Shown here: in pieces, positions 1 through 62,135 of the stretch
How positions within the stretch are numbered: the stretch's first letter is position 1
Layout of the letters: every line of letters begins with the position of its first letter
Source: an uncultured Clostridia bacterium
Lineage (GTDB): Bacteria; Bacillota; Clostridia; Oscillospirales; JAAYOS01
Direction: 5' to 3'
Assembly: GCA_944387575.1 (NCBI GenBank)
Contig: CALXFK010000091.1
Location: 1-62,135, forward strand
Length of the DNA: 62,135 bases
Position numbers and translations under genes: made by a program
Notes under the pieces: generated by a model
What the model was told of the DNA's origin: nothing
Databases searched by the model: none
Seen by the model: the letters and a program-made list of their open reading frames with translations, nothing else

Positions 1-1
1 G

Positions 2-724
2 AATGAACGTGCGGATGAACTCGGTCTGGAGGACACATCGTTTGTCACGCCGAACGGACTTGATGCAGACGGTCACCACACCACGGCGCGGGAACTCGCA
101 CGGCTCGCGGCGTATGCACTATCCAACGAGACATTCAGAAAGGTTGTATCGACCACACGCGCCACGGTCGCTGGGCGCAGCATGTACAACCATAACAAGT
201 TGCTCACATTCTGCGACGATTGCACCGGGGTAAAGACGGGATATACGAAGAAGGCGGGGCGCTGCCTCGTGTCCTCGTTCAGTGACGGAACAAGCGAGAT
301 CGTCATCGTGACGCTGAATGCGCCGGACGACTGGCGCGATCACATGAAACTGCGTGACTGGGCATTTGAAAACTATGCCGCTCGCACTCTTATCGGCGAC
401 GGTGAGACGGCAGTCACAATAGGCGTAATGGGCGGAGATACTGCGCAGATGACGGCTGTTGCGGAAGCGAAGGTCGAGGTGCTGCTCAGCGAGCAGGAGG
501 CTGAACGGGTGAACTGCGAGATACTGGCGCCGCACTTCACATATGCACCGGTGCGTGCAGGGGATCCGTGTGGGGAGCTCGTTTACAGCCTTGACGGCAC
601 TGAAATAGCTCGTGTGAGGCTTGTGTGGGGCGGAGACGCCGAGCAGAGCGAGCCGCGCAAATTAAGTTTGTTTGAAAAAGTTAAGGAAGGGATAGCGGCT
701 ATTGCGGAAGGTCTCGGTTTTTGA
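2..724 (+). CDS. D-alanyl-D-alanine carboxypeptidase (peptidase S11, DacB/DacF-like), 5' truncated by window edge
   Basis: Frame is open from base 2 (NERADELGLEDTSFVTPNGLD...HTTARELA), then NHNKLL and GVKTGYTKKAGRCLV (KTG motif) and a PBP5 C-terminal domain; precedes rluB as dacB does in Firmicutes. Confidence 0.9.
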   Translation, partial: NERADELGLEDTSFVTPNGLDADGHHTTARELARLAAYALSNETFRKVVSTTRATVAGRSMYNHNKLLTFCDDCTGVKTGYTKKAGRCLVSSFSDGTSEIVIVTLNAPDDWRDHMKLRDWAFENYAARTLIGDGETAVTIGVMGGDTAQMTAVAEAKVEVLLSEQEAERVNCEILAPHFTYAPVRAGDPCGELVYSLDGTEIARVRLVWGGDAEQSEPRKLSLFEKVKEGIAAIAEGLGF

Positions 725-772
725 TATAATACCTCAGTTGAAACAGTAAAAACGGAAATTGAGGTAATATCG

Positions 773-1483
773 TTGAAGGAACGTCTGCAAAAAATAATTT
801 CCGCGTACGGTGTGGCGTCGAGGCGTGCGGCGGAGAAAATGATACTCGACGGAAGGGTAAGCGTAGACGGAGAGCAGGCGACGCTTGGCATGTCAGCAGA
901 CCCGGATGCTCAGACGATCGAGATCGACGGACTGCCGCTTAGTGCTCCGCCTGAGCACGTCTATATAATGTTGTATAAGCCGCGCGGATATGTTACCACG
1001 ATGTCGGATGAGCGCGGGCGAAGCCGTACGGTTGGCACCCTTGTCGACTGCGGCACCCGCGTCTATCCGGTGGGAAGGCTCGACATGGCGTCTGAGGGTC
1101 TGCTTATTATGACGAACGACGGTGAGGCTGCGCTCGCACTGACACACCCGCGAAAGCTGGTCGACAAGGCGTACCGCGTGACGGTGGAACCGGCGTCGGA
1201 CGAAAAAATCGCAGCGCTTGCCGCGATGGGAGAGCTCGATGGAGAACGGATAGTGCCGCCGGGCGTAGATGTCCTTTCGCGGAACGGAGAGCGCTGGAGG
1301 ATAGAAATGGTGATCCACGAGGGGAAAAACCGACAGATACGGCGCATGTGCGAGCAGCAGGGCATGGCGGTAAAACGGCTGAAGCGTGTACGAATTGGCG
1401 AACTAAAACTCGGTATGCTCTCGCCAGGGGAGTGGCGTTATCTTGACCGTGAGGAAACGGATTACATAAAATCGCTGAGGTAA
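773..1483 (+). CDS. rluB: 23S rRNA pseudouridine synthase, RsuA/RluB family
   Basis: S4 domain (ERLQKIISAYGVASRRAAE), KPRGYVTT, catalytic PVGRLD, IHEGKNRQIRRM; TTG start after GAGG. Confidence 0.9.
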   Translation: MKERLQKIISAYGVASRRAAEKMILDGRVSVDGEQATLGMSADPDAQTIEIDGLPLSAPPEHVYIMLYKPRGYVTTMSDERGRSRTVGTLVDCGTRVYPVGRLDMASEGLLIMTNDGEAALALTHPRKLVDKAYRVTVEPASDEKIAALAAMGELDGERIVPPGVDVLSRNGERWRIEMVIHEGKNRQIRRMCEQQGMAVKRLKRVRIGELKLGMLSPGEWRYLDREETDYIKSLR

Positions 1484-1514
1484 AGCGATAACAGGAAAAG
1501 AGGTTATTCTTTAT

Positions 1515-2387
1515 ATGAGTCTCGATCTCATGAAGCGTATCGAGGAAAGACGTCAAGACTTTTCAAAAGGTCAGCGGCGCATCGCTGATTTTATCATGCA
1601 GCACTACGACAAAGCCGCATATATGACAGCGCACCGCCTCGGAGAGACATGCGGAGTGAGCGAGAGTACGGTCGTACGTTTTGCCACCGAACTCGGCTAC
1701 ACCGGATACCCGCATATGCAGCGCGAGCTGCGTGAAATGGTGCATACGAGGCTCAACTCGGTGCAGCGCCTTGAGCTCACATGGGAGAGAATGCAGGGTC
1801 AGAGCATGTACAAGGGCGTAATGGAAAATGACATCGACAAGATACGCGGTACTATGGACACGGTCGAAGGCGAAGTGTTTGAGCACGCCGTGGACATGAT
1901 ACTCGCGGCAAAGCGCATTTACATAATTGGAATGCGTACCTCGTCCTTCCTTGCTGGATTCCTCGGGTTTTATTTCCGTCTGCTCTTCAGTAAGGTAACC
2001 GTCGTGGGCGGTCTTGCGGGAGAGGGAGACATATTTGAGAGTCTGTTTCGCGTCGGACCGGAGGATGTAGTTATCGGGATAAGTTTCCCGCGCTATTCCA
2101 AACGCACCATGCGCGGTCTGCGTTTTGCCCGTGACAGAGGCGCCGGTATCATCTCGATAACCGACTGCGCAAGCTCGCCGATATCCGCTCTAGGTAACAT
2201 CTCGCTTTTTGCACCGTGTGAAATGGCGTCGTTTGTCGATTCGCTTGTCGCTCCGCTTAGTCTGATAAACGCGCTGATAGTTGCCATAGGTATGCGCAGA
2301 CGCGAGGACATATCCGAGACGTTCAGCGTGCTTGAGGATATCTGGGATGAATACGAGATATATGAAAAAGCCGAGCAGAGCAACTGA
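1515..2387 (+). CDS. MurR/RpiR family transcriptional regulator
   Basis: HTH GVSESTVVRFATELGYTGYP followed by SIS domain (ISFPRYS, ISITD..SPI). Confidence 0.92.
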   Translation: MSLDLMKRIEERRQDFSKGQRRIADFIMQHYDKAAYMTAHRLGETCGVSESTVVRFATELGYTGYPHMQRELREMVHTRLNSVQRLELTWERMQGQSMYKGVMENDIDKIRGTMDTVEGEVFEHAVDMILAAKRIYIIGMRTSSFLAGFLGFYFRLLFSKVTVVGGLAGEGDIFESLFRVGPEDVVIGISFPRYSKRTMRGLRFARDRGAGIISITDCASSPISALGNISLFAPCEMASFVDSLVAPLSLINALIVAIGMRRREDISETFSVLEDIWDEYEIYEKAEQSN

Positions 2388-3621
2388 TATTGCGGTGATA
2401 GGCGGGGGAGCCGCCGGAATGATGGCTGCAATCACAGCAGCAGAGAGCGGTGCTCAGGTCGTAGTGCTTGAGAGGAATGGATACTGCGGCAAAAAGATAA
2501 ATATAACCGGTAAAGGTCGCTGCAATCTTACAAATAATTGTGAGGTAGCGGACGCCGTTAAAAACATTCCGCACGGAGGTAAATTCCTTTACAGCGCGAT
2601 TTCAAAATTTTCTCCACAACAGACGATAGACTGGTTTGAAAGCCGGGGTCTGCAACTGAAAACCGAGCGGGGAGACCGTGTATTCCCTGCGTCCGACAAG
2701 GCGGTGGATGTTTCGGCGCTGTTGCGCGCCGAAATGAAACGCGCCGGTGTGAAGGTCGTGCAGGGACGGGCGCGGTCTATCGAGATTTCTGACGGTACGG
2801 TCTGCTCGGTGGTCGATGAGAACGGCGAGTTTGCATGTAAAGCCGCAATACTTGCAACTGGTGGACGCTCATATCCGGCTACTGGATCTACGGGGGACGG
2901 ATACACGATCGCGCAGGCGCTTGGTCACACAGTGACGCCGACCGGAGCGTCTATAGTGCCGCTCGTTTCAGGGGATACATTTTGTGCAGAGCTTGCCGGT
3001 CTATCACTGAAGAATGTAAAGGTAAAAGCAATTACTGATAATAAACGTGTGATATACGAGGATTTCGGGGAGCTGCTGTTCACTCATTTTGGTCTCAGCG
3101 GACCGACGATACTTTCTGCATCTGCGCACCTGTGTGACATCGACTTTGGGGCGCACAGCTGCCAGATAGTCATCGACCTGAAGCCGGCGTTAGACGAGGG
3201 AAAGCTGGATGCACGGATGCTTCGCGAATTTGCCGAAACACCAAACCGGAGCATTTCAAATCTGCTCGGTTCGCTCCTGCCTCGTGCTCTTGCCACAATA
3301 CTGCCCGGGCTTGCTGGCGTTGACGGAAGCACTCCGGTCAATTCGATTACGCGAGAGCAGCGCAGGCAGATCGAGACCGTAATAAAGCGGTTTGTGGTTA
3401 ACATAGGCGGGCTGCGTCCAGTGGAGGAGGCGGTCATAACCCGAGGAGGCGTTTCACTTTCGGAGGTGGATTCGCACAGCATGGCGTCGAAACTTGTAAA
3501 GGGACTTTACTTTGCAGGCGAGCTTCTCGATGTTGATGCGTATACCGGCGGTTTCAATTTGCAGATAGCGTGGTCGACCGGGAACCTTGCGGGGAAGAGT
3601 GCTGCGCACTATCTGCTGTAA
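2362..3621 (+). CDS. HI0933/YhiN family flavoprotein oxidoreductase
   Basis: VIGGGAAGMMAA, GKKINITGKGRCNLTN, ATGGRSYPATGSTGDG, LFTHFGLSGP, TGGFNLQIAWSTG; start placed at MKKPS. Confidence 0.92.
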   Translation: MKKPSRATDIAVIGGGAAGMMAAITAAESGAQVVVLERNGYCGKKINITGKGRCNLTNNCEVADAVKNIPHGGKFLYSAISKFSPQQTIDWFESRGLQLKTERGDRVFPASDKAVDVSALLRAEMKRAGVKVVQGRARSIEISDGTVCSVVDENGEFACKAAILATGGRSYPATGSTGDGYTIAQALGHTVTPTGASIVPLVSGDTFCAELAGLSLKNVKVKAITDNKRVIYEDFGELLFTHFGLSGPTILSASAHLCDIDFGAHSCQIVIDLKPALDEGKLDARMLREFAETPNRSISNLLGSLLPRALATILPGLAGVDGSTPVNSITREQRRQIETVIKRFVVNIGGLRPVEEAVITRGGVSLSEVDSHSMASKLVKGLYFAGELLDVDAYTGGFNLQIAWSTGNLAGKSAAHYLL

Positions 3622-3650
3622 AACAAATTACTTGCACTGGAGGCTGAAAT

Positions 3651-4325
3651 ATGGAGAAGTTTGCGGTTGCAATAGACGGACCGAACGGCGCGGGCAAGAG
3701 TTCGGTGGCGCGTGCACTTGCGGCGAAGCTGGGCTGTGTGTATGTGGACACCGGGGCGCTTTACCGCGCTATTGGACTACACGTTGAGAGATGTGGCGCC
3801 GACCCGGACAGCGCGGAGCAGGTCGCTGAGATACTGCATGATGCAAAGGTCGAACTGCGTTACGCGGAGGAGGGACAGCGCGTATACCTCAACGGTGAGG
3901 ATGTGTCCGGTCTCATTCGCACACCCAAGGCGTCGATATACGCCTCGAAGGTTTCAAAGATACCGGAGGTACGGGCGGCGCTGCTTGGGATTCAGCGTGA
4001 TATGGCGACGCATCAGAGCGTGGTCATGGACGGAAGAGATATTGGTACGGTGGTGCTACCGTCTGCGGAGGTTAAGATATTCCTCACCGCTTCGCCGGAA
4101 GTACGTGCAAAACGGCGTTACCTTGAGCTTATCGAAAAAGGTGAGAATACGACACTTGAAGAGGTGCTGAACGACCTTATTTGGAGAGATAAGAACGATT
4201 CCGAACGGGAGATCGCCCCGCTGCGACCGGCAGAGGATTCGGTGCTCGTGGATACAAGCGAGCTTGACTTTGAGCAAAGCGTAGCGGCGGTGGAGAAAGT
4301 GGTAAGCGAAAGGACAGGAAGATAG
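3651..4325 (+). CDS. cmk: Cytidylate kinase
   Basis: AIDGPNGAGKS, VDTGALYR, VMDGRDIGTVV, RDKNDSEREIAPL. Confidence 0.96.
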   Translation: MEKFAVAIDGPNGAGKSSVARALAAKLGCVYVDTGALYRAIGLHVERCGADPDSAEQVAEILHDAKVELRYAEEGQRVYLNGEDVSGLIRTPKASIYASKVSKIPEVRAALLGIQRDMATHQSVVMDGRDIGTVVLPSAEVKIFLTASPEVRAKRRYLELIEKGENTTLEEVLNDLIWRDKNDSEREIAPLRPAEDSVLVDTSELDFEQSVAAVEKVVSERTGR

Positions 4326-4937
4326 ATGGCGGCGGTGATATACAGGATATATTACTGGGCGGTGTGGATATACACGCACCTGTTTTACAAGTTCCACGTG
4401 CATGGTTCGGAGAATGTCGTTGACGGTCCGGCGGTGGTATGTGCCAACCACTCGTCTATGATGGACCCGCTCATGGTGGCGCTAGGAATGCGCAATTCGC
4501 GTGGGTATAACCAGCCAAAATTTCTTGCAAAGAGCGAGCTCGGATCGGTACCGGTGCTTAGGTCAATCATCAGTTTCCTCATCGTGTATGTTCGGAGGGG
4601 GGAGTCGGACATAGCGGCAATAAAGAAGTCTATCGAGCACTTGAAAAGCGGTGGACGGCTCATAGTGTTTCCGGAAGGACGGCGGGTAAATGAAGGAGAG
4701 AAGAGCGACGTAAAGACTGGAGTGATAATGATGTCTATGCGCTCTGGTGCCCCTGTTCAGCCAACCTTCGTTACCGAGTGCCGCAAACCGATGTTTTGCC
4801 GCCGTAGAATAGACGTTGTATTCGGAGAGGCGTATATGCCCCGGAAAATGAGCGGAGAGGCGACAAGCGAGGCTTACCGCAGGGAAGCCGACGAGCTGAT
4901 GCGCAGGATAGAGAAACTTGGGGAGAACTTGAAATGA
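4326..4937 (+). CDS. plsC: 1-acyl-sn-glycerol-3-phosphate acyltransferase
   Basis: NHSSMMD (HX4D), FLAKSEL, VFPEGRR; sits between cmk and ispH. Confidence 0.88.
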   Translation: MAAVIYRIYYWAVWIYTHLFYKFHVHGSENVVDGPAVVCANHSSMMDPLMVALGMRNSRGYNQPKFLAKSELGSVPVLRSIISFLIVYVRRGESDIAAIKKSIEHLKSGGRLIVFPEGRRVNEGEKSDVKTGVIMMSMRSGAPVQPTFVTECRKPMFCRRRIDVVFGEAYMPRKMSGEATSEAYRREADELMRRIEKLGENLK

Positions 4938-7063
4938 AGGTCATTCTTGCATCGACCGCTGGGTTCTGTTTCGGGGTGGACCGCGCGGTGAAACTTGCGG
5001 ACGAATGTGCCGGAAATGCGGCTACACTTGGTCCTATAATCCACAACAGCACCGTGACCCATGAGCTAGAAGAGCGTGGTGTGCGCATCGCGCAGGGGGT
5101 TGATGAACTGCGCCCGGGCGAGACTGCGATAATTTGTTCGCACGGCGCCCCTCGTGCGGTGCATGAGGAATTGAAACGGCGTGGAATAGAATACGTCGAT
5201 GCGACCTGTCCGTACGTAAAGCGTATACATGACACGGTCGCAAAGGAGAGCGCCCAGGGCAGACAGGTGGTAATAATCGGGCAGGCGCAGCACACCGAGG
5301 TGAAAGGGATAGCCGGATGGTGTGAGAGCCCGCCGCTTGTGTTCGAAAATGCCGAGGAGTTCTCAAAATGGCTTGATGAGGCGCCGGAAAACCGGTCAAA
5401 GGCGCTTTCAGTGGTCTCGCAGACAACGTTGGATATAAGCGTTTGGGAACAAATTGTGAATTTTTTAAAAAACCAGTGTACAAATGCGAAAAAGTTTGAT
5501 ACAATATGCAAAGCCACAATTCTGAGGCAGCGCGAGGCGGCGCAGATAGCCGCCGGCAGCGACGCCATGGTCATTGCGGGAGACAAGCGAAGCGCAAACA
5601 CCAGGCGGCTGTACGAGCTATGCCGTCGCTACTGCGAGAATGTTTTTCTTGTGGAGAATGCGGCTGGGCTCGGTGAATTTGGCGACTTTTCCACCGTCGG
5701 CGTCACCGCGGGGGCGTCAACGCCGAGGCGGATAATTATGGAGGTCTGTAAGAAAATGAGCGACGAAATACTGAACGTCACAGGTGAGGACGTAAACACT
5801 GCCGCAGAGCCTGCGGTAGAGAACGCGGAGCCGGCAGCGCCGGTTGCTGCCGAGGCTGACAAGGTCATTGAACCCGCAGCCGTATCTGAGGATGCTACTT
5901 TTGCAGAAATGCTTGAACAGACGTTCAAGACTTTGAATAACGGGGATAAGGTCAAGGGTGTTGTGACCGGGATTTCCGGCACCGAGGTTCAGGTCGATCT
6001 TGGTACCAAGCATGCGGGTTACATACCGCTTGCCGAGCTGGGTGACGATCAGGAGTTTATTTCCTCGCTTAAAGTTGGCGACGAGATAGAGGCGTCGGTC
6101 ATCCGCGTAAACGACGTCGAGGGCACCGCAATGCTCTCCAAGCGCCGTCTTGACAGTGCTAAGGGCTGGGAGGACGTTGAAGCTGCGGTAGAGAGCCATG
6201 AGACTATGGAAGGCTATATCACCGAGGAGAACAAGGGCGGTGTTGTGGCGTCGGTCAAGGGCGTGCGCGTGTTCATACCCGCGTCGCAGACCGGTGTTCC
6301 GCGCGGCGGTTCGCTGAGCGGTCTTGTCAAGACCAAGGTTCGCCTCAAGATAACCGAGGTCAATCGTGCCCGCCGCCGTGTTGTCGGTTCGATAAGCGCT
6401 GTTACGCGCGAGGAGCGCAAGGCTAAGGCGGAGCAGGTCTGGAACGAGATCGAAGAAGGGAAGATTTATGAGGGTGTCGTCAAGTCTATGACCAATTACG
6501 GCGTGTTCGTAGACATCGGCGGAGTGGACGGAATGGTCCACATTTCTGAGCTCTCCTGGCAGCGTGTACGTCATCCGCAGGATGTTGTTTCGGTTGGCGA
6601 CACTGTTACCGTGCATGTCCTCTCGTTTGACCGCGAGAAGAAGAAGATCTCGCTCGGATTGCGCACCGCGGAGGACAATCCGTGGACCAAGTTTGTTGCC
6701 GGATACAATATAGGCGACGTTATCACCGCTAAAGTGGTCAAGCTTATGACCTTTGGTGCTTTTGCGGAAATTATTCCCGGCGTCGACGGTCTTATACACA
6801 TCTCGCAGATTGCCGATCACCGCATAGGCAAGCCGGGCGATGTGCTCAGCGAGGGTCAGGAAGTTCAGTGCAAGATAACCAACGTCGACTACGACAAGCA
6901 GAAGGTCTGGCTCAGCATTCGTGCTCTTCTTGAGGCGGATGCCGCTGACGGATCCGCTCAGGACGATGAACCTGCCGAGGAGGATACAGGCGACGGAATC
7001 GTTGCTTCGAGCGAGGCTGGTGTTCTCACTATTTCCAAGGATATAGCGGATGTCGAAGAGTAA
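4934..7063 (+). CDS. ispH-rpsA: Fused 4-hydroxy-3-methylbut-2-enyl diphosphate reductase (IspH) / 30S ribosomal protein S1
   Basis: AGFCFGVDRA, HNSTV, DATCPYV, DTICKAT, TAGASTP (IspH) followed by four S1 repeats (e.g. YGVFVDIGGVDGMVHISEL). Confidence 0.95.
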   Translation: MKVILASTAGFCFGVDRAVKLADECAGNAATLGPIIHNSTVTHELEERGVRIAQGVDELRPGETAIICSHGAPRAVHEELKRRGIEYVDATCPYVKRIHDTVAKESAQGRQVVIIGQAQHTEVKGIAGWCESPPLVFENAEEFSKWLDEAPENRSKALSVVSQTTLDISVWEQIVNFLKNQCTNAKKFDTICKATILRQREAAQIAAGSDAMVIAGDKRSANTRRLYELCRRYCENVFLVENAAGLGEFGDFSTVGVTAGASTPRRIIMEVCKKMSDEILNVTGEDVNTAAEPAVENAEPAAPVAAEADKVIEPAAVSEDATFAEMLEQTFKTLNNGDKVKGVVTGISGTEVQVDLGTKHAGYIPLAELGDDQEFISSLKVGDEIEASVIRVNDVEGTAMLSKRRLDSAKGWEDVEAAVESHETMEGYITEENKGGVVASVKGVRVFIPASQTGVPRGGSLSGLVKTKVRLKITEVNRARRRVVGSISAVTREERKAKAEQVWNEIEEGKIYEGVVKSMTNYGVFVDIGGVDGMVHISELSWQRVRHPQDVVSVGDTVTVHVLSFDREKKKISLGLRTAEDNPWTKFVAGYNIGDVITAKVVKLMTFGAFAEIIPGVDGLIHISQIADHRIGKPGDVLSEGQEVQCKITNVDYDKQKVWLSIRALLEADAADGSAQDDEPAEEDTGDGIVASSEAGVLTISKDIADVEE

Positions 7064-7085
7064 ATCTGTCATATAGTCAATTAGG

Positions 7086-7130
7086 CGAGCCGTCAGAGGG
7101 CAATATCAGATTGTCTTCTGCGGCTCGTTT
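7086..7130 (+). terminator. Probable intrinsic terminator after ispH-rpsA
   Basis: Long imperfect inverted repeat cgagccg(t)cagagggcaat / attgtcttctgcggctcg followed by TTT. Confidence 0.6.
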
Positions 7131-7158
7131 ACCTTTCGCATAATCATGAGGAGAAAAA

Positions 7159-10152
7159 ATGGCTCTGCTTAAAAAAATATCTGCATTCGTGCTCGCATCT
7201 GCGCTCGTGCTGTCCTCTATTCCGTTCAGCGCAAGCGCAGCAGGAGTGATCTCATCTGATACCAAAAGAATAGCGCCTGGTCTCGATCTCACGGTGTCAC
7301 AATACCAGAATTCAGGCGGCTCAAAAAACGAGGAGCGATACATAGTAAGCACACCGGGAAGCGGCGCTGTCCCGGTAGTTGCATACGGGTCAACACTGTA
7401 CGGAACATCCACCGTAAAATATGTTGCCTCGCACGAGACGTCGCGCGGAAATGAGGTTATTGCAGGAATAAACGGCGACTTCTATATGACCGATACCGGA
7501 GTCCCGATAGGAATAGTAATTACCGACGGTATTCTCCGCAGCTCGGACGCCGGAGTTAACGCGGTCGGTATGTATTCGGACGGCAGTGTCATCATCGGCA
7601 CTCCCGCTCTGAGCATAACCGCCGTTGCAGACAGCGGCGCTTCAGTCAAAATAGATTATGTAAACAAGACTCGAAAGAACTACGGTGTGTGGCTGCTGAC
7701 CGATGATTTTTCTGCAAATACCCGCGCGACAGGCGAGAGCGTGATGGTAGTGCTTGGTGGTTTGAGCGGGGAGCTTCGTGTCGGCGGGTATGTCAATGCA
7801 CAGGTAGTTGACATAATAACTACATCTACCACTCGTGAGATAGGTGCAGACGAGATGATAATAACCGCGACCGTAGAGAATGGGAATTCAGAGCGGCTGA
7901 GCGGGTTTGTTGTTGGAGACAACGTGCAGATAACTGTGACATCGCCGGATGAGCGGTGGAGCGAGGTCAGCTATGCCGTTGGAGCCGGGGATATGCTTGT
8001 AAGCGATTCTGCGGTTTGCAGTGGGTTAAGTACCAGCAAGAACCCGCGGACGGCGGTAGGAGTGCGCGCGGACGGAAGCGCGGTATTTTACACGGTTGAC
8101 GGACGCAGTGCGTCATGGTCGGCTGGCATGGGTCTTGACGAACTTGCGAACCGTATGCTCGAGCTCGGATGTGTGTCCGCGGTGAATATGGACGGCGGTG
8201 GTTCGACCGCAATGGTCGCGGCGATGCCTGGAAAAACTGAACTTGATACGCAGAACAGGCCTTCGGACGGTACGTTGCGTATGGGTGCAAACTACATTTT
8301 GTTCCTCAATAAGTCGGAATCGACCGGAATGGCAGAGCAGTTTTTCTTCTACCCGGAGACTGTCACGCTGCTCGCCGGCACCTCATATACTCCGAATTGT
8401 TACCCGACTGATCGCAATTATCATCCGGTAACTTTGCCTCAGGACGTGGAGTGGAGCGTATCTGGTCAGGGCAGTGTGGATGCGAGCGGAAGATACACTG
8501 CTCCGGAAGGGTTCACCGGAGTGGACGTCATAACTGTGTCCAACGGGGCGTATAGCGGAAGCATGCAGGTGAACGTTATTTCTTCCCCGGATAATATTTA
8601 TGTTACAAGCGGTGACGAGAAAATAACCGAGCTGCGGCTCGAGCCGTCGCAGAGTATTTCGCTCGGCGCATACTGCGAGTATGCGGGTGAGGAGATCGAG
8701 TCCGCAAGTACCCTCTACAAGTGGAACGTGAGCGGCGGAATAGGCAGCATGAGCTCGGACGGGAAGTTTACGGCAACGGCTGAAAATGGCGTGCGCGGTA
8801 CTATCACCGTGAGCTACGGCTCCGCTACCGCCACGGTGAATGTGACGGTGGGCAAGGGCAGTACCCTCATTGACGGCTTTGAAAACGGCAACTCGGGCAT
8901 TTCGGGTAGCGCCACTGGGATAACCTCAAGCGTTCAGTCCGAGCGTGCATATGTCAAATACGGCGAGTCGTCCGCCAAAATAGTCACGAACTTCGGTGCC
9001 GACTCGAGTAAGGCGTCGCTCGCAACGAACTGGAAGATACCTGTCGGTTCGCTCACGCTTAAAATGTGGGTGTACGGCGACAATTCGCAAAACGAACTGG
9101 GCGTCACGGTTGCGATGGATGACGGTTCACAGAGGTATATCAAGGTCTGTGCCCTGAATTATAAGGAGTACGCGCTTCAGACGGTCGAACTGCCGGATGG
9201 CGCAGTATCGGTGAGCTCGGTGGATATAACCCGCACCGCGAGCGGACGTAGTACCGGGACCATTTACATTGACCAGGTGACGGCATCCTATTCGAGTGGA
9301 GCGGATACGACACCTCCGGTGATCTCTGCGGTGAAGGTTGATTCGGTGACCACACCCGGTTCCGCGGTCCTGACCGCCGCGTTCTCGGACGATGAGAGCG
9401 CGGTGCTCGCCGAAAATATCGCGATAATGTTTGACGGAGTTAAAATAGGGTTCAGCTACGACAGCGCGTCGTCCACCCTCATCTCCACGCCGATAGACCC
9501 GTCGGATGGCAAGCTTCACCGCATAACGATCGAAGCGTCGGACGCTGCTGGTAACGTATCGCGGTACACATACACCTACGACCTGCGCCAAGGGACCGAG
9601 CAGAGCCCATTTGCGGATGCAGCCGGTGAGTCGAGCATATACGCTGCAAATTACCTCAATGCTCGCGGTGTTCTGAACGGGTCACTTGCAAACGACGGCA
9701 AGCTCTACTACTACCCGCAGAAGACGATGACGAGAATGGAGTTTGCTGTGCTCATGGCAAACTACCTGAAGGTGGATCTGAGTGAGTATTCGGAGGTCGA
9801 ACTCCCGTTTACCGACGCGGCGTCGATTGACAACTGGGCGCAGGATGCCGTCAAGGCAATGTATGCGCTCGGAATAATCAGTGGCAAGGCTAAAAATGAC
9901 GGAACGCTCATATTTGACCCCAGGGCAACGATGACTCGTGCTGATGTCTGCACAGTGCTTGGACGCACACTGCCGGGTGGTTATCAGAGCGCAGATCTCA
10001 AGTTTGACGATGCAAGCTCGATCCCGTCATATGCAAAGGAGTTTGTCGGCGTGCTCGTGACCATTGGGGCGCTGCAAAATAGCGGCAGCTTCCGACCGAC
10101 CGACAGTATTACCCGCTCCGAGGCAGCGCTGCTGGTGTACGGCATGTATTGA
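7159..10152 (+). CDS. Secreted phosphodiester glycosidase (NAGPA-like) with Ig-like domains and C-terminal SLH repeats
   Basis: Signal peptide ending ASA; INGDFY, NPRTAVG, VDGRS, NMDGGGST; SLH motifs MTRMEFA, MTRADV, ITRSEAA. Confidence 0.85.
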   Translation: MALLKKISAFVLASALVLSSIPFSASAAGVISSDTKRIAPGLDLTVSQYQNSGGSKNEERYIVSTPGSGAVPVVAYGSTLYGTSTVKYVASHETSRGNEVIAGINGDFYMTDTGVPIGIVITDGILRSSDAGVNAVGMYSDGSVIIGTPALSITAVADSGASVKIDYVNKTRKNYGVWLLTDDFSANTRATGESVMVVLGGLSGELRVGGYVNAQVVDIITTSTTREIGADEMIITATVENGNSERLSGFVVGDNVQITVTSPDERWSEVSYAVGAGDMLVSDSAVCSGLSTSKNPRTAVGVRADGSAVFYTVDGRSASWSAGMGLDELANRMLELGCVSAVNMDGGGSTAMVAAMPGKTELDTQNRPSDGTLRMGANYILFLNKSESTGMAEQFFFYPETVTLLAGTSYTPNCYPTDRNYHPVTLPQDVEWSVSGQGSVDASGRYTAPEGFTGVDVITVSNGAYSGSMQVNVISSPDNIYVTSGDEKITELRLEPSQSISLGAYCEYAGEEIESASTLYKWNVSGGIGSMSSDGKFTATAENGVRGTITVSYGSATATVNVTVGKGSTLIDGFENGNSGISGSATGITSSVQSERAYVKYGESSAKIVTNFGADSSKASLATNWKIPVGSLTLKMWVYGDNSQNELGVTVAMDDGSQRYIKVCALNYKEYALQTVELPDGAVSVSSVDITRTASGRSTGTIYIDQVTASYSSGADTTPPVISAVKVDSVTTPGSAVLTAAFSDDESAVLAENIAIMFDGVKIGFSYDSASSTLISTPIDPSDGKLHRITIEASDAAGNVSRYTYTYDLRQGTEQSPFADAAGESSIYAANYLNARGVLNGSLANDGKLYYYPQKTMTRMEFAVLMANYLKVDLSEYSEVELPFTDAASIDNWAQDAVKAMYALGIISGKAKNDGTLIFDPRATMTRADVCTVLGRTLPGGYQSADLKFDDASSIPSYAKEFVGVLVTIGALQNSGSFRPTDSITRSEAALLVYGMY

Positions 10153-10177
10153 TTTGGAAAAGAATTTTGAAATACTA

Positions 10178-10206
10178 TTGCATTTTCACGGTCAATAAGA
10201 TATAAT
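10178..10206 (+). promoter_or_regulatory. sigmaA-type promoter for the leader-ABC exporter transcript
   Basis: TTGCAT-17 nt-TATAAT. Confidence 0.75.
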
Positions 10207-10253
10207 ACCGCAGGATAGGAAAACTACGCCAAACTGTGAAAGGAGGACGGACG

Positions 10254-10364
10254 ATGAAGAACGCGTATGTTGAGTTTAATGCAGTGCTCAATGGTGGCGC
10301 TTGCGATGCGGGTGGCGCGGTTGTATTCGCGTCCGAAAATAAATATTATACGGTCTGTGCGTAG
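10254..10364 (+). CDS. Putative 36-aa leader peptide MKNAYVEFNAVLNGGACDAGGAVVFASENKYYTVCA
   Basis: Strong SD (AAGGAGG) 7 nt before ATG, just downstream of the promoter; too short for the supplied ORF track. Confidence 0.7.
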   Translation: MKNAYVEFNAVLNGGACDAGGAVVFASENKYYTVCA

Positions 10365-10456
10365 ATGATGAAGTGTACTTATATAGCGCGGACCGTAAGG
10401 TCCGCGCTATAAAGCTATAAATATAAAATAGCTGCGGATATTCCGCAGCTATTTTT
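10349..10456 (+). promoter_or_regulatory. Transcription attenuator with mutually exclusive hairpins ending in an intrinsic terminator
   Basis: Perfect 13-bp hairpin 10382-10411 (GTAA loop); terminator 10425-10456 with T run; alternative pairings 10349-60:10386-97 and 10401-10:10428-38. Confidence 0.75.
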
Positions 10457-10501
10457 GTATCTTAAAAGAATTATAAATTACGGAGAGGGAGTGCAACAAG
10501 T

Positions 10502-12334
10502 ATGAATCGTATGCGCCTCAAAGCACTTTGGGGCTACATGAAGGGGTTCCGCTGGATGCTGGTAGTGGGTCTTGTACTCATGGCGGGCGAGCTGTTCCTT
10601 TCATTTATCTCGCCGCTCGTTCTTTCGGTAACTATCGACACGGTGCTGGATGACAATCCGGTAAACGTCCCCGTCTATTTTAGGTGGTTCGTGGATGGCA
10701 TCCTTGGAGGTGATACCGGTATTCGCGCAAACGTCGAGCGCAGCCTCTGGATAATGGCAATTGCGATGATAGTGTTCCGGCTGTTGAGTGGCGCGCTTAC
10801 ATTTTCCAGAAGTTATGTAAACTCGATGGCGAGTGAAAAGACCGTCGAGCGGGTGCGCGACCGGTTTTATGCGCATGTGCAGCGACTGCCGTTTCAGTAT
10901 CATGTTGGAGCACAGACGGGCGACCTGATACAGCGCGCGACCAACGACATGGAGACGATGCGCAGGTTTATCACCGGGACGATGCTCGAGTTTGTACGGA
11001 CCATACTGCTGTTTGTGGTGGGTATATTTGTAATGGCGGGAATGCATGTACCGCTCACGCTGATAACATTGTCACTTGCACCGTTTCTGGTGCTGGTGAG
11101 CCTGATATTTTTCAACCGAATACAGAAGCTCTTCCTTGTGCTTGAGCAGGAGGAGGGGCAGATGTACACTGTCGTGCAGGAGAATCTGACCGGAATGCGT
11201 GTGGTACGGGCGTTTGGTCGAGAGCGGTTTGAGCTCGACAAGTTTACCGACACCAACAGCAGGCTTCGTGAAAAGACGGTGAAACTGAACTACGCATTTG
11301 CAAACCTCTGGTCGGCTCTCGACCTTGTGAGCGGTTTGCAGATATCGCTTGTCGCAATTTTCGGAATAATATACACCGTAAACGGCAGTCTGTCGCTCGG
11401 TGAATACACTGCGTTCCTTTCATATGTGTACACGTTCATATGGCCGCTTCGAGGGTTCGGAAGAGTGCTTTCCGACTTTGGTCGCTCGCTTATCGCGGTC
11501 GGACGAATTCAGGAGGTGTTGGGCGAACAGGAGGAGGACCCGGTGGCTGACGGCGAAATGCCGCCTCTGTCGGGGGACATAGACTTCAAAAACGTCAACT
11601 TCAGCTATGACAAGGGGCAGAGTGTACTCCACGACCTGAATATGCACATTGCCGGAGGGAGCACCGTAGCTATTCTCGGCGGAACCGGAAGCGGTAAGAG
11701 CACAGTGGTGCAGCTTCTTCAGCGGCTGTATGACATTGATTCAGGAGAAATAACGATCGGCGGCGTCGATATTACCGGGATTTCAAAGGATTATCTGCGC
11801 GATCACATAGGTATCGTGTTACAGGAGCCGTTTCTCTATTCTAAGACCATATTTGACAATATAGGCATAAAGTATGAACAGTTGGACAGCGAGCGCGTGT
11901 ATGAGGCGGCGCGTGTCGCGGCTATACACGACGACATCGAATCGTTTGAGAACGGATACGACACGGTCGTCGGAGAGCGCGGAGTGACACTTTCAGGAGG
12001 TCAGAAGCAGCGTGTGGCGATAGCCCGCGCGCTTATAGGTGACAGCGACATCCTGATATTTGACGACTCGCTTTCTGCGGTCGATGCAAAGACCGACGCA
12101 CAGATACGTGGCGCACTCGCGTCAAGGAGAAAGGGAACCACAACGATAATAATCTCACACCGCATAACCACGCTCATGGAGGCGGATCACATATTCGTCA
12201 TGAAGGATGGTGCAATTGCGGAGGAGGGTACGCACGAGGAACTGCTGGCGCTTGGTGGAATATACCGGCGCACATACGATATTCAGAGCCTGACGGCGGA
12301 AGAACCGGAGATTGAAAGGGGGGACAGGCAGTGA
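10502..12334 (+). CDS. Heterodimeric ABC exporter subunit 1 (TMD-NBD, multidrug type)
   Basis: TM domain, Walker A GGTGSGKS, signature LSGGQ, degenerate Walker B ILIFDD. Confidence 0.93.
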   Translation: MNRMRLKALWGYMKGFRWMLVVGLVLMAGELFLSFISPLVLSVTIDTVLDDNPVNVPVYFRWFVDGILGGDTGIRANVERSLWIMAIAMIVFRLLSGALTFSRSYVNSMASEKTVERVRDRFYAHVQRLPFQYHVGAQTGDLIQRATNDMETMRRFITGTMLEFVRTILLFVVGIFVMAGMHVPLTLITLSLAPFLVLVSLIFFNRIQKLFLVLEQEEGQMYTVVQENLTGMRVVRAFGRERFELDKFTDTNSRLREKTVKLNYAFANLWSALDLVSGLQISLVAIFGIIYTVNGSLSLGEYTAFLSYVYTFIWPLRGFGRVLSDFGRSLIAVGRIQEVLGEQEEDPVADGEMPPLSGDIDFKNVNFSYDKGQSVLHDLNMHIAGGSTVAILGGTGSGKSTVVQLLQRLYDIDSGEITIGGVDITGISKDYLRDHIGIVLQEPFLYSKTIFDNIGIKYEQLDSERVYEAARVAAIHDDIESFENGYDTVVGERGVTLSGGQKQRVAIARALIGDSDILIFDDSLSAVDAKTDAQIRGALASRRKGTTTIIISHRITTLMEADHIFVMKDGAIAEEGTHEELLALGGIYRRTYDIQSLTAEEPEIERGDRQ

Positions 12335-14166
12335 GCAGTGCGATTAAAGAGAAGGAATACCAGGGGCAGAAAATAAACTTTGGAACCTGGAGAAAAATTC
12401 TGAGTTATGCGGGAAGAAAAAAGAAATATATATACACCGCACTGATATGCGGTGCGCTCACCGGAATCCTTGACCTGTTCACGTCGCTATTATCCCGCTG
12501 GGCGATAGACGATTTCATATCCAAAAGTTCGCTTGGCGGATTTTCGTGGTTCATATTTGCGTACCTTGCGGTGCAGACGCTGTTTGCAGTTTTCACATGG
12601 TTTTTTTCACGGGCGTGCGGAAACCTCGAGGCGAACATGACCGCGGACATACGCGAGGAGGCATTCTCAAAGCTCCAGACACTCTCGTTTTCCTACTTTG
12701 ACAGGACATCGGTCGGGCACCTGCTCGCGAGGATGACCACCGATGTCAGTCGTACCGTCGAGACAATTTCATGGTGCTTTATCGACCTCGGATGGGGAGT
12801 GATGGCAATAATTGCGAGCATCGTAGGTATGCTGATAATCGAGTGGAAGCTCGCACTGATACTGCTTGCTGCGCTCCCGCTGCTGGTGTTGATAAGCATT
12901 GCGTTCCAGAAGCGGATACTCCGTTTCCAGCGCGAGACTCGGCGGCTCAACAGCATGATAACTTCGTCTTTCAACGAGGGAATCATGGGCGCACGCACCA
13001 CAAAGACACTCGTGCGGGAGAAACTGAACGACCGCGAGTTCTTCGTGACCGCGTCTGATATGCGCTCCGCATCCATGAGAGCGGTGGCAATATCCGCGCT
13101 TTATATGCCGGTTGCGTCGATGGTGATAAGCATAGCAGTCGGCGCGGTGCTGGTAGGCGGCGGCTACAATGTGATGGATGGGCTTCTAACCATCGGTACT
13201 CTGAACTTCTTTATAAACATCGGCAACATGATGTTCGAGCCGATACGCAACTTCACTCGCATTTTCGCAGACTTCCAGTCCTCGCAGGCGGCGGCGGAGC
13301 GTGTTATAGACGTGCTAATGGAGGAGCCAGAGATAGTCGACGGAGATGATATAGTCAAAAAGTATGGCGACATGTTCGACGCAAATCGTGAAAACTGGGA
13401 GCCGATACGCGGCGATGTAGAGTTCAAAAACGTGAGCTTCTGGTACAAGGACGGGGAGAAGGTTCTCAAGAACTTCAATCTAACCGTAAAGGCGGGGGAG
13501 AACATAGCGCTAGTTGGCGAAACGGGAAGCGGCAAGAGTACGATAGTCAACCTTGTCTGCCGGTTCTACGAGCCGCAGGAGGGTGAAATACTGATCGACG
13601 GCAAGGACATCCGCTCGCGCAGCCAGCTGTGGCTACAGTCGAGTCTTGGCTATGTGCTTCAGTCGCCACACCTGTTCAGCGGAAGCATAATGGAGAACAT
13701 CCGGTACGGAAGACTGAACGCAACCGACGAAGAGGTGATCGCGGCAGCGGAGATGGTGGGCGCCGACGCATTCATTCGGGCTCTCGAAAAGGGGTATGAC
13801 ACCGAAGTCGGCGAGGGCGGTGGACTGCTCTCCACCGGGCAGAAGCAGCTCATCTCGTTTGCACGCGCGATAATCGCTGACCCGAAGATATTCGTACTCG
13901 ACGAGGCTACAAGCTCGATAGACACCGAGAGCGAGGTCAAGATACAGAAGGCGAGCGAGGCGCTGTTGCACGGGAGAACCAGCTTCATTATTGCTCACAG
14001 ACTTTCGACCATAAGAAACGCTGACCGCATCCTCGTCATCGACAAGGGCGAGATACTTGAACAGGGTAGCCACACTGAGCTTATGAAAAAGCGCGGCTAC
14101 TACTACGAGCTGTACACGAATCAGTTCAAAAATGACCGCGAGCTCGAGTCGCTTGCCGCGCTGTAA
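12331..14166 (+). CDS. Heterodimeric ABC exporter subunit 2 (TMD-NBD)
   Basis: GTGA overlap with subunit 1; GETGSGKS, degenerate signature LSTGQ, consensus Walker B FVLDE, IAHRLST. Confidence 0.93.
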   Translation: MSSAIKEKEYQGQKINFGTWRKILSYAGRKKKYIYTALICGALTGILDLFTSLLSRWAIDDFISKSSLGGFSWFIFAYLAVQTLFAVFTWFFSRACGNLEANMTADIREEAFSKLQTLSFSYFDRTSVGHLLARMTTDVSRTVETISWCFIDLGWGVMAIIASIVGMLIIEWKLALILLAALPLLVLISIAFQKRILRFQRETRRLNSMITSSFNEGIMGARTTKTLVREKLNDREFFVTASDMRSASMRAVAISALYMPVASMVISIAVGAVLVGGGYNVMDGLLTIGTLNFFINIGNMMFEPIRNFTRIFADFQSSQAAAERVIDVLMEEPEIVDGDDIVKKYGDMFDANRENWEPIRGDVEFKNVSFWYKDGEKVLKNFNLTVKAGENIALVGETGSGKSTIVNLVCRFYEPQEGEILIDGKDIRSRSQLWLQSSLGYVLQSPHLFSGSIMENIRYGRLNATDEEVIAAAEMVGADAFIRALEKGYDTEVGEGGGLLSTGQKQLISFARAIIADPKIFVLDEATSSIDTESEVKIQKASEALLHGRTSFIIAHRLSTIRNADRILVIDKGEILEQGSHTELMKKRGYYYELYTNQFKNDRELESLAAL

Positions 14167-14189
14167 GACGATATATATATCAATATATA

Positions 14190-14747
14190 TCAGAGAATGC
14201 CTACGTGTTCGAGCAGTATTTTACTGCCAATAAGAATAAGGACTATTCCGCCGCAGAGTTCTGCGGCGGAACGGCATTTTGCACCGAAAATTCCGCCGAG
14301 TATCACCCCGACTGCGCTGAGCACGAAGGTGACAATGCCGATAAGAGTAACTGCGGGAAGTATGCTCACGCCGAGGACGCCGAAGGTTATACCGATGGCA
14401 AGAGCGTCGATGCTTGTAGCGACCGCGAGCGGGAGCATCGCCTTTGGACCGAAGGATGCCTCGAGCTGCTCGGCTGAACCGCGCGATTCGCGGATCATAT
14501 TTATGCCGATTATCGTGAGCAGAACGAATGCCACCCAGTGGTCGATATTGGTTATAAAGGATTCGAGCTGCGTTCCGAGAAAGTATCCGATAAGCGGCAT
14601 TATTGCCTGAAATCCGCCGAAATAAAGACCGGCAAGTGCACAGCTTTTGACAGAAGCTTTGCCGACCGATAGTCCTTTGCAGATGGATACTGCAAAGGCG
14701 TCCATTGCAAGTCCGATAGCGATAAGTAAAAGTTCAATAGTCCCCAT
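14190..14747 (-). CDS. mntP: Manganese efflux pump MntP
   Basis: AIGLAMDAFAVS, IDHWVAF, LAVATSIDALA; lies downstream of a yybP-ykoY riboswitch. Confidence 0.93.
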   Translation of the reverse strand: MGTIELLLIAIGLAMDAFAVSICKGLSVGKASVKSCALAGLYFGGFQAIMPLIGYFLGTQLESFITNIDHWVAFVLLTIIGINMIRESRGSAEQLEASFGPKAMLPLAVATSIDALAIGITFGVLGVSILPAVTLIGIVTFVLSAVGVILGGIFGAKCRSAAELCGGIVLILIGSKILLEHVGIL

Positions 14748-14839
14748 GTTTCCTCCTGCATTTTATATTTCATGTGTTGCTCTGCCGCTTGGACGGCGGA
14801 GCGTGTTTTATCAGCAGGGCATAAGCCGGCGCTACGCAT

Positions 14840-14958
14840 AAAAATGACGAGACTTATCCTTTGGGCATGGATAAGTCTCGTCATTTAATGCTGAACCAGA
14901 AGCAAAAGCTCCAGTATGTTGGCACAGCCACGGCGTCGCGTTGACTACTCCCTTACTT
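14840..14958 (-). ncRNA. yybP-ykoY (Mn2+) riboswitch with terminator expression platform
   Basis: Minus strand TAAGGGAGTAG...GCCAACATACTGG...GACGAGACTTA, followed by an 18-bp hairpin (14842-14886) and T run. Confidence 0.88.
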
Positions 14959-14976
14959 ACGGTATTGAATTGTTGG

Positions 14977-15555
14977 TCAATCGAGTTCGTCGAGCGTGAG
15001 TTCAAACGAATCGATAAACTTCTCAAGAAAGTACCTGAGCTCTCTGAGCTCGATTGCGTCGAGTGCCGCCCGGGTCTGTTCCGCCGCCTTCTTGAATTCG
15101 GCGTTTCCTGCGCGAAGTTCTTCAACGCACTTGATGTACGCCGCAAGTTTGTCCGCTGCTTTAACTATCGCATAGACGTCGTTCGGCAGTTCCTCGCGGA
15201 TAAGCGGAGTATATTCGGTTTGCAGCTCTTTGGGAAGCATCGCTATTATCCTGTTCGCGGAGACCTTCTCGACCGCCTTGTAGGCATCCTTTATCGCAGG
15301 ATTAAAATATTTGACTGGAGTGGGCAGATCGCCGGTGAGGATCTCGCTTGCGTCGTGGAACAACGCCGCTGCCGCGCACTGCCCTGGATCGGCGTCACCG
15401 CCGAACACGTCTCGGTTTATCACTGCGAGGGCGTGTGCGAGGACTGCGGTCATGTGCGAGTGCTCGGACAGGTTTTCCGGGTCGGAATTACGCATTAGTC
15501 CCCAGCGCCGGATATGTTTCATGCGCGAAATTAGGGCAAAAAAGTGATAGCTCAT
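14977..15555 (-). CDS. yfbR: HD-domain 5'-deoxynucleotidase YfbR
   Basis: RMKHIRRWGLMRN, ENLSEHS, FHDASEILTGDLPTPVKY, VKAADKL. Confidence 0.92.
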   Translation of the reverse strand: MSYHFFALISRMKHIRRWGLMRNSDPENLSEHSHMTAVLAHALAVINRDVFGGDADPGQCAAAALFHDASEILTGDLPTPVKYFNPAIKDAYKAVEKVSANRIIAMLPKELQTEYTPLIREELPNDVYAIVKAADKLAAYIKCVEELRAGNAEFKKAAEQTRAALDAIELRELRYFLEKFIDSFELTLDELD

Positions 15556-16658
15556 TTCATACGACCGAGCAGCTTGTTTATCTTCTCGGTGGGAGAGAGG
15601 AGCGAGCTTATCGAGCTATCGCAGTTCATGGTATCGACAAGCAACGCTATAAGTTTTGTCATATCGACCGGGGTGTACCACTCGCGCTGCGCGAGCTCGT
15701 CGGGTATATAAATGACATTGGTGGTGAATATCCTGTCGAAGAGATTGGAGGCATATGCCTCGTCAAAGCGCTCAAAGCCGTTGCAGAAGAGACCGAAAGT
15801 CGAGAACACGAATATCCGCTTCGCACCGCGTGCCTTGAGCTGGTAGCAAACGTCGAGCATCGAGCTGCCGGACGATATCATATCGTCGACGACTATCGCA
15901 TCCTTGCCCGCGATGTCGTTTCCGAGGAACTCGTGGGCGACTATAGGGTTGCTACCGTTTACGACGACCGAGTAGTCGCGGCGCTTATAGAAGGTGCCGA
16001 GGTCGACTCCGATCATCGTGGCGTAGTACATTGCTCGGGATATAGCTCCCTCGTCAGGGGAGATAACGACGGTATTGCCGTGGGAGAAATCAATGTCCGG
16101 AACGGTATGAACAAGCGCCTTGAGCATCTGGTAGACTGGCTGGACGCTGTCGAAACCGTGGTTCGGGATCGCGTTCTGAACGCGGGTATCGTGCGCGTCG
16201 CAGGTTATTATGTTAGTGACGCCCATCGCTACGAGCTCCTGAAGCGCTATCGCACAGTCGAGCGATTCGCGTGCGGCACGGCGGTGTTGCCTTCCCTCAT
16301 AGAGCATCGGCATAATAACGGTGGTGCGACGCTGTTTTCCGGCGCACGCACCGAGCACGCGCTTGAGATCCTGGAAGTGGTCATCGGGGCTCATGGGGAC
16401 CTCACGACCAAACATTTTGTATGTGACACCGTAGTTTGCGATGTCGCAGATTATATAGATATCATGACCACGGACCGTTTCATTTACGATCCCCTTGCCT
16501 TCGCCATTGCCAAACCGGGGTAGAGAGACGCTTGTGATGTAGCTTTTGTCGCTGCCTCGCCATTCGCGTATGTAGTTGTCTACTCGTGAAACAAAATTTT
16601 CGCACCCGTGAAGCGCAATAATGCTGAGTTCCCCAACCGGCTGCCTGATATCTTCCAT
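15552..16658 (-). CDS. prs: Ribose-phosphate pyrophosphokinase
   Basis: RFGNGEG, ETVRGHD, ISPDEGA, VVDDMISSGSS; start at MEDIRQ after GGAGG. Confidence 0.92.
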   Translation of the reverse strand: MEDIRQPVGELSIIALHGCENFVSRVDNYIREWRGSDKSYITSVSLPRFGNGEGKGIVNETVRGHDIYIICDIANYGVTYKMFGREVPMSPDDHFQDLKRVLGACAGKQRRTTVIMPMLYEGRQHRRAARESLDCAIALQELVAMGVTNIITCDAHDTRVQNAIPNHGFDSVQPVYQMLKALVHTVPDIDFSHGNTVVISPDEGAISRAMYYATMIGVDLGTFYKRRDYSVVVNGSNPIVAHEFLGNDIAGKDAIVVDDMISSGSSMLDVCYQLKARGAKRIFVFSTFGLFCNGFERFDEAYASNLFDRIFTTNVIYIPDELAQREWYTPVDMTKLIALLVDTMNCDSSISSLLSPTEKINKLLGRMK

Positions 16659-16788
16659 GTTAACCTCCGTCATCTGATGTATTTTAAGTCAACCAACGGC
16701 GTATTCACATACATCAATTATAGCCAAAACGGCGCGGATTACAAGGGCAGACAGCACAATTTGTCTATATTTACAAATGGAACTTGCT

Positions 16789-17940
16789 TTATTCGGCAAT
16801 ATCGTCAAAAAAGTCACATAATTTCTCTCCGAAAAGCTCTATAGAGAGCAGTGCCTCACGCAGGGTGTTGCCGGAGGCTCCAACTTCCACGATGAGCGAC
16901 CCTTCGGTGAGGTGCTGATTGTAGCGCGATCGTGATAGTGCTATGGGTCGCATCAGGTTCGGGTATTCGTCGACTATGTACTTTTGAAGGTGCACGGCAA
17001 AGGTGAGGTTCCTGCGCCAGTTGTCGTGGGCAAGACCGCTGCTATCGGTGCCGACAACAAGCATCATCTGTGCGGCGCGTCCGGAGGGGGTGTCGTCCAC
17101 CACCCGGTATATCGAGCCGCTCGCCGATGTTATTGCGTCGCGGTGTATATCGATGACCGAACAAGCGTCGGGGTTTTCGGCTATCGCAGCCTCAAGTGCG
17201 GCAAGCGCGCGGGTATATGAGCCGGTGTATGACGGATAGTCAAAAATCTCGCGGATATGCGTGACTTTGAAGCCGCGCTCGGTGAGCTTGTCTGCAAGCG
17301 CGTCGCCAAGGCGCACGACATTGTAATTTGTGTCCTCGGTGCGTTGCACGTCGGTCGGTTCATATATATCCTCTCCGTCGGGGTAGAACGCTTCGCTCGA
17401 GTGAGTGTGAATAATAATTATGTGCTGCGGTGCCTTGCGCACCGATTCAGGTAGTTCGCTTTCAAGATAGGAGCGGATGTCAAGTTCATAGTTGGTTTCG
17501 TTTTTTACAAACACACCGTCATAATTTGCGTGCCACGACGAGCTGTCGGCGGTCACGGTGACCGTGTGTACCGATGGGTCGGTGTCGACCGCGGAGGGTG
17601 TCACGCTGGGGTCTGGGGACGGGGAGTCCGAAGCTGTGGTGGAAGGGTCTGGGGTTGCGGTTGGGTTTGTTGCAGTCTGATCTGTTGGACTGTAGGAAGG
17701 TTCGGGCGTGGTGGAGGGCGGTGCCGCGAGCACTCCGGTGTAATCGCCCTGCGAAGAGCCGAGGTGGGTGCCGTTAAACGCGGCGTCGGTCAGTGAATCT
17801 GGCGGTAGAAACGCGCCCTCTTTTGCTCCGTAGCAAAGAATGAGCATCAGAACTCCGGTTGCGAGCGCAAGAAAAAAGACCGCTTTCAGTTTGCCAGTAG
17901 TCGAGCTGGTTTTCAATCTCCTTGGTTTTGACTTTCTCAT
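16789..17940 (-). CDS. spoIIP: Stage II sporulation amidase/endopeptidase SpoIIP
   Basis: N-terminal TM, Pro/Thr/Ser linker, HTHSSEA, DIHRD, RYNQH, IVEVGASGNTLREA. Confidence 0.9.
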   Translation of the reverse strand: MRKSKPRRLKTSSTTGKLKAVFFLALATGVLMLILCYGAKEGAFLPPDSLTDAAFNGTHLGSSQGDYTGVLAAPPSTTPEPSYSPTDQTATNPTATPDPSTTASDSPSPDPSVTPSAVDTDPSVHTVTVTADSSSWHANYDGVFVKNETNYELDIRSYLESELPESVRKAPQHIIIIHTHSSEAFYPDGEDIYEPTDVQRTEDTNYNVVRLGDALADKLTERGFKVTHIREIFDYPSYTGSYTRALAALEAAIAENPDACSVIDIHRDAITSASGSIYRVVDDTPSGRAAQMMLVVGTDSSGLAHDNWRRNLTFAVHLQKYIVDEYPNLMRPIALSRSRYNQHLTEGSLIVEVGASGNTLREALLSIELFGEKLCDFFDDIAE

Positions 17941-17943
17941 ATG

Positions 17944-17999
17944 TAAAACACCTCCGCGCAAAGACATTCAAATCTATGCGCGGAGGTGTGTTCATATGA
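17944..17999 (-). terminator. thrS terminator overlapping the spoIIP RBS and a sigmaE-like promoter
   Basis: 13-bp inverted repeat 17948-60/17977-89 with T tail on the minus strand; TCATAT-15-CATAGATT. Confidence 0.65.
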
Positions 18000-18011
18000 T
18001 TGAGTTTAGGA

Positions 18012-19916
18012 TTACCGGGCGCGGGACTTGATTTCCCCGGTGACCTTTTCGACAAATTGCTCGACCGGCATTGCGCCGATGTCACCATCTGAACGCGAGC
18101 GGACAGAGACCTCGCGGCTCTCAGCTTCCTTGTCGCCGATGATGAGCATATACGGTATCTTCTGCATCTGAGCTTCGCGGATCTTGTATCCGATCTTCTC
18201 GTTGCGGGTGTCAACTTCGACACGAACGCCTGCGCCGTCGAGCTGTGCGGCGACCTCGGCGGCGTACTCTGCAGAGCGGTCGGTTATCGGCAGTACCTTG
18301 ACCTGAACGGGGGAGAGCCAGGTCGGGAACGCGCCCGCAAAGTGCTCGGTTATGACACCGATGAAACGCTCGATAGAGCCGAAAACGACGCGATGGATCA
18401 TGACCGGGCGGTGCTTTGCGCCGTCTGCTCCGGTATACTCGAGCTCAAACCGTTCGGGGAGCTGCATGTCGAGCTGTATAGTGCCGCACTGCCAGGTGCG
18501 TCCGAGACAGTCCTCAATGTGGAAGTCGAGCTTCGGACCGTAGAACGCTCCGTCGCCCTTGTTTATTATATAGTCCTTGCCCATTTCGACTATCGCGTCG
18601 CGAAGGGTATTCTCCGCAAACTCCCAGTCCTTCTCGTCGCCCATGTGGTCGTCCGGCATGGTTGAGAGCTCTACCTGATAGTTCAGACCGAAAAGCGAGT
18701 ACACCTCGTCGAACAGGGTCACGACGTTCTTTATTTCGTCCTTCATCTGCTCCCAGGTCATGAAGATGTGCGCATCGTCCTGGGTAAAGCAACGGACGCG
18801 GAACAGACCGTGAAGCGCGCCGCTCAGCTCGTGGCGGTGGACAAGACCAAGCTCGCCCACGCGAAGCGGCAGGTCGCGGTAGGAGTGCGGTTCGTTTTTG
18901 TAGACCAGCATTCCGCCGGGGCAGTTCATCGGTTTTATTGCGAAGTCCTCGTCGTCGATGACGGTGGTGTACATGTTGTCCTTGTAGTGGTCCCAGTGAC
19001 CGCTGCGCTCCCAGAGGTGGCGGCTCAGTATCATAGGCGTGGATATCTCGACATATCCATAGCGCTTGTGGACCTCACGCCAGTACTCTATAAGAGTATT
19101 GCGCAGTATCATGCCTTTGGGCAGGAAGAACGGGAATCCGGGACCCTCCTCCATGAGCACGTAGAGACCAAGTTCCTTGCCGAGCTTGCGGTGGTCGCGC
19201 TTCTTTGCCTCCTCGAGACGCTGGAGGTAGCTGTCCAGATCATCCTTCTTTGCAAATGCGGTTCCGTAGATACGGCAGAGCATCTTGCGGTTAGAATCTC
19301 CGCGCCAGTATGCGCCGGTGGCGTTCATGAGCTTGAATGCCTTGAGCTTGGAGGTGTCCTGCATGTGGGGACCGGCGCAGAGGTCGGTGAAGTCGCCCTG
19401 ACGGTAGAAAGAGATAATTGCATCCTCCGGCAGATCCTCGATGAGCTCGACCTTGTACGGCTGATCGCGGTCCTGCATAAACTTTATAGCCTCGGCGCGT
19501 GGCAGCTCAAAACGCTCGAGCGGCAGCTTCTCCTTGACTATCTTTTTCATCTCCGCCTCGATCTTCTCAAGGTCCTCAGCGCTGAACGGCTCTGGAGTGT
19601 CAAAGTCGTAGTAGAACCCGTCCGCGATCGACGGACCGATAGCAAATTTAACGTCGGGGAAGAGGTGCATAACCGCCTGTGCCATGATATGGCTCGCGGT
19701 GTGCCGCAGCGTAGAGAGACCGCCCTCGGTGTCGAGACCAAGAATGTTGAGCGAGTCGCCATCGTGCAGTTCGGAGCGGAGATCGCAGACCTCTCCGTTT
19801 ATCTCTGCTGCGGCAGCGTTGCGAGCAAGACCCTCGCTTATCTGCTTTGCTGCGTCGAGCGCCGTGCAGCCAGCCTCAAGCTCGAGTGTCGAGCCGTCTT
19901 TCAAAATAATTTTCAC
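18012..19916 (-). CDS. thrS: Threonine-tRNA ligase
   Basis: TGS domain, RHTASH, DLCAGPH, RDHRKLG, KPMNCP, FTQDDAH, FYGPKLD; GTG start after AAAGGA. Confidence 0.98.
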   Translation of the reverse strand: MKIILKDGSTLELEAGCTALDAAKQISEGLARNAAAAEINGEVCDLRSELHDGDSLNILGLDTEGGLSTLRHTASHIMAQAVMHLFPDVKFAIGPSIADGFYYDFDTPEPFSAEDLEKIEAEMKKIVKEKLPLERFELPRAEAIKFMQDRDQPYKVELIEDLPEDAIISFYRQGDFTDLCAGPHMQDTSKLKAFKLMNATGAYWRGDSNRKMLCRIYGTAFAKKDDLDSYLQRLEEAKKRDHRKLGKELGLYVLMEEGPGFPFFLPKGMILRNTLIEYWREVHKRYGYVEISTPMILSRHLWERSGHWDHYKDNMYTTVIDDEDFAIKPMNCPGGMLVYKNEPHSYRDLPLRVGELGLVHRHELSGALHGLFRVRCFTQDDAHIFMTWEQMKDEIKNVVTLFDEVYSLFGLNYQVELSTMPDDHMGDEKDWEFAENTLRDAIVEMGKDYIINKGDGAFYGPKLDFHIEDCLGRTWQCGTIQLDMQLPERFELEYTGADGAKHRPVMIHRVVFGSIERFIGVITEHFAGAFPTWLSPVQVKVLPITDRSAEYAAEVAAQLDGAGVRVEVDTRNEKIGYKIREAQMQKIPYMLIIGDKEAESREVSVRSRSDGDIGAMPVEQFVEKVTGEIKSRAR

Positions 19917-19964
19917 GATTTCGGACCATCCTTTCATATGTTCTGCGGATACGGGGAATGGCAA

Positions 19965-20265
19965 TAATAAAACCCACCCCCGAAACATACACGTTTCAGG
20001 GGTGGGGCAATTTCCTCACGGTTCCACCCTGATTGCCTGCCCGCATTTCCTTTGCGCGGCAGACCACTTTTATCCGCTTAACGCGCGGCAACGTCCGTCC
20101 TTATGCCACGTACTTAGGTGCAGCCCTCGGAGGCGGCTCGGGGAGGGTATCGCCGGAGTCACGCGCGAAGCTTGCAGCACTGGCTCGCAAATTTTGCGGG
20201 CGGGGCTTCGCTCTCTGTGGCAATGATATGACCGGCGCGGTTGTTCCCGTCTGTGCCTTTGACCT
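19965..20265 (-). promoter_or_regulatory. T-box riboswitch (Thr)
   Basis: AGAGA and GCTG distal-loop motifs, probable ACC specifier at 20146-48, T-box AATCAGGGTGGAACCGTG at 20017-34, terminator 19973-20006; promoter TTGACA-17-TATCAT at 20305-20277. Confidence 0.92.
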
Positions 20266-20329
20266 ATACTGGTAGAATGATAACACCGCAAAGCTGTGCT
20301 GTCAATGTGAAAAACGAAGAAAATTCGCC

Positions 20330-20767
20330 TTATTGTGGCGAGCATCCGTGTATAAATGTCTGCATTCCGTGACCGGCTGCCCCATGCGGGAGCGTGTGGA
20401 AGCCAAGCCTCTCATAGAATGACTCCTTTCCCTCTGCCGCTACTAAGGTGACAGTAGACCATGCGGAGGAGGGGAGCATTGCACACATGCGGTCGAGCGC
20501 AGCGTTGACAAGCGCACTTCCGATGCCCTCTCCTCGAGCGTCAGGGCGCACCAGAAGGTCAGCGATAACGAAAATATATGCTCCGTCTCCCGCAACGCGG
20601 AGCATGCCCACCGTCTCGTCTTCGTCGGTGACCGCGCTGAGCGTAAAAAGTGAAGCGGAAAGCGCGCGCTTGAGCAGCGCGCTTTGCAGCGGCTCCATGC
20701 CGCTGACGAGGCGAAGCGTCTGGACATCTACGATCGTTAGACGGTTTTCCAAAATGCTGTAATTCAT
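20330..20767 (-). CDS. GNAT family N-acetyltransferase
   Basis: VGMLRVAGDG, IADLLVRPDARGEGIG (acetyl-CoA motif), FYERLGF; start at MNYSIL. Confidence 0.85.
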   Translation of the reverse strand: MNYSILENRLTIVDVQTLRLVSGMEPLQSALLKRALSASLFTLSAVTDEDETVGMLRVAGDGAYIFVIADLLVRPDARGEGIGSALVNAALDRMCAMLPSSAWSTVTLVAAEGKESFYERLGFHTLPHGAAGHGMQTFIHGCSPQ

Positions 20768-21003
20768 ACATGAAAACTCCTGTCCTGTTTTCTGTCCGAA
20801 TAGTATTATAATTGCCACCATCGGACAAATGCAAGCACTTTTTGTTCTTTTGATCAAAAGTGTTGACCTGTTGTAGATAAAGCACTTGCCATATTTATAA
20901 AAATGGTATAAAATAAACATATCTCTAATCTGAAATTTGAAACACATACGGACATCCAGGTAACGACAGATATGATCGCCTATTACTGTGGAGGTTGATT
21001 GCA

Positions 21004-21351
21004 GTGAAAATCAAATTGGAAAAAGGGCTTCTCGAAATCTCACCCGAGGTTCTCTCCGCGATATGCGGTAATGCGGCGAACCGGTGCCTGTGGGTGAAGA
21101 ATATGGCTCCCGCGTCCGCAGCCGATTCGATTGCGGGTATGTTCGGAATCGGTAAGCTGTACAGAGGCGTGCGTGTGACCGAGCACGAGGACGGTATTGA
21201 CATTGAGCTCCACATACGTATTAAGCACGGGATGAATATTTCGGCTGTTTGCAGCTCTATAATCGACGAAGTCAGATATACGGTGGAGGACGCTACCGGG
21301 ATCCGGGTCCTGAACGTCAATGTCTGTGTAGACGGGTTGGTAAACGATTGA
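21004..21351 (+). CDS. Asp23/Gls24 family protein (YloU-like)
   Basis: Size and motifs (ISPEVLSAICG, VRYTVEDATG, VNVCVDG); directly upstream of fakA; GTG after GGAGG. Confidence 0.85.
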   Translation: MKIKLEKGLLEISPEVLSAICGNAANRCLWVKNMAPASAADSIAGMFGIGKLYRGVRVTEHEDGIDIELHIRIKHGMNISAVCSSIIDEVRYTVEDATGIRVLNVNVCVDGLVND

Positions 21352-21391
21352 GGATCGCGCGGATCTAAATTTATCACGGGGGTTTTCTGAA

Positions 21392-23035
21392 ATGGAACGT
21401 ATAGATGGCTCGGCGTTTAAAACAATGTTGTTGAACGCGGCTGCGGCCGTGGAAATAAATAAGCAGTCGATAAACGAGCTCAATGTTTTCCCGGTCCCGG
21501 ATGGGGACACTGGTACAAACATGTCGCTTACACTGAATGCCGCCGCTTCGAGCATTGCGCCGGTGAACGGGACTGTGGGAGAGATCGGTGACCTTGCCGC
21601 GAAGAATATGGTTCGTGGTGCGCGCGGGAATTCGGGCGTTATTCTTTCACTGCTGTTTCGTGGATTTGCACGTTCTCTGAAAGGATGCGACGATATCGAC
21701 GGCGTCCAGCTCGCCGCTGCTTTCAGTGATGGCGTTGCCTCTGCGTACAAGGCGGTAATGAAGCCGGCAGAGGGCACTATTCTCACCGTTTCGCGCGTGT
21801 CAAGCGAGCTTGGGGTAAATGTGGCAAACGAAAATCCGTCGGCGGAGCATGTGCTCGAGCAGATGATATCCTCGGCGCATGAAGCTCTTGACGAGACGGT
21901 TCATCAGAACCCGGTGCTCGAGAAAGCTGGCGTTGTGGATGCGGGCGGAATGGGTTTCTGCGTTATCCTTGAGGCGATGTTGCGCGGTCTGCGCGGAGAG
22001 GTGATTTCGAGCGGTTCTGCGTCAGGTGAGTCGGGCAAGGCGTCATCGGTATTTGAGGTGTTCGATACCGAGGATATAAAGTTCGGGTACTGCACCGAGT
22101 TTATAGTCAATGTGGACGAGGATAAGCGGGACAGCGTGCTGAAGCTGCGCGCGTTTCTCGACTCTATCGGCGACAGTCTTGTGTTTGTGGAGGACGAGGA
22201 CATAGTAAAGGTCCATGTCCATACTAACGACCCGGGCAAAGCGATAAGCGAGGGGCTCAAATACGGTTCGCTTTCCCGCATGAAGATAGACAATATGCGT
22301 GAGCAGCACACCGAGAAGGTAATAATAACAGGAGCTGAGCCTGTCATGGCTGCGGGACGTTTTGTTGCGAGTCCCGAGAAGAAATACGGCTTTGTGAGCG
22401 TGTCCAGCGGAGATGGGCTGGACGAGGTGTTTCGCGACATAGGTGTGGATAACCTTGTAAAAGGCGGTCAGACAATGAACCCGTCAACCGAGGACATCCT
22501 GCGCGCCATTGATGCAACCCCTGCCGAGGTGGTCATGGTTCTTCCGAACAACAAGAACATCATCATGGCTGCCGAGCAGTGCATTTCTATGAGCGAAAAG
22601 CAGGTGATCATTGTACCGACGAAAACTATCCCTCAGGGCGTCAGTGCAATGCTCGCCTTTGACGAGAATGCGGACCCGAAAAAGAACCGCGAGCAGATGC
22701 TGGAAGCGGCAGCAAATGTGCACACTGGGCAGATAACCTATGCGGCACGGGACAGCGTGTTCGACGGAAAGAAGATAAAGCAGGGCGATTACCTCGCTAT
22801 CGCAGACGGAGAGCTCATAGCAAACAGCCGTTCACGCACAGCCGCACTGAAGAAGCTTGCGCGTGAACTAAGCAAGTTCAGCGCGGAGTTTATAACTGTG
22901 TTTTATGGCGAAGATGTCGACGAGGAGTCGGCAGAGAGCGCCCGAGAAATATTCACAAAGGAGTACCCGGAGGCAGAAGTAAACGTCGTTTATGGCGGGC
23001 AGCCGGTGTATTACTATCTTGTTTCGGTAGAGTGA
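21392..23035 (+). CDS. fakA: DAK2-domain fatty acid kinase subunit A (YloV/FakA)
   Basis: LNVFPVPDGDTGTNM, GARGNSGVILS, VVDAGG, GYCTEF, GGQTMNPS, GGQPVYYY. Confidence 0.94.
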   Translation: MERIDGSAFKTMLLNAAAAVEINKQSINELNVFPVPDGDTGTNMSLTLNAAASSIAPVNGTVGEIGDLAAKNMVRGARGNSGVILSLLFRGFARSLKGCDDIDGVQLAAAFSDGVASAYKAVMKPAEGTILTVSRVSSELGVNVANENPSAEHVLEQMISSAHEALDETVHQNPVLEKAGVVDAGGMGFCVILEAMLRGLRGEVISSGSASGESGKASSVFEVFDTEDIKFGYCTEFIVNVDEDKRDSVLKLRAFLDSIGDSLVFVEDEDIVKVHVHTNDPGKAISEGLKYGSLSRMKIDNMREQHTEKVIITGAEPVMAAGRFVASPEKKYGFVSVSSGDGLDEVFRDIGVDNLVKGGQTMNPSTEDILRAIDATPAEVVMVLPNNKNIIMAAEQCISMSEKQVIIVPTKTIPQGVSAMLAFDENADPKKNREQMLEAAANVHTGQITYAARDSVFDGKKIKQGDYLAIADGELIANSRSRTAALKKLARELSKFSAEFITVFYGEDVDEESAESAREIFTKEYPEAEVNVVYGGQPVYYYLVSVE

Positions 23036-23040
23036 AAGTT

Positions 23041-25104
23041 ATGAATCTCTTTGATAGGGAGCTTCGCTATTTAAAAGGGGTTGGAGAAAAACGCGCCGGG
23101 CTTTTTGCAAAGCTCGGCGTATTCACTGTCGGCGACATACTTCGATATTTTCCGCGTGCATATGAGGATCGTCGCGAGATAGCGCACATTACCGACCTTA
23201 CGCCCGGAATGTCTGTGTGCGTGAGGGGAACGGTAGTGACCGACGTGCGTCAGGCTAGAATAAGCGGCGGGAGGCAGATAGTAAGGTTCCGAATAAGCGA
23301 TGAGAGCGGTCAGGCTGAAGTGATGTTCTTTAACCAGGGCTGGGTAAAGGACAGAATCAGGCGTGGAGGGGAATATATTTTTTACGGTGAGTTCCGTGAA
23401 ATGAAGAACTCAAGGATGCTCTCTCTTGTAAACCCGGTGTATGAAGCGTTCTCAGTTGACAAGACGGGTACAAATACTCAGCGTATAATGCCGGTGTACC
23501 GCCTGACTTCAGGGATCGGACAGAATTACATTCGCGGGATAGTCGAGACGGCGCTGCGGCTCTGTGAGGGGAACTTGGAGGACGTGTTGTCGGAGTCTAT
23601 CCGCGAGAGGTATGTACTGCAGAACGCCGAGCTGTGCTATAAAAACATACATTTCCCGGGTAATGGCGATCTGCTTGCGGATGCACGGCGCAGGTTCGTT
23701 TTCGAAGAGCTGCTTGTGCTGTCGCTTGGACTCAGGCGGATGCGTGGTCGCCGCAATGCAGTTGGATATGCGATACCCGAGATGGATATGTCCGGCTTTG
23801 AACAGGTGCTCTCGTTCAAGCTCACCGGAGCGCAGCAACGTGCTATACGGGATGTCGCCGCGGATATGTCGTCGGGATATACGATGAACCGGCTCATACA
23901 GGGCGATGTCGGCTCGGGAAAAACGATGGTCGCTGCTGCGGCGGCGTGGCTTGCGTGTGGGGCGGGAGTGCAGGCTGCGGTGATGGCTCCGACCGAGATC
24001 CTCGCCTCGCAGCACTATGAGACGCTTGCCCCGATCTTCGAGCGCCTCAATATGCGTACTGCGCTTCTTGTGGGCTCTATGTCCACCGCAAGTAAACGGA
24101 AGACGGTGGAGCTCGCCGCGACCGGTGAGCTTGACGTTCTGATAGGAACGCACGCACTGATCTCGGAGGGCGTCGAATTTAAAAAACTCGGACTTGTTGT
24201 CACCGACGAGCAGCACCGCTTCGGCGTCGCCCAGAGGGCTGCGCTCGCTGAAAAGGGAAACAATGCGCATATGCTTGTCATGAGCGCTACACCGATACCG
24301 AGGACTCTTGCGCTGATGCTGTACGGCGACCTCGACATATCGAGAATAGATGAGCTCCCACCGGGCAGGCGTCCGGTACAGACTTTTGCGGTAAGCGAGA
24401 GCTACCGCCCGCGTGTGGAGAAATTTATACGGAAGCTCGTGGGAGAGGGCAGGCAGGTATTCATAGTATGTCCGCTGGTTGAGGAGGTGGACGGACTCGA
24501 CGACGGTAGAAAAACGGTCGAGACGTATGCGGAGCACCTGAGCCGGGAAGTATTTCCTGAGCTCCGTGTGGAGTTCATACACGGAAGAATGAAGCCCGCA
24601 AAAAAGGATGAGATAATGCGGAAAATGTCGGCGGGAGAGATAGATATTCTTGTCTCTACCACCGTAATAGAGGTTGGGATAGATGTCCCGAACGCCGCGC
24701 TGATAATAATTGAAAATTCGGAGCGGTTCGGACTTGCTCAGCTTCACCAGCTCCGGGGGCGCGTGGGGCGTGGAAGCCACGAGAGCTACTGTATACTGTT
24801 TGAGAACGGGGGCAGTCAGGTCACCCGTGAGCGCATTCGAGTGATGTGTGAAACTAACGACGGATTCAAGATAGCAGAGGAGGACCTCCGACTGCGCGGT
24901 CCGGGCGACTTCTTTGGCAGCCGGCAACACGGTATCCCCGCGCTCAGAATAGCGGATATTGCGGCGGACAATGAGACTATGTCACAGGTTTCGGAGGCGG
25001 CGGGGCTTGTGCTCGCGGACGACCCGGAACTGACCCGCCCGGAAAACGCACTGCTGCGCAGGGAAGTGGATAAAATGTTTGAAAATGCAGGAGAACTCAA
25101 CTAA
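23041..25104 (+). CDS. recG: ATP-dependent DNA helicase RecG
   Basis: QGDVGSGKT, DEQHRFG, MSATPIPRTL, QLHQLRGRVGRG, DLRLRGPG. Confidence 0.97.
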   Translation: MNLFDRELRYLKGVGEKRAGLFAKLGVFTVGDILRYFPRAYEDRREIAHITDLTPGMSVCVRGTVVTDVRQARISGGRQIVRFRISDESGQAEVMFFNQGWVKDRIRRGGEYIFYGEFREMKNSRMLSLVNPVYEAFSVDKTGTNTQRIMPVYRLTSGIGQNYIRGIVETALRLCEGNLEDVLSESIRERYVLQNAELCYKNIHFPGNGDLLADARRRFVFEELLVLSLGLRRMRGRRNAVGYAIPEMDMSGFEQVLSFKLTGAQQRAIRDVAADMSSGYTMNRLIQGDVGSGKTMVAAAAAWLACGAGVQAAVMAPTEILASQHYETLAPIFERLNMRTALLVGSMSTASKRKTVELAATGELDVLIGTHALISEGVEFKKLGLVVTDEQHRFGVAQRAALAEKGNNAHMLVMSATPIPRTLALMLYGDLDISRIDELPPGRRPVQTFAVSESYRPRVEKFIRKLVGEGRQVFIVCPLVEEVDGLDDGRKTVETYAEHLSREVFPELRVEFIHGRMKPAKKDEIMRKMSAGEIDILVSTTVIEVGIDVPNAALIIIENSERFGLAQLHQLRGRVGRGSHESYCILFENGGSQVTRERIRVMCETNDGFKIAEEDLRLRGPGDFFGSRQHGIPALRIADIAADNETMSQVSEAAGLVLADDPELTRPENALLRREVDKMFENAGELN

Positions 25105-26552
25105 ATTCGCAGAAAATTTGCTGAGATCCCTGCGCGCTTGAGCGTCTCGCGCTCCCTCGACTGGCAGGTGAAAACCACTATCTGCCTCGTCTCCGCCTCT
25201 TTGGCGAGCAGTTCGAGAGTGGAGCGCAGGCGCTCATCGTCGAAGTAGACCATTGCGTCGTCGAACAGCAGCGGAGCGTCCTCTGGAAGGATGGTTTTGC
25301 AGATCGCGAGCCGGAGTGCAAAGCGCAGCTGTTCGGACGTCCCGTAGCTCAGTTCGCGGGGGTCGCGGAGCACCGGGTCGACGGCGCTCGCCGCATACGG
25401 CGTGAGCGCGCGGTCGATGACTGTCTTGGAGTATCGCCCGCCCGTCATCCGTGCGAAATATTCCCCAGTCTTTCGCATAAGCGCCGGGGACATGCGGTCG
25501 CGCAGCTTCTCGTCCGCCTCTTCAATAAGCGATATTGCGGCTTCGAGTGCAGCAAGGCGCTTGGCGAGTGTCTCTACCTTTTCGACGAGCTCCTCTCGGC
25601 GTGCCACAAGCGCCGAGGGGTTTAGCGCATCTAGGCTTCCCTCCAGCTTTGCGATGGCGCGGTCGATTTCAAGAAGTTCCTCGTCGGGCGCGTGCTCCGG
25701 AGAATGGCTGTGTGTTGCAAGTCCGGAAAGTAGGTAGACCGCAAGAGCTGCCGGGAGACCAACGAGTGCGGTGTAGACCGTGTGTGTAAGCACGGCGACG
25801 GCAAAGAACGCGACCGCGACGAGCACCGACACGGCTATTCGTGCGGCACGCGGAGGATGTGTTGCGGATGTGACATTTGTGCGCTGTGATTCAAGCGATG
25901 TGCGCCGGTTGCGCAATTCGTCAAGGGAGGTTGAGATCTCGTTGCAGCGTGAAAGCGTGTTTTCGATATTGTTAAGTTCCTGAAAGGCGGAGCCGGAAGC
26001 TCCGCCTTTCTGCTGCGCGGACACCTCTCGCCGCCAGCGTTTCAGGCGGTCTATTGCTTCACCTGCGGACACCGATTCGTCTCCGCCTGCGGCGAGCGCC
26101 GTGAGTCTGCGCTCTATTTCTGCGCCACCTGGAGGCAACGTCTGCGGACCTATTATGCAGCATCGCGAGAACATGTCGCGCCCGATACCCAGAAGCTGTT
26201 CTCCGGGAGAACGCATGTCCACCTTCTGCCCGGAGGCGGTGACGTCGACCCGTCCCAGTGCGGATGTGGGGGAGGCGCTCCGAACGATGCAGTATTCGAC
26301 TCCGCCGTGTTCAAGTACGAGGCTGCCGCTACACGGCGCTCCGCTCCACGACTGGGCAAGTTTCTTTTCGGATAGGGCGCGTTTGCTATCCCGCTGCGCG
26401 CTGTCTATTCCGTACAGCATCGAGCGGACGAAGGAGCACCAGGTAGTTTTGCCGTGTTCGTTTGATCCCTCTACGATGTTGAGCCCGGGGCGGAGCTCGA
26501 GCCTGTCTCCGTTGAGCTTGCCGTAGTTTGCAAGCATGTTTCGTATCACCAC
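25101..26552 (-). CDS. SMC/Rad50-like ATPase (YhaN/SbcE-like) with a central hydrophobic hairpin
   Basis: Walker A GSNEHGKTT, coiled coils, signature LSYGTSEQL, Walker B LLFDD, VFTCQ; overlaps the upstream nuclease gene. Confidence 0.82.
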   Translation of the reverse strand: MVIRNMLANYGKLNGDRLELRPGLNIVEGSNEHGKTTWCSFVRSMLYGIDSAQRDSKRALSEKKLAQSWSGAPCSGSLVLEHGGVEYCIVRSASPTSALGRVDVTASGQKVDMRSPGEQLLGIGRDMFSRCCIIGPQTLPPGGAEIERRLTALAAGGDESVSAGEAIDRLKRWRREVSAQQKGGASGSAFQELNNIENTLSRCNEISTSLDELRNRRTSLESQRTNVTSATHPPRAARIAVSVLVAVAFFAVAVLTHTVYTALVGLPAALAVYLLSGLATHSHSPEHAPDEELLEIDRAIAKLEGSLDALNPSALVARREELVEKVETLAKRLAALEAAISLIEEADEKLRDRMSPALMRKTGEYFARMTGGRYSKTVIDRALTPYAASAVDPVLRDPRELSYGTSEQLRFALRLAICKTILPEDAPLLFDDAMVYFDDERLRSTLELLAKEAETRQIVVFTCQSRERETLKRAGISANFLRI

Positions 26553-27583
26553 TGTGGACGCTCCTCTCCGTCGAGGGCGGCAAGAGCGAGCCTCAGCGCT
26601 GTGGAATTCTCATATCCGCGCTCCGCCGCGACCGACTTCACTATGCCGGCAAGTGAGTATTCATCAACGTGTGTAACAGAGGTGTTGTCGATGATTTGCA
26701 GGTAAAATGTCTGTTTTTGCAGTGTATTCAGTTCGGAGTGGCTAATTGGGCGCTCCGGGACCCCAGTTAGCGTCAGCCGGACAAGGTCGCGGCTGTGGTC
26801 GGACAGCAGTTCCCGTATCCGCCCGACAGGGTCAGGTATGCCGTTGAGCCGAAGAGGAATGTCAATGAACCTGTGTGCACCGAAGCTCACAAATTCGACC
26901 GACACTTTTTTATCTATTGTCACAAGGTATGCGCCGACGTCCCCTTCATCCTGGAACCCGGTGGGAAGCGCACATCCGGAGTACGCATACACCGTACCGC
27001 CGTCGGCTTGAACCGGCGAGGAGCGCGCGTGGATGTGCCCGAGCGCTAGGTAGTCGGCAGCGCAGTTTGCAATGTCTCGCGCGCGGATAGGGCAGTATTT
27101 TGAAGCGTTGGATATGTCGCCGTGCATGAGCAGTACCGACTGCGGCGAGCCGGGTGAGCGGAAGTGGTCCAGTTTCGGAGTGTGGCAGTAGACGTCGGAA
27201 AAGGCACAGCCATATATGAGAAAGCCGTGAAATTTCACCGCGCTCAGCTCCTCGGAGTCAAATATGTGTACACACTCCGGCCATTCGCGGGTGAGATAGG
27301 GGGAACGCGCATCGAGATAGTCGTGGTTTCCGGGGGAGATGAACACCGGGACCCCTGCGTCGCCAAACAGAGCTATGGTCCTCTCAAAGACTGAGGGGGG
27401 TGGTGTAGCGCTGTCGAACAGATCGCCCGCAATGAGCACCGCGTCCGCCTCATCTCTTGCGAAACGCAGCATCCTGTAAAGGACACGGAATGCATCCTCC
27501 GCGAGCTCATCCGCAATATCCGGCGGCAGTGAGCTGTGCATGCAACCAAGGTGGAGGTCTGCGAGGTGAAGGAATTTCAGCAT
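26546..27583 (-). CDS. Mre11/SbcD-like metallophosphoesterase nuclease (YhaO-like)
   Basis: HLADLHLG, AGDLFD, PGNHD, LMHG, LALGHIH; promoter TTGCAA-17-TATAAT at 27709-27681. Confidence 0.9.
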   Translation of the reverse strand: MLKFLHLADLHLGCMHSSLPPDIADELAEDAFRVLYRMLRFARDEADAVLIAGDLFDSATPPPSVFERTIALFGDAGVPVFISPGNHDYLDARSPYLTREWPECVHIFDSEELSAVKFHGFLIYGCAFSDVYCHTPKLDHFRSPGSPQSVLLMHGDISNASKYCPIRARDIANCAADYLALGHIHARSSPVQADGGTVYAYSGCALPTGFQDEGDVGAYLVTIDKKVSVEFVSFGAHRFIDIPLRLNGIPDPVGRIRELLSDHSRDLVRLTLTGVPERPISHSELNTLQKQTFYLQIIDNTSVTHVDEYSLAGIVKSVAAERGYENSTALRLALAALDGEERPQW

Positions 27584-27788
27584 CTTTTACCTCATTTCTA
27601 TGCCAGGCAGCTCCGGCAGACGGTACCGAAGAGCGGTCCGACCCGGTCGCCAGTCAATCAAATCTAATGCTGTTTTCTATATTATACAGGCTTGGTATGA
27701 CCTTTGCAACGCGCGTTCAACGACAACACTCTGAAATTACGTATATATAGCGGCAAAAATGAGAAGTAATGTTTTTGCACTTTATATG

Positions 27789-27817
27789 TTGAAAGGAACC
27801 GCGGAAAAGTGTATAAT
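27789..27817 (+). promoter_or_regulatory. sigmaA-type promoter of typA
   Basis: TTGAAA-17-TATAAT. Confidence 0.7.
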
Positions 27818-27864
27818 TTTGCGGTGTTACCGAATTATATTCTGCAAATTGGAAGGTGCGGCAC

Positions 27865-29709
27865 TTGATAAATGAAAAGCTCAGGAATGTTGCTATAATA
27901 GCGCATGTTGACCACGGAAAGACGACGCTTGTTGACGGACTGCTCAAGCAGAGCGGAGTTTATCGCGAAAATCAGGCGGTCGTGGAGCGTGTAATGGACT
28001 CCAACGACATAGAGCGTGAGCGAGGAATAACCATTCTCGCGAAGAATACCGCCGTCCACTATAAGGGCGTGAAGATAAACATCGTCGACACTCCCGGTCA
28101 CGCTGATTTCGGCGGCGAGGTCGAGCGTATATTGAAGATGGTCAGCGGGGTGCTGCTGCTCGTGGATGCGGCGGAGGGTCCGATGCCGCAGACCCGTTTT
28201 GTGCTTGAACGGGCGCTCTCGCTCAATCTGCCGGTAATAATCGTTATAAACAAGGTCGACCGACCGGATGCCCGAGTCGATGAAGTTCCCGACGAGGTGC
28301 TTGAGCTGCTTATAGACCTCAACGCAGATATGGAGTATCTCGACTCCCCGGTCATTTTCTGCGCGGCGCGGAGCGGCAAGGCATCGCTTTCTCCGGTGAT
28401 GAAGGATGACGACGATCTCACCCCGCTCTTCGAGGCGATAATAAATCACATTCCCGCCCCGGAAGCAAACGAGGAGGCACCGGTTCAGATCCTTGTGAGC
28501 TCCATCGACTACAACGACTATGTCGGACGTATTGGAATAGGACGAGTGGAGCGCGGTGTTATTCAGCCGGGTGACGAGGTATTTGTCTGCTCGCACCATG
28601 ACCCGGAGCGGAAGTTTAAGTCGAAAATAGTAAGCATATATGAATTTGACGGGCTGAAGCGCCTGCCGGTCGATCGCTGTGCGGCAGGGGATATAGTGGC
28701 GTTCAGCGGGATAGAGGACATTACGATTGGCGACACCGTCTGTGCGCCGTCCTGCGTCGAGGCGCTGCCATTCGTAAAGATAAGCGAGCCCACCGTCGAG
28801 ATGACTTTTGCGGTCAATGATTCGCCGTTTGCCGGCAGAGAAGGGAAATTTGTAACTTCGCGCAATCTCCGCGACAGGCTTGAGCGCGAACTGCTTCGCG
28901 ACGTATCGCTTCGCGTAAGCGAGATAGGGAAGACCGACTCGTTCAATGTGGCGGGGCGCGGAGAAATGCACCTTTCAATACTCATTGAGAATATGCGTCG
29001 CGAGGGATATGAACTCCAGGTGTCCACCCCACGAGTGCTCTATCGCGAGATCGACGGCGTACTCTGCGAGCCTATCGAGGAGTTGGTAGCCGACGTGCCA
29101 GAGGGCGTCGTTGGGGCTGTCATGGAGAAGATAGGCAGCAGGCGGGGCGAGCTCCAGAAGATGACCCCGATGGGCAGCCGTATGCGCATAGAATTCCTTG
29201 TTCCATCCCGCGGTCTTTTCGGTTACCGCAACGAGTTTCTGACGGATACCAAGGGCGAGGGGATCATGACAACCGTTTTCCACGGATACGCACCGTTCTC
29301 GGGAGAGATTGCGCGGCGTGCCACCGGTTCGCTGATTGCATATGAGACTGGGGAGACTGTCACTTATGGTCTTTATCAGGCACAGGATCGTGGACAGCTC
29401 TTTGTTGGACCGGGAGTTCCGGTGTATGCGGGAATGGTCGTGGGAGTGTCCCCAAAGTCGGATGACATAGTGGTAAACGTCTGCAAGCGCAAACAGCTAA
29501 CCAACACCCGTGCGGCAGGGTCTGACGATGCGCTTCGGCTCACTCCGCCGAGAGTTATGAGTCTTGAGCAGTCGATAGAGTTTCTTGCGGACGACGAGCT
29601 GCTCGAGGTCACGCCAAAGTCTATCCGTATCCGCAAGCGCGTGCTCGACCACGCCCAGCGCATGCGCGACCTGAAGCGCGCGGAAGCTGCGGCTCGCGAG
29701 GCAAAATAA
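27865..29709 (+). CDS. typA: Translational GTPase TypA/BipA
   Basis: AHVDHGKTT, ERERGITI, DTPGHADF, GRGEMHL, LEVTPKSIRIRK; TTG start inferred from RBS spacing. Confidence 0.97.
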   Translation: MINEKLRNVAIIAHVDHGKTTLVDGLLKQSGVYRENQAVVERVMDSNDIERERGITILAKNTAVHYKGVKINIVDTPGHADFGGEVERILKMVSGVLLLVDAAEGPMPQTRFVLERALSLNLPVIIVINKVDRPDARVDEVPDEVLELLIDLNADMEYLDSPVIFCAARSGKASLSPVMKDDDDLTPLFEAIINHIPAPEANEEAPVQILVSSIDYNDYVGRIGIGRVERGVIQPGDEVFVCSHHDPERKFKSKIVSIYEFDGLKRLPVDRCAAGDIVAFSGIEDITIGDTVCAPSCVEALPFVKISEPTVEMTFAVNDSPFAGREGKFVTSRNLRDRLERELLRDVSLRVSEIGKTDSFNVAGRGEMHLSILIENMRREGYELQVSTPRVLYREIDGVLCEPIEELVADVPEGVVGAVMEKIGSRRGELQKMTPMGSRMRIEFLVPSRGLFGYRNEFLTDTKGEGIMTTVFHGYAPFSGEIARRATGSLIAYETGETVTYGLYQAQDRGQLFVGPGVPVYAGMVVGVSPKSDDIVVNVCKRKQLTNTRAAGSDDALRLTPPRVMSLEQSIEFLADDELLEVTPKSIRIRKRVLDHAQRMRDLKRAEAAAREAK

Positions 29710-29732
29710 AGAACAATAACAAACTGATTTGG

Positions 29733-29767
29733 ATGTCCATGCGGTTCTTCGCCGCATGGACGTTTTT
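29733..29767 (+). terminator. Intrinsic terminator after typA
   Basis: gtccatgcgg / ccgcatggac stem followed by GTTTTT. Confidence 0.75.
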
Positions 29768-29859
29768 GTCGTATAACGACATATATAACAGGCAGGCACT
29801 GCAACTCTGCAATACCTGCCTGACGTAGCGGTCGCCAGATTGTGTTCGACCACAATCTG

Positions 29860-32538
29860 TTATTCGGTTGGTTCTGTCGGGAATTCGGGAGAAGGGGACG
29901 CAGACGGCTCTGATACAGGCGGCTCTGACACAGACGGCTCGGTCGGAGGAGGCGTGGATTCAACCGGCGGCGGTGTGTTAGGCGATGACGTGACCTCGGG
30001 CGAGCCTGAAGGCGTCGGGTCTGCACCAGGAGGTGACTCGGTAACGGTGGGGTCGTCCGGCTCTGTCGGGAACTCTCCGTCCGGGGGAATGATGTCGTCG
30101 GGATCCTCCGGTTCCTCTGGCAACGGCTCTAAGTGATTCTGGCAGAATGCGTTGACCGCGCTTGTTGCAAGGTTTGCCGCATAACGCACGCGGAACCCGG
30201 TCTCTGTCTCGACGTTGTAGTCCACACCAAATTCGCGGATGGTATATTGCTCGTCGTTTAGCACGATACCAGCAATCGGGAAACGGCGGTCGAGCTGGAG
30301 CATAGAAACACGGGTGATGTTCTCTGCCGGGCAGTATGGGGTCGCGATCTGCTTTGTGGTGCTGTCGATATCCACGTACTGGTGCATGGTACATGCGGAA
30401 ACCGGGACATCACTTGACACAAAAGTGCCGGTGCGAACACGGCTTCCACGGATATCAGCACGGCATGCCTCGGTGGGTGCCATGCCCGAGTCGACACAAT
30501 AACTTGCCTGGACAAGTTCTACGCCGGTGGGGGTGAAGAAGGAACGCGGCTCAAGATCCTCGTGTATCTTCTCCATGACAGCCTGCCACAGCGGGATAGC
30601 GGGGCTGGTGCCGGACTGGGTAACTATTGTGGTGTTGCTGTCAAATCCGTACCAAACTGCACAGGAGTAGTAGGGAGTGTATCCAACAAACCAGCGGTCG
30701 TAGTCGTCGTCGGTGGTACCTGTCTTTCCTGCGGCGACAGAGTTTGAAAGTCGTGCGTTATAGCCGGTTCCGTTGGTTATGACGTTTGTGAGAAGGGCAT
30801 TCATGTAGTAAGCGGTGGTCGGCTTGATTACCGCGATGCCCTCGGTAGTGTTGTCGAGAATCACGTTGCCGTTTGAGTCGAGAACCTTGGAATAGGTTCG
30901 CGGCTCGGTGTATATGCCTTCGTTTACAAACACGCTGTAGGCCGCAGCAAGTTCCACTGCGGTCACGCCGTAAGTGGTGCCGCCGAGTGCCATTGCGGAG
31001 AGGGTATCGTCTCCCTTGATTTCGCCGTTGACTTCAACGTTGTCAACGAGTGATTCGAGACCCATAGTGTATTTCGCAAAATTATAGCAGTACTCCGGGG
31101 TCATCTTGAGAACGAGCTGCACCGGGATGGTGTTTGACGAGCGCTGCACCGCCTCCATTATCGTTATCTGCCCTCGGTACACGCGGTCGTAGTTCTTAGG
31201 ATAAGCGCCGCCATTGAGAACCATAGCGGGCATATCTGTGTAAACGCTGTACGGGTTTATGAGCCCCGCTTCTATTGCGGCTGCGTACACCGAGATCGGC
31301 TTTATCGACGAGCCGGGTGACCGCTTGGACTGTGTTGCGCGGTTCAGGGTGAGGTTTCCGGTCTTTTCACCGAGACTTCCGTACATTCCGACGATGTTGC
31401 CGGTGTACGGATCCATTACGACAATGCTTGACTGAGGTTCGTCCTCAAGCGAGTCCTCATTTCGCAGCTTTGGCCAGTATTCCTCGTTTGTATAGACCTC
31501 GTCGATTATCGCCTGGATATCCTGGTCCATTGTGCTGTATATCTGGTATCCGCCGCTGTACAGCATCCGTGATGCGACGCGACTATCCACGCCGAGCGCC
31601 TCTGCGAGGTCGGCAGTGACGTCGCGAATGATCTGGTCTACAAAATAGCTCTGGTATTCGGTCGTTGAGTCAGCGTCATTGGTTGTCTCGGCGTCTCGCT
31701 TGAACTCAAGCTTTGCTTCTAGCGCAGCGTTAAGCTCCTCCTCGGTCTCTATCATACCGAGCTCGTACATCTTGTTGAGGATGACCGTCTGACGGTACTT
31801 GTTGTTATCGCGATTGATATACGGGTCGTAATAGGTGGGAAGGTTGGTGATGCCAACGATGCTTGCTGCCTCAGGAAGTGTGAGCTCGGAGGCGGATTTT
31901 CCAAAATATTTGTTTGCGGCAGACTCTATACCGTAACAGCCCTGACTGAAGTAGACAAGGTTGATGTATATTTCGAGGATGTCCTCCTTAGAGTACTCCC
32001 GTTCAAATTCTAGGGCACTGAATATTTCGGTGAGTTTCCGCCGAACGGTGACCTCTTTTTCGCCCGTGAGGTTTTTTACGACCTGCTGCGTGATAGTTGA
32101 ACCGCCGAACGTGTCCCTCATGCCTAGAAACATGTTCACGAATGCTCCGGCTGTTCGGAACCAGTCCACACCGTTGTGACTCCAAAATCTCTCATCCTCG
32201 ATTGCTATAAGCGCGTCAAAGACGTATGAGGGGACTTCTTCATAGCTGACCCACACACGGTTCTCACTGGAGTAGATCTCATTGGTGGCAACATAATCGC
32301 CGACCGTTTTGTCGTATGTGTAGATAAAGCTCGTCTGATCGAGCGTAAAGTCGTCAACATTCACGCCGATGTCTGTATTGATGTAGTTTTTGACATAGAT
32401 GGCGAATATACACGCGAGCATTACGCCGGTGACAAGTCCTATCATCAAAATCGTACCAAAAACTTTGAAGAAACCGATAAGAACGCGGCTTGCGAGATTG
32501 CGTTCTCCGTTCTCCGCGCGTCGGGGAAAAGTGCTCAT
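29860..32538 (-). CDS. Class A penicillin-binding protein (PBP1A, transglycosylase-transpeptidase)
   Basis: EDERFWSHNGVD, GGSTITQQVVKN, RKLTE; SxxK (SSIK), SxN (SSN), KTGT; Cys-rich region, then Pro/Ser/Thr/Glu-rich tail. Confidence 0.95.
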   Translation of the reverse strand: MSTFPRRAENGERNLASRVLIGFFKVFGTILMIGLVTGVMLACIFAIYVKNYINTDIGVNVDDFTLDQTSFIYTYDKTVGDYVATNEIYSSENRVWVSYEEVPSYVFDALIAIEDERFWSHNGVDWFRTAGAFVNMFLGMRDTFGGSTITQQVVKNLTGEKEVTVRRKLTEIFSALEFEREYSKEDILEIYINLVYFSQGCYGIESAANKYFGKSASELTLPEAASIVGITNLPTYYDPYINRDNNKYRQTVILNKMYELGMIETEEELNAALEAKLEFKRDAETTNDADSTTEYQSYFVDQIIRDVTADLAEALGVDSRVASRMLYSGGYQIYSTMDQDIQAIIDEVYTNEEYWPKLRNEDSLEDEPQSSIVVMDPYTGNIVGMYGSLGEKTGNLTLNRATQSKRSPGSSIKPISVYAAAIEAGLINPYSVYTDMPAMVLNGGAYPKNYDRVYRGQITIMEAVQRSSNTIPVQLVLKMTPEYCYNFAKYTMGLESLVDNVEVNGEIKGDDTLSAMALGGTTYGVTAVELAAAYSVFVNEGIYTEPRTYSKVLDSNGNVILDNTTEGIAVIKPTTAYYMNALLTNVITNGTGYNARLSNSVAAGKTGTTDDDYDRWFVGYTPYYSCAVWYGFDSNTTIVTQSGTSPAIPLWQAVMEKIHEDLEPRSFFTPTGVELVQASYCVDSGMAPTEACRADIRGSRVRTGTFVSSDVPVSACTMHQYVDIDSTTKQIATPYCPAENITRVSMLQLDRRFPIAGIVLNDEQYTIREFGVDYNVETETGFRVRYAANLATSAVNAFCQNHLEPLPEEPEDPDDIIPPDGEFPTEPDDPTVTESPPGADPTPSGSPEVTSSPNTPPPVESTPPPTEPSVSEPPVSEPSASPSPEFPTEPTE

Positions 32539-32566
32539 GTATCAAATCTCCGTATATTATGCCTTG

Positions 32567-33439
32567 TCAGACGCGGACCTTTCCGGTAAAAAAGAGGGCA
32601 AGCGTTCCCGGACCGGAGTGCGCGCCAATATATGGTCCAACGTAGTTTTTTATTATCCTCTTGACACTGAAATGCTTTTTCAGCTCAGATATCACAATGT
32701 CAGCTTCATCGCTGCAATCGCCATGACTTATTGCTGCAACATCCAGCGAACGATGCGGGCAAAGTTCAAGCATCCACTCGACGAGGTTCATGACCGCTTT
32801 TTTCCGACCGCGCTTCTTGTGGCAGCTTCTCAACTTGCCGTTCGTGTCCACGTCAAGCATCGGTTTTACACCCACAAGAGAGCCTACTATCGCAGTGCTC
32901 TTATTCAGCCGACCACCTCTGTGCAGGAACATCAGGTCGTCCACGGTGAAAAGGTGCTGTACGCACAGCTTGTTGTCCTCGAGAGCCTTTGCAGCCTGCT
33001 CGATGTCAAGCCCGTTATTGCGGAGCTGGACCGCCATATCCACGAGCAGCCCATATCCGAGCGAAGCTCCGAGACTGTCCACGACTATCAGCTTTCGGTC
33101 GGGGTAAGACGGGGCTAGCTCCTGTGCGGCGATATGCGCAGAGGCAAACGACCCGCTGAGACCGGATGAAAAGCCGACAAACAAAATGTCATTGCCGGCG
33201 GAGAGTTCATTTGAAAAATGCTCAAGGTAGGTACCGACACTTGTCGCCGACGTGGTCGCTATCGACCCCTCGCGGAGCCGACGGTAAAACTCGTGATTGA
33301 ACGAGTCATCGCTGCCGGACGATTCGACCTGCTCTCCGTCGAGGACAAAACTCATCGGGATGCAGAATACATCGTTCTGCGCGAGGTAGTCGTCCGGAAG
33401 GTCACACGCAATATCTGCCATTATTTTGTATGAACTCAT
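32567..33439 (-). CDS. DegV family fatty-acid-binding protein (FakB-like)
   Basis: ADIACDLP, SSGLSGS, VVDSLGASLG, FLHRGGR, VKPML, GAHSGPG; start at MSSYKI. Confidence 0.93.
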   Translation of the reverse strand: MSSYKIMADIACDLPDDYLAQNDVFCIPMSFVLDGEQVESSGSDDSFNHEFYRRLREGSIATTSATSVGTYLEHFSNELSAGNDILFVGFSSGLSGSFASAHIAAQELAPSYPDRKLIVVDSLGASLGYGLLVDMAVQLRNNGLDIEQAAKALEDNKLCVQHLFTVDDLMFLHRGGRLNKSTAIVGSLVGVKPMLDVDTNGKLRSCHKKRGRKKAVMNLVEWMLELCPHRSLDVAAISHGDCSDEADIVISELKKHFSVKRIIKNYVGPYIGAHSGPGTLALFFTGKVRV

Positions 33440-33575
33440 TTGCAGAACCCTTTCCTGTGAATTTGGTTGGGGCATACTGAAAATATTATACTCCAAACGG
33501 TTAAGCAAATTATATACATTCTGTGAACATTTGTAAAGCGTAGAATGCGGTGAGATCTGTGTTGGAGTTTTACGG

Positions 33576-33604
33576 TTGACCCGACAGGGGAGAAGTGGTA
33601 TAAT
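33576..33604 (+). promoter_or_regulatory. sigmaA-type promoter of pspA
   Basis: TTGACC-17-TATAAT. Confidence 0.7.
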
Positions 33605-33698
33605 AATTGTGTAGCGTTTATTATAATCTGTTTCAGTACTTTTCATCGAGACTGAAAAAAGGATTTGAGTCCGTATTTTACGGCAGGAGGTATAGACA

Positions 33699-34373
33699 AT
33701 GGGTATTCTTACACGTTTTAAAGAGATAATGGCTTCCAACGTCAATGCAATTCTTGACAAACTGGAAGATCCGTCGAAGATGATAGACCAGATCCTTCGC
33801 AATCTTGCGGAGGATCTTGCAAAGGTTCGCGAGGAGACCGCTGGTATCATAGCGGAGGAGCAGCGCTGCGCAAGGAAGCTCGAGGAGTGCAAGTCGGATA
33901 TTGAGAAGTACCAGGGACTCGCCGAACAGGCGGTTGAGCGCGGCGAGGACGAGGACGCCCGCATCTTCCTCAAAAAGAAGGCTGAGCTAACGGCGGATCT
34001 GTCCGCGCTTGAGGAGGTCTATGCCGCCGCCGCTGAGAATTCTCGGAAAATGAAGCTTATGCACGATAAGCTCGTCGACCAGATAGACGAGATGACTGCT
34101 CGCCGTGATAGCATTAAGGCGAAGGTCGCAGTCGCACGCACGCAGGAGCGTATAAATAAGGCGGCTCAGGGAGCGCAAGATGCGATGGGTTCGATGAGCG
34201 CATTCGACCGTATGGAGGAGAAGGCGGACCGGATGCTCGACCGCGCAAACGCTATGGCAGAGCTTGGTCAGTCCTCCGATTCGAAGTTGGAGGCGCTTGA
34301 AAACAAGTATGACGCAAAGGCTGCGGCGGTCGAGGACGAACTTGCCGCACTGAAGAAGAAGCTGGGGAAATAG
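33699..34373 (+). CDS. pspA: PspA/IM30 family protein
   Basis: MGILTRFKEIMASNVNAILDKLEDPSKM, long coiled coil, AFDRMEEK. Confidence 0.92.
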   Translation: MGILTRFKEIMASNVNAILDKLEDPSKMIDQILRNLAEDLAKVREETAGIIAEEQRCARKLEECKSDIEKYQGLAEQAVERGEDEDARIFLKKKAELTADLSALEEVYAAAAENSRKMKLMHDKLVDQIDEMTARRDSIKAKVAVARTQERINKAAQGAQDAMGSMSAFDRMEEKADRMLDRANAMAELGQSSDSKLEALENKYDAKAAAVEDELAALKKKLGK

Positions 34374-34416
34374 AGAATTTTCACCTTCCCGGCGCAAGTT
34401 ATGCAGGAGAGTTTTT

Positions 34417-34776
34417 ATGTCGAAGAACGCTGCTGAGTGTGACGGAACCGCGATACACCGGGATGCGGTGGACACTGCACTGGAAGCCATGCCTTCTGAG
34501 GAGGACATGGATAAACTGTCCACGCTTTTCAAGGTGCTCGGCGACCCGACTCGCGTGCGCATAATGTGGGCAATAGAGCGTACCGAGCTGTGCGTATGTG
34601 ATATTGCAGAGGTGCTCGGAATGACAAAGTCGGCAATATCGCACCAGTTGGGTACGCTTAAAGACGCGAATCTCGTGCGCTATCGGCGGGATGGGCGCAA
34701 CGTGTTTTACAGCCTCGATGACGACCATGTCAGCGACATTCTAAAAATCGCCATCGCACATGCGAGGCATGTGTAA
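34417..34776 (+). CDS. ArsR/SmtB family metal-sensing repressor
   Basis: FKVLGDPTRVRI, ELCVCD, SAISHQL, YSLDDDH. Confidence 0.92.
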   Translation: MSKNAAECDGTAIHRDAVDTALEAMPSEEDMDKLSTLFKVLGDPTRVRIMWAIERTELCVCDIAEVLGMTKSAISHQLGTLKDANLVRYRRDGRNVFYSLDDDHVSDILKIAIAHARHV

Positions 34777-34808
34777 CGCTCATCTATTGGTTTTATAATG
34801 TAAACTTC

Positions 34809-34840
34809 ACAGGGATAGCGCGGAGCGCTATCCCTGTTTT
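34809..34840. terminator. Terminator between convergent arsR and thuA-like genes
   Basis: acagggatagcg / cgctatccctgt perfect 12-bp stem followed by T run. Confidence 0.75.
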
Positions 34841-34847
34841 CATCTGC

Positions 34848-35651
34848 TCAGAGCATTCCTTCTCTGAGTTTGCGCATCGTCTCCGGGTCGGGCATCTCAG
34901 GTATTTCATAGTGTATCTTGTCACGACCGACCAACGGTTCGTGAAACATCTGAACATATTTGCAAATGTTGGGGGAGGGCGCCGCCCATTTCACGGCGTT
35001 TATAAGTATACGCTGTATCGGCTCAAGGTGGTAGACCGGATATTCCTCGTGACCGGGCTGAAAATAAAATATGCGCCCCATACCACGATGGAAACAGCAT
35101 CCGCTCCTGAACACCTCGCCACCGGCAAACCATCCTATAAACACGAGCTCATCCGGTTTCGGAATGTCGAAATACTCTCCGTACATCTCCTCGTGGGGTA
35201 TCATTATGTGCTCGGGCACACCTTCCGCGATGGGATGCCTTGGGTCGACCACCCAGAGGATCTCGCCCTGGTCATCCTCCCGGAACTTGAGCATACATCC
35301 GGTTCCCAACAGCTTACGCATCAATTTGGAGGCGTGGCTTGAATGGAGCAATATCAACCCCATGCCGTCTAAGACACGGCGATGTATCTGTGAAATCGTC
35401 GTGTCGCTGACCTCGTGGTGTCGTACGTGACCAAACCAGATGAGTACGTCGGTGCTCTCAAGTATCTCCGGTGTAAGCCCGTGCTCCGGCATGCACAGGG
35501 TGGCGGTCCTCACATCATATCCCGCGGCGCTGAGGAAACCTTCGAAATATTTGTGTATGCCCTCGGGGTAACACTCAGCCGCAAGTGGTTTTGTCAATTC
35601 GTCGATGTATTCGTTCCATACAGTCACACGTATCCTGCTTTCCATGTCCAT
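34848..35651 (-). CDS. ThuA-like (trehalose utilization) protein
   Basis: IRVTVWNE, YPEGIH, DVLIWFGHVRH, LHSSH, EEMYGEYFDIPKPD, FQPGHEEYP. Confidence 0.9.
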   Translation of the reverse strand: MDMESRIRVTVWNEYIDELTKPLAAECYPEGIHKYFEGFLSAAGYDVRTATLCMPEHGLTPEILESTDVLIWFGHVRHHEVSDTTISQIHRRVLDGMGLILLHSSHASKLMRKLLGTGCMLKFREDDQGEILWVVDPRHPIAEGVPEHIMIPHEEMYGEYFDIPKPDELVFIGWFAGGEVFRSGCCFHRGMGRIFYFQPGHEEYPVYHLEPIQRILINAVKWAAPSPNICKYVQMFHEPLVGRDKIHYEIPEMPDPETMRKLREGML

Positions 35652-35858
35652 GTCACTCCCTTTTCTAAATTTTCTTGCCGCACATATATTAAACGTTTAC
35701 TAGAGTCTAAATATAAATTGCTGGTCAACATGGTGCCATATTTTCCTTGACTCACTTGAATAATAGCATGTACGGGAAATATAGTCAATTAAATAAGGCT
35801 TAAATATTAACGCGGAAATAAATATTTAAAAATTTATTCAAAATAATATGAGAAATGA

Positions 35859-35887
35859 TTGACATATGCTTAATGGGGTATTATTAT
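35859..35887 (+). promoter_or_regulatory. sigmaA-type promoter of the lacI-family regulator
   Basis: TTGACA-17-TATTAT. Confidence 0.6.
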
Positions 35888-35945
35888 AGTCTTGTCGGGA
35901 TTGGTTTCGACGAAAATGATATAATAGATGTATTCCAGAGGCGGT

Positions 35946-36932
35946 ATGGCAACGATTAGTGACGTAGCGAAGCTTGCTGGTCTGTCGGTCGGTACAGTTT
36001 CGCGGGTGTTTAATAATAGGGGATATATTAGTGAGGAGGCGCGCACCAAAGTGCTCGAAGCGAGCAAGGCGCTCGGTTATTACCCTAGTGAGGTCGCGCG
36101 TTCGCTTCAGCGCATGTATACCAATGTCATTGGTGTAATAGTGCCGTATATATCTCACCCATTCTTTGCTGCACTTGTGCAGGCGCTGGAACAGGAGTGC
36201 TGGGGGCGTGGATACAGGGCAATGCTGTGCACCTCAAACCACGAAACTGCAAAGGAACGTGAATACGCAGAAATGCTCACACGCAATAAAGTAGACGGGA
36301 TAGTCGTGTGCAGCCGTACACAGGAGGTCCAGCACTATATTGACACAAAACTGCCGATTGTTAGCATAGAACGTACAATAACGAGCTCAATTCCCGCAAT
36401 AGTAAGTGACAACGAAGAGGGCGGGATTATTGCGGCGGATGCTCTGCTTGACAGGGGATGCATTCATCCGGCGATAATCGGCTGGAAGCCAGATGTGGAT
36501 GCGGCGCATATGCTCTCGCCTTTGCGCGGAGAGGCGTTCGTCCGGCGCTGCCGAGAGAGAGGCGTTGAAGTTAACGTAATTGATATTCCAAGCGAAACCG
36601 ACGAGAACACGACGGAAATAATTGCACAGAAGTTGACCTCGCGACCGGAGTTGGACGGTATTTTTGCAACTGGAGATGTGTACGCAAGCTGTGCTGCGAC
36701 GGCGTGCGAGCGGATACTTGGTAGACGTATACCGGAGGATATCCAGATCGTTGGATACGACAATACCGACATTGCGGTATATTGCGGTCTGAGCTGTGTG
36801 GCTCAGCCGATCGAAAAGTTGGCAAAATACGCTATATCAACGCTGGCAAATATGATTTCCGGAGAGGTTGCACCGAGCAGGATAGTGCTACCGGTATCCT
36901 TTATAGAGAGACGCTCCACGCGGAAAATATGA
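35946..36932 (+). CDS. LacI family transcriptional regulator
   Basis: TISDVAKLAGLSVGTVSRVFN HTH, hinge ARSL, IPEDIQIVGYDN. Confidence 0.94.
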   Translation: MATISDVAKLAGLSVGTVSRVFNNRGYISEEARTKVLEASKALGYYPSEVARSLQRMYTNVIGVIVPYISHPFFAALVQALEQECWGRGYRAMLCTSNHETAKEREYAEMLTRNKVDGIVVCSRTQEVQHYIDTKLPIVSIERTITSSIPAIVSDNEEGGIIAADALLDRGCIHPAIIGWKPDVDAAHMLSPLRGEAFVRRCRERGVEVNVIDIPSETDENTTEIIAQKLTSRPELDGIFATGDVYASCAATACERILGRRIPEDIQIVGYDNTDIAVYCGLSCVAQPIEKLAKYAISTLANMISGEVAPSRIVLPVSFIERRSTRKI

Positions 36933-37070
36933 GATACCGATAAAACGTTGCTTTTTAAATATGTATCAATCGATTGTTATATGAGAAATGACACCCTTAA
37001 TATGTAAATATGTACGGAACCAGACCTGGGTCTGTAAATTTTATAATATTGTTTTGAGAGGAGAAAAAGT

Positions 37071-38759
37071 ATGGTTATCAAGCGTATTGCCGCAGTCGTG
37101 ATTGCGCTGATGCTGGTGCTTGGACTGTTTGCGGGGTGTAGCAATGATTCGGAAACGAATACACCAACTGCAACGCCGACCGAGACCGCGTCAGGAAATG
37201 CCGAGCAGACGCCTTCGGAAGAACCGGATGTCACGCCGGAACTCGACGGTCCGACCGATGTTGTTCTGCCGCTCGTTTCCGAACCGGTGAGCTTTGAGAT
37301 ATGGTGCGGATACGCTCCGTCGGCGGGACAGTTGGCGCTTGACGTGGCTGATACGCTCGCATATCAGGTTGCGGAGGAGCGCACAAATGTACACATTGAT
37401 TTCGTAAACCCGTCCTCCGCAGATATAAACGAGCAGTTCAATCTGTCCATTGTCTCGGGGGACTATCCGGACAGCTACCAGACGATATCCGCGCTCTGGT
37501 CGTCAGGGTTCGACTACTACATAGAAAACGAAATAATCGTAGACCTGCGCGACTACATGGAATACCTTCCGAATTACGACTATGTTCGCAGAATGGACGA
37601 GCCGACCTATCTCTCCACGATAACCGACAGCGGGAGCATACCCGGCATATTCATGCTTGCAAAGACCATGCAGTGGGCGGTACTCGGACCGATGGTGCGC
37701 GGCGACTTCCTTGAAAAGTGGGACATCGAGATGCCGGAGACTTACGACGAGCTGCACGACGTGCTCACCGTATTCAAAGACAACGGTGTGCAGGCGCCGC
37801 TACTTGCCCAGACGACCGGCTTTGATGACTGGCTGATGGTGGGATTTGACACTATGTATTCGTCTGGACATGGTGGCGTGCAGTTCCTTGTAAACGACAG
37901 CGGAGAGGTATCATTCTCTGTGCTCAACGACGGAATGCTCGAGTATGTGACGCTGATGAATCAGTGGTACAACGAGGGTCTCATTGAACAGGATTTCTAC
38001 GCGAAGGACACCGCCATAACATACGCGCAGGGGCGGGTTCAGAACAATGAAGCGGGCGTTACCAAGACGCTGTATTCGGCGCACGACATGTTCAAGCCGG
38101 GAGCGGTTGACCCGGATTTCCAGCTTATAGGTCTGAATATCCCGACAAAGAACGCGGGAGACCAGATAAACATATCGTTCGGCGCGGCGCCGATAACGCT
38201 GAACAAGGATACTCTTTCGACGATAACGGTTGACTGCGAAAATATTGAGCTGCTGCTCAGATGGCACGACTACTTCTGGACCGAGGAAGGGTCGCTTCTC
38301 GGAAACTACGGAGTAGAGGGCGTGTCGTTTGAGTACGACGAAAACGGCGAGCCTGCGTTCCTCGAGAGCATATACAGCAGTCCGGACGGGGTGAGCTTCC
38401 TTGCGAAGATGTTCGACAATGCATTCCAGCCCTATCAGGGTTACTGGTATGACTGGGAGCGCGAACTTGCCCCGAACACCTCCGCCGAGACAATGGGAAC
38501 GAAGGATGCGTGGAGCCGCAATGTGACTGCGCGCTATAACCTCCCCGCAGTAACGCTCACCGCGGAGGAGAGCACCGAGGCGTCCAGCATTCTCGGCGAC
38601 TGCTACACATACATAGACGAGATGGTTCTTAAATTCATTAGCGGTATGGTGCCTCTTACCGATTGGGATGAGTTTGAAAGTACGCTTGAGTCGCTCAACG
38701 TTGACCGCGCAATTGAAATATATCAGGCTGCATACGACCGCTATCTGACGAGAGGCTGA
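37071..38759 (+). CDS. Extracellular solute-binding lipoprotein (carbohydrate ABC type)
   Basis: Lipobox LFAGC, Thr/Pro linker, SGDYPD, PETYDEL, WYNEGLI, YGVEG. Confidence 0.88.
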   Translation: MVIKRIAAVVIALMLVLGLFAGCSNDSETNTPTATPTETASGNAEQTPSEEPDVTPELDGPTDVVLPLVSEPVSFEIWCGYAPSAGQLALDVADTLAYQVAEERTNVHIDFVNPSSADINEQFNLSIVSGDYPDSYQTISALWSSGFDYYIENEIIVDLRDYMEYLPNYDYVRRMDEPTYLSTITDSGSIPGIFMLAKTMQWAVLGPMVRGDFLEKWDIEMPETYDELHDVLTVFKDNGVQAPLLAQTTGFDDWLMVGFDTMYSSGHGGVQFLVNDSGEVSFSVLNDGMLEYVTLMNQWYNEGLIEQDFYAKDTAITYAQGRVQNNEAGVTKTLYSAHDMFKPGAVDPDFQLIGLNIPTKNAGDQINISFGAAPITLNKDTLSTITVDCENIELLLRWHDYFWTEEGSLLGNYGVEGVSFEYDENGEPAFLESIYSSPDGVSFLAKMFDNAFQPYQGYWYDWERELAPNTSAETMGTKDAWSRNVTARYNLPAVTLTAEESTEASSILGDCYTYIDEMVLKFISGMVPLTDWDEFESTLESLNVDRAIEIYQAAYDRYLTRG

Positions 38760-38874
38760 CGCGGAAGTCGGGTCATGCGAAATCAAGTAAACATGTAAAC
38801 AGGTAATCAGTGTCAATGTGATTAGTTTGATTAGTGTGGCTTTAATGACTTAAAAGATTGTCCATATATGTTTC

Positions 38875-38930
38875 GGACTTTTACCTGAAAAGTCTCGGTC
38901 TTACGGGACTGGGACTTTTCGGGTTTTACT
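38875..38930 (+). terminator. Terminator-like hairpin upstream of esterase 1 with a competing stem
   Basis: 18-bp stem 38883-900/38907-24 (3 G-U) followed by TTT; alternative stem 38875-82/38888-95. Confidence 0.6.
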
Positions 38931-38953
38931 GTCAACAGTTAGGAGAGAGTAAG

Positions 38954-40468
38954 ATGGAGAGAAAGTTTGTTTGTACTACCGATTTCCCGCTGGTCGAAAC
39001 AAAGTATGGTACTCTTCACGGGTATCAGATGGACGATATTTGTATTTTTCACGGCATTCAATATGCAAAGGCCAAGCGATTTCAGATGCCGGAAGAGCCG
39101 GATTCGTGGCAGGGTGTAAAGGATGCGCTCACATATGGACATGTGTCGCCATACAATCCGGTTGCCGGTTCGCCTGAGGTGTCGCTGCCGCTGCGCTACT
39201 GGCCAATGAATGAGAATTGCCAGTTTTTAAACATATGGACGCCCACTTTGGAGCCATCCGCTAAAAAGGCGGTGCTGTTCTGGATTCATGGTGGCGGATA
39301 TGGTGCGGGCTCATCGATGGAGCAATTGCATTTTAACGGTGAAAACCTCGCACGGTACGGGGATGTTGTTGTCGTAACGATAAACCACCGTCTGAATATT
39401 CTCGGATATATGGACGTTTCATCAATCGGAGAGGAATACTCAAATTCGGGCAATGTTGGAAATGCAGACATTGTAGCCGCGTTAAAATGGGTAAGGGACA
39501 ATATTTCGGGCTTTGGTGGAGATCCGGGCAATGTCACCGTATTCGGACAATCAGGTGGGGGCGCAAAGATTCAAAACATCATGCACGCGCCATCGGCTGA
39601 CGGGCTGTACCACAGGGCAATTATTCAAAGCGGCGTTTTTGGCGGGGAAAGCATGCTCAGTCCTTTGCGCGGAGACGGCAGGAGGTTGCTCGAATGCCTG
39701 GCCGACAGACTTTCTCTTAATGACCCGTGCGAAATAACCGGCGTGTCCTACCACGACTTATCCGGCGCATATGACTCGGTTGTCCCGCAGCTGCGCGACG
39801 AGGGTGAATATACAGGCGGGAGCCCGATTATTAACGACTGGATGACGGAACGTTTTACCGACTATGCAAAAAGCGTTCCTGTTATGGTCGGCAGCGTTTT
39901 TGCTGAATTTACCGTCAAGCGCGCGGTTGTCGGAAAGGAGCATTTGAGCCGGGAGCAGGTATATGAAATACTCAGAGAAAACCTTGGCGATAGGACCGAC
40001 GAGCTGATAAGCCTGTTTTCCGAGGCTTACCCGGAGAAAAACCCGGTTGATTTGATTGCAATGGACACATATATGCGTGCCGCTGTTATCGAGTTTGTAA
40101 GGTATTATTCTTCTGTTTCGAGTTCAGGGGTGTATTCCTATCTCTTCAACTATGAGTCGCCATATCTCGGCGGATATCCTGCGGAGCACAACGCTGAGCT
40201 ACCGTTCGTTTTCCGCAATACCGATATCGTCCCGATGTATAACGAGCCGTCAGTCACCAAAAAGCTGGAAAGCCAGGTTTCGGATGCCTGGATACGTTTT
40301 GCAAAGACCGGGAATCCCGGGTGGGAAGGGGTATCTGCCGGGCGTATTCCAACAATGGTGTTCGACCGCGAATGCGGCGTTAGAGTTGACTTCGACGAGA
40401 AACTGATAAAAGCTCTCGGCGAAGCGCTTCCGATGCCGTTTCCGGCAATGCGGTCGAAGAAAGACTGA
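38954..40468 (+). CDS. Type-B carboxylesterase (PnbA-like), cytoplasmic
   Basis: ENCQFLNIWTP, WIHGGG, NHRLNILG, FGQSGGG, AEH; no signal peptide; start at MERKF. Confidence 0.92.
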   Translation: MERKFVCTTDFPLVETKYGTLHGYQMDDICIFHGIQYAKAKRFQMPEEPDSWQGVKDALTYGHVSPYNPVAGSPEVSLPLRYWPMNENCQFLNIWTPTLEPSAKKAVLFWIHGGGYGAGSSMEQLHFNGENLARYGDVVVVTINHRLNILGYMDVSSIGEEYSNSGNVGNADIVAALKWVRDNISGFGGDPGNVTVFGQSGGGAKIQNIMHAPSADGLYHRAIIQSGVFGGESMLSPLRGDGRRLLECLADRLSLNDPCEITGVSYHDLSGAYDSVVPQLRDEGEYTGGSPIINDWMTERFTDYAKSVPVMVGSVFAEFTVKRAVVGKEHLSREQVYEILRENLGDRTDELISLFSEAYPEKNPVDLIAMDTYMRAAVIEFVRYYSSVSSSGVYSYLFNYESPYLGGYPAEHNAELPFVFRNTDIVPMYNEPSVTKKLESQVSDAWIRFAKTGNPGWEGVSAGRIPTMVFDRECGVRVDFDEKLIKALGEALPMPFPAMRSKKD

Positions 40469-40554
40469 TATTCTTCCAACATGAAACACGTTTGAATGTT
40501 CAATTGCGTCGTAAACGCGCTGTTGAGTAATCCAATCAAAAAGGAGAAAATGCG

Positions 40555-42129
40555 ATGTACATTAAGAAACTCACAGGACCGGTAGTAGCAAACCTTGATG
40601 AGCCGGTTGCGGAGACTACCTCCGGAAAGGTCCGAGGCGTAATGATAGACGGCACCTACATGTTCCGTAGTATTCGTTATGGCAGTGCCGAGCGCTTCCA
40701 CAGCCCTCGGCGCGCGGATCATTGGGAGGGGGTGGATCCCTGCATAATTTATAAGGGTGTCTGCCCGGAGCTCGATGCGCCTGTACCCAGCGACAATTTT
40801 TATGTGCCGCACATGTTTTACCGCTATGACGAGAACTGTCTTACACTCAATGTGTGGACGCGGAGCATGGACAGAAACCGTCGCAAGCCGGTCATGGTCT
40901 GGTTGCACGGAGGCGGATACAGTATGGGTTCCGCGATAGAATTGTACTCCTACGACGGCGAAAATCTCGCGGCATATGGCGACGTTGTGGTAGTGACGGT
41001 AAACCACCGCCTAAATGTGCTTGGGTACATCGACCTCTCTGCATATGGAGAGGAGTATGCGGACTCCGGTAATGCAGGTATGGAGGACATAGTAGAGGCG
41101 CTGCGTTGGATACGGGACAACATAGAGAATTTTGGCGGAGACCCGCAAAATGTTACGATATTCGGGCAGTCAGGGGGCGGCGGAAAAGTCCTGTCGCTGC
41201 TTCAGATGCCGATGGCGGATGGTCTTTATCACAAGGCGGTCATACAGAGCGGAGTGTCGGAGGGTATGGCACTCTCTGCGCTTGACCAGGATGGCGCGAG
41301 GGAACTTGCGGATATGGTGCTCAAAAATGCCGGGTTACCGCTCAGCATCGATGGTGTAAAGCAGCTTGAAAAAATACCATATCACGAGCTTGCGGCAGCG
41401 GCAAACGCAGCTATTGCCGAGGCGGCAGCGGCATCAGGCAGTTTCCGCCACTTTGCACCGGTCTGTAACCAGTTTCTTCTTGATATAGGCGATGGAAGCG
41501 GGTTCAGAAAAGAAACGTTGAACATTCCGCTGATGGTGGGTACCGTGTTTGGCGAGTTCAGTAATAACCTCGCATGCAAATATGGCGAGGGAAGCAAGAA
41601 CTGGTGGAGCGACGAGACAAAGAGTAAGCTGCTCCGAGAGAAGTTCGGCGAAGAAGCCGACAAAATTGCGGATGAGTTCAGCCGTGTATACCCCGAAAAG
41701 AACGTCGCTGATACCCTGTATATCGACACGATGTTCAGGCGTGCAACGCTTGACTTTGCGGTTCGGCGCGCAGAATTGTCTGACGCCCCGGTGTACAATT
41801 ACCTGTTTGCTTTTGAGTTTCCATTTAATAACGGTTCGATAGCCTTCCACAATTCCGAGATAGCTTACGTTTTCCACAACGCGGATTACCTCGAGGCGTA
41901 TTATAAGCCGGGTGTGACCGAGCGCTTGCAGGATCAGGTGAGCGGTGCATGGGTGAATTTCGCGTATTGTGGAAATCCGAACCACAAACTGCTGCCAAAG
42001 TGGGATGAGGTCAGCGGCAAGGATGTGCCGTGCATGATTTTCGATGAGGAGTGCAGGTGCGAAGTGAACTATGACGCACGTCTGCTGGAGCTTCTCCCTG
42101 CCGGTCAGAGGATAGTTCCGGTGAGATAG
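40555..42129 (+). CDS. Type-B carboxylesterase, second paralogue
   Basis: ENCLTLNVWT, WLHGGG, FGQSGGG, AFHNSEI. Confidence 0.92.
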   Translation: MYIKKLTGPVVANLDEPVAETTSGKVRGVMIDGTYMFRSIRYGSAERFHSPRRADHWEGVDPCIIYKGVCPELDAPVPSDNFYVPHMFYRYDENCLTLNVWTRSMDRNRRKPVMVWLHGGGYSMGSAIELYSYDGENLAAYGDVVVVTVNHRLNVLGYIDLSAYGEEYADSGNAGMEDIVEALRWIRDNIENFGGDPQNVTIFGQSGGGGKVLSLLQMPMADGLYHKAVIQSGVSEGMALSALDQDGARELADMVLKNAGLPLSIDGVKQLEKIPYHELAAAANAAIAEAAAASGSFRHFAPVCNQFLLDIGDGSGFRKETLNIPLMVGTVFGEFSNNLACKYGEGSKNWWSDETKSKLLREKFGEEADKIADEFSRVYPEKNVADTLYIDTMFRRATLDFAVRRAELSDAPVYNYLFAFEFPFNNGSIAFHNSEIAYVFHNADYLEAYYKPGVTERLQDQVSGAWVNFAYCGNPNHKLLPKWDEVSGKDVPCMIFDEECRCEVNYDARLLELLPAGQRIVPVR

Positions 42130-42136
42130 CAAAAAT

Positions 42137-42186
42137 AACAGGGGCGGGATCTTCTCCGATAGTTGGAGGGACCCCGCTCTATTTTT
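42137..42186 (+). terminator. Probable terminator after esterase 2
   Basis: Imperfect GC-rich stem (ggggcggg...cccgctct) followed by ATTTTT. Confidence 0.55.
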
Positions 42187-42317
42187 GTGCGCGTATGGGG
42201 GCGAGATATTTGTACACGCGGGTCTGCATATCCAACTGCCGGCTGCAATATACATGATGACAAAGGACACAAGAAGTTTTGAAGCCGAAAACACAGCGGC
42301 GGCAAAGGGGAAGAAGA

Positions 42318-42512
42318 ATGCAGGTAGATCTGATATTCAAGATTGCGGCGATAGGAATACTGGTGGCGGTACTTAACCTGTTACTGTCGAAGGCGGGGAG
42401 GGACGACCAGGCGCTGCTCTGCTCGATTGCAGGGCTTGTGGTTGTCCTGATGATCATTTTAAAGGAGATCAGCTCGCTTTTCGACACGGTAAAGACGCTT
42501 TTCGGGTTATGA
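42318..42512 (+). CDS. spoIIIAC: Stage III sporulation protein AC
   Basis: MQVDLIFKIAAIGILVAVLNLLLSKAGRDDQA...VKTLFGL. Confidence 0.93.
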   Translation: MQVDLIFKIAAIGILVAVLNLLLSKAGRDDQALLCSIAGLVVVLMIILKEISSLFDTVKTLFGL

Positions 42513-42520
42513 CATGAGCT

Positions 42521-42910
42521 ATGGAGTACGCGATAAGGGTCGCCGGTATCGGGCTTCTCGCTACCTTTTGCGCGCTTGCGCTAAAACGGGACACGCCAGG
42601 AGCGTCATATCTACTCGCGGCGGCTGCGGGGACGGTCATAATCGTATTGATCTCGGACATGCTCGGCAGCATTCTCGACTTCTGCCGCGAGCTCGCGGAT
42701 ATGGCGGGGGTGTCGGGGGCAGTTTTATCGCCGCTTCTGAAAACGCTGGGAATAGCGCTTGTAACACAGTTTGCGGCGGAGGCGTCGCGGGATGCAAAGG
42801 AGACCGCGATAGCGTCATACATAGAGGTCGGAGGAATGGTCGCGGCACTGTACGTGGCGCTTCCGCTTATGCGTTCGGTCGTCGAACTCGTGAGTTCGCT
42901 TGCAGGGTGA
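42521..42910 (+). CDS. spoIIIAD: Stage III sporulation protein AD
   Basis: LLKTLGIALVTQFAAEASRDAKETAIAS; position in the operon. Confidence 0.88.
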   Translation: MEYAIRVAGIGLLATFCALALKRDTPGASYLLAAAAGTVIIVLISDMLGSILDFCRELADMAGVSGAVLSPLLKTLGIALVTQFAAEASRDAKETAIASYIEVGGMVAALYVALPLMRSVVELVSSLAG

Positions 42911-44031
42911 CACTTTGCGTTCTGCTTGTGCTCTTTGCAACTGCGGGGACGTCGGCAAAGGCACAGACTGCCACCAGCGCAGACATCGACACCGACACAC
43001 TGATAGAGCAGCAGCGGGAGGAGCTTGGTCTAGATGACCTGGATATTCCGGATGAGGCGGACGAGCTCCTCGAGGGGATAGATAGCACGAACGTGACAGT
43101 GGAGGGTGGATTTTCCCGCCTGATGGGCGCGTGTGTGGGATACGTCAAGGAGTACCTGCTCCAGGGGCTCTATTCGGCGGGGGCAGTGTTTGTGATTTTA
43201 CTTCTCTGCGGTGTTGTGAGCAGTTTTGCGGAGAGAACCGGTGGGGTGGCAAATGAAATAGTGCCGGTTGCCGGAACGCTTGCAATATGCGCGGTGGTGC
43301 TCGGTGACATGAGTGGGCTTATCGGCAGCGGACGGGAGACGATGGAGGATCTGATGGCGTTTTCAAAGGGACTGATACTGTCCCTTGCCACTGCATCCGG
43401 CGTGGTTGGCGCCCCGGCGGGGGCGTCGGCGAAGTATGTAATAGTTATGACGGCGGGAGATGTCTGCATAACCCTGCTCAACAGCCTTTTCATGCCACTC
43501 CTGTATGCATATTCGGCGGCGGTGGTCGCGGATGCCGCGACCGGAGAGGAAATGCTCGGCGGGGTGGCGGCAGTAATAAAAAAAGTCTGCATATTTCTAC
43601 TTTCGGCTTTTCTGACGTTGTTTATAGCGCTTCTTGGACTGAGCGGGTTGATTTCGGGGGGCGCTGATGCAGTGACGATGAAGACTGCAAAACTCGTGAT
43701 CTCAAACGCGGTGCCGGTGGTGGGCAGCATCCTTTCAGATGCCACCGAGAGCGTGGTCGCGGCGGCGAGGATAGTGCGGAACTCCGCGGGACTTCTCGGG
43801 TTGTTTGCGGTGGCGGCGGTCTGCATTGGTCCGCTCATTCGGCTGGGGACGCGGTACCTGCTCTTCCGGGCGGCGGGAGCGGCGGCGCAGCCGGTGGCGC
43901 CGAAGAGGCTAACACAGATGGTGAGTAAGCTTGCCGACGGGTTCAGCATACTGCTCGGAATGATAGGGGCGTGTTCGCTTATGAATCTTATCTCAATAAT
44001 CGCATTTATGCGACTCACCGGTGCGTACTGA
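42907..44031 (+). CDS. spoIIIAE: Stage III sporulation protein AE
   Basis: Multi-TM protein with KTAKLVISNAVPVVGSILSDA; GTG start overlapping the AD stop is inferred. Confidence 0.85.
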   Translation: MTLCVLLVLFATAGTSAKAQTATSADIDTDTLIEQQREELGLDDLDIPDEADELLEGIDSTNVTVEGGFSRLMGACVGYVKEYLLQGLYSAGAVFVILLLCGVVSSFAERTGGVANEIVPVAGTLAICAVVLGDMSGLIGSGRETMEDLMAFSKGLILSLATASGVVGAPAGASAKYVIVMTAGDVCITLLNSLFMPLLYAYSAAVVADAATGEEMLGGVAAVIKKVCIFLLSAFLTLFIALLGLSGLISGGADAVTMKTAKLVISNAVPVVGSILSDATESVVAAARIVRNSAGLLGLFAVAAVCIGPLIRLGTRYLLFRAAGAAAQPVAPKRLTQMVSKLADGFSILLGMIGACSLMNLISIIAFMRLTGAY

Positions 44032-44039
44032 GCGGAGGA

Positions 44040-44534
44040 ATGGATGTGTTTGAATGGCTGGGAAGGTGGGTGACGTCGGTCACGGCGGCGGCGGTGATAG
44101 TGAGCTGCGCATGCGCGATAACGCACGGCGCCGCACGGCGCCAGGTAAAATTCGCGGGAGGACTACTTCTTGTGGTGGCGCTGCTCACACCGGTGGTCGC
44201 GGTGGATGTGGATGATCTGTCGTTTTATACTCAGCAATACCGTGCGGAGTATGAGAGGTACGCGGAAAAACATATTTCGACCGATACTCCGCAGATAAAG
44301 CTTATCATAGAGAGCCGTTCAGAGGCATACATATTGGAACGTGCGGCGCAGCTCGGTGTCGAGTGCAGCGTGGAGGTCGACGCGAAGCGTGCGGAGAACG
44401 GTTACCCTTACCCGTCGGAGCTCACCGGCAGGTATGCTGAGGGAACGGACGAAGAGGCGTTGACAACGCTTTGCAGGCTTGTCGAAAGTGAGCTCTGCAT
44501 CGCACAGGAAAACCAGAAATGGAGCGAGGGGTGA
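44040..44534 (+). CDS. spoIIIAF: Stage III sporulation protein AF
   Basis: Two N-terminal TM segments (VKFAGGLLLVVALLTP); position between AE and AG. Confidence 0.78.
   Translation: MDVFEWLGRWVTSVTAAAVIVSCACAITHGAARRQVKFAGGLLLVVALLTPVVAVDVDDLSFYTQQYRAEYERYAEKHISTDTPQIKLIIESRSEAYILERAAQLGVECSVEVDAKRAENGYPYPSELTGRYAEGTDEEALTTLCRLVESELCIAQENQKWSEG
44305..44334 (+). promoter_or_regulatory. Internal sigmaE-like promoter within spoIIIAF, probably for spoIIIAG-AH
   Basis: TCATAG-15-CATACAT; B. subtilis has a sigmaE promoter inside spoIIIAF. Confidence 0.55.
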
Positions 44535-45058
44535 TGATGAACGGAGGTAAAGTTTCTTTTGCGGGGATCGCGGACTACCTGAAAAAATATAAATATGCGG
44601 TGCTTATAGCGGCGGTGGGGATAGTTTTGCTGTTACTTCCCACAGGTGGCAGCGGTAGGACAGAGGAGACACCAGAACCGCACAGCTCCGAATTCTCGCT
44701 TGACAAGGAGGAGGAGAGGATAGCCAATGCGCTTTCGGCGATCGCCGGCGCGGGAAGGACACAGGTGGTGCTCACGCTGAGAGCCGGAATGCAGACCGTA
44801 TATCAGACAAACACGTCGCAGACCAGCGACCGCGACGGGGAGTATGACCGAAGTGAAGAGACTAGCGAGACCGTAATACTTTCCTCCGGATCATACGAGC
44901 AGGCGGCTGTGATACAGGAGATATATCCCATATATGAGGGCGCCCTTGTGGTATGTGAGGGCGCGGGGTCGGCGGACGTAAAATTGAATATCGTGAGTGC
45001 CGTGTCCGCTCTGACCGGTTTACCGAGCAACAGAATAACGGTTGTAAAATCAGAATAG
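44534..45058 (+). CDS. spoIIIAG: Stage III sporulation protein AG
   Basis: LSAIAGAGRTQVVLTL, EGALVVCEGAG, AVSALTGLPSNRITV. Confidence 0.9.
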   Translation: MMNGGKVSFAGIADYLKKYKYAVLIAAVGIVLLLLPTGGSGRTEETPEPHSSEFSLDKEEERIANALSAIAGAGRTQVVLTLRAGMQTVYQTNTSQTSDRDGEYDRSEETSETVILSSGSYEQAAVIQEIYPIYEGALVVCEGAGSADVKLNIVSAVSALTGLPSNRITVVKSE

Positions 45059-45077
45059 CAGAACAGGAGGAGAAAAG

Positions 45078-45704
45078 ATGAAAGCTAAGGTGTGGAAGAA
45101 AAACGCAGTTCTTGCGACGGTTATACTGTTCGTGTGCGTAGCGGTGTATCTGAATTGGCACTACGGACAGGAGACCGCCGAGGACGTGTCCGGGTCGGGG
45201 GTAACCGACGTTGCGCCGGACGATACCGAGCGGGTGGCGGCGGTGCCGCAGAAGCTCACTCCGGACGGCACCGTTACCGCGACCGAAACGCCCTCCGTTT
45301 CTCCGGAAGGTGAGGAGCAAAATTCACAGACAGCCGCAGAGGACGAAAGCGGATACTTTGCGACCGCGCGGCTCAACCGAGAGCAGGCGCGTGACGAATC
45401 GGTCGAACTGCTCCAGCAGACCGCCGCAAGCGAGGACGCCTCGCAGGAGGTCCGGGATGCTGCATACACCGAGATGAGCAAGATCGCGGATAATACGATC
45501 ACCGAGTCGCAGATAGAGGGTCTCGTGATGGCAAAGGGATTTCAGGACTGTGTTGCATACATTTCGGAAAGTGGTGTAAGCGTCATAGTCAGCTCAACTG
45601 AAACCGGGCTTGACAGCAATCAGGTCACGCAGATAAAGGACATCGTAATAAGTGAGACGGGGGTATCGGCAGCGGCTATTAAAATTTTAGAAGCGGAAGG
45701 ATGA
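45078..45704 (+). CDS. spoIIIAH: Stage III sporulation protein AH
   Basis: AVYLNW, YFATARLNREQARD, IEGLVMAKGFQDCV. Confidence 0.92.
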   Translation: MKAKVWKKNAVLATVILFVCVAVYLNWHYGQETAEDVSGSGVTDVAPDDTERVAAVPQKLTPDGTVTATETPSVSPEGEEQNSQTAAEDESGYFATARLNREQARDESVELLQQTAASEDASQEVRDAAYTEMSKIADNTITESQIEGLVMAKGFQDCVAYISESGVSVIVSSTETGLDSNQVTQIKDIVISETGVSAAAIKILEAEG

Positions 45705-45830
45705 GCTTGTGTTTCTATCCGGGTGGTGGTATAATATACATATATGGTGTGCCTGCCGGGCAGTACAGGTACCGGCGGCGGCGCGGCGGTCGTTCCGCGA
45801 TTTAACAAATCCACTTGGAGGAAGAGAAGC

Positions 45831-46199
45831 ATGTCGGATATATACAACAAATCCAGCGGTGGAAATGTCATTATTTCGGAGGACGTTATAACCTCTATTG
45901 CAACAAAAGCGGCAGAAGAGGTCGAGGGATTCGCCGGATTTACTGCGCCGTCCGGCGAGGTGAAACTCCTTCGTGGCGCGCGGACAAAGGGTGTGCGTCT
46001 CAGCGCAGAGGAGGGTGCGACCGACATAGACCTGTTCATGCGGGTCACGGACGGTTGCCGTCTTTCCGACTTTGCGGAGCAGGTCCAAAATGCGGTGGAG
46101 CAGGCGCTGGACGAGTTTACGTCGTTCAAGGCGCGATCGATAAACGTACACATAACCGGAATAGACCTACACCAGAAGAAAAAAGCAAAAGAGCAGTGA
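45831..46199 (+). CDS. Asp23/Gls24 family protein (YqhY-like)
   Basis: GNVIISEDVITSIA, KGVRL, INVHITGI; upstream of nusB. Confidence 0.88.
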   Translation: MSDIYNKSSGGNVIISEDVITSIATKAAEEVEGFAGFTAPSGEVKLLRGARTKGVRLSAEEGATDIDLFMRVTDGCRLSDFAEQVQNAVEQALDEFTSFKARSINVHITGIDLHQKKKAKEQ

Positions 46200-46346
46200 G
46201 TGACGCAGGCCGTCGTCTGGCGGCCTGCCGGACTGTTGTTTGGAGAATATTGCCGCAGAGGCTGCCGGAGCTGCGTCACGGCGGTCTGTCAGGTCGTCCC
46301 GGGAGACGACCTGCATTTTGATAAAGATAACAGAGGTATAAAACTG

Positions 46347-46796
46347 ATGAACAGAACGGTTGCGCGGGAGGCTGCGCTCTGCTGCGTGTTTGGTCTCATC
46401 TTTGGAGAGAGACCGGTGGAGGCGATTGAGCAGCGTATTTCGGACGAGGGACTAGAGCTGCTCGGAGAGCAGAGCGGGTTATACAGTGGCGCTCCGGATG
46501 AGAAGAACGCGGAATATATCCGTACTGTCGCGCTCGGAGTGAGTGGGAAGTTGGACGAGCTCGACGCGTACATTGCGAAGTATGCGACCGGGTGGAATGT
46601 GAGACGGATTTCTCGGGTGTGCAAGGCGGTCATGCGCCTGTGCATATACGAGATACTGTATCTTCCGGACATTCCTGCAAAAGTTTCGATAAACGAGGCG
46701 GTGGAGCTCACCCGCAAATATGAAAACGAGGAGATAACCGCTTTCTTAAATGGCGTGCTCGGCGGATTCATGCGCGGGGAGAAGATAGAAAAGTGA
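46347..46796 (+). CDS. nusB: Transcription antitermination factor NusB
   Basis: MNRTVARE, LRLxxYE-like VMRLCIYEI, VSINEAVEL, FLNGVLG. Confidence 0.93.
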   Translation: MNRTVAREAALCCVFGLIFGERPVEAIEQRISDEGLELLGEQSGLYSGAPDEKNAEYIRTVALGVSGKLDELDAYIAKYATGWNVRRISRVCKAVMRLCIYEILYLPDIPAKVSINEAVELTRKYENEEITAFLNGVLGGFMRGEKIEK

Positions 46797-47752
46797 GCCT
46801 CTTCATAGGGTTTGATACGTCCAACTACACGACCTCCGCAGCCGTGTACGATTCCGCGACCGGAAGGGCGTATTCGTCGAAGCGTCTGCTCGACGTTCGG
46901 GCAGGCGAGCTCGGGCTTCGTCAGAGCGATGCGCTATTCGCGCATACGAAGCGGCTTCCCGAGATAGTGTCGCGGCTTATGGATATGTACGGCGGAGGAG
47001 TTGTCTCCGCCGTCTGTGCGTCGACCCGTCCTCGTGCGGAGAAGGGGTCGTACATGCCATGTTTTCTTGCGGGCGAAGGCGTTGCGCGGGTGCTTGCCGC
47101 GGTAAACTCGGTCCCGTTTTACGAATGTTCGCACCAGCAGGGGCATCTTGCGGCGGCTGCCTGGTCGTCCGGACACCCCGAGCTTATCGAAGATGAGCTG
47201 CTTGCGTTCCACCTGTCCGGAGGCACGACCGAACTTCTATACGTGAAACCGGGGGAGAACGGGCTTCCGGTTTGCCGGAGGATAGGCGGCAGCACCGACA
47301 TCTCCGCAGGTCAGGCTATCGACAGGTGCGGGGTGATGCTTGGTCTCGGTTTTCCCGCCGGTGCGAAGCTCGACGAGATCGCGTGCACTGCGCCGCCGGT
47401 GAAAGGATTTTTGTCAAAGCAGCGCGGGCTCGAGTTCTCGCTTTCCGGACTGGAAAACAAGTGCCGGGCAATGCAGGATGCGGGAGAACCGCCGGAAAAG
47501 ACTGCACGATTCATTGTGGAGTCGGTGATGCTTGCAGTGTTCTCCTGCGTTGAAGCGGCGCAGAAGGAGTTTGGAGGACTTCCGCTGCTGCTTATGGGCG
47601 GAGTAGCTTCCAACTCGCTTCTCAGAGCGGAAGCGGAAAAACGGTTTGGCGCTGTCACCGCGCCGGCGGAATATTCGTCGGACAATGCCGTTGGGGCAGC
47701 GCTGCTCGCGGCGAGGCAGAGCGGCGAGAGGTGGTGTATTTGCAGTGAGTGA
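46793..47752 (+). CDS. TsaD/Kae1-like ASKHA-fold protein (probable paralogue of canonical TsaD)
   Basis: GFDTSNYTTS, HQQGH, LSGGTT, DISAGQAIDR, FSLSG, GGVASN, SDNA. Confidence 0.8.
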   Translation: MSLFIGFDTSNYTTSAAVYDSATGRAYSSKRLLDVRAGELGLRQSDALFAHTKRLPEIVSRLMDMYGGGVVSAVCASTRPRAEKGSYMPCFLAGEGVARVLAAVNSVPFYECSHQQGHLAAAAWSSGHPELIEDELLAFHLSGGTTELLYVKPGENGLPVCRRIGGSTDISAGQAIDRCGVMLGLGFPAGAKLDEIACTAPPVKGFLSKQRGLEFSLSGLENKCRAMQDAGEPPEKTARFIVESVMLAVFSCVEAAQKEFGGLPLLLMGGVASNSLLRAEAEKRFGAVTAPAEYSSDNAVGAALLAARQSGERWCICSE

Positions 47753-48992
47753 GACAATTCTAAGCGTATCCGAGATAACAAAAAGGATACAGCAGCGCAT
47801 TGAGTCGGAGCCTTCGTTTTCCGATGTCTGCGTCCGCGGCGAGATCTCAAATTACAAGGAATATCCGCCGGGAAACCGCTTTTTTTCACTCAAGGACGGC
47901 GAGAGCGTGCTTCGCGGAGTGATGTTTAAGCGCGAAGCCATGCGCCTGAAATTCAACCCAGAAAACGGAATGAAAGTACTCGTCTACGGGCGTATAAACG
48001 TCTATCCGCGCGATGGTCAGTACCGCATAATCGCCCAGCGAATGACTCCTGACGGGGTGGGCGAACTCTATGTGGCGTTCGAGCAGCTCAAGCGTAAGCT
48101 CGGCGCTATGGGGTATTTTGAGCCAGGGCGCAAGAGACCACTCCCGAGATATCCGCAGCGGATATGTATAATCACATCACCAGCAGGCGCCGCAATACGG
48201 GATATGCTGCGCATATTGAAAAAGCGCTGGCCGCTTGCGGAAGTAAATCTGCTGCCGGTGCGTGTCCAGGGTGCGGAAGCGCCGGGCGAGATAGCAGCGG
48301 CAATCGAGTATGCGTGCAGGCATGGGCTCGGCGAGTTTATCATAACCGGGCGCGGCGGAGGTTCTGCGGAGGACCTATGGGCGTTCAACGATGAACGGGT
48401 GGCGCGCGCAATATATGAATCTACGCTTCCGGTGGTGTCCGCAGTCGGTCACGAGCCGGACTTCACAATATCAGACTTTGTGGCGGATCTCCGCGCGGCG
48501 ACACCGTCGAACGCCGCAGAGCTGTGCGTTCCGGACCAGGAGGAGCTTGCGCGGAGGCTTGCAAAGCTCGACGCATCGATGCGTAGCGCGGTGACAGGTA
48601 CGCTTCGCCTCGCGCGCAGACGGTTCATGTCGGTGGCGTCACGACCGGTCATGACCTCGCCGGAGGTTTATGTCCGCGAGCGGCGGCAGAGGCTTGCGGC
48701 GGCGGAGGCGCTGATGTCAAGTTCGATAGAGCGGGCGCTCGCAGCCGGAAAGGCGAACGTGGCACGTATTGCGGCGTCGCTCGACGCGCTGAGCCCGCTT
48801 CGCGTGCTTGCGCGAGGTTATGCGGTGGCTACGGCGGAGGACGGCAAGGTCATTCGTTCGCCGGCGGACACTGAACCGGGCGCCAGACTCATGCTGAGGC
48901 TCGCGGAGGGTTCGCTGAATGTCAGGGTGGAAGATACATCTGACGCATCTGATACCGATGAACCAATACCTGAGCAGCTCGAACTGCGATAG
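47745..48992 (+). CDS. xseA: Exodeoxyribonuclease VII large subunit
   Basis: VRGEISN, RGGGSAEDLWAFNDE, SAVGHEPD, ATPSNAAE, LARGY. Confidence 0.96.
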   Translation: MSETILSVSEITKRIQQRIESEPSFSDVCVRGEISNYKEYPPGNRFFSLKDGESVLRGVMFKREAMRLKFNPENGMKVLVYGRINVYPRDGQYRIIAQRMTPDGVGELYVAFEQLKRKLGAMGYFEPGRKRPLPRYPQRICIITSPAGAAIRDMLRILKKRWPLAEVNLLPVRVQGAEAPGEIAAAIEYACRHGLGEFIITGRGGGSAEDLWAFNDERVARAIYESTLPVVSAVGHEPDFTISDFVADLRAATPSNAAELCVPDQEELARRLAKLDASMRSAVTGTLRLARRRFMSVASRPVMTSPEVYVRERRQRLAAAEALMSSSIERALAAGKANVARIAASLDALSPLRVLARGYAVATAEDGKVIRSPADTEPGARLMLRLAEGSLNVRVEDTSDASDTDEPIPEQLELR

Positions 48993-49003
48993 GGAGGAAA
49001 AAT

Positions 49004-49228
49004 ATGAGCGAAGAAAAAAAGGTCACTTTCGAACTCGCGATGGCCAGGCTTGAGGAGATCGCAAAGCTGCTTGAGCGGGGTGACAAGCCGATAGAAGAAG
49101 CGCTTGCACTTTATGAGGAGGGGGCGAAGCTCCTGAAATATTGCAGCAGGGTCCTGGAGAAGGCGGAGCAGAAGGTCACGCTGTTAACCGGAAATTCCGA
49201 GCCGGAGGGTACCCAGTTTGATGTATAA
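49004..49228 (+). CDS. xseB: Exodeoxyribonuclease VII small subunit
   Basis: TFELAMARLEEIAKLLE, LYEEG, LEKAEQKV. Confidence 0.93.
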   Translation: MSEEKKVTFELAMARLEEIAKLLERGDKPIEEALALYEEGAKLLKYCSRVLEKAEQKVTLLTGNSEPEGTQFDV

Positions 49229-50129
49229 CGGCAATTTTGACTTTGACGGCGGCGCGCGGTTGGAAAAGCGTGCGCGTGAAATAGATTCGGTGCTTGCTGC
49301 ACTTCCCTTTCTCGGGGAGAGCGGGGAGATCGCGAGGCTCTTTGAGGCGATGCGTTATAGTTTGCTCGGTGGTGGGAAACGTATTCGCCCCGTCCTGCTG
49401 CTCGAATTTTGTGAACTGTTCGGTGGGAGGACCGAGGATGCGCTGCCATTTGCGTGCGCGTTAGAAATGATACACACGTATTCTTTGATACACGATGACC
49501 TCCCGTGCATGGATAACGACGACCTGCGCCGTGGGCGTCCGACCTCTCACGTTGTATTCGGGGAGGCAGGTGCTACGCTCGCTGGTGATGCGCTGCTGAA
49601 CGGAGCCTACGAGGTTATGTTGGAAGCTGTCGTATCGGCGGAGGATCCGCGTCGGATGGCAAAGGCGGCGGAGACTATCGCTCGCGCAGCCGGTGCCTAC
49701 GGCATGGTCGGCGGGCAGACGCTTGACATGGAAAACGAGACATCGAGCCCGGACGAGAGCAGGCTCCGGCGCACCGACGCCCTGAAAACAGGGGCGCTCT
49801 TTTATGCTGCCTGCACGGCGGGCGCAATCGTCGCGGGCGCAGATGAGCGTGGGGTTGCGGCGGCGGCTGAATACGCCGAGAAGATGGGGCTTGCATTCCA
49901 GATAGTGGACGATGTCCTGGACGTGACCTCTTCCGAGGCGGAACTCGGAAAAACGATAGGTTCGGACACCGCGTCCGGCAAGCGGACATATGTTGACTTC
50001 CGCGGTGTTGACGGCTGCCGCGCACTTGCTCTCGAGCTGTCGGAGCGGGCGGCTGAGGCGGTAGGAACGATCAAGGGATCGGAGTTCCTTGTATGGCTTG
50101 CGCGCAGTCTCGCCCAGAGGGTCAAATAG
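49218..50129 (+). CDS. ispA: Geranyltranstransferase / farnesyl diphosphate synthase
   Basis: GGKRIRP, SLIHDDLPCMDNDDLRRG, GGQTLD, FQIVDDVLD. Confidence 0.95.
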   Translation: MMYNGNFDFDGGARLEKRAREIDSVLAALPFLGESGEIARLFEAMRYSLLGGGKRIRPVLLLEFCELFGGRTEDALPFACALEMIHTYSLIHDDLPCMDNDDLRRGRPTSHVVFGEAGATLAGDALLNGAYEVMLEAVVSAEDPRRMAKAAETIARAAGAYGMVGGQTLDMENETSSPDESRLRRTDALKTGALFYAACTAGAIVAGADERGVAAAAEYAEKMGLAFQIVDDVLDVTSSEAELGKTIGSDTASGKRTYVDFRGVDGCRALALELSERAAEAVGTIKGSEFLVWLARSLAQRVK

Positions 50130-50131
50130 AC

Positions 50132-51976
50132 ATGAAGTATCTCGGAAAGGTAAACGGCAGAGATGATATATCCCGGCTAAGCTACTCGGAGCTGGAGGAG
50201 CTATGTGCCGAGATACGCTCGGAAATCATAGACTCGGTCTCACGTACCGGAGGGCACCTCGCGTCAAGTCTTGGCGTGGTGGAGCTTACGGTCGCGCTTC
50301 ACCGGGTCTTCGACGCATACAGCGACCGGATAATCTTTGACGTTGGGCATCAGTCATACGCTCACAAGCTGCTCACCGGACGCTACGAGAAGTTCGGGAC
50401 GCTGAGGGAGTACGGCGGGATCGGCGGGTTCCCAGACCCGTCCGAGAGTAAAGCAGACCCATTCAGGACCGGTCATTCCTCAACTTCGGTCTCGGCTGCG
50501 CTTGGTATGGCGCGTGCACGGACGCTTTCAGGGGACGGGTACAGTGTTGTTGCGGTCATCGGAGACGGTGCGCTCACCGGAGGTATGGCGTACGAGGCAC
50601 TTGCCGACGCGGGTCAGTCGCGCGAGCCGGTCATAGTTATACTCAATGACAATGAGATGTCGATAGATCGCAGTGCAGGAGGGGTAGAGCGGCTGCTCAG
50701 TGACCTGCGCATGCGTCCTGGGTATACACGTCTCAAACGGAAAATACGTGGAGTTACCGGCGAAAAAGGCTTGTTTTACAACTTTATACACCGGACAAAG
50801 GACTTTATTAAGCGTATACTGCTCGAAAACAATATTTTTGAGGCGCTTGGGTTCACATACCTCGGACCGGTCGACGGACACAATCTGTCGCGTCTTTGCA
50901 GCATCTTTGAAAGCGCGCGCAATTACGACGGTCCTGTACTTATACATGTTCTTACAAAAAAAGGAAAAGGATACAAGTTTGCGGAGGAGGACCCGGTGAG
51001 CTTCCACGGAATAGCATCCGGGTTGGACGTCGCAAGCGGTCAGCTTCCCGTTCTCGGGAGTGGGTACTCGATGCGCTTTGGGCAGGCGCTCTGCCGGATG
51101 GCTGAGGGGGATCCGAGACTCTGTGCGATAACCGCGGCGATGCGCTGCGGGACCGGGCTTGACACGTTTGCTGAACGGTTCCCGAACCGCTTTTTTGACG
51201 TAGGGATAGCGGAGGAGCACGCCGCTACGATGGCGGCTGGGCTTGCGAGCTGCGGAATGCTTCCGGTGTTCGCCGTCTATTCCACATTTGCACAGCGATG
51301 CTACGACATGATGCTTCACGACATTGCACTACAGAAACTGCACGTCGTATTTGCGATAGACCGGGGCGGACTTGTGGGGTCGGACGGTGCTACCCATCAG
51401 GGAATATTCGATATTTCTTTTCTTTCGAGCATACCAGGAATGCGAGTGTATGCGCCGTCAAGCCTTGCAGAGCTTGAGGAGATGCTCAAAACCGCCATCT
51501 ATGAGGACGAGGGACCTGTGGCGCTTAGGTACCCGCGCGGAGGAGAGCGCCGGTGGACCGGGATGGCGTGTGGCGCAGCAGAGGTGATCCGGTGTGGTTC
51601 GGACGTCACAGTGGTGAGTTACGGCGACATGATAAATGAGGTCCTCGACGCATGCGACCTGTTGAGCGGAGTGGAGCCTGAGGTGATAAAGCTCGGGGTT
51701 GTGTGCCCGATCGATTGCAGCTCGGTTATCGAGTCGGTAAAGCGGACGGGAGCCCTCGTCGTGGCGGAGGATTGCGTGAAAAACGGGTCGGTAGGTGTGA
51801 CAATCGCGGCGGCTCTCGCCGAAGCAGGAGTAGATGCCGAGACAAGGCTCATAAACCTTGGCAACCGTTTTATTCCGCATGGGTCGGTGCGGCGTCTCAT
51901 GCAGGAATATCACATCGACGCAGCGGCGATAGCGGATGCAATTGGGGAGGTCGTGCGTGGAAAAGCAGAGGCTTGA
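50132..51976 (+). CDS. dxs: 1-deoxy-D-xylulose-5-phosphate synthase
   Basis: GGHLASSLG, DVGHQSY, GDGALTGG, DVGIAEEHA, DGATHQG. Confidence 0.97.
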   Translation: MKYLGKVNGRDDISRLSYSELEELCAEIRSEIIDSVSRTGGHLASSLGVVELTVALHRVFDAYSDRIIFDVGHQSYAHKLLTGRYEKFGTLREYGGIGGFPDPSESKADPFRTGHSSTSVSAALGMARARTLSGDGYSVVAVIGDGALTGGMAYEALADAGQSREPVIVILNDNEMSIDRSAGGVERLLSDLRMRPGYTRLKRKIRGVTGEKGLFYNFIHRTKDFIKRILLENNIFEALGFTYLGPVDGHNLSRLCSIFESARNYDGPVLIHVLTKKGKGYKFAEEDPVSFHGIASGLDVASGQLPVLGSGYSMRFGQALCRMAEGDPRLCAITAAMRCGTGLDTFAERFPNRFFDVGIAEEHAATMAAGLASCGMLPVFAVYSTFAQRCYDMMLHDIALQKLHVVFAIDRGGLVGSDGATHQGIFDISFLSSIPGMRVYAPSSLAELEEMLKTAIYEDEGPVALRYPRGGERRWTGMACGAAEVIRCGSDVTVVSYGDMINEVLDACDLLSGVEPEVIKLGVVCPIDCSSVIESVKRTGALVVAEDCVKNGSVGVTIAAALAEAGVDAETRLINLGNRFIPHGSVRRLMQEYHIDAAAIADAIGEVVRGKAEA

Positions 51977-52760
51977 CAGGCTGCTTGTGGAAAAAGGTCT
52001 TGCAGAGAGCCGGGAGCGTGCGAAATATGCCATCGCGTCAGGTATCGTGTATGTTGATGGGCGACGTGCGGAAAAGCCGGGCGCGACCTATTTTGAGAAC
52101 GCGACGGTAGAGATTCGCGGTGAGACACTCAGGTATGTTAGCCGAGGCGGGCTGAAGCTTGAGAAGGCGCTGGAAGTGTTTTCTCTCGACTTGTCCGGAG
52201 TTATTGCGATAGATGTCGGCGCGTCCACCGGTGGATTTACCGACTGTATGCTCCAGAATGGTGCGGAGCATGTATATTCTGTGGATGTGGGGCGTGACCA
52301 GCTTGCGGCGAAGCTGCGCAGCGACCCGCGTGTGACCGTGATGGAGGACACCGACATTCGAAAAGTTCTGCCTGAACAATTTGAAAAGCGCCCCGGATTT
52401 GCGACTATCGATGTCTCTTTTATATCTCTTTCGCTGATACTGCCCCAGGTGAGCCGCATTCTGACCGAAGATGGGTATGCGGTCGCGCTGGTCAAGCCTC
52501 AGTTCGAAGCCGGGCGTGAACGTGTAGGAAAGAACGGGATAGTGCGGAAACCGGAGATCCACGTTGATGTTCTGCGTGCATTTACGCAAAATGCCGAGAA
52601 TGCTGGATTTGTGGTCGCAGGACTTGATTACTCCCCGGTCACCGGTGGAGACGGGAACATCGAGTATATTGCAATGCTGACAAAGTCGGGCGGATCACGC
52701 ACGGTTGATATCATTGAAACGGTGCGTTTGGCGCATGCCTCGCTCGGAAGGGAACACTGA
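51957..52760 (+). CDS. tlyA: TlyA family rRNA 2'-O-methyltransferase
   Basis: S4 domain, YVSRGGLKL, DVGASTGGFTD, DVSFISL, VKPQFE, GNIEY. Confidence 0.95.
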   Translation: MEKQRLDRLLVEKGLAESRERAKYAIASGIVYVDGRRAEKPGATYFENATVEIRGETLRYVSRGGLKLEKALEVFSLDLSGVIAIDVGASTGGFTDCMLQNGAEHVYSVDVGRDQLAAKLRSDPRVTVMEDTDIRKVLPEQFEKRPGFATIDVSFISLSLILPQVSRILTEDGYAVALVKPQFEAGRERVGKNGIVRKPEIHVDVLRAFTQNAENAGFVVAGLDYSPVTGGDGNIEYIAMLTKSGGSRTVDIIETVRLAHASLGREH

Positions 52761-52761
52761 T

Positions 52762-53568
52762 ATGTTCGGAAAAGTTCTTATATATACAAATCCTACTCGC
52801 GATTCTGATGGCGCAATAACCGCGCGAGTGGAGGGATACCTGAAAAAGAACGGAGTTATGACCGTTACGTACAGTGATGGGTCGGAATTCGCACAGGACT
52901 GTACTGTTATAGTGGCAATCGGAGGGGACGGGACGATACTGCGCGCCGCGTCGATAAGCGGCGGGCGTCCGGTTCTCGGAATAAATGCGGGGTCTATCGG
53001 GTTTATGACCGCGTTTGACGCGGATGAGTGCGAGAGCAGGCTCGGTGAGGTGCTCGAGGGGCGGTACAATGTAAGCGAGCACATGTTGCTCGATGTCGAG
53101 GTCCTGCGTGGCGGTAGGAGGATAATCGGGGCGACAGTGCTGAACGACGCAGTTGTGACCGGGAGGCATGTTGCAAAGACGGTGACCCTCGATTTTTTGA
53201 ACGACGGGAGTTATATGGCGCGGGTACGTGGTGACGGACTTATAGCAGCGACCCCGACGGGGTCCACCGCATATTCGATGTCGGCGGGTGGACCGGTGGT
53301 AGACCCGGCGCTGGAGGCGATAATCCTTACACCGGTGTGTGCGCACAATGTGAGTGCACCTTCGTTTGTTCTCGCCTCATCGAGTGTGGCGTGTATACGC
53401 TGCATTAGCGAGGAGGGTCTGCTGATAACAGACGGTATACAGCGGTTCGAGCTTTGTGCGGGGGACGAGGTAGTCGTGCGAAAATCCGACAAATCGTGTC
53501 GCCTTGTGCGCTTGCAAAAATATAGCTTTTATGACATAATAAATAAGAAACTTTTTGACGGGAGATGA
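52762..53568 (+). CDS. nadK: NAD kinase
   Basis: GGDGT, GINAGSIGF, LND, DGLIAATPTGSTAYSMSAGGP. Confidence 0.95.
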   Translation: MFGKVLIYTNPTRDSDGAITARVEGYLKKNGVMTVTYSDGSEFAQDCTVIVAIGGDGTILRAASISGGRPVLGINAGSIGFMTAFDADECESRLGEVLEGRYNVSEHMLLDVEVLRGGRRIIGATVLNDAVVTGRHVAKTVTLDFLNDGSYMARVRGDGLIAATPTGSTAYSMSAGGPVVDPALEAIILTPVCAHNVSAPSFVLASSSVACIRCISEEGLLITDGIQRFELCAGDEVVVRKSDKSCRLVRLQKYSFYDIINKKLFDGR

Positions 53569-53572
53569 AACG

Positions 53573-54025
53573 ATGAAGAGTCTACGGCACGACAAAATAC
53601 TCGAAATAATTTCCGCAAAAAACGTCGAGACACAGGAGGAGCTGCTCGATGAGTTGAAGGAAATCGGTATAGTCGCGACGCAGGCAACAATTTCGAGAGA
53701 CATAAAAGAGCTCCGTCTACAAAAAACTCTTGCGCCGGACGGAGGATATCGATACTCAGCGCCGGTGCGTACAAGCGAAACGGGTATCGATTCGCGCCTG
53801 CAAACAATATTTTGTGAGAGCGTGACTTCGGTGGATTCGGCTGGGAATATGGTCGTTATAAAGACGTTGCCCGGTCTTGCGAACGCCGCCTGCTCCGCGG
53901 TGGACTCGATGGCGCTCGATTATGTGCTCGGAACGCTGGCGGGCGATGACACCGGAATAATAATTGTGCGCGAGGAGCGGTATGCAGATACGCTGAGGGA
54001 GAAGTTCCTGCAGCTTATGAAGTAA
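53573..54025 (+). CDS. argR: Arginine repressor
   Basis: TQEEL, TQATISRDIKEL, KTLPGLA, GTLAGDDT. Confidence 0.96.
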   Translation: MKSLRHDKILEIISAKNVETQEELLDELKEIGIVATQATISRDIKELRLQKTLAPDGGYRYSAPVRTSETGIDSRLQTIFCESVTSVDSAGNMVVIKTLPGLANAACSAVDSMALDYVLGTLAGDDTGIIIVREERYADTLREKFLQLMK

Positions 54026-54039
54026 AGCAGGGGGGTACC

Positions 54040-55722
54040 ATGCTTTCGGTTCTTCACATTGAAAATGTTGCTGTGGTCGAGCGTGCGGACGTAGAGTTTG
54101 AAGCGAGACTGAGCGTGCTTACCGGCGAGACAGGAGCGGGAAAGTCGATAGTTATTGACTCAATAAACGCGGTGCTAGGTATGCGCATGTCGCGTGACAT
54201 AGTCCGTACAGGCGAGCGGGCAGCGTTCGTGTCCGCGATGTTCTCACCGGTGGGCGGAGCTGTGCTCGGGTGGCTTGAACATAACGGATATGAGGCTCCG
54301 GACGGCGAGCTGCTGATAACGCGGCAGATAAGCGTGGACGGGCGGAACGTCTGCCGTATAGGAGGGAACCCGGTCACGGTGGCGATGCTGCGGGAGCTCG
54401 GTTCGCTGCTAGTGAATATACACGGTCAGCATGACAGCCAGCAGCTCCTCGACGAGAGCACTCACCTTGCAAGTCTTGACAGCTTTGCGGGTGACGCAGA
54501 GGCGCTGGATGATTATTCGGAGAAGTACCGCAACCTGCTTGAGATACGCTCGAAAATACAAAAGCTGAGTATAGATGCGGAGGAGCGTACTCGCCGTGTG
54601 GACGAGCTCTCGCGCATAGTTGAGGAGATAGAGTCTGCTGGGCTTGAGCCCGGGGAGGAGGAGGAACTGACCGAGAGGTCGAAGTTTCTCAGGAATGCGG
54701 GACGTATAACCTCCGCGATTGAGGCGGCGTACGCCGCTTTGCACGGAGATGAGGAGAGCAGAGGTGCGTGCGAGATTATAAGCTCGGCGGTCGAGGAGAT
54801 AGGGTATATAGACGACACTTCGGAGCGGCTTCGTGCAATATCCTCACGGCTTAGGGAGCTCCAATACGGTGCGGACGATGTAGCGGAAGAGCTGCGGGAC
54901 ATGATGATCGGGTTTGACTTTTCGGAGGAGGAGACCGACCGGGTCGAGGAGCGGCTCAACACGATTTTCCGGCTTGAGCGGAGATACGGTGCGACGATAC
55001 CGGAGGTGCTGAAAACCCTTGAGCGCAGCCGTGAGGAGCTTGGAGAGCTTGAGGGGTCGGATGACGCGGTAATAGAACTGAAAAAGCGGGAGACGGCGGC
55101 GCTCGGCGAGGTGGAAAAGGCGGCGGCAGAGCTGTCGCGGATTCGCAAAACCGCTGCGCTCGAGCTTGAACACCGCATCTGCGAAGAGCTTGCAACGCTT
55201 GATATGAAGGCGGTTTTCAAGGTGGAAATTTCGCAGACCGACTTATCTGCGAAGGGATGGGACACGGTGAGGTTCCTTCTCTCGGCGAATGCAGGGGAAG
55301 AGGCGCGCAGCCTGTCCAGGATAGCGTCCGGAGGCGAGCTTGCACGGATAATGCTTGCGATGAAGAGCGTGCTTGCGGAGAGCGACGATGTGGGTACGTT
55401 GATTTTTGACGAGGTGGATGCCGGCGTCAGCGGTCGTGCAGCGCAGAGGGTAGCCGAAAAACTGGCGGCGCTCGGTCGCAGACGGCAGGTGCTGTGCGTG
55501 TCGCATCTGCCGCAGCTTGCGGCGATGGCGGACAACCACTTTCTAATTGAAAAGCGTGAGCAGGACGGCAGAACCTTTACGTCGGTTACCGCGCTTGACA
55601 TGCAGGGGCGTGTCGATGAGATTTCACGGATAATCGGCGGTTCAAATATAACTCAAACAACTCAAAAAAGCGCGGCAGAACTGATAAGCGCCGCAGAAAA
55701 ATATAAGGAGACGTTAATATGA
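54040..55722 (+). CDS. recN: DNA repair protein RecN
   Basis: TGETGAGKS, IHGQH, ASGGELAR, IFDEVDAGVSG, SHLPQ. Confidence 0.96.
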   Translation: MLSVLHIENVAVVERADVEFEARLSVLTGETGAGKSIVIDSINAVLGMRMSRDIVRTGERAAFVSAMFSPVGGAVLGWLEHNGYEAPDGELLITRQISVDGRNVCRIGGNPVTVAMLRELGSLLVNIHGQHDSQQLLDESTHLASLDSFAGDAEALDDYSEKYRNLLEIRSKIQKLSIDAEERTRRVDELSRIVEEIESAGLEPGEEEELTERSKFLRNAGRITSAIEAAYAALHGDEESRGACEIISSAVEEIGYIDDTSERLRAISSRLRELQYGADDVAEELRDMMIGFDFSEEETDRVEERLNTIFRLERRYGATIPEVLKTLERSREELGELEGSDDAVIELKKRETAALGEVEKAAAELSRIRKTAALELEHRICEELATLDMKAVFKVEISQTDLSAKGWDTVRFLLSANAGEEARSLSRIASGGELARIMLAMKSVLAESDDVGTLIFDEVDAGVSGRAAQRVAEKLAALGRRRQVLCVSHLPQLAAMADNHFLIEKREQDGRTFTSVTALDMQGRVDEISRIIGGSNITQTTQKSAAELISAAEKYKETLI

Positions 55723-56942
55723 CAGTTTTTGAAGAGCTGAAAGCGAGAGGATTGCTCGCCCAGTGTACGAACGAGGAGGAGGTCAAGCGCCTCATAGACA
55801 ACGGCGAGGCAATTTTCTATATCGGGTTCGACCCCACCGCAGACAGCCTCCATGTCGGACATCTCATGCAGCTCATCATCATGCGCCACCTTCAGCGCGC
55901 TGGCAATAAGGCGATAGCACTGCTCGGCGGCGGAACAGCAATGGTGGGTGATCCGTCAGGGCGCACCGATATGCGTTCAATGATGACTCAGGAGACGATA
56001 CAGAACAATATAGCGAAGTTCCGCGTGCAGATGTCCAAAATAGTGGATTTCACAAACGATCGCGCCATAATGGTGGACAACGCCGACTGGTTGCTGAAGC
56101 TGAACTATGTCGAGTTCCTGCGCGACATCGGCGTACATTTCTCGGTCAACCGGATGCTCACCGCCGAGTGCGTCAAGAGCAGGCTCGAGCGCGGGCTCAC
56201 CTTCCTTGAGTTTAACTACATGCTCATGCAGGGCTACGACTACTACGTACTCAATCAGCGCTACGGCGCAAATATCCAGAGCGGAGGCGACGACCAGTGG
56301 TCGAACATCCTCGCGGGTACCGACCTCATCCGCCGCAAGACAGGCAGGGATGTACATGGTGTCACGTTTGCGCTGCTGCTCACCTCAGAGGGCAAGAAAA
56401 TGGGCAAGACGATGGGCGGAGCGGTCTGGCTCGACCCGGAGAAGACCAGTCCGTATGAGTTCTATCAGTACTGGAGAAATATTGACGACGCGGACGTTAT
56501 AAGGACGATGAAGATGGTAACATACGTCCCGCTCGAGGAGATCGCGACGTTCGAGGGTCTCAGCGGCGCCGAGCTCAATCCGGTCAAGGCGCGTCTTGCG
56601 TTTGAGGTGACGAAGATCGTTCACGGTGAAGAGGAAGCCAAAAAGGCTCAGGACGCTGCGACCGGCGTGTTCAGCGCGGGTGCTGCGGAGAATATGCCGA
56701 CAGTCGAGCTGCCTCAGGATGCCTTTACCGATGGAAAAATATCGGTCGGAGATCTGCTCGTCCGCGCACAGCTTGCGGCATCCAAGGGCGAGGCGCGCAG
56801 GCTTGTTGACCAGGGCGGTGTTGTAGTCGGGGACGGCAAGGTAACGAGTGCCACGGCGCAGTTCGAGAGTTCTCTCTTTGCGGGCGACGGAGTTATAGTA
56901 CGTAAAGGAAAGAAAGGTTTCAAACGGGTAATTCTTGCCTGA
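55719..56942 (+). CDS. tyrS: Tyrosine-tRNA ligase
   Basis: YIGFDPTADSLHVGH, QSGGDDQW, KMGKT, C-terminal S4 domain. Confidence 0.97.
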   Translation: MTVFEELKARGLLAQCTNEEEVKRLIDNGEAIFYIGFDPTADSLHVGHLMQLIIMRHLQRAGNKAIALLGGGTAMVGDPSGRTDMRSMMTQETIQNNIAKFRVQMSKIVDFTNDRAIMVDNADWLLKLNYVEFLRDIGVHFSVNRMLTAECVKSRLERGLTFLEFNYMLMQGYDYYVLNQRYGANIQSGGDDQWSNILAGTDLIRRKTGRDVHGVTFALLLTSEGKKMGKTMGGAVWLDPEKTSPYEFYQYWRNIDDADVIRTMKMVTYVPLEEIATFEGLSGAELNPVKARLAFEVTKIVHGEEEAKKAQDAATGVFSAGAAENMPTVELPQDAFTDGKISVGDLLVRAQLAASKGEARRLVDQGGVVVGDGKVTSATAQFESSLFAGDGVIVRKGKKGFKRVILA

Positions 56943-56966
56943 AGCGCTTACAATTCAGTAAAATTG

Positions 56967-56995
56967 CAGGGGAACCTCTTGGTTCCCCTGTTGTT
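56967..56995 (+). terminator. Terminator after tyrS
   Basis: caggggaacc / ggttcccctg 10-bp stem. Confidence 0.65.
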
Positions 56996-57019
56996 ACCCG
57001 CATAAAATGGGGTGAAAAA

Positions 57020-57526
57020 ATGCAGAAAGTACTTGTTATTGGATGCCCGGGCAGTGGAAAAAGTACATTTTCGCGAGCACTAAATAAAATTACTGGGATA
57101 CCGCTGTTCTACCTCGATATGTTGTACTGGAACGCGGACAAGACGGTCGTGACCGGCGAAGTGTTCAGGCAGAGGCTCGAGGAAGTTCTGAAAAATGACC
57201 GCTGGATAATTGACGGAAACTATGCCTCCACACTCGAGCTACGGCTTAAGGAGTGCGACCGTGTGTTTTTTCTAGACTATCCGCTAGAGGTCTGTCTGAG
57301 TGGGATCGAGGCAAGAAAGGGAAAGGAGCGCCCTGATATGCCCTGGATAGAGCCGGAGGGTGAGGAGGACGAGGAGTTCATCGAGTTCATAAAGAACTTT
57401 GAGCACGACAGCAGACCTCAAATTGTTGAACTACTCAACCAGCACACAGACATTGAAATTACCGTATTCAATTGCAGGGGAGACGCGGACAAATATCTTG
57501 AAAAGATCGCCTGCAAAGAGAGATAG
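57020..57526 (+). CDS. Adenylate-kinase-like P-loop protein (FlaR/topology modulation family)
   Basis: IGCPGSGKST, LDMLYW, WIIDGNY, FFLDYP. Confidence 0.85.
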   Translation: MQKVLVIGCPGSGKSTFSRALNKITGIPLFYLDMLYWNADKTVVTGEVFRQRLEEVLKNDRWIIDGNYASTLELRLKECDRVFFLDYPLEVCLSGIEARKGKERPDMPWIEPEGEEDEEFIEFIKNFEHDSRPQIVELLNQHTDIEITVFNCRGDADKYLEKIACKER

Positions 57527-57548
57527 CTTACATAATTTCACGGAAATA

Positions 57549-57603
57549 CAAAGAACAGCGCAGCGTAAAGAATTTGCCTTTACACTGCGCTGTTCTTTGA
57601 TTT
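57549..57603. terminator. Probable bidirectional terminator between the FlaR-like gene and dapB
   Basis: caaagaacagcgcagcgtaaag / ctttacactgcgctgttctttg near-perfect 22-bp stem. Confidence 0.75.
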
Positions 57604-57609
57604 GGTATA

Positions 57610-58374
57610 TCAGGCGAGCATAGTTTCAACAAGCTGTGCCATATTGTAAAGTCCGGGTTGCTTATCTGCCATAAAGGAAATTGCCTTTACGACACCGTTC
57701 GCAAAAACTGCACGGCTCTGTGCGGAGTGGGTCAGTTCAATGACTTCGTCAATACCGGCGAAGAGAACGGTGTGCTCTCCGACAATAGTTCCACCACGAA
57801 CAGAACTTATGCCGATCTCTTTCTTTTCGCGAGGGCGACGGACCGACTGACGCTCATAGACGTACTCCGGAGTATAGGGCAGCGCTTCGCGGACAGCATC
57901 AGCGAGGGCGATGGCAGTGCCGGAGGGGGCGTCTATCTTGCGGTTGTGGTGTTTTTCAATTATTTCGATGTCGTATGCGTCACCGAGTAATGCAGCCGCT
58001 TTTTTCGCAAGCTCACTGATGAGGGCGATCCCGAGCGACATGTTTGCAGAGCGGAACACGGGGATCTTTTCCGCAGCTGAGGCAAGCTCCGCAAGCTGCT
58101 CTTCGCTATGACCAGTAGTGACAACTATGAGTGGGCAGTTGTGACGTATGCACCACTTGATCAACCCATGGAGAGCGGAGGGGTGGGACGCATCAACAAC
58201 TATATCTACATTTCCACCGAACTCGGCGATGTCCGCATATACCGGAAAGGCAGAACGCTTTACAGTATTGATATCAACACCGGCGGCGACTTCGATACTG
58301 TCGTTTGCGGATATGGCGTCCACAATGTTGCTTCCGAGACGTCCGTTACATCCGGAAAGTAAAATTCTTGTCAT
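57610..58374 (-). CDS. dapB: 4-hydroxy-tetrahydrodipicolinate reductase
   Basis: GCNGRLG, TTG, SANMSLG, EKHHNRKIDAPSGTA, RGGTIVGEH. Confidence 0.96.
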   Translation of the reverse strand: MTRILLSGCNGRLGSNIVDAISANDSIEVAAGVDINTVKRSAFPVYADIAEFGGNVDIVVDASHPSALHGLIKWCIRHNCPLIVVTTGHSEEQLAELASAAEKIPVFRSANMSLGIALISELAKKAAALLGDAYDIEIIEKHHNRKIDAPSGTAIALADAVREALPYTPEYVYERQSVRRPREKKEIGISSVRGGTIVGEHTVLFAGIDEVIELTHSAQSRAVFANGVVKAISFMADKQPGLYNMAQLVETMLA

Positions 58375-58403
58375 ATGCACTTCCTAAAAATCCGAAAAGC
58401 TGA

Positions 58404-59291
58404 TTACTTTATAAGTCCGTATTTTACGAGTACGTCTCTGAGCTTCTTTTCATTGTCCGGAGCCATCTCACAGAGGGGCATACGCAGGTGACCGACGTCC
58501 ATTCCCATCATGTTCATTGCGGTTTTGATCGGGATCGGGTTAGTCTCAATGAATAGGGTGTTCATGAGCTCGTAAAGTTTCGTCTGAAGCTGCATTGCTT
58601 CGCTGAACTTTCCGTCGAGGCAGAGCTGTGCGAGCTGTGCGGTCTCGGCGGGCATGATATTCGCGAGGACCGAAATGACGCCAACGCCGCCCATCGACAT
58701 TATCGGAACCGTGGCAGAGTCGTCGCCGCTCCATATGTAGAAATCATCTCCGCAGAGCAGGCGGGTCTGATTTATCAGCTCAATGCTGCCGCTTGCCTCC
58801 TTGACGCCGTTTATGTTCGGGTGCTTTGAGAGCTGACGGTACGCCTCGGCAGTGAAGCCCATGCCGGTTCTTCCCGGGATGTTGTACAGGATTATCGGGA
58901 TACCGACGCGGTCGGCAATATATTCAAAGTGTTTCACAAGACCGCGCTGAGTGGTTTTGTTATAGTAGGGGGTGACCATGAGGAGCGCATCCGCACCGCT
59001 CTTTTCGGCGTTCTGCGACATCATGAGTGCATGCGCGGTGTCATTGGAGCCGGTGCCTGCGATGACCTTGACGCGACCATCCGCCTTTTTGATGGCGTAT
59101 TCCACGGTGGCAAGGTGCTCGGGGATGGTCTGGGTGGAAGCCTCGCCGGTGGTGCCGCAGACGATTATGGCGCTGGTACCGGCAGCTATCTGCTGCTCGA
59201 TGAGCTCGCCGAACTTGACGAAGTCCACAAAGTCATTTGTAAACGGAGTTATGATTGCTACGCCGGAACCGGTAAATACGGGTGTTTTCAT
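58404..59291 (-). CDS. dapA: 4-hydroxy-tetrahydrodipicolinate synthase
   Basis: GTTGE, TPYYNK, LYNIPGRTG, GVKEASG, ETNPIPIK. Confidence 0.97.
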   Translation of the reverse strand: MKTPVFTGSGVAIITPFTNDFVDFVKFGELIEQQIAAGTSAIIVCGTTGEASTQTIPEHLATVEYAIKKADGRVKVIAGTGSNDTAHALMMSQNAEKSGADALLMVTPYYNKTTQRGLVKHFEYIADRVGIPIILYNIPGRTGMGFTAEAYRQLSKHPNINGVKEASGSIELINQTRLLCGDDFYIWSGDDSATVPIMSMGGVGVISVLANIMPAETAQLAQLCLDGKFSEAMQLQTKLYELMNTLFIETNPIPIKTAMNMMGMDVGHLRMPLCEMAPDNEKKLRDVLVKYGLIK

Positions 59292-59309
59292 CGGGGATAC
59301 CTCCTTATA

Positions 59310-60389
59310 TTAGTCCATGTAGCCCTGCGCGCAGAGGAGCTCGGCTGCGAGTACCGCGCCGCCGGCAGCGCCACGAAGGGTGTTGTGTGACAGAGAAACA
59401 AATTTTATATCATACTGCGTGTCGCGGCGGAGACGACCGACCGAGACTGCCATCCCACCTTCGAGCATACGGTCAAGACCGGTCTGTGGGCGGTTGTCCT
59501 CCTCAAAGTAGTGTATGAACTGTTTGGGCGCGCTGGGGAGATTCAGCTCCTGCGGGACGCCACGATAGCTGCTCCAGAGCTCCTTTATCTCGTCAAGGTC
59601 CGGAGTGTTTGCGAACTTTGCGAACACCGCAGCCATGTGACCGTCGCTTACCGGGACACGGATACACTGCGTGGTAATGAGGGGGGAGGTCGCGGTGACT
59701 ATCTCGCCGTCAACTATGCTGCCCCAGACTTTGAGAGGCTCCTTTTCGCTCTTCTCCTCCTCGCCGCTTATGAACGGGATAACATTATCGACCATCTCGG
59801 GCCAACGCTCGAACGTCTTTCCCGCGCCGGATATTGCCTGGTATGTACAGGCGAGCACCGTCTCAAGCCCGAACTTGCGCAGGGGGTGGAGCGCCGGGAC
59901 ATAGCTCTGAATGGAGCAGTTCGACTTGACCGCAATGAATCCGCGCTTTGTACCCATACGCTTGCGGTAGTGCTCTATCACGGCGGTGTGGTCAGGGTTT
60001 ATCTCCGGTATGAGCATAGGAACATCGGCAGTCCACCTATGCGCGGAGTTGTTCGAAACGACAGGGCACTCGCGCAGGGAGTACTGCTCCTCAAGAGCCT
60101 TGATCTCATCCTTCTTCATGTCCACCGCAGAGAATACGAAGTCGACATCGGCGGCGATCTTGTCGATATCGGCAACAGCGTCCATGACGACGATGTTTTT
60201 TACTGACTCTGGAATAGGAGTTGTCATAGCCCAGCGCCCCGAGACCGCCTCCTCATAGGTTTTGCCGGCGGAGCGTTCGGACGCTGCGAGCACAACGGGC
60301 TCAAACCACGGGTGCCCGGCGGTAAGAGTTACAAAGCGCTGACCGACCATGCCGGTGGCGCCGATTATCCCTACCTTATATTTTTTCAT
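59310..60389 (-). CDS. asd: Aspartate-semialdehyde dehydrogenase
   Basis: GATGMVGQRF, SNCS, QAISGAG, RVPVSDGH, HNTLRGAAGG; start at MKKYKV after GGAGG. Confidence 0.95.
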   Translation of the reverse strand: MKKYKVGIIGATGMVGQRFVTLTAGHPWFEPVVLAASERSAGKTYEEAVSGRWAMTTPIPESVKNIVVMDAVADIDKIAADVDFVFSAVDMKKDEIKALEEQYSLRECPVVSNNSAHRWTADVPMLIPEINPDHTAVIEHYRKRMGTKRGFIAVKSNCSIQSYVPALHPLRKFGLETVLACTYQAISGAGKTFERWPEMVDNVIPFISGEEEKSEKEPLKVWGSIVDGEIVTATSPLITTQCIRVPVSDGHMAAVFAKFANTPDLDEIKELWSSYRGVPQELNLPSAPKQFIHYFEEDNRPQTGLDRMLEGGMAVSVGRLRRDTQYDIKFVSLSHNTLRGAAGGAVLAAELLCAQGYMD

Positions 60390-60578
60390 TGCTGCCTCCA
60401 TTTCCTCTGCCGCCACTCATTAGAGGGTTGAAAAAACGACAGACTTCGTAGTATAATATTCAGCGTGGTCGAAAATGAAACACGCGATCGACCGTTTTTG
60501 AGCAACTGCTATACTTTAACTGATATTAACACAATGTCGAATTGTTTGTCAATTGTGCATGGGTATGTAATGGAGCTG

Positions 60579-62135
60579 ATGATGAAGAAATTACTTGCTG
60601 TCGCACTGCTTATTTCGGTGCTTTTTTCCGCAGATGTTTTTGCCCCCAAAACGGCGTTTGCCGATGGTGGAGAAACCGCAGTGGTAGCGGACGGAGTTCA
60701 GACGACCGCTGAGGTCGGAACTGTGTCCGGTCCGGATGAAAATGGTGTGTATACGTTCGGAGAATCGATAGTCAGGTGTGGTCTGTACTACGGGACGAGC
60801 GCGCTCATATCCGCCAACCTCGCAAACGAGGTGGGCTCGGGATACATATTCGGGTACTTCGACTCTTCTAGGAGTTTCCACAGCGTCGGGTACACGGCAT
60901 CCGAGAAGATAACGACGATGAAGGATGCGAACATGTATATGCTTAACGGCGTATACTATGATTCACTGCCGCCGTCTGGTGCAATGACGATAGGCGCCTA
61001 CCACGTGCAGCGTCCCGAGACGTTTGCGTCTTACGACGAGGCTCTCGCGTTTGCGGGCACTGTTGCCGATGCATTTCCGGCATATATAGACGGGAAGTGG
61101 GTGGTACGCTGCGGGAGTTACACATCTCTTGACGCAGCCTCGGCTGATGCGCAGGCGATTGGTGGAAGCGCGGTCGGCGGGAGCAAGACCTGCTGTACCG
61201 TGACAATAACCGCGACCGGGCAGATACTGTTTGAGTTCGACATGTCGGGGGAGTACTACATAGGTATTATGCCGACAGGGGCGGACAAGCCGGTGACCTG
61301 GTTCAAGAACATAAAGTACTACGGCTGCTTTGAATACCGCCGCACCGGTACGGATATAAATGTTATTAACGTTATAATGGTCGGCGACTACGTCAAGGGC
61401 GTTGTTCCTTACGAAATGGGTACCAACTGGCCCGCAGAGGCTATGAAGGCTCAGGCGGTCTGTGCTGCAAGTTTTGCGCGCCGCAACCGCAACAAACACA
61501 GCAGTCTCGGATTTGACGTCTGTAACACGACCTGCTGCCAGGTCTATTACGGGCTGAAAAATTCGTCCGACGCCTGCAACGCCGCTTGCGACGCGGTTCG
61601 AGGTCTTGGGCTATATTATGGGGACGAGCTGTGCAACACGGTCTACCACTCCTCCAATGGAGGGTCGACCGAGGCGGCGGTAAACGTGTGGTCGACCGAT
61701 TACCCGTATTTGCAGCCAGTCAGCGACACCTATGAGGATCTCGAGAAGGCGTCGTACGGACACTGGAGCGAAACGTATACAGGCAAGGAGATACAGTGGA
61801 TACTTAACGCGAAGAACTATTCGATTGGAGAGGTCGTTCAGGCTTACGTCTCCGAGTATACCGACGCCGGAAACGTGTACAGCGTGACATTTGTAGATGC
61901 GTCGGGCAAGAAGCTCACGTTCAGCAAGGAGGCTGCGCGCACGATACTCTCGAGTTCAACTCTCGACAAGTACACCCGTAGCCAGCGGTACACGATAGTA
62001 TCGTCGGCGGGGTCGCTTGACATTTGTGTCAACAGCGGTTCGAATGTGCACACGGTAACGAGCGGGACGATGGTGATAGGTTCGGGTGGGAATATTTCGC
62101 AGATAGCCAACTCAGACGAGATATACATGATAACT
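60579..62135 (+). CDS. Secreted SpoIID/LytB-domain lytic transglycosylase, 3' truncated by window edge
   Basis: Absent from the ORF track because it runs off the end; MMKKLLAVALLISVLF signal peptide; INVIN, YVKGVVPYEM, AMKAQAV, GFDVCNTTCCQVY, YHSSNGGSTE. Confidence 0.88.
   Translation, partial: MMKKLLAVALLISVLFSADVFAPKTAFADGGETAVVADGVQTTAEVGTVSGPDENGVYTFGESIVRCGLYYGTSALISANLANEVGSGYIFGYFDSSRSFHSVGYTASEKITTMKDANMYMLNGVYYDSLPPSGAMTIGAYHVQRPETFASYDEALAFAGTVADAFPAYIDGKWVVRCGSYTSLDAASADAQAIGGSAVGGSKTCCTVTITATGQILFEFDMSGEYYIGIMPTGADKPVTWFKNIKYYGCFEYRRTGTDINVINVIMVGDYVKGVVPYEMGTNWPAEAMKAQAVCAASFARRNRNKHSSLGFDVCNTTCCQVYYGLKNSSDACNAACDAVRGLGLYYGDELCNTVYHSSNGGSTEAAVNVWSTDYPYLQPVSDTYEDLEKASYGHWSETYTGKEIQWILNAKNYSIGEVVQAYVSEYTDAGNVYSVTFVDASGKKLTFSKEAARTILSSSTLDKYTRSQRYTIVSSAGSLDICVNSGSNVHTVTSGTMVIGSGGNISQIANSDEIYMIT

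Follow-up and report, generated by a model that had tools for sequence, protein, structure and literature searches.

What controls a two-gene ABC exporter operon that is preceded by an unannotated small open reading frame (ORF) and a series of mutually complementary segments? The operon lies in a 62,135-nt stretch of DNA from an uncultured Clostridia bacterium (here called the window), and an initial annotation had described its upstream region as a leader peptide followed by a five-segment RNA attenuator. The evidence below makes it quite probable that the element is a ribosome-dependent (leader-peptide) transcription attenuator, which senses ribosome position and controls the heterodimeric exporter operon.

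Architecture of the leader region

The features of the locus are collected in Table 1. The GTG start of gene B overlaps the stop codon of gene A by 4 nt, and the nucleotide-binding domains show the asymmetry that had been stated for them; half-transporter A lacks the catalytic Glu because its Walker B motif reads ILIFDD. The neighbors of the pump genes are an SLH/NAGPA wall protein and MntP, and no modification, immunity, or adjacent regulator genes were found near them.

TABLE 1 Features of the exporter locus (positions are those of the window)
Feature	Position	Strand	Details
Candidate promoter	10178..10206	+	TTGCAT 10178-10183 (-35), 17-nt spacer, TATAAT 10201-10206 (-10); read from sequence
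S0, 5'-UTR segment immediately 5' of the SD	10223..10239	+	Predicted pairing with S1 and stop codon (10348-10365), -16.8 kcal/mol
Shine-Dalgarno (SD) AAGGAGG of leader ORF	10241..10247	+	6-nt spacer to ATG at 10254
Leader ORF, 36 codons plus TAG, MKNAYVEFNAVLNGGACDAGGAVVFASENKYYTVCA	10254..10364	+	Unannotated; ORF reading
S1, last leader codons, TACGGTCTGTGC	10349..10360	+	Putative sensor segment; alternative partners S0 or S2
Hairpin 1, anti-antiterminator S2:S3	10382..10411	+	S2 arm 10382-10394, GTAA loop 10395-10398, S3 arm 10399-10411; 13 perfect pairs
S2 segment complementary to S1, GCGCGGACCGTA	10386..10397	+	S1:S2, 12 pairs, 2 of them G-U
Antiterminator S3:S4	10400..10439	+	10400-10410 with 10428-10439; 11 pairs including one terminal G-U; U10433 bulged (constrained fold)
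Intrinsic terminator S4:S5	10425..10456	+	Stem 10425-10438 with 10442-10455, TAT loop, T-run 10452-10456
ABC half-transporter A, 610 aa	10502..12334	+	ABC_membrane and ABC_tran; Walker B ILIFDD; signature LSGGQ
ABC half-transporter B, 611 aa	12331..14166	+	GTG start; canonical Walker B VLDE; degenerate signature LSTGQ

Promoter, SD, and leader ORF all fall between the stop codon of the upstream gene (10152) and the hairpins. Direct reading showed the -10 box, the strong SD, and the ORF to be present as claimed. The elements and spacing of the claimed promoter are likewise there, but its -35 hexamer agrees with TTGACA at only 3 of 6 positions, and this weakness explains why the promoter was missing from a consensus scan. 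Orthologues carry TTGACA/TTGACT-17/18-TATAAT promoters at the equivalent relative position. The leader peptide had no match in NCBIfam and is partly alignable with the 41- to 45-aa leaders of a sister genus.

The S1:S2 helix and the perfect GTAA-loop hairpin S2:S3 were found exactly as described in the initial annotation. For S3:S4, the pairing and its bulge stood, but the constrained fold gave 11 pairs instead of 10; this antiterminator is mutually exclusive both with hairpin 1 and with the terminator. The T-tailed terminator, placed earlier at about 45 nt before the ABC gene, ends 46 nt before its start and has 14 pairs, 6 of them G-C, with a core of -18.1 kcal/mol. The leader stop codon (TAG at 10362) precedes the S2 arm by 17 nt, so that a terminating ribosome would cover S1 and not S2.

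Conservation across homologous loci

A census of the order yielded 87 loci, from 87 of 401 genomes; the 82 whose upstream DNA spans at least 370 nt enter the counts given here. A leader ORF plus terminator lay upstream in 10/10 loci with protein identity of at least 60% and in 4/4 at 47 to 59%, but in only 8/68 at 40 to 46%. Promoter, strong SD, short ORF, and terminator were all present in the 14/14 loci whose identity was 47% or more and whose upstream DNA was intact. Leaders range from 15 to 45 codons and are variable in peptide sequence, and the end of the ORF always falls on S1. Orthologues of other genera have the same alternative pairings, built from different sequences.

Alignment A1 comprises seven sequences from two genera, four of them near-identical, and its helices were defined on one of the seven. 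In it, the helices of the OFF state (S0:S1, S2:S3, and S4:S5, with S0 taken up below) had 91.2% of cells paired, compared with 35 to 45% when partner columns were slid; 10 pairs were changed on both sides, and 0/500 shuffles reached the observed values. RNAalifold, unaided, returned the same three helices with compensatory change in 11 of 37 pairs, and the sister genus retains an equivalent of hairpin 1 in which both bases differ at 3 pairs. The helices of the ON state (S1:S2 and S3:S4) had 86.3% of cells paired versus 35 to 44% when slid, with a covariation score of 0.256 versus 0.204 (9/500 shuffles reached the observed value). The core of S1:S2 (columns 170-175 with 209-214) was paired in all seven sequences, and S3:S4 in 85.7% of cells.

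Cognate and non-cognate duplex energies were compared by permutation in 19 loci from several families, several of these loci being mutually related. The S1 × S2 region gave -20.0 kcal/mol for cognate and -16.6 kcal/mol for non-cognate duplexes (2/20000 permutations; n = 15), and the S3 region × S4 gave -10.3 and -9.2 kcal/mol (250/20000; n = 15). The S1:S2 and S3:S4 pairings, whose fate in relatives the initial annotation had left to be checked, are thus kept through sequence change, as seen both in A1 and in the permutations. The parts, their mutually exclusive helices, and the conservation and covariation of these are accordingly present in silico.

An added segment upstream of the Shine-Dalgarno sequence

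All five segments of the earlier scheme are there, but the scheme had overlooked a sixth, S0, that competes with S2 for S1 and whose addition changes the behavior predicted for an untranslated leader. Taken over the 19 loci, S0 × S1 duplexes had -19.7 kcal/mol when cognate and -14.1 ± 0.74 kcal/mol when non-cognate (0/20000 permutations); judged from these sequences, S0:S1 complementarity is locus-specific across the family. The window pairing alone is unexceptional, as 24% of 641 genomic 33-mers pair equally well with the same segment. It is also shifted 5' of the SD relative to relatives, and about half of the window's pairs form at the aligned columns. A role of S0:S1 as a default-OFF protector is something that we consider evenly balanced.

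Folding energetics

The window region folded with z scores of -4.81 (294 nt) and -7.51 (123 nt) against shuffles, 0/200 of which matched it in either case. Before S5 is made, the ON fold has -34.8 kcal/mol and the OFF fold -37.8 kcal/mol, so that ON is less stable by 3 kcal/mol. In the equilibrium ensemble, S2:S3 had a probability of at least 0.998 and S1:S2 of at most 0.002 under all six ribosome masks tried. Since ON is never the equilibrium fold in the window, it would have to be a kinetic, cotranscriptional state there.

The orthologues give a more varied picture. Folded without S5, 6 of 17 loci had a minimum free energy structure that was cleanly S1:S2 plus S3:S4, and in 3 further loci the leader end paired straight with the 5' arm of the terminator, which is the same logic with no relay. 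When S1 was masked in such folds to mimic a ribosome positioned on the stop codon, S2:S3 came back. When the three-state logic was put to a crude test at equilibrium, the expected pattern appeared in only 6/16 loci, the window not among them. The switching logic proposed earlier draws support from comparison with orthologues but not from the window ensemble.

Proposed mechanism and alternative readings

Beyond the parts and their helices the model is inferential: it includes what the ribosome does, a kinetic ON state, S0 as default-OFF protector, which signal induces the switch, and what the pump exports, which may be drugs. The element is very probably an attenuator that makes use of the leader ORF, and most likely this ORF and the competing hairpins turn the pump on upon ribosome stalling. 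Transcription is predicted to begin at about 10213, and the strong SD would put ribosomes on the 36-codon leader, with S1 in its last codons serving as sensor. Were S1 free as S2 emerges, S1:S2 would form, S3 would pair with S4, no terminator would arise, and polymerase would read through into the ABC genes (ON). Were S1 masked, S2:S3 would fold first and the S4:S5 terminator after it, and the transcript would end at about 10456 (OFF). Masking could come from a ribosome that has arrived at the TAG and covers S1, or from pairing of S1 with S0 while the 5'-UTR/SD region is free of ribosomes. Given these two ways of masking, ON would be expected only when leader translation has begun and is not finished in time, with ribosomes arrested or slowed at the leader start or within the leader, as by translation inhibitors. 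Ribosome-targeting compounds may be the natural signal, though the opposite seems to us just as plausible.

The same RNA switch could instead be operated by a specific arrest peptide, in which the nascent chain and one small molecule (drug or metabolite) in the exit tunnel stall the ribosome, so that a single compound and not general translation stress would be sensed. Leaders of the window genus and its sister genus do have common [YF]-N-F...A-C-[DE] and K/E-N-E/K-Y blocks, and in the codon alignment the first of these blocks has synonymous third-position differences at its F, N, A, and D/E codons. Their pN/pS values of 0.36 to 0.73 in 15 pairs indicate weak purifying selection on the peptide, but they are far from those of strongly constrained proteins, and part of the conservation falls in stretches also constrained as RNA. 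Moreover, pumps that are 65 to 68% identical in other genera have unrelated 18- to 28-aa leaders, more distant families have still other leaders, and no motif is common to 23 leaders; we regard this reading as rather unlikely. A trans-acting or ligand trigger of antitermination in place of the ribosome, whether a protein that binds the RNA, a tRNA, or the small molecule of a riboswitch, would fit the generic terminator/antiterminator/anti-antiterminator layout, which many such systems use. However, no Rfam family reached threshold (the best, nqrA-II, reached 31.4 bits where the gathering score is 55), and no regulator gene is adjacent. Invariance across families is confined to the SD, the start codon, and the ending of an ORF on S1; the remaining sequence turns over, which a protein or ligand pocket should not tolerate, and we consider this possibility very improbable.

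The small ORF with its strong SD directly upstream of an ABC exporter might also encode a secreted peptide (a bacteriocin, RiPP, or signal peptide) exported by the ABC pair, the hairpins merely setting the precursor:transporter mRNA ratio. Bacteriocin operons often have a partial terminator behind the precursor gene, and the window peptide has two Gly-Gly pairs and two Cys. The Gly-Gly pairs, however, are not conserved in orthologues, the peptides are unrelated between genera, both half-transporters have no C39 peptidase or other domain beyond the two in Table 1, and the surroundings offer no modification or immunity genes. Export would also leave the conserved mutually exclusive helices and the S0:S1 pairing unexplained, and we give it hardly any credence. 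Just as little credence goes to an absence of regulation, in which the hairpins would be an intergenic stabilizer or leaky tandem terminator and chance would have produced the ORF and the alternative pairings. Tandem similar hairpins yield S3:S4 complementarity automatically, the window equilibrium always has both hairpins, and its S0:S1 is not individually significant. Chance, however, would have to account for a promoter, SD, and ORF placed just between the upstream stop codon and the hairpins, for an ORF and terminator kept in every locus of at least 47% identity despite sequence turnover, for the locus-specific complementarity of S1:S2 and S0:S1, and for three-segment variants that lack the tandem hairpin and retain the same logic.

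Comparison with known attenuators

In the E. coli trp leader, a protector pairing (1:2) causes transcription to terminate by default as long as the leader is not translated. The attenuator proposed here resembles trp-type attenuators in that ribosome position on the leader ORF would select among mutually exclusive helices, and S0:S1 may correspond to the 1:2 protector in causing default termination with an untranslated leader. It differs in having no codon run for one amino acid, in having six segments and a relay hairpin instead of four segments, and in a protector that involves the translation initiation region of the leader. Classical leader-peptide attenuators of amino acid operons are also described in the discussion of the bmrB report (PMC4191407).

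The Bacillus subtilis vmlR, tlrB, and ytbDE genes have uORF attenuators which, as summarized in PMC13689557, join a terminator and an anti-antiterminator to a leader uORF, read-through following when antibiotics cause stalling. According to the same summary, the vmlR and tlrB designs include SD-sequestering stem-loops; the sequestered SD is tied there to translation control of the resistance gene, whereas here the SD concerned belongs to the leader itself and is partnered by S1. The genes regulated there code for an ABCF factor, an rRNA methyltransferase, and an MFS-type pump (PMC13689557); here they code for a type IV ABC exporter pair. In Streptococcus pneumoniae, a terminator/antiterminator/anti-antiterminator is likewise predicted directly before a heterodimeric ABC exporter, patAB, where just 67 nt separate the transcript start from patA (Baylay and Piddock 2015, PMC4319486). 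Point mutations in that terminator increase pump expression, and induction has been reported for fluoroquinolones and for DNA damage; unlike here, no leader peptide is described in the portions of that report cited (PMC4319486).

The closest functional parallel, already drawn in the initial annotation, is bmrB (yheJ), the leader of the B. subtilis bmrCD heterodimeric multidrug ABC exporter (Reilman et al. 2014, PMC4191407). In both, a short ORF, translated in bmrB and predicted to be so here, stands immediately before a heterodimeric ABC exporter, and the terminator/antiterminator/anti-antiterminator layout is shared, read-through being proposed for bmrB upon slowed leader translation (PMC4191407). 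The analogy holds as functional likeness only: compared with BmrCD, the pump proved not to be orthologous, and the attenuator would work like bmrB-bmrCD without homology. The three bmrB stem-loops lie within the 162-nt ORF (nt 60 to 162), so that the ribosome translates through them (PMC4191407), whereas here every hairpin comes after the stop codon and S1 is the sole coding segment. The bmrB system is also under growth-phase control by AbrB. The role of the bmrB anti-antiterminator is called unclear in the cited passages of its authors (PMC4191407); relative to that system, S1 adds a fourth, upstream layer and S0, in the SD/5'-UTR region, a fifth. The element would thus be a new and conserved form of an already known type of control.

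Leader Region and the ABC Exporter Genes

The window sequence confirmed the features that an initial annotation had described upstream of two ABC transporter genes (10502-12334, encoding chain A, and 12331-14166, encoding chain B). The promoter, the Shine-Dalgarno (SD) sequence, the leader ORF, the pairings S1:S2 and S2:S3, and the terminator are all present in the sequence as listed there, where S1 designates the last leader codons, S2:S3 a relay hairpin (hairpin 1) and putative anti-antiterminator, S3:S4 the putative antiterminator, and S4:S5 the terminator. For S3:S4, the site and the single bulge were likewise found, and the count of 10 bp was revised to 11 pairs, one of them a terminal G-U. 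The elements are collected in the following table.

Sequence features of the leader region in the window
Feature	Position	Strand	Details
Candidate promoter, -35 TTGCAT	10178-83	+	17-nt spacer; -10 TATAAT at 10201-06
Leader SD, AAGGAGG	10241-47	+	6-nt spacer to ATG at 10254
Leader ORF	10254-10364	+	36 codons, then TAG at 10362-64
S1 with S2	10349-60 with 10386-97	+	12 pairs, 2 of them G-U
Hairpin 1 (S2:S3)	10382-94 with 10399-411	+	Perfect 13 bp, GTAA loop
S3:S4 alternative	10400-10 with 10428-39	+	11 pairs including one terminal G-U; one bulged U
Terminator stem	10425-55	+	T5 after stem; 46 nt 5' of ABC start at 10502

The weak point of the candidate promoter is its -35 hexamer, which matches the consensus at three of six positions and for that reason is missing from a consensus promoter scan. 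The region folds far better than shuffled sequence, with z scores of -4.81 (294 nt) and -7.51 (123 nt) and none of 200 shuffles as good at either length. A search of Rfam returned 12 weak matches, all below the gathering threshold, the best being nqrA-II at 31.4 bits versus a threshold of 55. The terminator at 10425-10455 was called on both strands by the scan, because an A-run upstream and a T-run downstream flank the stem; the minus-strand call is probably incidental, since no gene converges on the site from the right.

Chains A and B each contain PF00664 (ABC_membrane) and PF00005 (ABC_tran) and no other domain. Chain A carries ILIFDD, without the catalytic Glu after Walker B, together with LSGGQ, and chain B carries VLDE together with the non-canonical signature LSTGQ, which bears out the nucleotide-binding domain asymmetry (FDD/LSGGQ versus LDE/LSTGQ) noted in the initial annotation. 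We take this asymmetry to indicate a heterodimeric type IV exporter with one degenerate ATP site, of the TM287/288, TmrAB, and BmrCD class. The two genes are adjacent with a 4-nt overlap, in which the GTG start of the second (12331-12334) overlaps the stop codon of the first (GTGA), and this overlap suggests translational coupling of the two half-transporters. The operon is preceded by the gene for a wall protein of 997 aa that has NAGPA and SLH domains and whose coding sequence stops at 10152, and it is followed by MntP in convergent orientation; none of the adjacent genes encodes a regulator, a peptidase, or a modification or immunity function.

Occurrence of the Leader Arrangement in Relatives

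Three sets of genomes were searched with the ABC protein P0001. Among 61 related genomes, 20 carry a homolog (E≤1e-100); the 13 genomes examined from the window's own family include 10 that do (E≤1e-180); and a sample of 401 genomes from across the order yields 87 (E≤1e-140). For each of these 87 loci, the DNA preceding the ABC gene was screened with one automated rule. To pass, a locus needed a hairpin with a T-run no more than 200 nt upstream of the ABC start, together with an ORF of 10 to 70 codons that has its own SD and whose end lies no more than 130 nt ahead of that terminator; counts are given for loci whose upstream DNA extends to 370 nt or more. Leader ORF and terminator were both present in 10/10 loci at 60% protein identity or higher and in 4/4 loci at 47 to 59% identity, so that the arrangement of SD, short ORF, and terminator accompanies 14 of 14 loci at 47% identity or higher with intact upstream DNA. 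At 40 to 46% identity, the fraction was 8/68. An eleventh locus at 60% identity or higher, L048, is cut by a contig end that leaves the terminator alone visible. Four loci (L012, L057, L082, and L095) have a leader ORF and a hairpin with T-run that failed the strict terminator rule; L057 and L082 were added by hand to the duplex-energy tests described below. Other homolog searches, in genome contigs and metagenome contigs, gave 13 and 14 loci that were left out of all counts; the best of these shows 44% identity, with an incomplete upstream region, and most show 24 to 33%. Judged from these sequence comparisons, an unannotated leader family appears to control a single group of orthologous heterodimeric ABC exporters that is spread over several families within the order.

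Individual loci depart from the window in several ways. At L008:1269-1456, a tandem duplication of about 40 nt, comprising S1/S2 and a small hairpin, lies inside the attenuator and brings the stop-to-terminator distance to about 125 nt. In the sister genus, the terminator of L002, L003, L004, and L006 is separated from the ABC start by an additional G+C-rich spacer (about 145 to 155 nt after the terminator), and L005 and L007 have, beside such a spacer, a second weak hairpin and T-run 33 nt before the ABC start; the spacer or second hairpin may constitute a second control layer. In L002 to L007, the first 30 nt or so after the -10 box form a small 5' stem-loop (e.g., CTGTG...CACAG with a GAAA-type loop) that is missing from the window and may serve as a 5'-end stabilizer. 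Sequencing runs yielded seven low-depth contig pieces of the window region, all at least 99% alike and without variants, none of which spans 10346-10420.

Alternative Helices and Their Conservation

The proposal that S1:S2 and S3:S4 (the ON set) are conserved alternatives was upheld in relatives by folds, by pairing in alignment A1 (the window plus six sister-genus loci), and by cognate duplex energies. Each fold began 33 nt before the leader stop and ended at the terminator loop, so that S5 was still missing; 20 leaders were examined, and 3 that had no terminator by the finder used were set aside, leaving 17 loci. The minimum free energy (MFE) structure was cleanly S1:S2 plus S3:S4 in six of these (L002, L005, L007, L009, L010, and L049), and in three more (L011, L087, and L113) the leader end pairs directly with the 5' arm of the terminator, a three-segment version of the same logic. 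When the last codons were blocked as by a terminating ribosome, S2:S3 was restored, for example in L002, L005, and L007.

With S5 absent, the MFE structure of the window keeps S2:S3, the ON conformer lying only 3 kcal/mol higher (-34.8 versus -37.8). In its equilibrium ensemble, the probability of S2:S3 never drops below 0.998, and that of S1:S2 never exceeds 0.002, whichever of the six ribosome masks tried is applied. The mutually exclusive antiterminator predicted in the initial annotation exists in the window as an alternative pairing whose ON fold is unpopulated at equilibrium. Because the equilibrium ensemble hardly populates S1:S2, ON would have to be a kinetic, co-transcriptional state. 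An equilibrium read-out of the three-state logic, taken as the fraction of S4 paired upstream under the masks, gave the predicted pattern in 6/16 loci, not including the window; this read-out is noisy, S4 being always paired.

Alignment A1 has helices defined on one of its seven sequences and four near-identical rows among the seven, and its statistics are to be read with that composition in mind. The ON helices are paired in 86.3% of cells versus 35 to 44% when the 3' partners are slid by one to three columns, and six core S1:S2 pairs form in 7/7 sequences. Three ON pairs show double changes, a number reached by 67 of 500 shuffles, and the ON covariation score is 0.256 versus 0.204, reached by 9 of 500. 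The OFF set, consisting of S2:S3, S4:S5, and a further helix, S0:S1, in which S0 is the leader's 5'-UTR/SD region, is paired in 91.2% of cells versus 35 to 45% when slid; ten of its pairs differ in both partners, and none of 500 shuffles matched these values. RNAalifold, run unguided, predicted the S0:S1 helix, hairpin 1, and the terminator, with a compensatory change in 11 of 37 pairs.

Duplex energies were compared between cognate and permuted partners in the 15 relay-hairpin loci, some of which are relatives of one another. S1 with its own S2 region gave -20.0 kcal/mol versus -16.6 ± 0.84 for permuted partners, a difference reached in 2 of 20,000 permutations. The gain for the S3 region with S4 was modest, at -10.3 versus -9.2 ± 0.49 kcal/mol (250 of 20,000 permutations).

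A Sixth Segment at the Leader SD

In whole-leader folds of almost every relative, the leader's own SD and the spacer between SD and start codon (S0) pair with the last codons (S1). Spacer and S1 co-vary between lineages: GGAGAGCCGG occurs with CCGGCTCTT, GGAGGCCGG with CCGGCCTT, GGAGATCGG with CCGGTCTCTT, GGAGGCGAACA with TGTTCGCCTTTT, GGAGCGGGAAAAA with TTTTTCCCGCC, and GGAGGTGCGCGAAAT with ATTTTGCGCACC. Across 19 loci, several of them mutually related, cognate S0xS1 duplexes averaged -19.7 kcal/mol versus -14.1 ± 0.74 for permuted partners, and none of 20,000 permutations did as well. Since every S0 contains an SD and every S1 a CCUU-like stretch, this excess reflects locus-specific complementarity.

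The window is the weakest S0:S1 case, with about half of its pairs forming at the A1-aligned columns. Its best S1 partner lies just 5' of the SD (10223-39 with 10348-65, -16.8 kcal/mol), at an energy that beats all but 0.2% of shuffled S1 sequences and is matched by 24% of 641 genomic 33-mers. A second, inner helix in the window, 10248-57 with 10325-34, covers the spacer and start codon. The S0:S1 pairing may act during the decision, or only afterwards by silencing or stabilizing the terminated RNA. The kind of element proposed in the initial annotation, and most of its detail, stood; the S0 segment was absent from that reading, and the ON state in the window would have to be kinetic.

A scan of the window genome for SD, short ORF, terminator, and long ORF in succession gave 13 distinct candidates, the window locus among them. 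The remaining ones mostly represent the C-terminal portions of ordinary genes that are followed by a terminator, and no second copy of the element was evident among the 13. On contigs C61 (+, 5451-5625) and C32 (+, 13570-13737), SD-preceded ORFs of 13 and 10 codons are followed by a terminator and then a long ORF, with strong S0xS1-type duplexes of -21.2 and -20.3 kcal/mol, respectively; these may be other leader-type attenuators.

The Leader Peptide and Rival Readings

The leaders range from 15 to 45 codons and are unrelated in sequence between most genera; even genera with pumps 65 to 68% identical have unrelated leaders of 18 to 28 aa. Every leader ORF nevertheless ends on, or a few bases past, the S1-equivalent segment. 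Leaders of the window genus and its sister genus share the motif [YF]-N-F...A-C-[DE] and a K/E-N-E/K-Y block. In the former, the codons for F, N, A, and D/E vary synonymously at the third position (window 10281-10322 and the leaders of L002, L005, and L007), a hint that selection acts on some of the nascent peptide. Uncorrected pN/pS values of 0.36 to 0.73 across 15 leader pairs indicate weak purifying selection, as would fit translation plus a few constrained residues. The leader's most conserved nucleotide stretch between the two genera is an A-rich block directly 5' of S1 (10331-10346), which reads CCGAAAATAAATATTA in the window and CCCAAAAATGAATATC in the sister genus; the two versions differ by transitions, with E and K exchanged in the peptide as a result. 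Possible roles for this block include those of an unstructured spacer, an RNase site, and a decoding feature.

No NCBIfam model matched the window leader peptide. The 45-aa L002 leader, used as a query, found one unnamed cluster among 5.8 billion protein sequences, and the family is therefore effectively unannotated. Because leader ORFs are nearly absent from protein databases, standard annotation misses the control element entirely.

Two other functions for the short ORF were considered and set aside as unlikely. The leaders look rich in Cys and Asn by eye, as a sensor of cysteine or asparagine starvation might, yet neither codon type occurs in runs, and S1, where the sequence is constrained by RNA pairing, accounts for several of the Cys codons. 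A short ORF before an ABC exporter might also encode a bacteriocin or RiPP precursor with its dedicated transporter. That reading is opposed by the domain content of the pump, which has neither a C39 peptidase nor a cargo-handling domain beside ABC_membrane and ABC_tran, by leader Gly-Gly pairs that are not conserved, and by neighbors that comprise only the SLH/NAGPA protein and MntP.

Proposed Mechanism

In the proposed mechanism, S1 would be contested by S0 and S2 at the head of an exclusion chain, S0:S1 / S1:S2 / S2:S3 / S3:S4 / S4:S5, and whenever S1 is unavailable to S2 the terminator would form. A ribosome at the TAG codon would mask S1 and leave S2 exposed, as the S2 arm begins 17 nt past the stop, giving OFF. 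An untranslated leader would fold S0:S1 and likewise be OFF, much as in the protector pairing of the trp leader. ON would arise solely where ribosomes occupy the initiation region but fall short of the leader end, so that S1 captures S2 and S3 is free for S4; translation inhibitors or another slowing of leader translation would be the cause. Loss of the start codon separates the two models: the original five-segment model predicts constitutive read-through, and the six-segment model, which adds S0, predicts termination. Since the three-segment relatives, pairing S1 with S4 directly, would compute the same function, selection would have kept the logic and not any particular hairpin.

A bolder reading, which we consider possible though on balance doubtful, is that the element is a six-segment AND relay (S0 masked and S1 free) that specifically reports arrested early translation, with the relay hairpin optional and with [YF]NF...AC[DE] tuning the response to particular compounds in the window and sister genera. 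Such an AND relay would stay silent when ribosomes are simply scarce, and it could work with only loose coupling of transcription and translation; the S2:S3 hairpin would be dispensable, as the three-segment relatives would follow the same logic. If the AND reading is true, gut Clostridia would hold a widespread, unannotated, drug-inducible efflux module.

Ribosome-sensing leaders that control inducible efflux are well documented in Bacillus, Listeria, and streptococci. To our knowledge, such control is hardly documented in the anaerobic Clostridia, which dominate animal guts. Should translation inhibitors prove to be substrates of the pump, the element would serve as the mark of a group of resistance determinants, intrinsic and inducible, that gut commensals carry. 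The conserved pairing of S1 with the leader's own SD region also suggests a simple design rule for default-OFF switches, with possible reuse in synthetic RNA circuits.

Comparison with Known Systems

By its short ORF with an SD, its intrinsic terminator, and its mutually exclusive antiterminator, the element would be classed as a leader-peptide transcription attenuator, for which we infer ribosome dependence. The closest known case is bmrB-bmrCD of Bacillus subtilis, described in PMC4191407 as a heterodimeric ABC exporter behind a translated leader with terminator, antiterminator, and anti-antiterminator, induced by ribosome-targeting drugs. The analogy drawn in the initial annotation is sound for the leader and the three-layer design before a heterodimeric exporter; it does not extend to the position of the hairpins or to orthology of the pump. 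In bmrB, according to the same source, the stem-loops lie within the coding region, at nt 60-162 of 162, and the role of the anti-antiterminator was left open by the authors, whereas here hairpin 1 and the terminator (10382-10456) are 3' of the leader stop at 10362-10364. The pump is also not an orthologue of BmrC/BmrD (YheI/YheH): the 32 PDB matches of the chain A transmembrane domain (E≤1e-15) include no BmrC chain, and for that of chain B, BmrD (7m33_D) ranks 25th of 33 (E of 1.5e-18), behind BmrA, TmrA, TM288, and MsbA.

Other attenuators share parts of the design. As summarized in PMC13689557, vmlR, tlrB, and ytbDE of B. subtilis are uORF attenuators, some with SD-sequestering stem-loops, and patAB of Streptococcus pneumoniae has a predicted three-layer attenuator, for which the available part of PMC4319486 does not mention a leader peptide. 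According to a review (PMC5418344), Term-seq has shown elements of this kind to be widespread among Gram-positive bacteria and in the oral microbiome. In a literature search that left most subscription journals outside its reach, we found no description of this leader family and no efflux attenuator in which the leader's own SD pairs with the leader 3' end. The element is a new, conserved form of a well-known kind of control.
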